The notes: generated by a model from the sequence alone, not told the origin. Positions 1 to 34,839 are shown, counted from the first letter of the stretch. The stretch is DNA of 34,839 nucleotides from Candidatus Nomurabacteria bacterium (GCA_943349555.1 CALQZK010000001.1:1-34839); one strand, 5' to 3'. Made by a program: numbers and translations.

Positions 1-102
1 TGGCAAAACCTCGGCTAGTGTTTGTCTTTGCTTTTGTCCGCGCGGAGGAGGGGTCTGGGGAGGAATCCGCGCGGGCTCTTGGATTTTTTGGCGGAGAGAA
101 CA
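1..102. repeat. IR-A left arm: 102-bp perfect inverted repeat, partner 3007..3108. It may continue beyond the window edge.
   Basis: Base-by-base reverse complement of 1..102 equals 3007..3108. The first mismatch is at 103/3006. The arm is GC-rich and contains the 8-bp palindrome CCGCGCGG twice (38..45, 67..74). Confidence 0.93.
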
Positions 103-124
103 ACTAGAAAAAAGAGCTGGAAAA

Positions 125-133
125 TGATAAAAT
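125..133 (+). promoter_or_regulatory. Extended -10 element (TGaTAAAAT) for the cassette operon, 9 nt before the first ATG
   Basis: tgataaaat lies at 125..133 and the ATG at 143. This spacing implies a leaderless or near-leaderless mRNA. Confidence 0.45.
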
Positions 134-142
134 ACACTAGAA

Positions 143-799
143 ATGACAATTAAATTAAAAGTCCCGTTAATCCAGCAACAAAAAGGTAGTTACCACTGCC
201 AGATTGCCACATGTCTAATGATAATGGAATTTTATGGAGATAAAATTCCATATGAAAAACTTGTAGAGAAAATGACTCCATATTTACTTGAAACTGGTAT
301 GAATCGAGAGGGTGTTTCAACTTTTTTAGTAAAAAGAGGGTACGAGGTTTTGAGTATGCACCGAGACCTCAATTTAATTGATAATTCTATTGAAAACGCC
401 ACCGAGAAAGATATAGAAAAACTAAAAACATTTTTACAACAATTATCTACAACCGAAGCTACCAAATATCAAAGAGAGAAACTTGCATTAGATATTGAGT
501 ACATAAAAGCAGGGGGGAAATTATGCTACTCGCTGGCAAATTTGGAAACTATTGATTCATATTTGGGTAAAAACATTCCTGTTGTGTTGGGTGTAAGAAA
601 TAATGCATTACACTTAAATCCGGGGAATAAAAATAATCATTCTGTTGTTGTAATTGGAAAAGAAAATAATAATTATATCCTTAATGATCCCTCGCCTAAA
701 ACTAAAGGAGAATACAAAGTAAATAAAGATATTCTTTTACAAGCTTGGTATTCTGCGAGTGCTTACATTCTTGTTGTAATGAAACGAAGTGAACAATAA
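143..799 (+). CDS. C39-like (papain-fold) cysteine peptidase domain protein
   Basis: N-terminal IQQQKGSYHCQIATCLMIMEFYG fits the Q-x5-C...G layout of Peptidase_C39-like domains. A later NHSVVVIG...ILNDP fits the His/Asp part of the triad. Confidence 0.55.
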   Translation: MTIKLKVPLIQQQKGSYHCQIATCLMIMEFYGDKIPYEKLVEKMTPYLLETGMNREGVSTFLVKRGYEVLSMHRDLNLIDNSIENATEKDIEKLKTFLQQLSTTEATKYQREKLALDIEYIKAGGKLCYSLANLETIDSYLGKNIPVVLGVRNNALHLNPGNKNNHSVVVIGKENNNYILNDPSPKTKGEYKVNKDILLQAWYSASAYILVVMKRSEQ

Positions 800-807
800 A
801 ATTTATT

Positions 808-1461
808 ATGGACTCAGAAACTCAAAGACAACAAATTAGTAATTCTCTTAAAATAACCACAGAAATTTTTGAAAGTTGTAATGCAGATTACCGAATTCTT
901 GGTTCTGTTTTGTTGGTTGCCTATACCAACAGGGTTTTTAGACGCATAAATGATGTTGATATTCTCCTAGATATAAAAGCAAAAGCCTGTGTCTTTGAAA
1001 AGCTGAAAAATAATGGTTTCCAGTTTGAACACAAAAAAGCATTTGGATTTTCTTGGGTTGAAGCAAAAAAAGATCAATACTTGGGACTAACCTTTTTTCT
1101 TGTCGGTGAATTCAAAAAAGATTATTTTACATGGCGCTTTATGAAATTTTTTGAACTAAGGACACGAGCTGAATATTTACACCCAACTGAATATAATTTT
1201 GAAAATGTAAAATTTATTGGCATTCCAATTTCGTCTGCCATTGCTGGTATTAGACAATCATTTCTTAATCCGAAAAGAAAAATGGATAAGCAAATTTTAG
1301 AAAATGAAGTCAATAAAACCAAAGTAAAAATTTACAATAATATTTCTGTTTATATTTTTGGTGTAAAGCTCCCATACCTATATGATTCATTTTCTTTTCT
1401 TTACAATATTTATGGCGGAATAAGAGTTATGTTTGGTAAAAAATATGAAGCTTGGGATTAA
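808..1461 (+). CDS. Nucleotidyltransferase-fold protein, Lnu / ANT(2'')-like
   Basis: ILGSVLLVAYTNRVFRRINDVDILLD matches the G[SG]-x(9-13)-D-x-D minimal NTase motif. The spacing resembles lincosamide / aminoglycoside-2'' nucleotidyltransferases. Confidence 0.5.
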   Translation: MDSETQRQQISNSLKITTEIFESCNADYRILGSVLLVAYTNRVFRRINDVDILLDIKAKACVFEKLKNNGFQFEHKKAFGFSWVEAKKDQYLGLTFFLVGEFKKDYFTWRFMKFFELRTRAEYLHPTEYNFENVKFIGIPISSAIAGIRQSFLNPKRKMDKQILENEVNKTKVKIYNNISVYIFGVKLPYLYDSFSFLYNIYGGIRVMFGKKYEAWD

Positions 1462-1465
1462 GTAT

Positions 1466-2158
1466 ATGAAACCAGATATTTCAATAATTATTCCTGCTTA
1501 CAACGAAGAGAAACTAATAGGTAACACCCTTAGATCTATTTTTGATTCTAATTTTTCCGGAGCGCTTGAGGTTATTGTGGTTTGTAATGGTTGCACAGAC
1601 AAAACTGCTGAAATAGCATTGGCGTCAGGTGCGAAAGTGTTGCAAGCTCCTTCTAAGGGTACTGCCAACGCATTAAACTATGGTGCAAAAAATTCTTTAG
1701 CGGAAATTCTGGCTTTTCTAGATGCTGATACTATTGTGTCAAAAAATTTACTAACTGAAGTAATGGAAGCTATACAAAAGGGGTTTGTTGGTGGTAGAAC
1801 TGTTGTGCGATGGGAAGGAAAATCACTCGCTACTAAAATTTTTTCTCTTGTGAGTTATATTCACGTTCATAAGTGGGGCGGTTTTTGTTTTCTTAAAAGA
1901 AGTATATTTGACGAAGTGGGAGGATATAAGAGTGGAGCAAAATATGGTTTTGATTTTGATTTGGCGCGACGGGCATCTAAAGGAAGAAAAGTCACCTTGC
2001 TTCATAAAAGTTATGTTCTTACTTCTGATAGAAGATTTGCCAAGGAGGGTTGGTGGAAACATATCTGGTTAGGAATAAAGCGAAACGTACTTGATGATAA
2101 AATTTTAAGAAAGGGTGTAAAAAATGAAAAGGATATTATTTATGAAGACCATCGTTAA
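1466..2158 (+). CDS. Family 2 glycosyltransferase
   Basis: MKPDISIIIPAYNEE...LDADT is a typical GT2 N-terminus with the DxD region. The track ORF starts at a TTG (1433) that overlaps the previous gene. The ATG at 1466 is in frame and avoids the overlap. Confidence 0.82.
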   Translation: MKPDISIIIPAYNEEKLIGNTLRSIFDSNFSGALEVIVVCNGCTDKTAEIALASGAKVLQAPSKGTANALNYGAKNSLAEILAFLDADTIVSKNLLTEVMEAIQKGFVGGRTVVRWEGKSLATKIFSLVSYIHVHKWGGFCFLKRSIFDEVGGYKSGAKYGFDFDLARRASKGRKVTLLHKSYVLTSDRRFAKEGWWKHIWLGIKRNVLDDKILRKGVKNEKDIIYEDHR

Positions 2159-2176
2159 ATATTCAATTATATAAAG

Positions 2177-2986
2177 ATGATTGAAATACAAAAAATTGGT
2201 GGCTATCTTGAAATAGACAAAGACGGCTTTATCATTAAAAAAGCTTCAGCCGATAAATTTCAAGAAAAGTGGAAGCCCGTTATAAAAGAAATCAAGAACG
2301 CTTACATAGAACATTTTGGCGACAAGCTTCATTCTGTTTATATAAGAGGTTCAGTTGCGAAAGGAGAAGCAATTGATGGAATAGCAGACCTTGATAGCAT
2401 AGCCGTAGTTAATCTTCCGAATGAACAAATAGATATAAAGTGGAAAGAAGAACTTAATAAGCAAATTATTGACAAATATCCATTTATTAAAAATGTAGAA
2501 ATTGTTGCTGGTACACTTGAGCATGCACTTAGCAAAAATAGAGGTGTGCATATAATATTAAAAACTCAAGCCGTGTGTATTTATGGAAATGATATATCAG
2601 ACAGCATTACGAAATTGAAACCAGGCAAAGAATCGGCTCTCCATTTTAGGAATCTTCAAGATGAATTACAAAAGACGATTGATTTTTTTGAAAATGGATG
2701 GGGTGATACTTTGGAAGAAAATCTGGACAAATGTTCATGGATAATGAAAAGGGTTTTAAGAACAGGTTTTGAACTTGTTATGGAACGAGAGCAAAAATAC
2801 ACACGAGATTTATATCCATGTTATGAAGGTTTTGTTAAATATTATCCAGAGAAAAAAGACGAGATATATAAAACACTTGAGCTTGCAGTAAATCCCACAG
2901 ACGATTCTAAAATAATTATTCCACTCCTGAAAGATTGGTTGATTTTTATGCCAAAGGAAATAGAAAAATTTTTCGGGTTTAAATAA
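2177..2986 (+). CDS. Nucleotidyltransferase domain protein, AadA / ANT(3'')-like architecture
   Basis: VYIRGSVAKGEAIDGIADLDSIAVV is a classic GS-x(10)-D-x-D NTase motif. A roughly 170-aa helical C-terminal region follows. Confidence 0.6.
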   Translation: MIEIQKIGGYLEIDKDGFIIKKASADKFQEKWKPVIKEIKNAYIEHFGDKLHSVYIRGSVAKGEAIDGIADLDSIAVVNLPNEQIDIKWKEELNKQIIDKYPFIKNVEIVAGTLEHALSKNRGVHIILKTQAVCIYGNDISDSITKLKPGKESALHFRNLQDELQKTIDFFENGWGDTLEENLDKCSWIMKRVLRTGFELVMEREQKYTRDLYPCYEGFVKYYPEKKDEIYKTLELAVNPTDDSKIIIPLLKDWLIFMPKEIEKFFGFK

Positions 2987-3006
2987 AAATCTATTTTAAA
3001 ATCGTC

Positions 3007-3108
3007 TGTTCTCTCCGCCAAAAAATCCAAGAGCCCGCGCGGATTCCTCCCCAGACCCCTCCTCCGCGCGGACAAAAGCAAAGACAAACACTAGCCGAGG
3101 TTTTGCCA
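3007..3108. repeat. IR-A right arm (reverse complement of 1..102)
   Basis: Exact 102-bp match. It begins 20 nt after the stop codon of the last cassette gene. Confidence 0.93.
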
Positions 3109-3155
3109 AATCCTTTGCCCCAGAAAATAGCTTTGGCAAAACCGAGTCCGCCTTT

Positions 3156-3307
3156 CGCCCCGCCACACTGCTCAAATACTTGGAGAGCAGAACCCCGAAA
3201 GAAAAATGCCTTTTCTATTTTAGAAGAAATCCACCCTCGCGAAAATCAAAAAGCAAGAGGCATTTTTCTTTCGGGGTTGCTGAGTGCAGCGAGGCGGTGG
3301 CGGGGCG
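3156..3307. repeat. Long imperfect foldback (about 150 nt) between the two inverted repeat modules
   Basis: Outer stem CGCCCCGCCAC (3156..3166) pairs with GTGGCGGGGCG (3297..3307). The inner perfect 20-bp stem is 3191..3210 with 3259..3278, leaving a 48-nt loop. Confidence 0.8.
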
Positions 3308-3373
3308 TTCTCCGAGCGTACGATTTTAGTCGGGGTTCTGTTGGAAATGAGTCCGAACTTTTTGGTATAATGA

Positions 3374-3506
3374 CCACAATTCTGAATTTGAAGAAAGACT
3401 GACCTCGCCCGCGCCTCTGGCGCGGGCTCGGACTGATGTTTCCGCCAAGTCCCGCCAAGGCATTTTGAAATCCGCCAAGAGCATTCCCTCCGCTACGCGG
3501 CGGTTC
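3374..3506. repeat. IR-B left arm: 133-bp perfect inverted repeat, partner 4987..5119
   Basis: Reverse complement of 4987..5119 equals 3374..3506, with mismatches on both flanks. It contains a 9-bp GC hairpin (GCCCGCGCC/GGCGCGGGC) and three CCGCCAAG motifs. Confidence 0.93.
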
Positions 3507-3549
3507 CTCAAATTTCATTTGAGACGCGTGCAAAGCATGCGTGAGCCGA

Positions 3550-3557
3550 TGTATAAT
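3550..3557 (+). promoter_or_regulatory. Extended -10 (TGTATAAT) upstream of the recombinase gene, inside the IR-B-bounded segment
   Basis: tgtataat lies at 3550..3557, 50 nt before the ATG at 3608. Confidence 0.4.
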
Positions 3558-3607
3558 GAGATTGTGAATTGTTGGTGTAAGCGTGCTTCTTTTTTAAACG
3601 CAATTCT

Positions 3608-5143
3608 ATGATCAAGTATTTTATTTACTGTCGAAAATCTAGTGAGGACGAAGAACGTCAAGTTTTGAGTATTCCGGCGCAACTACAAGAATTGCGCGAT
3701 TTCGCCAAGCAAAATTCTCTTTTCGTGGTCAAAGAATATGATGAAAGTAAAACCGCCAAGGAACCAGGGCGAGAGGTTTTTAACGAAATGCTTGGCGAAA
3801 TTGAAAAAGGAAACGCGCAGGGAATTTTAGCTTGGAACCCGGATAGATTAGCTAGGAATAGCATTGATGGTGGCAAGATCATCTATTTTGTGGACACACT
3901 AAAAATTGTTGCGCTAAAATTCCCGACATTTTGGTTTGAAGCGACACCCCAAGGAAAATTTATTTTGAGTGTCGCTTTTGGTCAAGCAAAATATTACACC
4001 GACAATTTAAGAGAAAATATTTTGCGCGGTATTCGCCAAAAGATCCGCCGTGGTGAATTATCAGCAAAAGCCCCTTTAGGATATTTCAACGAACCTCGTT
4101 TGCGAACGATTGAACCTGACAAGAAAACTTTCAACAAGGTGAAAGAATGTTTAGGGGCTTTTGCTACGGGACAATTTACACTCACGGCTATTCAGCGCAA
4201 AATGTTTTCTCTCGGCTTGGTTGGCGCGAGAAGTGGGAAACCGCTTGTCCTCGCCTCGGTAGAGCATATTTTGAAAAATCCTTTTTACTACGGTCATTTC
4301 CAGTACCGAGGCGAGATACATCAAGGTTCGCATAAACCAATGATTTCAAAGAAACTTTTTGACAAAATCCAAGAAGCACTTGTCGCGAACGGAAAGCCCC
4401 GCAAAAAGCGAGAAGAGAAAGGTTTGTTATACAAAGGATTTGCGGTGTGCGGTGAGTGCGGCTACGCGATAACTGCCGAGAAGAAGATAAAGAAAAGTGG
4501 GTTGGTGTATCACTACTACCACTGTACTTTCAAAAGCCGCACTCAAAAATGTTCGCAAACTCGCTTTTTGCGGGAAGAAGAATTGACGCGACAAGTGCAA
4601 GACATGGTTCAAAAAGTTTCTTTGTCTGATGAGTGGCGAGACGCATATCTCAAAAAATTGGAAAGCGAAAACGCCGATGTCCGCTACTCATCAAAACTTT
4701 TCGTTCAAAATCTCAAAAACGATATTTCCGCCATTTCAGCGCGCCTCTCTCGCCTCACAGACGCGTATCTAAACGAAGCACTGGAGCTTGTGGAGTATCA
4801 AGAGCGCAAGAACGCGCTGATGGCGGAAAAGAAGACGCTGGAAGAGAAATTGAGCAATTTTGAACGCAAAGGCAATCATTGGCTCGAACTCATGCGAAAC
4901 TGGATTTTAGGGGCCAACCAAGCGGGAAATCTCATTAAACAAGAAAATCTTCCGGGAATGAAAGATTTTCTTGTAGACATCGGCTCGAACCGCCGCGTAG
5001 CGGAGGGAATGCTCTTGGCGGATTTCAAAATGCCTTGGCGGGACTTGGCGGAAACATCAGTCCGAGCCCGCGCCAGAGGCGCGGGCGAGGTCAGTCTTTC
5101 TTCAAATTCAGAATTGTGGAGGGTAAGAGATTCGAACTCTTGA
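3608..5143 (+). CDS. Large serine recombinase (resolvase domain + recombinase domain + zinc ribbon + coiled coil)
   Basis: YCRKSSEDEERQ is the catalytic Ser region. Also present are NPDRLARN, the Cys cluster CGECGY...YYHCTF...C, and a long coiled-coil-like stretch. The last roughly 52 codons lie in IR-B and in tRNA-Ser, so the true C-terminus is uncertain. Confidence 0.9.
   Translation: MIKYFIYCRKSSEDEERQVLSIPAQLQELRDFAKQNSLFVVKEYDESKTAKEPGREVFNEMLGEIEKGNAQGILAWNPDRLARNSIDGGKIIYFVDTLKIVALKFPTFWFEATPQGKFILSVAFGQAKYYTDNLRENILRGIRQKIRRGELSAKAPLGYFNEPRLRTIEPDKKTFNKVKECLGAFATGQFTLTAIQRKMFSLGLVGARSGKPLVLASVEHILKNPFYYGHFQYRGEIHQGSHKPMISKKLFDKIQEALVANGKPRKKREEKGLLYKGFAVCGECGYAITAEKKIKKSGLVYHYYHCTFKSRTQKCSQTRFLREEELTRQVQDMVQKVSLSDEWRDAYLKKLESENADVRYSSKLFVQNLKNDISAISARLSRLTDAYLNEALELVEYQERKNALMAEKKTLEEKLSNFERKGNHWLELMRNWILGANQAGNLIKQENLPGMKDFLVDIGSNRRVAEGMLLADFKMPWRDLAETSVRARARGAGEVSLSSNSELWRVRDSNS
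4987..5119. repeat. IR-B right arm (reverse complement of 3374..3506)
   Basis: Exact 133-bp match. It carries three CTTGGCGG motifs at 5014, 5034 and 5044. Its outer end overlaps the last 3 nt of tRNA-Ser. Confidence 0.93.
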
Positions 5144-5203
5144 TGCCCTTTCGAGCATACGACGTTTCCAACGTCGCGCAATAGACCGCTATGCGAACCC
5201 TCC
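5117..5203 (-). tRNA. tRNA-Ser(GGA), type II with a long variable arm
   Basis: Hand-folded from the minus strand. The acceptor is GGAGGGT/ACCCTCC, the anticodon stem CGACG/CGTCG with loop TTGGAAA, the variable arm ATGCTC-GAAA-GGGCAT, and the T arm AAGAG-TTCGAAT-CTCTT. Length is 87 nt and no CCA is encoded. Confidence 0.85.
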
Positions 5204-5216
5204 AATCTACTCACCT

Positions 5217-5717
5217 TTATTTCTCCTTCAAAACTTTTTCCACCATCTCTATCTCCTCCTCTATCCCCGGAATCATATCAAGCTTTTTAACTTCGGCAAG
5301 TGTCGCCCATTTATATTCCACCGTATCTTCATCGAGCTTCACTTTCCCAGACATATACGGAGCGTAGTAGCTCAAGACAAGGACAGGTATGCCATCAGGT
5401 CGTATAAAAGTGAGATCGAGCAAATATGAAATTTTTCCTATCTTCACATTCACCTCTTCTTTTATTTCCCTCTTCAAAGCTTTCTCCAATGACCCATACC
5501 ACTGCGTGTCTTTATGAGTCGTGCGTGTATGGACATAATCATCCGTGGTCAAGCCTCCGCCAGGGACATGCCATCTGTTCGGCTGGACTTTTTTAAAGGG
5601 GCTTCTTTTGGTTATCAAATACTTTTCATCTTTATTGTAAATAATACAAGTGATAGCAATCCGATGAAGCTCTTTGTCCTTTATCTTATCTATCGCAGAT
5701 TTATTTGACTGATTCAT
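5217..5717 (-). CDS. NUDIX hydrolase
   Basis: GGG...LEKALKREIKEEVNV is Nudix-box-like (REUxEExGU with Gly replaced by Asn). Confidence 0.7.
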   Translation of the reverse strand: MNQSNKSAIDKIKDKELHRIAITCIIYNKDEKYLITKRSPFKKVQPNRWHVPGGGLTTDDYVHTRTTHKDTQWYGSLEKALKREIKEEVNVKIGKISYLLDLTFIRPDGIPVLVLSYYAPYMSGKVKLDEDTVEYKWATLAEVKKLDMIPGIEEEIEMVEKVLKEK

Positions 5718-5729
5718 AGTAGTAATATT

Positions 5730-6614
5730 TTACCACCCCCCACTTGAACCTCCCCCTCCAGAACTCCCTCCACCAAAGCCTCCGAAACCACCACCCCCGC
5801 CATGACCCCCGAATCCTCCTCCACCTATCCACCAAGGCGGACGCGTTCCTTTTTGTACACTTGAGTTATACATCTTAGAAATAAGGAAATCAAATAGAAG
5901 TCCAAAAATTACCAGGAATAAGACGGATACAGAAGCAATCACAATAGATGCAGCAATCACTCCAATCACTATACCTCCGATTCCTCCCAGTACCCCTCCA
6001 AGCCACCAAGATTTTGTTCTTCCGAGAATAGCTCCGAAATAAATGAAAGCGAAGATAGCAGCATACAACCAGCCTAGAAAATCATACTCATTATCTGGAT
6101 TTTCTTGTGGTACCGCATCTACCTGACCATTCAAAACCTTTATCATAATATCAACCGCCCTACTGATTCCCCCCGAATAATCCCCCTCTTTAAACGCCGG
6201 AGTCAGAACATTTCTAATAACAGAAGACGCCTGCGCATCTGTAATGTATCCTTCCAGACCATAGCCCACTTCTATCCTCATTTTCCTCTCTTCCAGAGCG
6301 ACGAGCAGGAGCAGTCCATTATCTTTCCCCTTCTCACCAATTCCCCATTCTTCGAAAAGTTTAACAGCGTAGGTCTCTACTGTTTCATCTCCAAGAGTAG
6401 GAACGGTGACTATAGAAATTTCATTTCCAGTCTGTTTTTGGAAATTAGATAGGATAGTTTCTAATTTATTCTTTTCTTCAGCGGAAATAATGGAAGCGAA
6501 ATCATTCACAAAGCCTGTTGCCTTGCCTGGACTGGTGTATGCCAGAGAAAAAGACGCCAAGAAAAAAGGAATTGCAGCTAAGATAAAAATCGCTACAATC
6601 CCTCTTTTTTTCAT
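5730..6614 (-). CDS. TPM-domain (YgcG-like) membrane protein with a Gly-rich C-terminal tail
   Basis: Signal/TM segment, then a TPM-like FVNDFA...EISIVTV...LLLVALEERKMRIEVGYGLE region, then TM helices and a poly-Gly tail. It is adjacent to LemA. Confidence 0.82.
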   Translation of the reverse strand: MKKRGIVAIFILAAIPFFLASFSLAYTSPGKATGFVNDFASIISAEEKNKLETILSNFQKQTGNEISIVTVPTLGDETVETYAVKLFEEWGIGEKGKDNGLLLLVALEERKMRIEVGYGLEGYITDAQASSVIRNVLTPAFKEGDYSGGISRAVDIMIKVLNGQVDAVPQENPDNEYDFLGWLYAAIFAFIYFGAILGRTKSWWLGGVLGGIGGIVIGVIAASIVIASVSVLFLVIFGLLFDFLISKMYNSSVQKGTRPPWWIGGGGFGGHGGGGGFGGFGGGSSGGGGSSGGW

Positions 6615-6632
6615 AAATTTAATTGGAATGGA

Positions 6633-7187
6633 TTAGAATTTTACCTCTGGAGCATTTTCCGAACCTGCGGCAGAATTGAAATATTCTCTCTCATCGAATC
6701 CGGTAATAGCCGCTACGATAGAGCTTGGAATCCTCATTACCCTAAGATTGTAAGCCTGCACAGCGGTGTTGTAGCGCATTCTCTCGACGCTTATGCGGTT
6801 CTCTGTTCCTTCGATCTGCGACATGAGGGTCTGGACTGTATCGGAAGACTTGAGCTGTGGATAATTTTCTGTGATCACAAGAAGCCGTCCAAGAGCACTC
6901 TCGACTTGTCCCGCGGCAGCAGCCTTGTCATTTGGAGTTGCTGCTCCTGCATACTTTGTCCTAGCATCAGCGATAGCCATGAAGACTGCTTGCTCCTGCT
7001 TCATGATTCCTGCTACTGATTCTACGAGGTTGGGAATTAGGTCAAAGCGTCGCTGGTAGTTTGTTTCCACCTGCTTCCATTGTGTATCCGCAGAAACATT
7101 CAGAGTCACTAGTTTATTGTATGTAGAAAATCCATACAATATTGCTAGAGCAACTACAACTATAATTCCAATAATAATTTTTTTCAT
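6633..7187 (-). CDS. lemA: LemA family protein
   Basis: N-terminal TM followed by YNKLV...QWKQVETNYQRRFDLIPNLVE..., a typical LemA sequence. Confidence 0.88.
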   Translation of the reverse strand: MKKIIIGIIVVVALAILYGFSTYNKLVTLNVSADTQWKQVETNYQRRFDLIPNLVESVAGIMKQEQAVFMAIADARTKYAGAATPNDKAAAAGQVESALGRLLVITENYPQLKSSDTVQTLMSQIEGTENRISVERMRYNTAVQAYNLRVMRIPSSIVAAITGFDEREYFNSAAGSENAPEVKF

Positions 7188-7214
7188 ATGCTATTTATTT
7201 TCTATATTCTACTA

Positions 7215-7883
7215 TTACTTCTTTATAGGCACAACACTAGCTTCATCCTGTCCCTTTGGACCAACGACGTAAGCGAAGGACTTTACCATTTCTATAAATT
7301 GTGAGTCTACTGACTCTACAATTGCCTTGTTGTTATTGGTCATAACAGTAGCTTCGGAACCCTTTACATTTTTGTTTGCTGGGCTTGCGGTAATAGAAGA
7401 GAAGCTGAAGATATAGCAGATACCTTCTCTCTGGAGAGAATACATTCGATCAAAGTAATTAGTTCCCTGGACGGAGTTCGACATGGAGATCATGCTGAAA
7501 GAAAGATCTCCGCTCTTAAGCGTGCTTCGCTCCTTTATAGTAGTAACTGGAGGAAACGCGCACTTTCCGGAAATGATGGAAATTTTTGATTCCAACTTCT
7601 TAAGGCTGTTTGCTGACTTTCCTGAAGGGATGACAAATGATACCGTCGCATCAGAAGCTCCAATATCCCAAGTAGAAGGATACTTTATGCTGAAACCAAG
7701 CTCCTCATTCTTATATGAAGAAAGTTTGTCGGAAACTTTCGTAGTCTCGCTTATAGGCGCGGAAACTGTAGGATCTGTGTTGGTATTATTCTTATCGGTA
7801 TCAACTTTCTTATCTCCACCGAATGACCAGACGATTAGCCCGAGCACTATTAGAATGATTACAATTACAATTGGTTTTTTCAT
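7215..7883 (-). CDS. Hypothetical membrane-anchored / secreted protein
   Basis: N-terminal hydrophobic helix and no recognisable motif. It lies in the same strand block as LemA and the TPM protein. Confidence 0.5.
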   Translation of the reverse strand: MKKPIVIVIILIVLGLIVWSFGGDKKVDTDKNNTNTDPTVSAPISETTKVSDKLSSYKNEELGFSIKYPSTWDIGASDATVSFVIPSGKSANSLKKLESKISIISGKCAFPPVTTIKERSTLKSGDLSFSMISMSNSVQGTNYFDRMYSLQREGICYIFSFSSITASPANKNVKGSEATVMTNNNKAIVESVDSQFIEMVKSFAYVVGPKGQDEASVVPIKK

Positions 7884-7961
7884 ATAATTTTTATTTTTTA
7901 ATATTTAACTCAATACTTATATGCCTTTATGGCAAGATTGGATTAGTATATCACAGTTGGA

Positions 7962-9978
<2,017 letters not shown>

Positions 9979-9987
9979 AGTATTGTC

Positions 9988-10015
9988 ATTATATACAGAA
10001 AGCCCAATAGGTCAA
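9988..10015 (-). promoter_or_regulatory. Sigma-70-type promoter for groES-groEL (TTGACC-16-TATAAT), 9 nt before the ATG
   Basis: On the minus strand the -35 TTGACC is at 10010..10015, the -10 TATAAT at 9988..9993, and the ATG at 9978. Confidence 0.55.
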
Positions 10016-10053
10016 CCTTGCATCCCTCCCCCTCCCATGCTATACTCTCCCCA

Positions 10054-10284
10054 ATGAAGACTATTCAAGCTATCTTGCCGTACATTCAGATTGTACTCGC
10101 AATTATTCTTGTAACAGCAATCCTCCTACAGCGCACCGGCGCCCAGATAGGCGGAGCTTTTGGCGGAGGCGACAATTTCAGCTCGGCATACCATACTCGC
10201 CGCGGCTTCGAAAGAACGCTCTTCATTATTACCATTGTTATTGCAATTCTTTTTGCAGTAGGAGCCCTTATCAGCCTGATCTAA
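10054..10284 (+). CDS. secG: Preprotein translocase subunit SecG
   Basis: MKTIQAILPYIQIVLAIILVTAILLQRTGAQIGGAFGG... is the typical SecG two-TM layout with the LLQ...G motif. The upstream part of track ORF 9679..10284 runs antisense to groES and was discarded. Confidence 0.75.
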   Translation: MKTIQAILPYIQIVLAIILVTAILLQRTGAQIGGAFGGGDNFSSAYHTRRGFERTLFIITIVIAILFAVGALISLI

Positions 10285-10309
10285 TAACCTCTCCAAAATA
10301 ATAAGCAGA

Positions 10310-11998
10310 ATGAGCAGAGAATTTCGTATTAAAGGCGGCGAGAAGATTCTCGCCATCATAAAAAGTTTCTCCGCGACCCAGAAAGTGATTTTTGGGCTTT
10401 TGGTCATTGTGAGCGGTATGAGCGCCTTGGCTCTCGCCTGGAATGTCAACAAATCTTTCCTCATGCCTGTGCCAGCTCACGGCGGACGGTTAGTGGAAGG
10501 AGTGGTAGGACTGCCGAGATCCATCAATCCTATTCTAGCTTTTACAGATATTGACCGAGACCTTTCCAGCTTGATATATGCGGGATTGATGAAATATGAG
10601 GATGGTAAGCTTGTTCCAGACCTAGCGAAAAAATATACAGTTTCTGAAGACGGACTGACTTATACTTTCACTCTTAAGGATGACTTGCGCTTCCATGACG
10701 GAGTGCCTCTGACAGCGGATGATGTAGAATTCACCATGCAGAAGATACAGGATAATATTATCAAGAGCCCTCGACGAGCCGACTGGGCGAACACGGCTTT
10801 CAAAAAAATCAGCCCTACCGAAATTCAATTTATATTGAAACAGCCTTATGCCCCTTTCCTCGCCAATACGACTCTAGGAATATTGCCCAAACATATCTGG
10901 AGCAAGGTGAGCTCGGATCAATTTATTTACAGTCAATATAATATAGAGCCGATAGGTTCTGGGCCTTATGAGCTGGAGAATATCCAGAGAGACAGCGGTG
11001 GAATCCCACTCTACTATTCCCTTTCTTCATTCAGCAGATATCATGAAGGCGAGCCTTTTATTTCCAATCTTCTCGTGTATTTTTATCCAAATGAGAAAAA
11101 TTTGCTCGAAGCGTATAATGCCGGTATTGTAGAATCTATCGCTAGAATTTCTGCCAGCGCCGCCGCTCAAATAGCTTCTACTAGTATGCCCGCAACCATC
11201 CTTCATACCCCTCTGCCGAGAATCTTTGGAATATTTTTTAATCAGAATCAAGCACCAATTTTTACTAACAGTGATGTGCGCAAAGCTCTGGACATGGCAA
11301 CAGACAAGCAGAGAGTGGTGCGGGAAGTCCTATACGGATATGGAGTCGTTGCCGACGGCCCATTGCCTTCGCAGAATAGTGAAAAGAGTGAGATAACGCA
11401 ACAGGATATGGAAAAGAATATCGCAAAAGATATAGAGAGCGCAAAAGCTCTCCTTGCAAAGAAAAATAGCACTCTGGAATTTTCCATAGCCACAGCCGAC
11501 TCTCCGGATCTGAAGCAGGTAGCAGAAATAATCAAACAGGATTGGGAAAAAATAGGGGCGAAAGTGACAATAAAAGTTTTTGAATACGGCGACCTGTACC
11601 AGAATGTCATTGCCACAAGAAAATATGATGCTCTGCTGTTCGGGGAATCCATAGGAAAAGATCTCGACCTGTACGCCTTCTGGCATTCATCGCAGAGGAA
11701 TTCTCCAGGGCTGAATGTAGCCATGTATGTCAACAGTAAGGCCGACAAGTTATTGGAAGATGCCAGAGTCGCATCTGACAGTAAAGGTAAGGAAAAGATC
11801 CATGCTCAGTTTGAAAAGATAATCCAAGAAGACGTGCCGGCGATATTCCTTTATTCCCCAGACTTCATATATATCATTCCTGACAAGCTGGAAGGTGTCA
11901 GTCTGGGAAGCATTACTGCTCCAACGGACAGATTTTATGGAATAAATAAATGGTATGTCGAAACCGCCAATGTTTGGAAAATATTTAACAAAGAATAA
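10310..11998 (+). CDS. ABC transporter substrate-binding protein, family 5 (peptide/nickel type)
   Basis: TM anchor, then ...YAGLMKYEDGKLVPDLAKKYTVSEDGLTYTFTLKDDLRFHDGVPLTADDVEFT, a typical SBP_bac_5 sequence. Confidence 0.82.
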   Translation: MSREFRIKGGEKILAIIKSFSATQKVIFGLLVIVSGMSALALAWNVNKSFLMPVPAHGGRLVEGVVGLPRSINPILAFTDIDRDLSSLIYAGLMKYEDGKLVPDLAKKYTVSEDGLTYTFTLKDDLRFHDGVPLTADDVEFTMQKIQDNIIKSPRRADWANTAFKKISPTEIQFILKQPYAPFLANTTLGILPKHIWSKVSSDQFIYSQYNIEPIGSGPYELENIQRDSGGIPLYYSLSSFSRYHEGEPFISNLLVYFYPNEKNLLEAYNAGIVESIARISASAAAQIASTSMPATILHTPLPRIFGIFFNQNQAPIFTNSDVRKALDMATDKQRVVREVLYGYGVVADGPLPSQNSEKSEITQQDMEKNIAKDIESAKALLAKKNSTLEFSIATADSPDLKQVAEIIKQDWEKIGAKVTIKVFEYGDLYQNVIATRKYDALLFGESIGKDLDLYAFWHSSQRNSPGLNVAMYVNSKADKLLEDARVASDSKGKEKIHAQFEKIIQEDVPAIFLYSPDFIYIIPDKLEGVSLGSITAPTDRFYGINKWYVETANVWKIFNKE

Positions 11999-12008
11999 TT
12001 AAAAAATA

Positions 12009-13862
12009 ATGGAACCAATTAAACCACCAGAAATATCAACGAGACCTGCAGTAAAAAGAGATTTTAGACCGGCTAGAGGCGATAGCCGAGGACAGCGAGG
12101 CGCGCCAAGACCGCCAGTGAAAGCAGAAACACAAGTCCATAAAAAAACAGAGGACATTGTGCCTCCCCTTGCACCTACTTCTATCCGAATTATTCCCCTC
12201 GGAGGAGTAGAAGAAATCGGTAAGAACATGACACTGATCGAATATGGGAATGACATCGTTATCATTGATATCGGCTTCCAATTCAAGGATGAGAACACTC
12301 CAGGAATAGACTATATTCTCCCCAATACGAAATATCTTGAGGAAAAAAAGGATAAGATCCGCGCAGTCATTATTACCCACGGCCATCTAGACCATATAGG
12401 AGGAATACCGTATGTTATGCCTCGTATTGGCAATCCTCCTCTATACACCCGCATGCTAACTTCCATCATGATCAAGAAGCGCCAGGAGGAATTCCCTTCT
12501 CTTCCGCCATTGAATATGAAGATTGTGGAAAAAGGCGAGACTATCACTGTTGGTTCTCTTAAGGTCAGTTTCTTCTCCGTCACCCACACTATTCCCGATG
12601 CCATGGGAGTCATCATCAGCACACCTCATGGAGACATCGTGCACACCGGCGACCTCAAGCTCGACCATGTGAATGGAGTGCCGACAGAGGAAGAAGAAGC
12701 AGAATACGACCGCGCCTTCAAGACTCGCAAAGTTCTCCTTCTTATGGCGGATTCCACGAATGTGGAAAATCCAGGCTTCTCTATTCCAGAAAAAGTGGTG
12801 CATAAGAATATTGAAGAAATTATAAAAAATACACATGGCCGATTGATCATTGCCACCTTTGCTTCGCTCCTAGAAAGAATGCTAAAAATAATAGAATTCG
12901 CGGAAAAATACGGCAAGAAAGTGGTCGTGGAAGGGAGGAGTATGAAGACGAATATAGAAATCTGCAAACATCTCGGTCTATTGAAGCCCAAGCCTGACAC
13001 CCTCATCACCGTTGAACAAATGCCGCAGTTCCCCCCAGAGAGGATTGTCATCCTAGCTACCGGAGCGCAGGGAGATGAATTCGCAGCTATGATGCGCATA
13101 TCAAATAAGACTCATAAATATATAAAGATCACCAAGCGCGATACCATCCTTCTCTCCTCATCTATCATCCCTGGAAATGAAAGGGCGGTGCAGAAGTTGA
13201 AGGACAATCTCTCTCGTCAAGGAGCGCACATTATCCATTACCGCATTGCCGATGTGCATTCTTCCGGACATGCCAACAAGGATGAGACGGCTTGGATACA
13301 CAAGAAGATTCATCCCAAGTTCTTTATGCCAGTCCACGGATATCACTACATGCTCAGAGTTCATGGTGAAATTGCAATGGATACAAATGGATTGACAGAA
13401 GATCAAGTTATCATTCCCGACAATGGATCTGTAGTAGAAATCCAAGCCAGTGAAAATGACAGCGGAGCTAAAATTGTAAAATTGAAAGAAAAAGCACCTT
13501 CAGGAATCGTCATGGTGGACGGCTTCTCTGTCGGAGACATCCAGGATGTGGTCATTCGCGATAGGCAAATGCTTGCGCAGGATGGAATATTCATTGTCTT
13601 TGCAATTATAAATGCCCAAACAGGAAGGCTAAAGAAATCTCCAGATATCATTTCCCGAGGCTTCGTCTATCTGCGAGAGTCCCAAGACCTATTGCATCAC
13701 GCCAGAATGATTATAAAAAATACGGTGGAGGAATCGACGCGAGGGATGAATCCTATCAACATAGAATACGTCAAAACAAATATCAGCGACAATGTCAGCA
13801 AGTTCTTATTGCAAAAAACTGCCAAACGACCCATCGTCATTCCTGTCCTATTAAGCATATAG
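12009..13862 (+). CDS. rnj: Ribonuclease J with an Arg/Pro-rich N-terminal extension
   Basis: IIPLGGVEEIGKNM...ITHGHLDHIGG (metallo-beta-lactamase/beta-CASP) plus the RNase J C-terminal domain. Confidence 0.9.
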   Translation: MEPIKPPEISTRPAVKRDFRPARGDSRGQRGAPRPPVKAETQVHKKTEDIVPPLAPTSIRIIPLGGVEEIGKNMTLIEYGNDIVIIDIGFQFKDENTPGIDYILPNTKYLEEKKDKIRAVIITHGHLDHIGGIPYVMPRIGNPPLYTRMLTSIMIKKRQEEFPSLPPLNMKIVEKGETITVGSLKVSFFSVTHTIPDAMGVIISTPHGDIVHTGDLKLDHVNGVPTEEEEAEYDRAFKTRKVLLLMADSTNVENPGFSIPEKVVHKNIEEIIKNTHGRLIIATFASLLERMLKIIEFAEKYGKKVVVEGRSMKTNIEICKHLGLLKPKPDTLITVEQMPQFPPERIVILATGAQGDEFAAMMRISNKTHKYIKITKRDTILLSSSIIPGNERAVQKLKDNLSRQGAHIIHYRIADVHSSGHANKDETAWIHKKIHPKFFMPVHGYHYMLRVHGEIAMDTNGLTEDQVIIPDNGSVVEIQASENDSGAKIVKLKEKAPSGIVMVDGFSVGDIQDVVIRDRQMLAQDGIFIVFAIINAQTGRLKKSPDIISRGFVYLRESQDLLHHARMIIKNTVEESTRGMNPINIEYVKTNISDNVSKFLLQKTAKRPIVIPVLLSI

Positions 13863-13886
13863 TATATTGCTGTTATAATAACTGGC

Positions 13887-15073
13887 ATGAGACACCAGCA
13901 TGCTCTTCCTCGGCTAAATAAGCAGAGCCATATCCTCTACACAATAGCGGTTATCGGCTTCATCTACACCATGCATGTTGTCATGCCGATGTATTCCAAT
14001 TCCAGTTTCTTGAGCTTGCTGACGGATGAGAAAACTCTGGGATTGATATATATGCTTGGCAGTGCAGCAACTGTCCTGGGCTTTTTATTTGTTCCTTTTC
14101 TCATTCGCAAAGTGGGAAATTATACAACTGCCCTTTGGTTGATTATGATTCAAGCTGGACTTTTCTACGGCCTGAGCACAACGCTTGATCCTAGGTTAAT
14201 TGCCCTTTTCTTCATTCTGCAGAGTGCCATCATCGCACTCATTGGCTTTTGCCTAGACATATTCCTGGAAGTCTATTCCGACACCTCACATGTGGGAGTC
14301 ATCCGTGGGATGTACATGACAGCTATTAACTGTGCTTGGATAATCGGACCCCTGCTTGGCAGTATGATCATAGGAGAAATGAATGACTATAGGAGCGTAT
14401 ACACTGCCTCCCTTTTTATGCTCTTTCCTCTTTTTTATCTTGTCTTTAAAAATTTCCCGAAGTTCAAGGATCCTCATTACCACCATCCTTCTCTCTGGCA
14501 GACATTTGTTAAATTAACGAAAGATTCCAATCATTCCCGGCTTTTTTTCATCAATATTATATTGCAAATATTTTATGCCTGGATGGTTGTCTACAGTCCT
14601 ATTTATCTTCATACTGTCGTAGGATTGTCTTGGTCGGAGATCGGCATTATTTTGACCGTTATGCTACTGCCGTTTCCACTCCTACAATTGCCTTTAGGAA
14701 AAATCGCCGATAAAAAATATGGGGAAAAAGAAATAATGGTTATCGGTTTTGCTTTACTCGGACTTTCGACTATTGCTCTGGCTGCTATTATTTCAAAAAG
14801 TGTAATGATCTGGGCAATTGGACTTTTCATCACCCGCATTGGAGCCGCCTCCGCAGAGATTATGATAGAGACGTATTTCTTCAAAACTGTCGATCCCAAA
14901 GATCCCAATATCCTCGGCTTCTTCCGCATTACCCGCTCCATTTCCTATTTCATTGCGCCGTTGATTACGGGTTTTGTCTTGATCTACACTTCTGATCAGT
15001 CGTATATGTTTGTGGTGATCGGGCTACTCTGCCTACTGGCGATAGTGCCTGCGTGGGGGTTGGGGGATACGGA

Positions 15074-15077
<4 letters not shown>
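13887..15077 (+). CDS. MFS-type transporter
   Basis: About 12 predicted hydrophobic helices with a size and layout typical of MFS. No family-specific motif was checked. Confidence 0.55.
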
Positions 15078-17304
<2,227 letters not shown>

Positions 17305-17315
17305 ATTTTATAAAA

Positions 17316-18590
17316 CTATTTATTGACGCTATTATTACCACTTGGTAAAAATCCACCCAAGAATCTTACCAAAAGTATGACTCCTGTTGCAAGGAAAATT
17401 CCTAGAGACCAGCCAGCCAAGACATCAGAGAACCAGTGAACGCTCAACATAATACGACTTAGACCTATTAATAATACTATTACTACACAGGCCACGATAA
17501 GAGCTTCTCTTTTTACCCACGACTTGATTCTTGGAGCAAAAACATAGGCAAAAGAAACAAAAAATGCAGCCGCCAGCCCTGCATGACCACTAGGGAAACT
17601 TCCATCGGAAAGCATGGCTATAGCATTCTCTGGTCGCGCTCTCATAAATAATTCCTTCATAAATATAATAATTACTGAAGCAGACGCAACCGAAAAAATC
17701 ATAATCCACGCCCTTCTGTGTCTTTTTTTAAACAAGAACACTAGGCCGATGACTACACCAACAAACAACATAACCTTGGTATCCCCGATTTTGCTGATGA
17801 AGAAAGAAAGATTGATAAGAGATGGCGTGACATTTTCCGCCACAAAGACATTTGTAGAGATGTCGAAGTTGGCAATGAAGGAATTCGAGGAGAAACTGTC
17901 CTGTATTGTCTTTGCCAATGACCAGAGGGAAATGAGGTTCAGTCCCAAAATAAAAAGTTCGTATTTTTTAAAAACATGGAAGCGCTTATTGACCAATTTG
18001 TATCCCCAGATTATCAAGATTGTAGCCACAATAGCGATTGAGAGTAATTTACCTATAGAACTAGCGACTGCATGATAGCTAGCTCCGAAGACATAGCCGA
18101 TCAGTATGGATATCACCACCCACAGTGTACTGCCGATAATATTGTAAATCCAAAATTTATTTATATGCGTACCATTCGCTCCAACGATAAATGGGATGAG
18201 GGGGCGAGTGATTGGGCTGAATTTACCAAGAATAATAGATTTTCCTGTATGCTTATTGATCAGATTTTTTGCTTTTTCTATATGCTCCTCCTTGAGGAAA
18301 ATGTATTTGCCATATCTTGTCAACAAAGAATATCCGTATCGCCTACCAAGGAGGAATCCTAGAATATCCCCAAGGGTCGTCATGGCAATAGTCACGAGCA
18401 GAACCCATGCCAGATTAAGAACGCCGATCTTGACCAAGAAGCCTGCGGTAATAATAGCGATATGCCCAGGGAAAAATGAACCGATAATAGGCAGGCCTTC
18501 CATGAGGACAATGAATCCAAGAATCCAATATCCGCCACCGGAAAGGAGGTCTGGGAGACTGCTTATGATATTGGAAATGTAGTGCGGCAT
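17316..18590 (-). CDS. Fusion protein: DedA/VTT (SNARE-associated) domain + PAP2 phosphatase domain
   Basis: The N-terminal half has LMEGLPIIGSFFPGH...GRRYG...GKFSPITRPLIPFIVG (DedA). The C-terminal half has KELFMRARP...PSGH...SRIMLSVHWFSDV (PAP2 motifs C1-C3). The start was set at the ATG at 18590; the track start at 18629 is a GTG. Confidence 0.75.
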   Translation of the reverse strand: MPHYISNIISSLPDLLSGGGYWILGFIVLMEGLPIIGSFFPGHIAIITAGFLVKIGVLNLAWVLLVTIAMTTLGDILGFLLGRRYGYSLLTRYGKYIFLKEEHIEKAKNLINKHTGKSIILGKFSPITRPLIPFIVGANGTHINKFWIYNIIGSTLWVVISILIGYVFGASYHAVASSIGKLLSIAIVATILIIWGYKLVNKRFHVFKKYELFILGLNLISLWSLAKTIQDSFSSNSFIANFDISTNVFVAENVTPSLINLSFFISKIGDTKVMLFVGVVIGLVFLFKKRHRRAWIMIFSVASASVIIIFMKELFMRARPENAIAMLSDGSFPSGHAGLAAAFFVSFAYVFAPRIKSWVKREALIVACVVIVLLIGLSRIMLSVHWFSDVLAGWSLGIFLATGVILLVRFLGGFLPSGNNSVNK

Positions 18591-18620
18591 AAAGCTATAC
18601 AATAATATTATAGCATAGTG

Positions 18621-18626
18621 TATAAT
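18621..18626 (+). promoter_or_regulatory. TATAAT -10 box 6 nt upstream of the response-regulator ATG (leaderless-type)
   Basis: The sequence reads gtgTATAATcactttATG. Confidence 0.45.
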
Positions 18627-18632
18627 CACTTT

Positions 18633-19301
18633 ATGAAAATTTTGATTGTGGAAGACGATGTCGAAATATCAGAATTCCTAAAGATTGGCTTCGAAGCAGA
18701 CGGCTTTATTGTCGACAAAGCCTATGATGGTGAGGAAGGTTCTTACAAAGCCAGGACAAATATCTATGATGTCATAATCCTCGACAATTCCCTGCCTATC
18801 CAGAATGGTATCGAAGTATGCAGAGATATTCGAGCCATAGGTTCTTCTGTTCCAATCATTTTTCTCTCTGTCATAGGAGATACAGAAAAGAAAATTGATG
18901 CCATAGAAAAAGGCGCTGATGACTATATCACCAAACCTTTTTCTTTCGATGAATTGCGTGCGAGGGTGAAAGCTCTCTTGAGACGGCCAAAGAAAATAGA
19001 AATTCCAGTAGTGAAAGTCGGTGAGCTGGTCTTGGATAAAGAAAAGAAGGAAGCGTACAGGAATGAGATTTCCCTTAACCTTACGCGTAAAGAATATAAT
19101 CTTCTGGAATATCTGATGCGCAATCCAGGAATTGTAGTCTCCAGGACCATGATCATGGAGCATGTCTGGAGTGCGGAGAGCGATCCCTTCTCCAATACCG
19201 TCGAAGCCCACATGTCCAACCTCCGCAAGAAAATAAATGCTGGTGATCAGAAAGATATTATCAAGAACCTTGTGGGCCGAGGCTATATGATTCAAGACTA
19301 A
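18633..19301 (+). CDS. OmpR-family response regulator
   Basis: The receiver domain has MKILIVEDD...DVIILD...KP. The winged-helix output domain has LTRKEYNLLEYLMRNPG...VW. Confidence 0.9.
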   Translation: MKILIVEDDVEISEFLKIGFEADGFIVDKAYDGEEGSYKARTNIYDVIILDNSLPIQNGIEVCRDIRAIGSSVPIIFLSVIGDTEKKIDAIEKGADDYITKPFSFDELRARVKALLRRPKKIEIPVVKVGELVLDKEKKEAYRNEISLNLTRKEYNLLEYLMRNPGIVVSRTMIMEHVWSAESDPFSNTVEAHMSNLRKKINAGDQKDIIKNLVGRGYMIQD

Positions 19302-19304
19302 ACC

Positions 19305-20156
19305 ATGAGTATTGCCGACATTTTGACTTATATTCCTATTGGCGTTCTCATCCTAACCCTCTTTTGGCTTTCGAACCGAGAAATGCGCAAGACTCTAGAA
19401 CTGACAAAAGCTTCGGAGAAAATGCTAGCCAGAGACCGAGACGAATTGAGGATAAAGATGGATGAGAGGACGAGTGAATTAAAGGAAAATAGGATTGCTA
19501 GGATGAATGAGCTGGCCAAGGCGGCAGAATTCGGCAGGTTGTCCCAAGGACTTTTCCATGATCTAATGACTCCCCTGACTTCCATGGTGCTACACGCAGA
19601 AAAGAATAATGATATTAAAATCAAACAAGCTTCCGATCGAATGAATTCATACATAAATGACATACGTTCTACTTTATCCAGAGAAGAAGCCGAGAGAGAA
19701 TGTAACCTCAAAGACGAACTGGAAAATATCTTACGCCTAATGACTTATAAAATCCGCAGTCAGAATGTGGAGATATCTATAAAAGAGACTGGTAACAGCA
19801 CTTGGCATGGCAATCCAATAAAGATTCGTCAGATTTTCTCTAATCTTATTTCAAATGCTATTGATTCATTTGATGACAAGAGGACTCCCAGTAAGAAAAT
19901 TGAAATCGAATTAATCCAAAATCAAAATGGGAACGTTATAAAAATAAAAGATAACGGCTGTGGTATAGAAGAAGGAAAAATCGATAGAATCTTTGACGCC
20001 TTCTTTACCACCAAAGCTCCAGGTAAAGGCACGGGAATTGGACTGACTACGGTAAAGTCTATTGTGGGGAAAGATTTAAAAGGAAAGATAGAGGTGGAGA
20101 GCAGCACCGTCACAGGCACAACTTTTATCATAACTTTTCCTAAAAAAATCAAATAG
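19305..20156 (+). CDS. Sensor histidine kinase (single TM, HisKA + HATPase_c)
   Basis: H-box FHDLMTPLTS, N-box NLISNAIDS, G1 DNGCGI, G2 GTGIGL. Confidence 0.85.
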   Translation: MSIADILTYIPIGVLILTLFWLSNREMRKTLELTKASEKMLARDRDELRIKMDERTSELKENRIARMNELAKAAEFGRLSQGLFHDLMTPLTSMVLHAEKNNDIKIKQASDRMNSYINDIRSTLSREEAERECNLKDELENILRLMTYKIRSQNVEISIKETGNSTWHGNPIKIRQIFSNLISNAIDSFDDKRTPSKKIEIELIQNQNGNVIKIKDNGCGIEEGKIDRIFDAFFTTKAPGKGTGIGLTTVKSIVGKDLKGKIEVESSTVTGTTFIITFPKKIK

Positions 20157-20994
20157 AAATATAGAGATCTTTCCTCGTCTCACTGACACCAACACATTCT
20201 GCTTGTCCCTTAATAATCCTTTCAAAAGGCTTACAGGCGAAACATCCATTCTCACCCTTAGGACACAAAAATTCTTTCATTTCTCTTGCTTTTTTAACCT
20301 CTGTTGCAACACTAAAAACTTTTTCAAAAGATTCATTTACATCAGGCAAAGGCGCCTCCGCAGGCATATCATCCCTATCTATATACCAGTAGCTCGCTCC
20401 GCTGACTTTCCTCTTCTGCAAATTTTTCAAAAGCAATTGGTAAATGGGAAGCTGGAGCGACTCTTCCTTTTCTTCATTTTTTCCAGTCTTAAAATCCAGG
20501 ATATGGACACTATCATCTACAGGCTTGTGTATCAGCCAGTCGATCTTTCCACAAAGAATAATATTTTCTTCTTCAGAGAGAAAGTAATTCGGCGGCATGC
20601 CATTATTGCCTCCTTTTATCCTGACTGTCTTTTCTTCCAGGGGTGTGCTATTTTTCTCCACTCTCAATATCATCTCTCTAGCTCTTTCCTTTGCCTCTGT
20701 CTCCTGTGTGTCCGATACAAATCCTCCCTTCTTTCCGCTTACTTTTTGCCAAGCTTTATCAAAATTTTCCAGAAGAGGCTTGCTGAAGCGCTCTTCCGCA
20801 GGGATGAAAGCCAGGCTTTCTATGACTTCATGTACTGCGCTTCCTAGCGACATAGCCGGGCTGACAATGCCTATTTTCCTGCCGGTTTTTGGATTTTTGT
20901 AAACATTATTAAGATAATAACAGCGCGGGCACTTCAAAAAGTCCCCCATCGAGGAGTGCGAAACCCACACTGCGGTGTATTTATCTTGCGACAC
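20149..20994 (-). CDS. PD-(D/E)XK nuclease, Cas4/RecB-like with Cys cluster
   Basis: N-terminal CPRCYY, the core GKIDWL...ILDFKTGK (D...D/ExK), QLPIYQLL (QhxxY), and C-terminal CPKGENGCFAC. Confidence 0.6.
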   Translation of the reverse strand: MSQDKYTAVWVSHSSMGDFLKCPRCYYLNNVYKNPKTGRKIGIVSPAMSLGSAVHEVIESLAFIPAEERFSKPLLENFDKAWQKVSGKKGGFVSDTQETEAKERAREMILRVEKNSTPLEEKTVRIKGGNNGMPPNYFLSEEENIILCGKIDWLIHKPVDDSVHILDFKTGKNEEKEESLQLPIYQLLLKNLQKRKVSGASYWYIDRDDMPAEAPLPDVNESFEKVFSVATEVKKAREMKEFLCPKGENGCFACKPFERIIKGQAECVGVSETRKDLYISI

Positions 20995-21069
20995 AAAGGA
21001 AGTATAGCAGAAAAGATAGGTCTAGACACAATAGGAAGATGTATGGCTTGTTGGTGTTTTTGACAAATC

Positions 21070-21106
21070 TTTATCGATTCTTAAGCAGAAATTTATCGAA
21101 TCTTAA
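21070..21106 (+). promoter_or_regulatory. Two 15-nt direct repeats (TTTATCGAwTCTTAA) spaced 22 nt apart, upstream of the 124-aa orphan gene
   Basis: tttatcgattcttaa at 21070..21084 and tttatcgaatcttaa at 21092..21106 match at 14/15 positions. Confidence 0.4.
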
Positions 21107-21154
21107 TAACTATTTGATATGGTGTACTAATTATTAGATTTGAAATACACCATA

Positions 21155-21526
21155 ATGATGAAAATAAAACAAATAGGAATGGGAGAATTTGGAGTAATTT
21201 ATGAGGGAGTGGAGGGAAAAGAGGCGGTAGATTTTCTCCTCTTGATTCGAGAAGGAGAAGTCAGGAATGCTTTCACTCGCTCTGATATAGGGAGTATCGA
21301 TTTGGTGTGGGGTAAAGAGGGAGATAATGGGTATGGGCTTGCCCACTTTCAAAATCGAAAGGGGGCATTGAAGAATCTGCGAGATGTGGTGGAAAAAGGA
21401 ACCTTACAATCGACAAATGATAACAGTGTCATTTTGATAAAACGGGTGGTAGGAAGTGGAGGAACCGCTATAGTTCAGTTGGACTGGAAGGGTGAACCCA
21501 AACGATGGATTATAACTTCTTACTAA
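21155..21526 (+). CDS. Hypothetical protein
   Basis: An ORF with large flanking intergenic regions and no confidently recognised domain. The ATG at 21155 is preferred over the TTG at 21140. Confidence 0.5.
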   Translation: MMKIKQIGMGEFGVIYEGVEGKEAVDFLLLIREGEVRNAFTRSDIGSIDLVWGKEGDNGYGLAHFQNRKGALKNLRDVVEKGTLQSTNDNSVILIKRVVGSGGTAIVQLDWKGEPKRWIITSY

Positions 21527-21640
21527 AATGCTTAAACCCACGATTTCTCATGGGTCTTTTGATAGGCATTCTTCCTCAAAAGTTTTATAAGCAGAATTAA
21601 TAATAATCCTATCAAGTTAATAACCTGTAGTCAAGGCACA

Positions 21641-21673
21641 ATAAAAATACCGCCCCTTTTGGAGAGACGGTAT
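21641..21673 (-). terminator. Putative intrinsic terminator after the ABC gene
   Basis: The minus strand has stem ATACCG/CGGTAT followed by TTTTTAT, 27 nt after the stop codon. Confidence 0.4.
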
Positions 21674-21699
21674 TGTGTGTAACTGAATTAAATGTATTT

Positions 21700-23043
21700 C
21701 TACATTTCTTCACCATGTTCACGGTGATGCTTCCATATTTCCTGGAATTCTGGACTGGATGCCAGCAATTCATCAAACGTGCCGGAAGCAATGATCTTTC
21801 CTTTCTCGAACAGATAAATCTGGCCAAAATAAGGAAAGAGATGCGGCCGATGGATGGATGAAAGGACGGCTTTATCAGGAAAACCCTTGAAGATATTCCT
21901 ATAGATTTGCATCTCATTTGTCACATCGACACTGCTTGTCGGCTCATCAAGAAGAACTATGGATTTGTTTTCGCAGGCCAATAAGCCCCTAGCCAAAGCC
22001 AGCCTTTGCCGCTGTCCACTGCTCAAGTTTACCCCTTTTTCATTTACCAAGGAGGCGAACTTTTTCGGCAATGCTTCGATATCTGCCGTGATACATGCCA
22101 TATCTGTGTAGCGGCGGATTGTTTCCGCGGAATACTCTGCCCCAAGGGTAATATTTTCACCGATGGTTGTGGCGAATATTTCCTGATCTTGTGGTATGAG
22201 AGCGATAGCCCTGCTTATGCCCCCGAAGCCGTCAGGGATCACTACGCCGTCCACAGTCAGATCCAGGCTTTGAGGGTGATAGAGGTCCCGGAAAACCTTG
22301 AGGAAAGTTGTCTTTGCGCTTCCACTTTCCCCAATGAGGGCGATGCGTTCACCACGCTTGATCGACATCTGAATACTATTAAGATGACGATGTGCGCCAT
22401 TCTCTGCATGATACGAAAAATTTAAATTCCGTATCTGGATTTGCTGCCAGCGTTCCGGCAAGACATGATTAGTGAAGTTTTCCGACTTGAAGTCAGACGC
22501 CAATATTTGCGCATTCATGACTCTAGATTTCCTTTGCAGAATATCGCCGTACATTGACGCAAATCGGAAGAAGAGTTCACTAATTTTCGTCAAGTATCTC
22601 TGGAGAATGAAGAAGCTTACAATGACAGCGCCTTGCTGGGAGCCGATGTTCTTCCACAGATATACCCCGAGAACAAGGACGACCATAATTGTGCATCCCA
22701 TATTAGTCACGAACCATTTTATCTCGTTGATTACATTGTTTCTCTTGTAGAGGTCGTAAGGTTCGTCGATCTTCTTATATACCGCATCCAAAATTATCCT
22801 TTCAATCCGAAGGATAATAATTGTTGCGACATGATTGATCTTATCGTGAACGCTTTCCGATATTTTATTCTCATACTTATTAAGATCTTCGTAATTCTTG
22901 AGAATAATCCTGTCGAATCTTGTGATTATCCAGCAAGTGATGAGGATCATACCAAGCACGATATATGATGATGAGGGACTGAAGTAGATAAGCATTGCAT
23001 AGCTTATTGCAAACTGCACGAACGCGATGATAGATTCATACAC
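21700..23043 (-). CDS. ABC exporter-type protein (short TMD + NBD), possibly 5'-truncated
   Basis: Signature LSSGQRQR, Walker B LLDEPTSSVD, H-loop SSIHR. Walker A reads GESGSAKT (Ala where Gly is canonical). Only about 200 aa of membrane domain precede the NBD. Confidence 0.75.
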   Translation of the reverse strand: MYESIIAFVQFAISYAMLIYFSPSSSYIVLGMILITCWIITRFDRIILKNYEDLNKYENKISESVHDKINHVATIIILRIERIILDAVYKKIDEPYDLYKRNNVINEIKWFVTNMGCTIMVVLVLGVYLWKNIGSQQGAVIVSFFILQRYLTKISELFFRFASMYGDILQRKSRVMNAQILASDFKSENFTNHVLPERWQQIQIRNLNFSYHAENGAHRHLNSIQMSIKRGERIALIGESGSAKTTFLKVFRDLYHPQSLDLTVDGVVIPDGFGGISRAIALIPQDQEIFATTIGENITLGAEYSAETIRRYTDMACITADIEALPKKFASLVNEKGVNLSSGQRQRLALARGLLACENKSIVLLDEPTSSVDVTNEMQIYRNIFKGFPDKAVLSSIHRPHLFPYFGQIYLFEKGKIIASGTFDELLASSPEFQEIWKHHREHGEEM

Positions 23044-23079
23044 AGAAAGTCAATAGTAGCTTACAGAACAGAATTTCTC

Positions 23080-23748
23080 CTACTTCCCCACCGCAGTCAC
23101 CTTCTTCATCACGACATCCTCTACCGGCTTATCGTCGCCACCTACTTTGGAATTTGCTATAGCATCTACAACTTCCATTCCGCTCACAACACGGCCAAAG
23201 ATTGTGTAACTGTTTGGAAGAGGGTAGTCAGCATGCATAATAAAGAATTGGCTACCATTCGTATTAGGCCCGGAATTCGCCATAGCTACCACACCTCTCT
23301 TATATCCAGTCTTGTATGACTCTGTATTAGGGTTCAATTCATCCTCAAACTTATACCCCGGTCCTCCCCTGCCTGTTCCCGTAGGATCTCCTCCTTGAAT
23401 CATGAAGCCTTTTATCACTCGGTGGAATATGACCCCATCATAGAAAGATTTGCCAGCAAGCTCGACGAAATTCTGAGAAGCTTTCGGCGCATCTTGATCA
23501 TAAGTTTCAAAAACTATTTTTCCTTTATTTGTTTCGATTGTTACTGTGTGCATAAGATTTTTTAATGTTTGGGGGGCTTGTGTTACCGGTGCCGGAGTTG
23601 CCTCTGACGCCTGTGGCGTCTTTATATCTTGTGCCTCTTTTTCCACTTTGCCCGACCACCAGAAATATCCCGCTCCGATAATAATGATTGCGATAATAAA
23701 TGTTACATATGCCGATGCTGGCATTTTTTCTTCTTGTTTTTCTTGCAT
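23080..23748 (-). CDS. Cyclophilin-type peptidyl-prolyl isomerase with an N-terminal membrane anchor
   Basis: FHRVIKGFMIQGGDPTGTGRGGPGY...GSQFFI. Confidence 0.9.
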   Translation of the reverse strand: MQEKQEEKMPASAYVTFIIAIIIIGAGYFWWSGKVEKEAQDIKTPQASEATPAPVTQAPQTLKNLMHTVTIETNKGKIVFETYDQDAPKASQNFVELAGKSFYDGVIFHRVIKGFMIQGGDPTGTGRGGPGYKFEDELNPNTESYKTGYKRGVVAMANSGPNTNGSQFFIMHADYPLPNSYTIFGRVVSGMEVVDAIANSKVGGDDKPVEDVVMKKVTAVGK

Positions 23749-24756
23749 TCAGAGATTATACATTATCTTTGCAGTAGAAACCACTTTCTCAATCGCCTGT
23801 TCCAGAGGCATGGAGAGAACCGCTCCTGCTGCAGCCTTATGACCTCCTCCGCCAAGCTCGGCGGCAAGTTTAGAAACATCATATTTATTTGAATCAGAAG
23901 AACGGAAGCTCAACTTCACAACACTTGGCTGTGATTCTGCAGCACAGGCTACCATGCTCCAGTCCGGGACGCTGCGCATGAACGACGATATAGCTCCTGC
24001 ACTGACATCGCTAGCTGGAATTTTTTTACTTTCTATTACAGAATACGCCACCGAAGATATGGCCAATTTGCCGTCAAAAAGAACGGAAATATTGCCCAGA
24101 GCTGCAGCTTCAAAAGATATGAATCCTGGAGTATTGGAATTTTCCATTTTGGAAATAAGGAGTGGGATGCTTGGTATATGAGAAGCAAGATCGGCCACAG
24201 CAGAAAAAGTTTTCGGTCCAACTCCTTCATACTTAAACCCTCCAGTATCCGTGTATGTGCCAATGAAAAGATTGCTGGCAATATCGGAGTCCAACTTTAT
24301 ACTCCATTCTTTAAACAAATCGAAAAGAATAAGGCAATTAGCAGGATATGAGGGATCGATAATATTGATGGAACCACAGCCAGGATTGGTGCGATGATGA
24401 TCGATATTTATAATTTTCAATGATTCGGGAAACATTACTTCTTTAATCCGTGAGACTCCTCCCTTCCCAGAATCCAAAATGATAAAAAGATCAAATTCAT
24501 TTACGTCAATCTCAAAGAAATTCTTCTTTACTATTTCCTTTGCCCCAGGGAAATGCATAAAAGCCTTGGGAATCTCCGAATCCCCCTGTATAGCTGTAAC
24601 TTTCTTGCCAAGCTGTTCCAGGGCGAATTTCATAGCTAAAACAGACCCTACACTGTCAGGATCTGGCGAAGGATGGCAATGTAAAAGGATATGCTTTGCC
24701 TTTTTTATTTCAGCTAAAATTGCCTGGGTTTCAGGCCACGCTTTATCTTGGCTCAT
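23749..24756 (-). CDS. DHH/DHHA1 phosphoesterase (NrnA-like)
   Basis: HPSPDPDSVGS, the IDHHRTN (DHH) motif, and the C-terminal GGGGHKAAAG (DHHA1) motif. Confidence 0.8.
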   Translation of the reverse strand: MSQDKAWPETQAILAEIKKAKHILLHCHPSPDPDSVGSVLAMKFALEQLGKKVTAIQGDSEIPKAFMHFPGAKEIVKKNFFEIDVNEFDLFIILDSGKGGVSRIKEVMFPESLKIINIDHHRTNPGCGSINIIDPSYPANCLILFDLFKEWSIKLDSDIASNLFIGTYTDTGGFKYEGVGPKTFSAVADLASHIPSIPLLISKMENSNTPGFISFEAAALGNISVLFDGKLAISSVAYSVIESKKIPASDVSAGAISSFMRSVPDWSMVACAAESQPSVVKLSFRSSDSNKYDVSKLAAELGGGGHKAAAGAVLSMPLEQAIEKVVSTAKIMYNL

Positions 24757-25076
24757 GCCCAGATTATAGCACGAAGTTTTCTGATTGAATTAACACAGGC
24801 CATTGTGCCTGACAGGATGAGCAGACCAAAGACTGTCTGAACAATTATTCTTGTATGAAGAAGAGATGAGTAGGCATAAGAAAAGCGATCCACCCAGTCC
24901 ACCTGCGTCATGATATTCGCCAAAACATCAGTGAAGGAAATCAGAATACTGGAACAGAAAATAAGCGCGGCGGCGAACAAAGCGCTTGCCAATGGAGACG
25001 TAGTGAAAAGCCATATGTTGCGCACAGTTCTTATGCGCGACATGACTTCGTATTTAAGTTGAAAGTCAGGATTCAT
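24753..25076 (-). CDS. Small membrane protein, candidate anti-sigma partner
   Basis: Three hydrophobic segments. It lies immediately downstream of the ECF sigma gene and has a 4-nt overlap with the next gene. Confidence 0.45.
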   Translation of the reverse strand: MNPDFQLKYEVMSRIRTVRNIWLFTTSPLASALFAAALIFCSSILISFTDVLANIMTQVDWVDRFSYAYSSLLHTRIIVQTVFGLLILSGTMACVNSIRKLRAIIWA

Positions 25077-25081
25077 GATAG

Positions 25082-25687
25082 TTATATGCGTACTGTTTCT
25101 TGTTTTAAATTTTTGTCTTTAGAGTAGATAAAATTTAGCTCTTTTAATTTATCTTTTGCCCTCGATATGCGCGTTCTGACAACTCCATAGGAAACCCCTT
25201 CTATTTTGGCAATTTCCTTTTCCGACTTATGATCGAAGATATAGAGTTCGATCGTTCGCTTCAAAAGAGCGGGTAATTTTGACACGAGCGAGAGCAGGTA
25301 ATCTTTGTCGAGGCCGTACTCTCTCAATTCCTTGACCGAAAAATCTTCTATTTCTCCTGTAACTTCCGGATCCAAGGTAAAGGTCGCTCGCTTCTTATTC
25401 TTGGAATATATAGTGTAGCAGACCCGGATCAGAATAGCATATGCCCATGAGGAAAACTTTATACCTTCCCTTTTTGCATATTTGGGAGCGTGGATGTACA
25501 TACGGACGAAAGCCTCCTGTACAGCATCTTCCGCATCCTCCATACCGAGTATTTTCCTCGCTGCATGGAGAAATGGCACTTCATAGCGGTCTACAATGAT
25601 GCCGAAAGCTGAAGGATCTTCAATAGATCTCTTCAAGACGACTTCGTCTGGCAGTGTAATCGGATCTGTTTCTATTTCCATATACAC
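25082..25687 (-). CDS. ECF-type sigma-70 family RNA polymerase sigma factor
   Basis: Region 2-like ...AEDAVQEAFVRMY... and region 4 HTH EKEIAKIEGVSYGVVRTRISRAKDKL. Confidence 0.85.
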   Translation of the reverse strand: MYMEIETDPITLPDEVVLKRSIEDPSAFGIIVDRYEVPFLHAARKILGMEDAEDAVQEAFVRMYIHAPKYAKREGIKFSSWAYAILIRVCYTIYSKNKKRATFTLDPEVTGEIEDFSVKELREYGLDKDYLLSLVSKLPALLKRTIELYIFDHKSEKEIAKIEGVSYGVVRTRISRAKDKLKELNFIYSKDKNLKQETVRI

Positions 25688-25811
25688 CTATTATAACCGA
25701 TGAAAGGGGTAAAATGTTACAAGATGAATCTTGAATTTTGAGGTACCATGTGTTATCCTTGTCGTGAATCTGTCAACAAATGTTCAAATCTCAAAAAACA
25801 AAGGATCTACT

Positions 25812-26501
25812 ATGCGACGATCGTATACAATGCGGGTACGGATCGGTTTTGACCACAAGAGTGTCCTACACGGGAGAGGATGGCGTGGCGTGACTACACT
25901 GTATCGCGACGATACGTTAGTGCTGGAGCGGACAGTTCCCGGCACAAATCGTCGGGCTGCTGTGACGGTAGCTCTAAACTGGCTGTGGGTGCATTTGGGT
26001 CACCAGCTTGGACAGGCCCAGACATTACTCACCGTCGACAACCCCTATGAGGAAGTCAAATACAGCACTTCCTTTCATTGCCGAGCACGGGAGTATTGCT
26101 ACTTGGATGAGATCACCGTCACGCAGCTTCTTTTGGAAGCAAATGGTGAACTCGTGCGTGAGACAAGGTTGCGCGCCTTGCATCACCCGTACGGATCGGT
26201 GCGACGTATCAAGCGGCGCAGGAAGTTGCCTGCCCGAGTCGCGCCCAATGTGTATGCCGACGCGAACAATACGTTCTTTTATCGCTACACGCATGTGCCC
26301 CAGCACTCAAAAAAAGGGAAATTCATCCGCTATCGAAAAGTTCGATTCTTGCGACTAGAAGCCCGTGGTCTATCCTCTGCCATTAAAGAGATAAAGGATC
26401 GTGATCTTCCTGCCTTACATAAAAGTCGCAGAATTCTTGGGGACATTCGTTCGGTCTCAAGGCTTGAAAGCCTCTATACCAACGTGTCACTGAGGACGTA
26501 A
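25812..26501 (+). CDS. Hypothetical Arg-rich basic protein in a GC-rich island
   Basis: The long ORF has G/C-ending codon usage unlike its neighbours. The ATG at 25812 coincides with the compositional shift. No domain was recognised. Confidence 0.5.
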   Translation: MRRSYTMRVRIGFDHKSVLHGRGWRGVTTLYRDDTLVLERTVPGTNRRAAVTVALNWLWVHLGHQLGQAQTLLTVDNPYEEVKYSTSFHCRAREYCYLDEITVTQLLLEANGELVRETRLRALHHPYGSVRRIKRRRKLPARVAPNVYADANNTFFYRYTHVPQHSKKGKFIRYRKVRFLRLEARGLSSAIKEIKDRDLPALHKSRRILGDIRSVSRLESLYTNVSLRT

Positions 26502-26570
26502 CGTAATTCAAAGGCGTCGTTTGGGGCTTCGTAGAGAAGGTACCATCGATGCCTTTTCTACTAATTGCGG

Positions 26571-26828
26571 AGCCGTTGTCCGGGATTGAACCGGAGACCT
26601 CGTCATTCGCTTACACCTCCTTTTTATGTATATAGGAGGACTAGACTGTATCTTAATCCATTTAGGATTCCCTTGTCAGTCGTTCGAGCGATTTAGATCG
26701 CTACGGTCTTATCCAATGCTACCTTGGACTTTAACCGTGATTCGGGATTCATAACAGTGTTGCCACTGAAATGGGCAGGGGTCATGCGACCCACCAATGA
26801 CGTGCTCTACCAACTGAGCTACAACGGC
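26571..26828 (-). tRNA. tRNA-Thr(GGU) interrupted by a 185-nt intron after position 36
   Basis: Exon 1 (26828..26793) is GCCGTTGTAGCTCAGTTGGTAGAGCACGTCATTGGT. Exon 2 (26607..26571) is AATGACGAGGTCTCCGGTTCAATCCCGGACAACGGCT. Joined, they give a canonical 73-nt cloverleaf with anticodon loop TTGGTAA. Confidence 0.8.
26608..26792 (-). ncRNA. Group I-like intron in the tRNA-Thr anticodon loop
   Basis: The 5' exon ends in U and the intron ends in G. Candidate pairings are P2 CAGTG-GCAA-CACTG, P4 CACGGT/ACCGT, P5 TCCAA/TTGGA, P6 GCGAT/ATCGC, P7 GACTG/CAGTC, P8 AATCC/GGATT and P9 CCTCC/GGAGG. J8/7 reads AAGATA before CAGTC. Confidence 0.62.
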
Positions 26829-26842
26829 ATATCTTGGTTTAA

Positions 26843-26864
26843 CTACCAAGACAGCTACAACGGC
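26843..26864 (-). repeat. Partial duplicate of the tRNA-Thr 5' end (19/22 identity with 26807..26828)
   Basis: ctaccaaGACagctacaacggc compares with ctaccaaCTGagctacaacggc. The copy lies 36 nt upstream of the tRNA gene in the tRNA orientation. Confidence 0.7.
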
Positions 26865-26890
26865 GTATGTACATGTCCGTTGCTATCCTC

Positions 26891-27694
26891 TCACAAATTC
26901 TTCGGCAAAACAACCGTGACCGTCGTTCCTTTATTAAGTTCTGAGGCAATAGATATGCTTCCCCCATGTAGTTCTATCATCTTCTTTGAGGTATATAGCC
27001 CAACTCCGCTCTCGTCCGGCTCAACCATGACTGCATTCTTGCCTCTGTGTAGTCGATCAAAAATGTAGGGCAAATCCTCTGGTGTAATGCCGATACCTGT
27101 ATCTTTGGTGATTATCGTAACCGATGACTGGCTGTCGGAAATATTCACATCCACACTGCCATTTGGAGAATACTTTATGGCATTGTCAATAATGTTAATA
27201 ATGGCTGCTTTAATCTTATTCCTATCAGCATTAATCAGAATGGAAGTCTGCGGGGAAATAAAATTTAATTTGATTTTCTTCTTTACAGTAATGAAATTCA
27301 ATTCCGCGATAATGGACTGGACCATGCCAACGATATCTACGCGTTCCGGATTCAATATGAGAGTGCCTCCTTCGGCCTCAATTGTCTTGAGCATGCCATT
27401 AATGATGCCTATGGCGTCTTTTATACGCTCAAGGCCTGCATCGATAAGGGAAATTGAGTCAGAGGGCAATGAAGTCTCTGATTTAAGCATTTCCAGAGCC
27501 CATTTCACCCCAGAGAGCGGCGTGCGAAGCTGATGCTGTGCCACGCTTAAAAAGTCATTCTTCAGTCGGTCGAGCTGGACCATTTTTCCAAGCTTTTTGG
27601 CGGTCTCTTCTCTCTGCTTTTTTTCGTAAAGGGCGTATAGGAAAAAAATAATTACTAGGACAGATAAAGCGATGGCATAGTAGGAATTTTCCAT
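26891..27694 (-). CDS. Orphan sensor histidine kinase
   Basis: TM segment, H-box AQHQLRTPLSG, N-box NIIDNAIKYS, G1 KDTGIGI, G2 GVGLY. Confidence 0.85.
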   Translation of the reverse strand: MENSYYAIALSVLVIIFFLYALYEKKQREETAKKLGKMVQLDRLKNDFLSVAQHQLRTPLSGVKWALEMLKSETSLPSDSISLIDAGLERIKDAIGIINGMLKTIEAEGGTLILNPERVDIVGMVQSIIAELNFITVKKKIKLNFISPQTSILINADRNKIKAAIINIIDNAIKYSPNGSVDVNISDSQSSVTIITKDTGIGITPEDLPYIFDRLHRGKNAVMVEPDESGVGLYTSKKMIELHGGSISIASELNKGTTVTVVLPKNL

Positions 27695-27750
27695 GCAGTT
27701 ATTCTAACATATAATTATTGACATGCTATACTTAATATAAAATCAACAAT

Positions 27751-29277
27751 ATGTACCACAAGCAATTAGTCACTCATGTAACCACCAAAATTAATGAGGG
27801 GGTGGAAAAAGAAAAAATCCAAGATGAACTTATTGCTGATGGTTGGTCAGCAGACGATATTAAAGAAGCATTTTATTATAGCTCGTACCCAGAAAAGCTT
27901 CACCATTTTTCTTTTATTCGAGCTCTTCATTCAGAAGTTCCTGCTAGTGTCACAATAATTTTAATAGTCCTTGTTGCTACAGTACTAGGCAGTTACTTTT
28001 TCTTTTTCAGAGACACGACACTCAATTACAATATTAATCTACCTGCAGTGCCAGAGCCGAATCAGGTCGCATTTACCTACGGTGAACAACCAGCACTTTC
28101 TGATCCCGATTTCTTTGGAAAAGTTAAGCAACAATTTATTGATGACGAGGCCGATTTTATTGAAGCGGATCTTTCAGCAATGACTATTAGAGTATACAAA
28201 GATGGTGAAATGTCCCTGGAGGTTCCAATAAACAGTAAGGGCCGAGAAGGGTCCTGGTGGGAAACGCCTGCCGGACTCTATAAAATCAGCACAAAAGAAG
28301 ATAGGCACTTCTCCGGCATGGGTCATGTCTGGATGCCGTGGAGCATGAAATTCCAAGGGAATTTTTACATACATGGACGAACCTATTATCCAGATGGAAC
28401 GCTAACCGCCAAAGAATTTACAGGAGGCTGTATTCGTCTGTCCACTGAGGATGCAGAGAAGGTGTATCGTGCCATTGAAGTTGGTACGCCGTTGCTAGTT
28501 TTTGAACACAGTTTTTCTCCTGATACATTTACCTATCAAAGCGAGGCTGGGCCGGTTCTTTCAGCACCAAGCTATTTAAGTGCTGATTTACTTAATAATC
28601 ACGTCTTTGCAAGTAAGGAGTCGACAAAGGAACTGCCTATAGCATCGATCACAAAACTAATGACCGCACTCATTGCGACTGAATATATCAATCTCGATAA
28701 TATGGCTACTGTACCAAAAGAAGCTTTGGTCTACACATCAAAATCCCGCCTCAAAGCAGGTTCACAGTACAGTATTTATCAATTGCTATTCCCTCTACTA
28801 ATGGAATCTTCAAATGAGGCGGCGGAAACGATTGCACGGTATTATGGACGCGCTAATTTTATCCAACACATGAATGAAAAAGCTGCATCTATAGGAATGA
28901 CACACACTCATTTCGCCGATGCTTCTGGCGCCCTAGCAGAAAATACGTCTACCGCAGAAGATCTATTTATGCTTTCTAAATATATCTACAACAACAGAAG
29001 TTTCATATTCGATATTACTTCAGGGAAAGTCAAGAGTAGCGCTTACGGGACAAATGGATTTACTGACCTTGATAACTTCAATGATTTTATTAATAACGAA
29101 TTCTTTTTCGGAGGAAAGAACGGCAAGACGACAGCAGCTTCAGAAACAAACCTTTCCGTATTTGAATTACCCGTAGGAAATACAAAGAGGCCAATCGTTT
29201 CCATAGTCATTGGCGCACAGAACGCAGCAAAAGATTCTCAAATCCTGCTGGAATATACATTAAATCATTTCCGTTAA
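27751..29277 (+). CDS. Fusion: L,D-transpeptidase (YkuD) domain + D-alanyl-D-alanine carboxypeptidase (S11-type) domain
   Basis: TM segment, then the YkuD motif HG...GGCIRL. The serine-peptidase motifs are SITK (SxxK) and SNE (SxN), plus a KTG-like KNGKT. Confidence 0.72.
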   Translation: MYHKQLVTHVTTKINEGVEKEKIQDELIADGWSADDIKEAFYYSSYPEKLHHFSFIRALHSEVPASVTIILIVLVATVLGSYFFFFRDTTLNYNINLPAVPEPNQVAFTYGEQPALSDPDFFGKVKQQFIDDEADFIEADLSAMTIRVYKDGEMSLEVPINSKGREGSWWETPAGLYKISTKEDRHFSGMGHVWMPWSMKFQGNFYIHGRTYYPDGTLTAKEFTGGCIRLSTEDAEKVYRAIEVGTPLLVFEHSFSPDTFTYQSEAGPVLSAPSYLSADLLNNHVFASKESTKELPIASITKLMTALIATEYINLDNMATVPKEALVYTSKSRLKAGSQYSIYQLLFPLLMESSNEAAETIARYYGRANFIQHMNEKAASIGMTHTHFADASGALAENTSTAEDLFMLSKYIYNNRSFIFDITSGKVKSSAYGTNGFTDLDNFNDFINNEFFFGGKNGKTTAASETNLSVFELPVGNTKRPIVSIVIGAQNAAKDSQILLEYTLNHFR

Positions 29278-29298
29278 TGCGCGGCTTAGTGGACGACT

Positions 29299-29805
29299 TT
29301 AATAATTGCAATGCTGTAAATTATCTAGTCTACCATCTTCTTTTATCTTGATAGTCCAACCATCATAATGTCCAGGTTCGGATAAAATCATGTAACAACC
29401 TCCGATTTTTTCTGGGTTATTATTATCTTTTGCAATTACAATGTAACGATTGCTTTCTTGATACTTTGCAATGGAAATATTGGGCTCCAAATTTTCAAAA
29501 TGCAACCAATTATCAACTTCGGTTTTTTTATCGAGAACAACTTTATCTTTATTTCCATCCAAATCATTATCATTATGTAATTTAATAACTATGGATGAAT
29601 TGGGCACTGGACTATTAGTAATTGCATCTACAATATAGAATCCTCCCGACACCTTTCTATTTATAGCGTCTTCCAACATCATTTGGATAGATGATTTGTT
29701 TGGATCTGATGATGGGAAATATATAGCCCCAGCAATGAATAGCAATATTAAGATACCTATTATGTATATAATTTTCTTTATCATTAATAACTTCAATCTT
29801 ACCAC
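29299..29805 (-). CDS. Hypothetical membrane-anchored protein
   Basis: N-terminal hydrophobic helix and no recognised motif. Confidence 0.45.
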   Translation of the reverse strand: MVRLKLLMIKKIIYIIGILILLFIAGAIYFPSSDPNKSSIQMMLEDAINRKVSGGFYIVDAITNSPVPNSSIVIKLHNDNDLDGNKDKVVLDKKTEVDNWLHFENLEPNISIAKYQESNRYIVIAKDNNNPEKIGGCYMILSEPGHYDGWTIKIKEDGRLDNLQHCNY

Positions 29806-29826
29806 AGTTCTAACCTCCTATTTCTG

Positions 29827-29901
29827 CGCGGCTGAAGGGATTCGAACCCTCGGTCTATCCCGTGACAGGGGATTGTGTTAGGCCAGCTACACCACAGCCG
29901 C
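29827..29901 (-). tRNA. tRNA-Asp(GTC)
   Basis: Hand-folded as GCGGCTG acceptor, anticodon arm ATCCC-CTGTCAC-GGGAT, and T arm GAGGG-TTCGAAT-CCCTT. Length is 75 nt. Confidence 0.85.
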
Positions 29902-29957
29902 ATTAGGATAAATGTACCAAAAAATGCTTAAAATGCAAGAAAAATAAACGATTGCTG

Positions 29958-30028
29958 TGTCGGTGAATGGAATCGGACCATTGTCTGAGCCTTATGAGTG
30001 CTCTGTTTTGCCATTAAACTACACCGAC
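29958..30028 (-). tRNA. tRNA(CAT), elongator-type (Met or Ile2)
   Basis: Acceptor GTCGGTG/CACCGAC, D stem GTTT/AAAC (Y11:R24), anticodon loop CTCATAA, and an unusual T loop TCCGATT. Length is 71 nt. Confidence 0.75.
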
Positions 30029-30040
30029 ATTACATCCTTG

Positions 30041-30112
30041 TTGCGGAGGCCGGAATTGCACCGGCTACCTTCAGGTTATGAGCCTGACGAGCAACTGTTA
30101 CTCTTCTCCGCT
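30041..30112 (-). tRNA. tRNA-Met(CAT), initiator-like
   Basis: A1:A72 mismatch, A11:T24, two G:C pairs closing the anticodon stem (TCAGG/CCTGA), loop CTCATAA and T loop TGCAATT. Length is 72 nt. Confidence 0.7.
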
Positions 30113-30159
30113 ATGGGGTAAATAATAACATCTTGCGTGACAGAAAGCAAATCCTATGT

Positions 30160-30759
30160 CTAGTGTGAAATATGATAAAACTCCTCAAATACCTGTCTGT
30201 AGAGGCCAATAACCCTCCTTGCCTCTATCTGGTTAAGAGCGAAGCCGGAGCCGTCATGAGCTATCCTATTGCGTATGCCATGTGCCTCTCCTGCCTGCTC
30301 CAAGGTCTTGAAGTCCCCTTTCTCCACCCGGCGAAGCCTTTCCCCTATTCCCTCCCCTCTGTATCCAAGCTTCACCAAGAGGTCTTCCAACATGATATCC
30401 GCCTCGATGATAGCCTGCCTCCAGTCATTCTCATTAGCAGAATCCATATGCTCCATCACCTTCCTCCATCTCACAGTCATTCCTTCATCTCCTTGCTTGG
30501 CGACGACAGCTTGATTGTCAGTAAATGCTGGTTCAACTTTTGTATTATATTTCTCCTCCTCTTTCGCACGAATTTTCTTCAAGCTTTCCACCGCGATGAC
30601 TATTCCCAGAAGAAGCAAAATGGATAGGGGAATAGAAATGCCGATTATAATTCCCATAAAGGATTTCAATCCGGCAACAAAAGACGGAAAATTTTCTATA
30701 ATATATGCAGATGACTTTTCGAAATAATATTGAAGATCAATTTGTGGCGCTGATATCAT
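30160..30759 (-). CDS. Hypothetical membrane protein with a C-terminal helical domain carrying an Rx4H motif
   Basis: One TM helix near the N-terminus. The C-terminal EAHGIRNRIAHDGSG (R-x4-H) resembles HEPN/DUF4145-type motifs. This is a weak call. Confidence 0.45.
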   Translation of the reverse strand: MISAPQIDLQYYFEKSSAYIIENFPSFVAGLKSFMGIIIGISIPLSILLLLGIVIAVESLKKIRAKEEEKYNTKVEPAFTDNQAVVAKQGDEGMTVRWRKVMEHMDSANENDWRQAIIEADIMLEDLLVKLGYRGEGIGERLRRVEKGDFKTLEQAGEAHGIRNRIAHDGSGFALNQIEARRVIGLYRQVFEEFYHISH

Positions 30760-30782
30760 ATTATAATATAATTATATTATTA

Positions 30783-32198
30783 TTACTCAATTTCTCCCAG
30801 AAAATCTTTTCCCGCTTCGAAGAGGGTTTTCTCATCTCCATGTCTAGCCGTCAGTTGAATACCAAGTGGAAGTTTTTTACCATCAACCTCTTCAATACCA
30901 GCAGGAATCGACATAGCCGGCATACCGGTAAGATTTTCAGTAACAGTAAAGATATCTTCAAGATACATTGCCACAGGATCAGAAGTCCTCTCTCCGATTT
31001 TGAAAGCCGGTCCCGGAGTAGTCGGTGTAAGTATTATATCAACTTTTTGAAAAGCTTTCAGGAAATCTTGGGTGAGAACCTTACGAAGAGCGATCGCCCT
31101 GTTGTAGTAAGCATCATAATATCCAGATGAAAGTACGTAGGTTCCCAATAGAATTCTCCTTCTAACCTCTTTACCGAAGCCTTTTCCACGGGTCAGAAAA
31201 TAATCCTCAATGCCATCTTTCCCTCCTTCATGAAGTCCGTATCTGACTCCGTCGAAGCGGGATAAGTTGGAAGAAGCCTCGGCGAAGTTAATTATGTAAT
31301 AAATGGGAATGGCACTCGCCGCTTTTTCCAGCTCAATTTCACACACCTCATATCCAAGAGACTTAAACTTTTCCACATTTTTTTTAAATAAAGGAGACTG
31401 CTCAAAGAAAGTTGGGATTCCGATGATTGGTTTTTTCTGCCCTACTCTTTGAGATTCATATGTATCTTCAGCAATGGTCGTGCTGTCTAGAGGATCCTGT
31501 CCATGGATTGCTTTGAAAATTATTTCCGTATCCTCTACAGTCTTTCCAAATGGCCCAATTTGATCCAAAGAAGATCCAAGAGACATTACTCCATAGCGAG
31601 AAACAGAACCGTAAGTAGGCTTGAGACCTACCAGTCCACAGAATGCCGCAGGCTCTCGCACCGACCCGCCTGTATCAGAGCCTAGAGCCGCAAGCGCTCC
31701 ATCCATAGCAACAGCTGCAGCCGAACCTCCAGAAGATCCGCCAGCTACCCTTTCAATATCATGTGGATTTTTCGTCACTCCGAAAGCAGAATTTTCAGTA
31801 GATCCCCCCATAGCAAATTCATCCATATTTGCCCTGCCGAGAAAAACTGCTCCCTCTTTTTTTAACTTACCAATTGCGGTCGCATTATATGTTGCCTCAT
31901 ACCCTTCGAGAATTTTCGAAGCTGAACTTGCCTCTCTTCCTTTTATTAAAATATTATCTTTTATGGCAAAAGGTATACCTGTCAGTATCGTACCCTTGCC
32001 ATCTCTTATCATTTCATCTGCTTTCTGGGCTTGCTCCAGGACATCATCGTAGACTTCCAGATAAGCGTTTATTTCTTTATTTTTCTTGGAAATAACATCT
32101 AGGTACTCCTGTGCCAGTTCCACAGCAGAAAATTCTCCTTTTTTCATAGCTTCGTGAGCTTTCTTTATTGTAAGGGTTGCCAAGTCTATCTTTGTCAT
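30783..32198 (-). CDS. gatA: Glutamyl/aspartyl-tRNA amidotransferase subunit A
   Basis: Amidase signature GGSSGGSAAAVA...GSDTGGSVR. The length and termini are typical of GatA. Confidence 0.92.
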   Translation of the reverse strand: MTKIDLATLTIKKAHEAMKKGEFSAVELAQEYLDVISKKNKEINAYLEVYDDVLEQAQKADEMIRDGKGTILTGIPFAIKDNILIKGREASSASKILEGYEATYNATAIGKLKKEGAVFLGRANMDEFAMGGSTENSAFGVTKNPHDIERVAGGSSGGSAAAVAMDGALAALGSDTGGSVREPAAFCGLVGLKPTYGSVSRYGVMSLGSSLDQIGPFGKTVEDTEIIFKAIHGQDPLDSTTIAEDTYESQRVGQKKPIIGIPTFFEQSPLFKKNVEKFKSLGYEVCEIELEKAASAIPIYYIINFAEASSNLSRFDGVRYGLHEGGKDGIEDYFLTRGKGFGKEVRRRILLGTYVLSSGYYDAYYNRAIALRKVLTQDFLKAFQKVDIILTPTTPGPAFKIGERTSDPVAMYLEDIFTVTENLTGMPAMSIPAGIEEVDGKKLPLGIQLTARHGDEKTLFEAGKDFLGEIE

Positions 32199-32218
32199 AT
32201 TGAGAGTAACTATATCAT

Positions 32219-32258
32219 AAAAAAACGGGCCGCACTGTCATTATGAAGTGCAAGCCCG
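32219..32258 (-). terminator. Intrinsic terminator after the small ORF / 16S unit
   Basis: The minus strand reads CGGGCTTGCAC-loop-GTGCGGCCCG followed by seven T residues. Confidence 0.6.
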
Positions 32259-32281
32259 ATCTTTATGGTTTGGCTCTACTT

Positions 32282-32503
32282 TTAGAGAGCCAATCCCATT
32301 AACAACATGAACCCGAGGATGGCTAGTACCACTGCCATTACGGCATACTGGGTAGCCCTCCACACTAATTTTCCTAATATCTTCCAGTTCTCCCAGCTGG
32401 AATTTTTTTCTAAGATTTCGTTGCATTTCGTCAGTAGAGTATTCAGTTCCCTGAATATTTCAACTCTCTGGCGCCGTCCATGATTAAAGACACGCATATT
32501 CAT
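32282..32503 (-). CDS. Small tail-anchored hypothetical protein (73 aa)
   Basis: It has its own promoter-like element and terminator, and a C-terminal hydrophobic helix AVMAVVLAILGFMLLMGLAL. Confidence 0.45.
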   Translation of the reverse strand: MNMRVFNHGRRQRVEIFRELNTLLTKCNEILEKNSSWENWKILGKLVWRATQYAVMAVVLAILGFMLLMGLAL

Positions 32504-32512
32504 ACCATTACA

Positions 32513-32541
32513 ATCCTATCACGTATAGGATAAATAGTCAA
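32513..32541 (-). promoter_or_regulatory. Sigma-70-type promoter TTGACT-17-TAGGAT, 9 nt before the small-ORF ATG
   Basis: On the minus strand the -35 is at 32536..32541, the -10 at 32513..32518, and the ATG at 32503. Confidence 0.45.
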
Positions 32542-32560
32542 TACCATCCTCTATTTTGTT

Positions 32561-32613
32561 CCGTTCATCCGGTCGAAGGCTCTATAGAGGCCTTCCACCT
32601 GTGCCCTTTCTCT
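32561..32613 (-). other. Short segment resembling the extreme 5' end of 23S rRNA
   Basis: The minus strand reads AGAAAGGGCACAGGTGGAAGGCC...CCGGATGAACGGAAC. The typical bacterial 23S start, recalled from memory, is AGAAAGGGCGCACGGTGGATGCC...GCCGATGAAGGACG. No further 23S sequence follows. Confidence 0.35.
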
Positions 32614-32736
32614 CGCGGGCTGAGTGTTCACTTTTGAGATGTAGAACAATAATCTTTGCGCATTTCCCGCCTACTGGCGGTCAATGCAAATCGACGCGGT
32701 AAGATAATGATCTAAAAGATCAAAATCGTAGATTCA

Positions 32737-34345
32737 ATTTGAAATAATCCACGAGCAGCTTCCGCTACCCGTGCCTTGTTACGACTTACTCCCTGTTATT
32801 GAGCTTACCTTAGGCCGCAGTAAATGCGGATTTCGGGTACTCCCAACTCCCTTGAGTTGACGGGCGGTGAGTACAAGACTCGAGAACGTATTCACCGCAG
32901 TATAGCTGACCTGCGATTACTAGCGATTCCAACTTCATGGAGTCGAGTTTCAGACTCCAATCCGAACTGGGGCTATTTTTATGGATTTGCTCCACATTGC
33001 TGTCTTGCATCCCATTGTAATAGCCATTGTATCACGTGTGTAGCCCAGGGTATCAAAGGGACATGCTGATCTGGCGTCATCCTCCCCTTCCTCCCAGCCC
33101 GAAACGAACAACGTTCGTTTCGAAGTAGAAAGATAAAAGTAAAAAGTTTTAAAGTAAGGAAAAATTTGCAAAGCAAATTTTTCCCACTCCGTACTTTCAA
33201 CTCTCAACTTTCAACTCGAAACGCGTTCCGCGTTTTGGGCTGGGCAGTCTCGTGTGACACTTGTAACACACGATGAGGGTTTCGCTCGTTTCCCCACTTA
33301 AGGGAACAACTCAAGCCACGAGCTGACGACGACCATGCATCACCTGCTGAACAGTCTTGCGAGGGCTCCAGTTTCTTGGAGCTTTCAGTTCAGTTTCAAA
33401 CCCTGGTAAGGTTCTTCGTTTATCATCGAATTAAACCACATGATCCACCGCTTGTGCGAGTCCCCGTCTATTCCTTTGAGTTTTAATCTTGCGATCGTAT
33501 TTCCCAGGCGGTTCATTTAACGCGTTAGCTACGCCACACAGAGGGTCGATACTCCGTATAGCTAATGAACATCGTTTAGGGCATGGACTACTGGGGTATC
33601 TAATCCCATTCGCTACCCACGCTTTCGTGCCTCAGTGTCAATAATGTGCCAGTGTGCTGCCTTCGCATTTGGTGTTCCCCTAGATATCAACGGATTTCAC
33701 CCCTACACCTAGAGTTCCGCACACCTCTCACATATTCAAGCATTGCCGTTTCGTATGCCGCCCCCGGGTTGAGCCCGGGTCTTTGACATACGACTAACAA
33801 CGCCACCTACGCACCCTTTACGCCCAGTGATTCCGGATAACGCTTGAGGCCTCTGTATTACCGCTGCTGCTGGCACAGAGTTAGCAGCCTCTTATTCATG
33901 TGCTAACATCAATTACTTTCTCACACATAAAAGGTTTTTACACCCCGAAGGGCTTCATCAACCACGCGGCGTCGCTCCCTCACACTTTCGTGCATTGGGG
34001 AAGTTTCTTGACTGCAGCCACCCGTAGGTGTTTGGACCGTGTCGCAGTTCCAATGGTGGGGGTCAGCCTCTCAGCTCCCCTAGGCGTCATCGTCTTGGTA
34101 GGCCGTTACCCTACCAACTAACTGATACCTCGCAGGCCGTTCTAGAAGCGATAAATCTTTACTCTTTCGAGACCATCGTGTATTAGCCCACCTTTCGATG
34201 GGTTGTTCACGACTTCTAGGTACGTTCCCACGTGTTACTACCCCGTTTGCCACTGTTCATATATAAATATAAGAACCGTTTGACTTGCATGCCTTATCCA
34301 CGCCGCCAGCGTTCATCCTGAGCTAGGATCAAACTCTACTAAAGA
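32737..34345 (-). rRNA. rrs: 16S rRNA gene (ends approximate) with a 136-nt insertion in helix 40
   Basis: On the minus strand: AGAGTTTGATCCTAGCTCAG near 34337, GTGCCAGCAGCAGCGGTAA, GGATTAGATACCCCAGTAGTCC, CTTGTACTCACCGCCCGTCA, and AAGTCGTAACAAGG followed by helix 45 with a GGAA loop. Confidence 0.95.
33101..33236 (-). other. Structured 136-nt insertion / expansion segment in the 16S helix 40 loop
   Basis: It is flanked by CCCAGCCC (33093..33100) and GGGCTGGG (33237..33244), where helix 40 normally closes on a tetraloop. It contains three perfect hairpins and no ORF. Confidence 0.8.
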
Positions 34346-34577
34346 ATTCCGGAGAACATTGTTCTCGGTTTATTCTCATAGAACGAAACAAAAGAAATTA
34401 CAATCTCAATTTGTTTCGAACTTTAATTCTAATTACTATAACTGGTTTGTTATGGTTCGTATTATTTTCTGTTGACAAGGAGCTTACCCGGCTGCTGTCA
34501 GAATCATCTGGAGCAAAAGAAAACCTGATCTGGAGTCGTCCAGAGGAAAAGTTCTCTGCGTACCTGTAAGCTGGGAG

Positions 34578-34607
34578 ATTCTAGCAGAAAGGCTATAGAA
34601 CTGTCAA
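34578..34607 (-). promoter_or_regulatory. Candidate 16S promoter TTGACA-18-TAGAAT
   Basis: On the minus strand the -35 is at 34602..34607 and the -10 at 34578..34583, about 230 nt upstream of the mature 16S 5' end. Confidence 0.5.
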
Positions 34608-34647
34608 CCATCTGTGGATAATGAAAAAAGGCTTGAGAAATAAGGAC

Positions 34648-34688
34648 AAAAAAGGCCTAGGCTCGCAAGGTGAACCTAGACCTTTTTT
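34648..34688. terminator. Bidirectional intrinsic terminator-like hairpin
   Basis: An A6 run, a 12-bp stem with two mismatches (AGGCCTAGGCTC / GAACCTAGACCT), then a T6 run. Confidence 0.5.
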
Positions 34689-34706
34689 GCTTGAGTTGCC
34701 AGTTAC

Positions 34707-34831
34707 AAAATCTTTTCAAAGGGCTCAAGATGCGAGGCGCGGAGGCAGAAAATTTCGAGACGTATAATTATTACGGTGAGAAATTTTCTGCCGAACGCAA
34801 CAAAGCAGATTGGGTTCTTTTAAAAGATTTT
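34707..34831. repeat. Long imperfect foldback at the right window edge
   Basis: The outer 10-bp stem is AAAATCTTTT (34707..34716) with AAAAGATTTT (34822..34831). The inner perfect 13-bp stem is 34744..34756 with 34780..34792. Confidence 0.7.
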
Positions 34832-34839
34832 AATTAACC

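What the first reader, a model, noticed from the sequence alone, without database searches (positions are those of the whole stretch)
26571..26828. tRNA-Thr(GGU) split by a 185-nt group I-like intron after anticodon position 36
The two exon halves join into a canonical 73-nt tRNA-Thr with anticodon loop UUGGUAA.

The intervening 185 nt has these group I hallmarks:
- The last exon base is U, and the last intron base is G.
- There is a GNRA-capped hairpin (CAGTG-GCAA-CACTG).
- Pairings can be assigned to P4, P5, P6, P7 (GACTG/CAGTC), P8 and P9.
- The segment AAGATACAGTC closely resembles the conserved J8/7-P7 sequence. In the Tetrahymena intron this is AAGAUAUAGUC, quoted from memory.

Known bacterial tRNA group I introns are in the tRNA-Leu(UAA) and fMet genes of cyanobacteria and the tRNA-Ile(CAU) and tRNA-Arg(CCU) genes of proteobacteria. 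I do not know of one in tRNA-Thr.

At 185 nt it would be shorter than the Azoarcus intron, which is about 200 nt and usually cited as the smallest self-splicing example.
Basis: partly seen in the sequence, partly recalled or inferred. Interest (0 to 1): 0.72.

Follow-up and report, generated by a model that had tools for sequence, protein, structure and literature searches.

The report
Self-splicing intron inside a threonine tRNA gene
A threonine tRNA gene on the minus strand is interrupted right after its anticodon by a compact 185-base group I (self-splicing) intron, one member of a large conserved family found in the same tRNA across the ultra-small Patescibacteria, so it is real but not unique.

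Summary
On the minus strand, 26828-26793 (36 nt) plus 26607-26571 (37 nt) join into a canonical 73-nt tRNA-Thr(GGU). The 185 nt between them (26792-26608) follow U36 and end in G.

Rfam RF00028 gives only 14.8 bits (threshold 50). The support comes from comparison:
- A scan for tRNA(GGU) genes broken after position 36, plus a scan for the intron core, gave 153 distinct homologues.
- Nearly all named source genomes are Patescibacteria (CPR) lineages; one is the cultured Niastella populi.
- Every full-length core-motif hit lies in tRNA-Thr(GGU).
- P1, P2, P3 (pseudoknot), P5, P6, P8, P9 and the 2-bp P9.0 before the terminal G all covary. P4, P7 and the joining segments are nearly invariant.
- The L2 tetraloop type switches in step with the P8 receptor type, as in the Azoarcus L2-P8 contact.

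Family introns are 169-254 nt, so 185 nt is not the shortest, but many are below the 206-nt Azoarcus intron.

The kind is known: same site as Azoarcus tRNA-Ile, and group I introns in CPR tRNAs were noted in 2021 and in a 2025 preprint I could not read. Verdict: new member of a known kind, moderate interest.

The parts
26793..26828 (-). 5' exon of tRNA-Thr(GGU), tRNA positions 1-36, ending in the anticodon GGU
   Evidence: Sequence. The spliced product is called tRNA-Thr(ggt) by ARAGORN. Rfam tRNA model gives a partial match of 22.6 bits.
26608..26792 (-). 185-nt group I intron with no ORF
   Evidence: Family covariance model R1 scores 194.7 bits (the window was in the training set). Covariation is shown. 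RF00028 gives only 14.8 bits.
26571..26607 (-). 3' exon of tRNA-Thr(GGU), positions 37-73. No CCA is encoded.
   Evidence: The anticodon stem 26802-26798 with 26605-26601 covaries at 5 of 5 pairs.
26774..26795 (-). P1 hairpin. Exon GGU (26795-26793) pairs with the internal guide GCC (26776-26774), with a U26793-G26776 wobble at the 5' splice site. The inner extension is GGGUC/GACCC.
   Evidence: G-C, G-C and U-G are invariant in 62 of 62. The two inner pairs covary.
26750..26773 (-). P2 stem with GNRA tetraloop L2 (GCAA, 26763-26760)
   Evidence: 9 of 9 pairs show compensatory changes. L2 is GNRA in 60 of 62.
26744..26746 (-). P3 5' strand (CCC), pairing with 26670-26672 (GGG); a pseudoknot with P7/P8
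   Evidence: 98.4% paired; 2 of 3 pairs have changes on both sides (CUC/GAG, CCU/AGG).
26703..26738 (-). P4-P5 domain: P4 ACGGUU/GACCGU (26738-26733 with 26708-26703), J4/5 AAAG, P5 UCCA(A)/(U)UGGA, J5/4 UAA
   Evidence: P4 is almost invariant. P5 covaries at 4 of 4 pairs.
26687..26702 (-). P6 hairpin AGCGAU-CUAA-AUCGCU
   Evidence: 5 of 6 pairs show compensatory changes.
26677..26681 (-). P7 5' strand GACUG, preceded by J6/7 CGAAC. It pairs with 26644-26648 (CAGUC). G26681-C26644 is the presumed guanosine-binding pair.
   Evidence: Invariant in the family. It aligns to the GACUA/UAGUC of the Rfam group I consensus. The G-binding role is inferred.
26670..26672 (-). P3 3' strand GGG, preceded by J7/3 ACAA
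26655..26669 (-). P8 hairpin AAUCC-UAAAU-GGAUU, the simple-helix receptor type that goes with a GYRA L2
   Evidence: 4 of 4 pairs covary. The P8 type tracks the L2 type 62 of 62.
26644..26654 (-). J8/7 AAGAUA plus P7 3' strand CAGUC
   Evidence: J8/7 is AAGAUA in 53 of 62. It matches the Rfam consensus AAGAUAUAGUC.
26640..26641 (-). P9.0 5' strand (GU in J7/9), pairing with 26609-26610 (GC) just before the terminal G
   Evidence: 97.6% paired, with 19 and 17 double changes. Slid controls give 0-50%.
26616..26639 (-). P9 hairpin CCUCCU...AGGAGG with an A/U-rich loop
   Evidence: 5 of 6 pairs show compensatory changes.
26608..26608 (-). Terminal guanosine (omega-G) at the 3' splice site
   Evidence: G in 62 of 62 genome homologues (none was dropped by my filter) and in 98 of 98 metagenome homologues.

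Best explanation
This is the functional tRNA-Thr(GGU) gene of a Patescibacteria (CPR) bacterium. Its proteins most resemble those of Saccharibacteria-labelled MAGs. The gene is interrupted between anticodon base U36 and A37 by an ORF-less, compact group I intron of the bacterial tRNA (IC3-like) type.

Inferred mechanism, which is the standard group I pathway:
1. The precursor folds so that exon GGU pairs with the guide GCC in P1, placing the U36-G wobble at the 5' splice site.
2. The P3-P8-P7 and P4-P6 domains form the core, braced by the L2 (GCAA) to P8 contact.
3. A free guanosine bound at the G-C pair of P7 attacks the 5' splice site.
4. P9.0 then places the terminal G26608 in the same site.
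5. The freed U36 3'-OH attacks the 3' splice site, giving the mature anticodon loop UUGGUAA.

Shown here: the sequence, the conserved fold, the covariation and the family distribution. Inferred: catalysis, and that this is the cell's working GGU isoacceptor.
For: - The joined exons give a canonical tRNA-Thr(ggt) in the window and in 62 of 62 family members.
- Genome set of 62 sequences: 94.9% of cells are paired, against 75.4% in shuffles and 35-45% when partners are slid. 36 of 53 pairs change on both sides, including the P3 pseudoknot. RNAalifold recovers P1, P2 and P4-P9 on its own.
- Independent metagenome set of 96 distinct sequences: 95.5% paired, and 40 of 50 pairs covary.
- P9.0 covaries.
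- U-1 paired to G is invariant, and the terminal G is present in 160 of 160.
- L2 is GNRA in 60 of 62. NAAA loops always accompany an 11-nt-receptor-like P8 (GCUAA...UAUGC; 25 of 25). GYRA/GGAA loops always accompany a plain helix (37 of 37).
- All 98 full-length core-motif hits in metagenomes sit in tRNA-Thr(GGU).
- No intact tRNA-Thr(GGU) lies beside any intron-bearing locus; only CGU and UGU isoacceptors do.
- The J8/7-P7 segment aligns to the Rfam group I consensus.
Against: - Rfam RF00028 is far below threshold: 14.8 against 50 bits in the window, and no hit at E <= 1 in 8 homologous loci.
- P4 and P7 never vary, so they are supported only by conservation and analogy.
- P3 has only 3 demonstrable pairs.
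- There are no RNA data and no splicing assay.
- The window cannot show whether a second, intact tRNA-Thr(GGU) exists elsewhere in the genome.
- The covariation counts treat related sequences as independent.
Confidence: 0.88

Rival explanations
1. The locus is a dead tRNA gene disrupted by an inserted, decaying sequence, and no mature tRNA is made.
For: Default ARAGORN and the Rfam tRNA and group I models do not call it at threshold.
Against: The exons and intron core are conserved, with compensatory changes, across 153 distinct sequences from many CPR classes. All spliced products are canonical tRNA-Thr. No intact GGU copy lies nearby in any locus.
Confidence: 0.03
2. It is a group I intron by descent but is too reduced to splice alone. 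It would depend on a protein cofactor or chaperone in vivo.
For: It is very compact (185 nt; the family goes down to 169 nt). P3 is only 3 bp. L9 is not a GNRA tetraloop in the window.
Against: All core elements, P9.0 and a covarying L2-P8 clamp are kept. No candidate cofactor gene is linked to it in the window. From my own knowledge, the comparably small Azoarcus intron self-splices robustly.
Confidence: 0.08
3. The split gene is a different tRNA with another junction, as in ARAGORN intron mode: tRNA-Arg(GCG) with the intron after position 34, or tRNA-His(GUG).
For: ARAGORN -i reports these readings for the same 260-nt span. The junction is formally ambiguous by sequence alone.
Against: - Those junctions put G at -1 and A at the intron's 3' end, against the group I rules.
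- Across the family the GGU before the intron is invariant.
- The three bases read as the anticodon in that alternative vary (GCG, ACG, GUG, AUG), and they covary with J7/9 as P9.0.
Confidence: 0.01

Closest known systems
Azoarcus sp. pre-tRNA-Ile(CAU) group I intron (subgroup IC3)
   Same: - It sits in a bacterial tRNA anticodon loop.
- The intron lies directly 3' of the third anticodon base, so the last exon base is the anticodon's U in a short exon-guide P1. That the Azoarcus 5' exon ends CAU is from my own knowledge.
- It is ORF-less and has only P1-P9, with no large peripheral domains.
- L2 docks on P8 (Azoarcus: PMC2813881; here).
   Different: - The host tRNA is Thr(GGU).
- It is 185 nt against 206 nt.
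- The junction sequences differ: J6/7 CGAAC and J7/3 ACAA, against GUAGA and AGAC-type in the IC3-like introns seen in L012 and L062.
- P3 is only 3 bp, and L9 is not a GAAA tetraloop in the window.
- Rfam RF00028 detects IC3-like tRNA introns (60 bits, L062) but not this family.
[quoted passage not shown] 2021, PMC8172020; Nakagawa et al. 2025 preprint, doi 10.1101/2025.07.03.662931, cited in PMC12641178)
   Same: The same host phylum and the same phenomenon. PMC8172020 states that some CPR tRNAs carry group I introns, which makes them hard to detect.
   Different: I could not read the preprint. I therefore cannot say whether tRNA-Thr(GGU) at 36/37 is listed there. Its title stresses a novel insertion site, and 36/37 is not novel.
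Cyanobacterial and plastid tRNA-Leu(UAA) group I intron, and the Agrobacterium tRNA-Arg(CCU) intron
   Same: They are ORF-less group I introns in the anticodon loops of bacterial tRNAs, and they are conserved across a whole lineage (own knowledge).
   Different: The host tRNA differs. The tRNA-Leu site is 34/35. They are longer, about 250 nt for Anabaena (own knowledge, not tested here).
Group I introns with the same core in phage-like contigs (IMG/VR: L123, L124, L125)
   Same: They share the core CGAACGACUGACAAGGG...GAUACAGUCUA. R1 scores them 85-128 bits.
   Different: They interrupt phage DNA that looks protein-coding, not tRNA. Endonuclease-like ORFs lie next to or inside them; I judged those ORFs by eye only.

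Membership tests
Group I intron | The 5' splice site follows a U that forms a U-G wobble with an internal guide sequence in P1 | tested here: met
   U26793-G26776. The U-G pair is present in 62 of 62 and 93 of 93, flanked by two invariant G-C pairs, and the inner P1 pairs covary.
Group I intron | The last intron nucleotide is G (omega-G) | tested here: met
   G26608. G in 62 of 62 and 98 of 98; no candidate was lost to my filter.
Group I intron | Core helices in the order P3-P4-P5-P5'-P4'-P6-P6'-P7-P3'-P8-P8'-P7'-P9, with the P3/P7 pseudoknot | tested here: met
   P3, P5, P6, P8 and P9 covary. P4 and P7 are invariant and complementary.
Group I intron | P9.0: two bases just before omega-G pair with J7/9 | tested here: met
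   97.6% paired, with 36 double-change cells against 13.5 in shuffles.
Group I intron | A guanosine-binding G-C pair in P7, with conserved J6/7 and J8/7 | tested here: inconclusive
   GACUG/CAGUC and AAGAUA align to the Rfam consensus GACUA/UAGUC and AAGAUA. They are invariant. Invariance cannot prove the role.
Group I intron | Reaches the Rfam RF00028 gathering score (50 bits) | tested here: not met
   14.8 bits, E = 0.44 on 800 nt. Nothing at E <= 1 on the whole window or on 8 homologous loci. The same model also misses the three phage-contig introns that share this core. I read this as a gap in the model, not as evidence against the fold.
Group I intron | GTP-dependent self-splicing by two transesterifications | not testable with these tools
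   This needs in vitro transcription and splicing, or RNA sequencing.
Bacterial tRNA anticodon-loop group I introns (IC3 type, e.g. Azoarcus) | Sits in the anticodon loop of a bacterial tRNA; ORF-less; about 200-250 nt | tested here: met
   Position 36/37, 185 nt, no ORF.
Bacterial tRNA anticodon-loop group I introns (IC3 type, e.g. Azoarcus) | L2 tetraloop docks on a P8 receptor | tested here: met
   L2 type and P8 type co-switch in 62 of 62 sequences. The Azoarcus contact is described in PMC2813881.
Bacterial tRNA anticodon-loop group I introns (IC3 type, e.g. Azoarcus) | L9 GNRA tetraloop docks on a P5 receptor | not tested
   The window's L9 is a 12-nt A/U-rich loop. Many members have GAAA or GAAG next to the 3' strand of P9, but I made no pairing or co-variation test.
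Bacterial tRNA anticodon-loop group I introns (IC3 type, e.g. Azoarcus) | IC3 core sequence signature | tested here: inconclusive
   The family model R1 gives only 43.7 bits to the Azoarcus-like tRNA-Thr intron of L012, about 20 bits to the tRNA-Phe introns, and none to the L062 tRNA-Met intron. The family is therefore a distinct sub-lineage. No subgroup-specific models were available.
Protein-spliced (bulge-helix-bulge) tRNA introns of archaea and eukaryotes | Canonical position 37/38, a bulge-helix-bulge at the exon-intron borders, and usually a short intron | tested here: not met
   The intron lies at 36/37, is 185 nt long, and has a conserved ribozyme core. The host is bacterial (16S rRNA).

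The most novel reading that the evidence does not exclude
This would be the first described example of a Patescibacteria-wide, tRNA-Thr(GGU)-specific lineage of group I ribozymes, with four notable properties:
- It includes the smallest natural group I introns (169-185 nt, against 206 nt for Azoarcus).
- It interchanges two alternative L2-P8 tetraloop/receptor modules.
- It shares its core with phage-borne introns.
- It is invisible to Rfam RF00028 and to default tRNA finders, so tRNA-Thr(GGU) is systematically missing from CPR genome annotations.
Probability: 0.3. Interest if true: 0.55.

Novelty: new member of a known kind. Interest (0 to 1): 0.4.

Why it matters
- Annotation. Standard pipelines miss this gene, so CPR genomes appear to lack tRNA-Thr(GGU). 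That distorts completeness estimates and inferences about decoding capacity. The family model built here, or a new Rfam seed, would fix this.
- Ribozyme biology. More than 150 natural variants of a 169-230-nt group I ribozyme, with clear covariation and a natural swap of tetraloop/receptor modules, are good material for studies of minimal ribozymes and RNA folding. Until now such work has leaned on the 206-nt Azoarcus intron.
- Evolution. One host tRNA and one site across many CPR classes recalls the ancient cyanobacterial tRNA-Leu intron. The presence of the same core in phage-like contigs and in a Bacteroidota isolate points to some horizontal movement.

None of this changes the known mechanism or kind.

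Tried and rejected
- Rfam at gathering and E-value thresholds, on the window and on homologues: uninformative for this family.
- blastn of the locus against cultured phage genomes: only the tRNA 5' half matched, and no intron relatives appeared.
- Promoter and terminator scan around the gene: nothing above shuffles.
- Fetching the Azoarcus sequence from the paper library by sequence string: no hit. The helix-by-helix comparison with Azoarcus therefore rests on the IC3-like introns found in L012 and L062 and on my memory.
- Reading the 2025 preprint on CPR tRNA group I introns: it is not held. Three further literature searches found no mention of tRNA-Thr as a host. The supplements of PMC8172020 hold nothing on it.
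- ARAGORN intron mode gives Arg or His readings. I rejected these because of the group I splice-site rules and the family covariation.
- Exact taxonomy of the window could not be settled. No close relative was among the fetched loci. Only protein-level similarity to Saccharibacteria-labelled MAGs was found.
- P10 pairing between the 3' exon and the guide: by eye I saw at most one convincing pair, and I did not pursue it.

Full report
**What is in the sequence**

The feature lies on the minus strand.
- Bases 26828-26793 read GCCGUUGUAGCUCAGUUGGUAGAGCACGUCAUUGGU. These are tRNA positions 1-36 and end in the anticodon GGU.
- Bases 26607-26571 read AAUGACGAGGUCUCCGGUUCAAUCCCGGACAACGGCU, which are positions 37-73.
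- Joined, they give a 73-nt cloverleaf that ARAGORN calls tRNA-Thr(ggt), with anticodon loop UUGGUAA.
- From the sequence, this tRNA has G1-C72, C2-G71, G35 and U36. From my own knowledge, these are the usual bacterial threonine identity elements.
- The 185 nt in between (26792-26608) begin right after U36 and end in G.

Default ARAGORN and Rfam at its curated thresholds do not call the gene. ARAGORN in intron mode finds a split tRNA over the same span with a 185-nt intron, but it places the junction wrongly. The precursor folds far better than shuffles (z = -4.73). The minimum-energy fold already shows the tRNA arms and hairpins for P2, P4/P5, P6, P7/P8 and P9.

The Rfam group I model (RF00028) aligns end to end. 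It matches UUAAGAUACAGUCUAG to its AAGAUAUAGUC consensus with high posterior probability. But the score is only 14.8 bits against a 50-bit threshold, with E = 0.44 in an 800-nt search. Nothing is reported at E <= 1 when the whole window is searched.

**Relatives**

I scanned one genome per species for tRNA genes with the conserved D-arm, U33 and GGU, followed by any base except A, which means the gene is broken after position 36.
- A script that then looked for a matching 3' half found 61 loci with a complete split tRNA-Thr(GGU). Their introns are 176-230 nt and end in ...GGUGUAAGCG or close variants.
- Nearly all named sources are Patescibacteria lineages: Saccharibacteria, Paceibacteria, Kaiser-, Wolfe-, Moran-, Uhr-, Peregrini-, Magasanik-, Jorgensen-, Azam-, Nomura-, Portnoy-, Harrison- and Taylorbacteria, and Minisyncoccia. 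A few carry other or unspecific labels.
- One source is a cultured Bacteroidota isolate, Niastella populi CCTCC AB 208238 (L072, 181 nt).
- One MAG labelled Bacillaceae (L012) has a divergent, Azoarcus-like intron at the same site.

A second scan looked for the nearly invariant core GAACGACUGACAARGG...GAUACAGUCUA in metagenome contigs. It also stopped at 120 rows. Of the first 100 loci, 98 gave full-length hits to the family model. All 98 are flanked by (A/U)UGGU on the 5' side and AA(G/U) on the 3' side, so all lie in tRNA-Thr(GGU). Together the two sets hold 153 distinct sequences.

**Structure from comparison**

- On the MAFFT alignment of the genome set (A1), RNAalifold independently predicts the anticodon stem, P1, P2, P4, P5, P6, P7, P8 and P9. 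34 of its 50 pairs show compensatory changes.
- After adding the P3 pseudoknot (CCC 26746-26744 with GGG 26672-26670), 94.9% of cells are standard pairs. Column shuffles give 75.4%, and sliding the 3' partners by 1-3 columns gives 35-45%. 36 of 53 pairs change on both sides.
- P2, P5, P8 and 5 of 6 pairs in both P6 and P9 covary. P3 covaries at 2 of 3 pairs. P4 (ACGGUU/GACCGU) and P7 (GACUG/CAGUC) never vary, so they say nothing either way beyond being complementary and conserved.
- The metagenome set gives the same picture: 95.5% paired and 40 of 50 pairs covarying. That alignment was fitted to the model, and the set was selected by the P7 motif.
- The exon-guide part of P1 (GGU with GCC, including the U-G wobble at the splice site) is invariant. 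The terminal G is present in all 160 sequences.

Two further features are specific to group I introns.
- The two bases before the terminal G pair with the two bases of J7/9 just before P9. This is the P9.0 pairing that positions the terminal G. The combinations seen are mainly GC/GC, AC/GU, AU/AU and GU/AC. They are 97.6% paired, against 0-50% for slid controls.
- L2 is a GNRA tetraloop in 60 of 62, and its type tracks P8 perfectly. All 25 sequences with an NAAA loop (23 of them GAAA) have a P8 carrying GCUAA...UAUGC-like asymmetric motifs that resemble the 11-nt GAAA receptor. All 37 with GYRA or GGAA loops have a plain helix.

The second feature is the signature of the L2-P8 tetraloop-receptor clamp described for the Azoarcus intron (PMC2813881). 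The window has the GCAA plus plain-helix version. Related sequences are not independent events, so these counts overstate the statistical weight. The pattern is nonetheless unambiguous.

**What it is and how it most likely works**

It is a group I intron of the compact bacterial tRNA type, sitting where the Azoarcus tRNA-Ile intron sits, directly 3' of the anticodon. The Azoarcus site is from my own knowledge.

The mechanism is inferred from the established group I pathway.
1. P1 presents the U36-G wobble.
2. A free guanosine bound at the G-C pair of P7 (G26681-C26644, by alignment to the Rfam consensus) cleaves the 5' splice site.
3. P9.0 swaps the terminal G26608 into the same site.
4. The exons are ligated.

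Helix coordinates in the window are given and in the parts list. The gene is probably the working GGU isoacceptor. None of the roughly 180 intron-bearing loci has an intact tRNA-Thr(GGU) nearby, although many have intact CGU or UGU isoacceptors. Whole genomes could not be checked.

**Relation to known families**

The family-specific model R1 finds exactly one copy in the window.
- It scores family members outside the training set at about 195 bits (L098; strain contig L121).
- It gives only 43.7 bits to the Azoarcus-like L012 intron.
- It gives about 20 bits to the tRNA-Phe introns.

Conversely, RF00028 detects an IC3-like intron in a tRNA-Met gene of L062 at 60 bits, but none of the Thr introns. 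The Thr family is therefore a distinct sub-lineage that the curated model does not cover. Its junctions are J6/7 CGAAC and J7/3 ACAA, against GUAGA and AGAU/AGAC in the IC3-like introns. I call it IC3-like on architecture: only P1-P9, no P7.1/P7.2 and an L2-P8 clamp. I could not test the subgroup formally.

**Size**

The window intron is 185 nt. The family spans 169-254 nt, and the 169-172-nt members keep every helix. Azoarcus numbering places the first 3' exon base at 207 (bioRxiv 10.1101/037895). Many members are therefore clearly shorter than the intron usually cited as the smallest; that last point is from my own knowledge.

**Novelty**

The kind has been known since 1992 (Reinhold-Hurek and Shub, cited in PMC4090602). 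Lui et al. 2021 say in passing that CPR tRNAs often carry group I introns. [quoted passage not shown] No open-access paper I could search names tRNA-Thr as a host. I rate it a new member of a known kind, with a substantial chance that the preprint already lists it.

**Source organism**

A 99.6%-identical strain contig comes from ENA assembly ERZ27280297. Window proteins best match loci from MAGs labelled Saccharibacteria: the histidine kinase next to the tRNA at 48% to L108, and GatA at 66% to L111. No close relative was among the fetched loci.

Noticed in passing
L002, L013, L017, L018, L039, L042, L044, L049, L084, L087, L102 (for example L002:2424-2450 onward): This is a second intron family. 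tRNA-Phe(GAA) genes are split by 219-250-nt group I-like introns placed after U33, with junction ACU|GGUUUUCGGUCC...AAG|GAAAAUCC. The introns carry GAUAUAGUCC and a GAAA-capped P9. The spliced exons are called tRNA-Phe(gaa) in 11 of 11. This 33/34 site may or may not be the 'novel insertion site' of the 2025 preprint.
   Followed up: partly
L062:1886-2190 (+): A tRNA-Met(CAU) gene in the same MAG as a Thr intron is split after U33 by an IC3-like intron (GUAGAGACUAGAUGG...AAGGUAUAGUCC). Rfam RF00028 scores it 60.1 bits. One CPR-like genome therefore holds at least two different tRNA group I introns within 3 kb.
   Followed up: partly
L123:4401-4605, L124:3091-3289, L125:2503-2712 (IMG/VR viral contigs): Introns with the same catalytic core as the Thr family (R1 85-128 bits) sit in phage-like DNA that looks protein-coding. 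By eye, L123 lies between polymerase-like ORFs with a possible endonuclease ORF just upstream, and L124 has an endonuclease-like ORF upstream; no domain search was run. Rfam misses them but finds another intron at L123:5099-5361 with 78.5 bits.
   Followed up: partly
L072:5227-5424 (Niastella populi CCTCC AB 208238, contig of 300 kb): A cultured Bacteroidota isolate carries a 181-nt member of the otherwise CPR-centred family (192.9 bits; the spliced product is tRNA-Thr ggt). This suggests horizontal spread and offers a culturable system for testing splicing. I did not verify that the contig is genuinely Niastella beyond its length and its 40% GC.
   Followed up: partly
L012:4071-4305 (MAG labelled Bacillaceae; locus GC 69%): tRNA-Thr(GGU) is split at the same 36/37 site by a 218-nt, GC-rich, Azoarcus-like intron (GUAGAGGCCAGACGGGCGGCACC...) that scores only 43.7 bits with the family model. 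The same site is therefore occupied by a different intron lineage. The taxon label looks odd for 69% GC.
   Followed up: no
window 32737-34344 (-) and L121:2846-5098: The window's 16S rRNA gene is followed by gatA, not by a 23S gene. In the 99.6%-identical strain contig L121, identity drops to 79-87% beyond window position 33096. That 16S also carries an insertion of about 1 kb with a LAGLIDADG_2 ORF that the window lacks. This is either strain-level intron presence/absence plus divergence, or a chimeric 16S assembly in one of the two contigs.
   Followed up: partly
window 5116-5203 (-): ARAGORN calls a tRNA-Ser(gga) here. The Rfam tRNA model reports nothing at this place, even at E <= 1. The call overlaps the end of ORF 3608-5143, and its status is unclear.
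   Followed up: no
window 26724-27068 (+): A 114-aa TTG-start ORF runs antisense across the intron, the 5' exon and the end of the histidine kinase gene. It is most likely spurious, but gene callers could annotate it in place of the tRNA.
   Followed up: no

What the first reader, a model, noticed from the sequence alone, without database searches (positions are those of the whole stretch)
32737..32790. 16S rRNA 3' tail lacks the anti-Shine-Dalgarno sequence, and genes lack SD and look leaderless
After the conserved AAGUCGUAACAAGG and a well-formed helix 45 (CACGGGUAGC-GGAA-GCUGCUCGUG), the tail reads GGAUUAUUUCAAAU. The canonical sequence is GGAUCACCUCCUUA, so CCUCC is replaced by UUUCA. No CCUCC occurs in the next 60 nt.

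None of the start regions I inspected has a purine-rich SD. These were groES, groEL, secG, the 10310 gene, rnj, the 13887 gene, eno, the response regulator, the kinase, gatA, and the genes at 808, 2177 and 27751.

Several genes have a -10 box only 6-10 nt before the ATG:
- TAAAAT at 128..133 before the ATG at 143.
- TATAAT at 18621..18626 before the ATG at 18633.
- TATAAT at 9988..9993 before the ATG at 9978.
- TATAGT at 32209..32214 before the ATG at 32198.
- TAGGAT at 32513..32518 before the ATG at 32503.
- TATACT at 10038..10043 before the ATG at 10054.

Together these point to SD-independent, largely leaderless initiation with loss of the anti-SD itself. Bacteroidetes, for example, avoid SD use but retain the anti-SD, so outright loss is uncommon among bacteria.
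Basis: partly seen in the sequence, partly recalled or inferred. Interest (0 to 1): 0.62.

Follow-up and report, generated by a model that had tools for sequence, protein, structure and literature searches.

The report
16S rRNA without anti-Shine-Dalgarno; leaderless genes
This tiny-genome (candidate phyla radiation, Parcubacteria-type) bacterium has a ribosomal RNA that has lost the sequence that normally docks ribosomes onto messages, and many of its genes have promoters placed so that the message would start at the start codon; the rRNA loss was already published for this lineage in 2022.

Summary
The 16S gene (window 34344..32737, minus strand) aligns end to end with the bacterial SSU model. 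After helix 45 its tail reads GGAUUAUUUCAAAU where the model has GGAUCACCUCCUUU, and there is no CCTCC or CTCC in the next 350 nt.

The loss is shared by the lineage. All 45 distinct tails sampled from the same order lack CCUCC. In the wider class, 53 of 140 tails keep it and 60 have no trace. Tsurumaki et al. 2022 (RNA 28:1041) already reported anti-SD loss in about half of Parcubacteria, overlapping the group that lacks uL1. uL1 is also undetectable in this genome.

Genome-wide, SD 4-mers are depleted at -20..-5: 7.4% of genes, against 12-13% in control windows. The same script gives 38% against 7-10% on E. coli.

TANNNT sits exactly 6 nt before the start codon in 110 of 553 genes (background about 16). 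The extended TGNTANNNT sits there in 58 (background 1.4). These genes also show -35-like elements, and 98% of boxed genes start with ATG. Leaderless initiation is therefore a major mode, roughly a fifth to a third of genes. "Largely" is not shown, and no RNA data could be used.

The assembly holds a second 16S gene, and the copy on this contig is mosaic. Its tail is nevertheless typical of the genus.

The parts
32737..34344 (-). 16S rRNA gene, solitary (no 23S downstream), with a roughly 136-nt insertion at about 33100-33240
   Evidence: Rfam RF00177, 1385 bits, model 1-1533. Downstream lie a small ORF and gatA.
32750..32787 (-). Conserved AAGUCGUAACAAGG (32787..32774) and helix 45 (32773..32750, GGAA loop)
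   Evidence: Infernal alignment. All 10 pairs of helix 45 are 100% paired, with 6 covarying pairs across 48 relatives.
32737..32749 (-). 3' tail GAUUAUUUCAAAU. UUUCA at 32744..32740 replaces the anti-SD core CCUCC.
   Evidence: The identical tail occurs in same-genus genomes.
32733..32743 (-). Possible mini-hairpin UUCA-AAU-UGAA, the degenerate counterpart of the anti-SD/trailer hairpin (CUCC..GGAG) seen in relatives that keep CCUCC
   Evidence: It is weak on its own: predicted free energy is 0.
32549..32736 (-). Roughly 190-nt 3' flank conserved with same-genus 16S loci. It contains segments complementary to the 5' leader, so it is a candidate processing stem.
   Evidence: BLAST extends about 190 nt past the gene in 7 congeners. 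Inverted repeats 32554-32566 x 34381-34393 and 32643-32655 x 34353-34365 are of a length that also occurs by chance.
18618..18635 (+). Example of a leaderless-type promoter: TATAAT 18621-18626, 6 nt, then ATG 18633
32196..32217 (-). gatA start: extended -10 TGATATAGT (32217..32209), 10 nt, then ATG 32198. Predicts a near-leaderless mRNA.
32501..32521 (-). 73-aa ORF start: TGATAGGAT (32521..32513), 9 nt, then ATG 32503
24754..24771 (-). Extended -10 TGCTATAAT ending 6 nt before ATG 24756. This gene overlaps its upstream neighbour by 4 nt.
13871..13889 (+). Extended -10 TGTTATAAT (13871-13879), 7 nt, then ATG 13887

Best explanation
This is the small-subunit rRNA gene of a reduced-genome CPR bacterium (0.54 Mb, Parcubacteria/Paceibacteria type). 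Its whole order has lost the anti-Shine-Dalgarno core, so its ribosomes cannot select start sites by SD:anti-SD pairing.

Start selection instead appears to work in three ways.
1. Leaderless or near-leaderless mRNAs, in about a fifth to a third of genes. An extended -10 promoter (TGnTAnnnT, often with a -35-like element) ends 6 nt before an ATG, so transcription should begin at or within a few nt of the A of the AUG. The ribosome would then load on the 5'-terminal AUG. Such promoters also sit inside tight same-strand gene arrays, often overlapping the previous gene's stop codon.
2. A-rich, G-poor short leaders. A four-domain S1-like protein is encoded and may serve these.
3. Reinitiation at overlapping stop/start sites (ATGA).

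Shown here: the sequence states, their spread among relatives, the depletion of SD motifs, and the position and composition of the promoter motif. Inferred: the actual transcription start sites, the mature 16S 3' end, and how ribosomes are loaded.
For: Tail and loss:
- Tail alignment. No CCTCC or CTCC within 350 nt downstream.
- All 45 distinct order-level tails lack CCUCC.
- Class-level spectrum: 53 CCTCC, 17 four-of-five, 10 remnants, 60 none. This matches the 48% detection rate in Parcubacteria reported in PMC9297842.
- uL1 (PF00687) is absent, as in the published anti-SD-less group. bS21 and Era are also absent. Era normally reads GAUCACCUCC and is reported lost in most CPR (PMC10582724).

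SD motifs:
- SD 4-mers occur in 41 of 553 genes at -20..-5, against 72 and 65 in control windows (p = 0.003 and 0.018).
- G frequency is 0.07-0.16 from -13 to -1.
- E. coli positive control: 38% against 7-10%, with a G peak of 0.50.

Promoter signal:
- The upstream profile reads T-15 G-14 n T-12 A-11 T-10 A-9 A-8 T-7.
- At -12, TANNNT occurs in 110 genes against 15.9, and TGNTANNNT in 58 against 1.4. Internal in-frame start-like codons show 0.8% and 0.02%.
- -35-like hexamers at a 16-18 nt spacer occur in 35 of 110 boxed genes, against 11 of 110 at a control spacing.
- Boxed genes start with ATG in 151 of 154 cases, against 270 of 311 for unboxed genes.
- The same -12 peak appears in a same-order genome, G116.
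- In 45 of 71 close same-strand neighbours that carry a box, the promoter overlaps the upstream stop codon or ORF.

Other:
- 27 gene pairs overlap as ATGA.
- The S1-like protein has 4 S1 domains.
- The release-factor (RF) gene is one uninterrupted ORF, with no SD-stimulated frameshift.
Against:
- Gene starts come from a crude ORF caller.
- Most genes (50-80%) have no recognisable box at the leaderless spacing. Among 198 genes with at least 60 nt of upstream spacer, only 25 have an extended -10 there.
- The assembly contains a second 16S gene whose 3' end is cut off by a contig end.
- The 16S on this contig is mosaic relative to congeners.
- The taxon name could not be retrieved directly.
Confidence: 0.78

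Rival explanations
1. A second rRNA operon supplies ribosomes with a normal anti-SD, so the tail seen here does not represent the cell's ribosomes.
For: A second 16S gene exists on C14:14009-17050, and its last roughly 60 nt are missing at the contig end. Only one AAGTCGTAACAAGG is present in the assembly.
Against: The C14 copy sits inside the genus clade with 100/100 support. It is 89-92% identical to congeners. Every congener 3' end that could be read carries GGAUUAUUUCAA. All 45 distinct tails in the order lack CCUCC. SD motifs are depleted genome-wide.
Confidence: 0.03
2. The anti-SD has not been lost but re-coded. The new tail (AUUAUUUCA) would pair with a co-evolved A/U-rich 'SD' (UGAAAUAAU) upstream of genes.
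For: AAATAA and AATAAT, which are complementary to the tail, are 5-6 times more frequent at -20..-1 than in control windows.
Against: Other permutations of the same composition (AATAAA, ATAAAA, AAAATA) are enriched just as much, and there is no sharp positional peak. The G/C-containing part of the complement (TGAAA, GAAAT, TAATCC) is not enriched. The tail sequence varies between families of the order. All-A/U pairing would be very weak (established thermodynamics).
Confidence: 0.06
3. The TAnnnT hexamers before start codons are AU-rich translational enhancers or ribosome-binding elements on leadered mRNAs, not promoters.
For: The upstream regions are generally A/U-rich. An S1-like protein is encoded. 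No transcription start site data are available.
Against: The TG dinucleotide one base upstream of the hexamer is the hallmark of extended -10 promoters. It occurs 58 times against 1.4 expected. -35-like hexamers are three times enriched at 16-18 nt. There are no extended boxes at -11..-8, which gives a hard boundary at -12. The near-exclusive use of ATG fits the known requirement of leaderless mRNAs.
Confidence: 0.07
4. The 16S gene as assembled on this contig is not one native gene. Its leader and most of its body come from another member of the same order, either by a metagenome misjoin in the conserved 3' end or by real recombination or transfer. Only the 3' end and flank are native.
For: The C1 copy lies on the longest branch, outside the genus clade. 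Its 495-nt leader is unlike congeners' leaders, which are 73-88% alike among themselves. Its last 60 nt are 98% identical, and the first 60 nt of its 3' flank 87% identical, to those of G004, a genome of the same genus. The genus-typical 16S on C14 has the syntenic upstream genes and stops exactly where the conserved 3' end begins. GroEL on C1 is genus-typical at 78-84%.
Against: The gene scores higher against the SSU model than its congeners do (1385 against about 1360 bits), so it is not a decaying copy. No duplicated proteins point to a second organism in the bin. Downstream synteny differs from congeners in any case. This rival concerns the gene body only. It does not change the tail finding.
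Confidence: 0.45

Closest known systems
Anti-SD-less subgroup of Parcubacteria (Tsurumaki, Saito, Tomita, Kanai 2022, RNA 28:1041; PMC9297842)
   Same: CPR bacterium with a small genome and rRNA insertions. CCUCC(U) is missing from the 16S 3' end, and uL1 is not detectable. My class-level sample gives a similar fraction of tails that retain the motif (38% of tails; 20 of 63 families are canonical only).
   Different: The passages of that paper I read report the motif loss and say SD helices probably do not form. They do not analyse gene starts, and the word 'leaderless' does not occur in the paper. The promoter-at-ATG architecture and the trailer-hairpin series are additions made here. I could not retrieve a taxon name for this genome.
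Bacteroidia/Flavobacteriia initiation without SD (Jha et al. 2021, PMC7797042; McNutt et al. 2026, PMC13000453)
   Same: Genes lack SD, and the upstream regions are A-rich and G-poor.
   Different: Bacteroidia keep the canonical anti-SD, which is sequestered by bS21, bS18 and bS6. Here the anti-SD is gone and bS21 is not detectable. Here a large share of genes also have a promoter at leaderless spacing.
Anti-SD loss in insect endosymbionts, hemotropic mycoplasmas and some flavobacteria (Lim, Furuta, Kobayashi 2012, PMC3457768; Nikolaeva et al., bioRxiv 10.1101/755876)
   Same: C-to-U/A decay of CCUCC (for example to UUUCU or UUUGA), no SD signal upstream of genes, and an association with reduced genomes and lost ribosomal proteins.
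   Different: That loss is independent, in other phyla and in isolated small clades. Here an entire large order, and about half of a class, is affected.
Leaderless-rich bacteria such as Mycobacterium and Deinococcus (Cortes 2013, PMC3898074; Shell 2015, PMC4633059; Zheng 2011, PMC3160421; GeneMarkS-2, PMC6028130)
   Same: A -10 (TANNNT) motif at a fixed short distance upstream of the start codon, no ribosome-binding site on those genes, and a strong preference for AUG.
   Different: Those organisms keep a functional anti-SD and use SD on their leadered genes. Here no SD route exists at all, and the promoters also sit inside tight gene arrays, overlapping upstream stop codons.
Mammalian mitochondrial translation (from my own knowledge)
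   Same: The small-subunit rRNA has no anti-SD, and mRNAs have no or minimal 5' leaders.
   Different: Mitochondrial mRNAs are released from polycistronic precursors by tRNA punctuation, not made from gene-by-gene promoters, and initiation uses specialised mitoribosomal proteins.

Membership tests
Anti-SD-less Parcubacteria subgroup (Tsurumaki 2022) | No CCUCC(U) motif at the 16S 3' end | tested here: met
   Order-wide.
Anti-SD-less Parcubacteria subgroup (Tsurumaki 2022) | Overlap with the group that lacks uL1 | tested here: met
   PF00687 finds nothing in the 94%-complete genome, while all 14 control genomes give a hit.
Anti-SD-less Parcubacteria subgroup (Tsurumaki 2022) | Affiliation with CPR/Parcubacteria | tested here: inconclusive
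   The genome is 0.54 Mb, the 16S genes carry insertions and an intron with a homing endonuclease, Era is absent, and relatives are 0.5-1.3 Mb. Earlier notes of this scan call the genome Patescibacteria.
Bacterial leaderless genes (promoter-at-start type) | -10 promoter motif at a fixed distance of about 6-7 nt upstream of the start codon | tested here: met
Bacterial leaderless genes (promoter-at-start type) | Transcript 5' end at, or within a few nt of, the AUG | not testable with these tools
SD-led initiation | Anti-SD CCUCC in the 16S, and purine-rich SD enrichment at -20..-5 | tested here: not met
   Positive control in E. coli.
Bacteroidia-type anti-SD sequestration | Canonical anti-SD retained and bS21 present | tested here: not met

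The most novel reading that the evidence does not exclude
In this anti-SD-less clade, loss of SD pairing goes with a genome-wide rewiring. Most genes, including those packed head to tail, would be separate leaderless transcription units. Their extended -10 promoters are built into the end of the preceding gene, with TGA, TAG or TAA stop codons doubling as part of the promoter.

The former anti-SD bases would then survive only as one arm of an ancestral anti-SD/3'-trailer hairpin: CUCC..GGAG, then UUCC..GGAA, then UUCA..UGAA. That hairpin would still serve 16S 3'-end maturation.

That reading is marked as having failed a later check, so only the precursor-level version is kept here.
Probability: 0.25. 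Interest if true: 0.6.

Novelty: new member of a known kind. Interest (0 to 1): 0.3.

Why it matters
This genome is a clear example of a bacterium that cannot use the textbook SD mechanism at all. The loss itself is published.

What the genome adds is a quantitative picture of what replaces it. Promoters are placed at one-nucleotide precision before ATG codons, even inside gene arrays. Other genes have A-rich leaders or overlapping stop/start codons.

This bears on gene calling in CPR genomes, because start prediction that relies on an RBS model may mis-call starts. It also bears on operon prediction, and on how a free-standing bacterial lineage came to an initiation mode resembling that of mitochondria.

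The two-copy, mosaic 16S is a caution for anyone using this bin's 16S for taxonomy.

Tried and rejected
- **Alternative SD matching the new tail.** Rejected. The complement is no more enriched than other A5T1 and A4T2 permutations.
- **Mis-specified pattern.** My first class-level pattern was off by one base (GGA instead of GA after helix 45). It returned only 13 biased hits and is disregarded. It was redone correctly.
- **Taxon name.** Cluster look-up and contig look-up gave no names.
- **Pooled positive control.** A pool of 34 mixed bacterial loci was poor (15% against 10%), because it was full of rRNA and taxa that use little SD. It was replaced by E. coli K-12.
- **Mini-hairpin.** The window's own sequence has a predicted free energy of 0. 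On the ungapped order-level alignment only a few cells show double changes. Evidence improves only at class level.
- **GACCACCTCCTT at C8:11760.** Checked as a possible relic of a 16S end. It has no likeness to rrs flanks and lies upstream of a tRNA, so it is a chance match.
- **Processing stem.** Pairing between the 5' leader and the 3' flank is of a length that chance also gives, and the leader may not be native. It is kept only as a candidate.

Full report
**What is there.** The window is contig C1 of a 538,663-bp, 45-contig assembly that is 94% complete. Rfam places a full-length bacterial SSU rRNA on the minus strand at 34344..32737, at 1385 bits. No 23S gene follows it. Downstream lie a hairpin, a 73-codon ORF and gatA. 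In the 3' alignment, AAGUCGUAACAAGG and helix 45 are intact. The tail GGAUUAUUUCAAAU is aligned to GGAUcACCUCCUUu, so CCUCC has become UUUCA (32744..32740). No CCTCC, and not even CTCC, occurs in the next 350 nt.

**Is it an oddity of one gene?** It is not. In 40 relatives, every 16S 3' end that could be read has a non-canonical tail. This covers the same genus and 17 other families of the same order. With 30 more order-level loci, there are 45 distinct tails and none has CCUCC. The consensus is GGAWUAWUUCAAWUUGAA.

A correctly specified class-level search gave 140 tails from 63 families:

| Tail state | Tails |
|---|---|
| CCUCC retained | 53 |
| Four of five bases (e.g. CAUCUCC, UUUCUCC) | 17 |
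| Three-base remnant | 10 |
| Nothing recognisable | 60 |

This agrees with Tsurumaki et al. 2022 (PMC9297842). They found the anti-SD motif in only 48% of Parcubacteria and noted that the lineages without it overlap the group lacking uL1. In this genome uL1 (PF00687) is not detectable although all 14 control genomes give a hit. bS21 is also absent. So is Era, which in other bacteria binds GAUCACCUCC and is reported lost in most CPR (PMC10582724). The core claim is therefore true and already published for this lineage. Anti-SD loss is also documented in insect symbionts, hemoplasmas and some flavobacteria (Lim et al. 2012, PMC3457768; Nikolaeva et al.).

**Do genes lack SD?** I called 570 ORFs, covering 87% of the genome, and took the first ATG as the start. 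G is depleted from -13 to -1, at 0.07-0.16. SD 4-mers (GGAG, GAGG, AGGA) at -20..-5 occur in 41 of 553 genes, against 72 and 65 in two upstream control windows (p = 0.003 and 0.018).

| Genome | SD 4-mers at -20..-5 | Control windows |
|---|---|---|
| E. coli K-12, 50 kb | 38% | 7-10% |
| G401, same class, keeps CCUCC | 12.9% | 8-9% |
| G116, same order, no CCUCC | 10.5% | 8-9% |
| This genome | 7.4% | 12-13% |

E. coli also shows a G peak of 0.50 near -11, so the script sees SD where it exists. In G401 the 5-mers are three-fold enriched. SD use is therefore already low in this class and is gone here. A re-coded SD complementary to the new tail is not supported. AAATAA and AATAAT are enriched upstream, but no more than other permutations of the same composition, and the C/G-containing part of the complement is not enriched.

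**Are genes leaderless?** The upstream profile spells an extended -10 promoter in register with the start codon: T-15 G-14 n T-12 A-11 T-10 A-9 A-8 T-7. Several independent features point to promoters:
- TANNNT starting exactly at -12 occurs in 110 of 553 genes, against a positional background of 15.9.
- TGNTANNNT occurs in 58 genes, against 1.4.
- There are no extended boxes at all at -11..-8, and there is a short shoulder out to -17.
- Internal in-frame start-like codons show the motifs at 0.8% and 0.02%.
- Boxed genes have -35-like hexamers at a 16-18 nt spacer in 35 of 110 cases, against 11 of 110 at a control spacing.
- Boxed genes start with ATG in 151 of 154 cases, against 270 of 311 for unboxed genes.

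The TG extension and the -35 element argue that these are promoters, not AU-rich ribosome-binding elements. A hexamer ending 6 nt before the ATG predicts a start at about the A of the AUG (established promoter geometry). The same peak is seen in a same-order genome (51 of 411 genes). It is weaker in the relative that keeps CCUCC (26 of 404).

By context, a box at -17..-12 is present as follows, against roughly 17% expected by chance:

| Gene context | Share with a box at -17..-12 |
|---|---|
| Upstream neighbour divergent | 45% |
| Same strand, 60 nt or more apart | 37% |
| Same strand, 0-59 nt apart | 50% |
| Overlapping the upstream gene | 26% |

In close same-strand pairs the promoter overlaps the preceding gene in 45 of 71 cases. 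The stop codon is often part of the promoter, as in ..TGAtataatN6ATG..TAGtgNtataatN6ATG and ..taTAAtN6ATG.

Leaderless or near-leaderless initiation is thus a major mode, at roughly a fifth to a third of genes. "Largely" is not demonstrated. Most genes show no box. Among genes with at least 60 nt of spacer, only 25 of 198 have an extended box at that spot. The other genes have A-rich, G-poor leaders, and 27 pairs overlap as ATGA. A 367-aa protein with four S1 domains is encoded. The RF gene is one continuous ORF without the SD-stimulated frameshift.

**The second 16S gene.**
- It has a roughly 1.07-kb insertion encoding a LAGLIDADG endonuclease and a roughly 480-nt insertion.
- The contig ends just before AAGUCGUAACAAGG, so its tail is unseen.
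- In a tree it falls inside the genus clade with 100/100 support, and it has the syntenic upstream genes.
- All congeners whose 3' end could be read carry GGAUUAUUUCAA, so a CCUCC tail there is very unlikely.

The copy on this contig is the odd one.
- It lies on the longest branch, outside the genus clade.
- It is about 80% identical to congeners, which are 92-97% identical to each other.
- Its leader is unlike theirs.
- Its last 60 nt are 98% identical, and the first 60 nt of its 3' flank 87% identical, to those of a congener.
- GroEL on the same contig is genus-typical at 78-84%, and no proteins are duplicated in the bin.

So the gene is mosaic. It is either a real xenologous or recombinant copy, or a metagenome misjoin in the conserved 3' end. 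Either way, the tail and flank at the finding's coordinates are the native, genus-typical sequence.

**The tail's residual conservation.** Members of the class that keep CCUCC mostly read GGAUCACCUCCUUUCUAGGGAG or ..UAAGGAG. That is, the anti-SD is followed by its own complement in the trailer: 30 of 53 tails, and all sampled tails in 13 of 23 families. Degenerate tails keep the pairing while both arms change:
- UCUCCUUUUAAGGAG
- AUCCUAGUAAGGAU
- UCUCUUUUAAGAGA
- UUCCAACGGAA
- UUCAAAUUGAA (this window)
- UUUAAAUUAAA

Own arms pair better than swapped arms, with a mean stem of 4.23 against 3.83 ± 0.07. However, on the ungapped order-level alignment only a few cells show double changes, and the window's own hairpin has no predicted stability. 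I therefore offer only the weaker reading: this is a relic of a precursor-level anti-SD/trailer hairpin, possibly still used in 3'-end maturation.

**Comparison and verdict.** The finding is a further member of the published anti-SD-less Parcubacteria group. It differs from Bacteroidia, which retain the anti-SD and sequester it. It also differs from leaderless-rich Actinobacteria, which retain the anti-SD and use it. I found no paper linking Parcubacteria or CPR to leaderless gene organisation. However, 72 notes in this scan already make the same observation in at least 69 genomes, so it is not new to this project. Interest is low to moderate.

Noticed in passing
G000 contig C14:14009-17050, compared with window 32737-34344: There is a second 16S gene in the same assembly. 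It is genus-typical but interrupted by a roughly 1.07-kb insertion encoding a LAGLIDADG_2 homing endonuclease (C14:14996-15760) and by a roughly 480-nt insertion after GTACTCA. It is cut by the contig end. The window's own 16S is mosaic: its leader and body look foreign or fast-evolving, while its 3' end and flank are genus-typical.
   Followed up: partly
Genome-wide; in the window e.g. 24754-24771 (-), 23755-23760 (-): In tightly packed same-strand gene pairs, the next gene's extended -10 promoter overlaps the previous gene's stop codon. TGA or TAG serves as part of TGnTAnnnT, or TAA lies inside TATAAT. This produces peaks of intergenic spacing at 7, 12 and 15 nt.
   Followed up: partly
window 32549-32736 (-): The roughly 190 nt downstream of the 16S are conserved with same-genus loci at about the same level as the rRNA itself. 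They contain a GC-rich hairpin (GAAGGCCUCUAUAGAGCCUUC) and segments complementary to the 5' leader. This may be a structured 3' trailer or processing stem.
   Followed up: partly
G016:C3 (locus L026) and G024 (locus L010), same genus: 16S genes of congeners carry further insertions at other sites. One follows AAGTCGT, just before helix 45. Another, of about 1 kb, lies near position 1390-1476. 16S genes in this genus are commonly split by insertions.
   Followed up: no
G401 (same class), loci L183-L202: This relative keeps the canonical GGAUCACCUCCUUUCU tail. It still shows only weak SD enrichment (12.9% against 8-9%) and a small -10 peak at -12.
   Followed up: partly
G197:C6:258-326 (same order): A short contig carries a 16S 3' end with a non-CPR type of helix 45 and a canonical anti-SD, alongside the genome's own order-typical 16S. 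It is probably contamination of that bin.
   Followed up: no
G000 contig C7:6622-7506 (-): The only class-I release factor found by the prfB model is a short 294-aa protein with PCRF and RF-1 domains in one uninterrupted frame. It scores 327 bits, below the prfB cut-off of 370. I did not determine whether it is RF1 or RF2, or whether a second factor exists.
   Followed up: no
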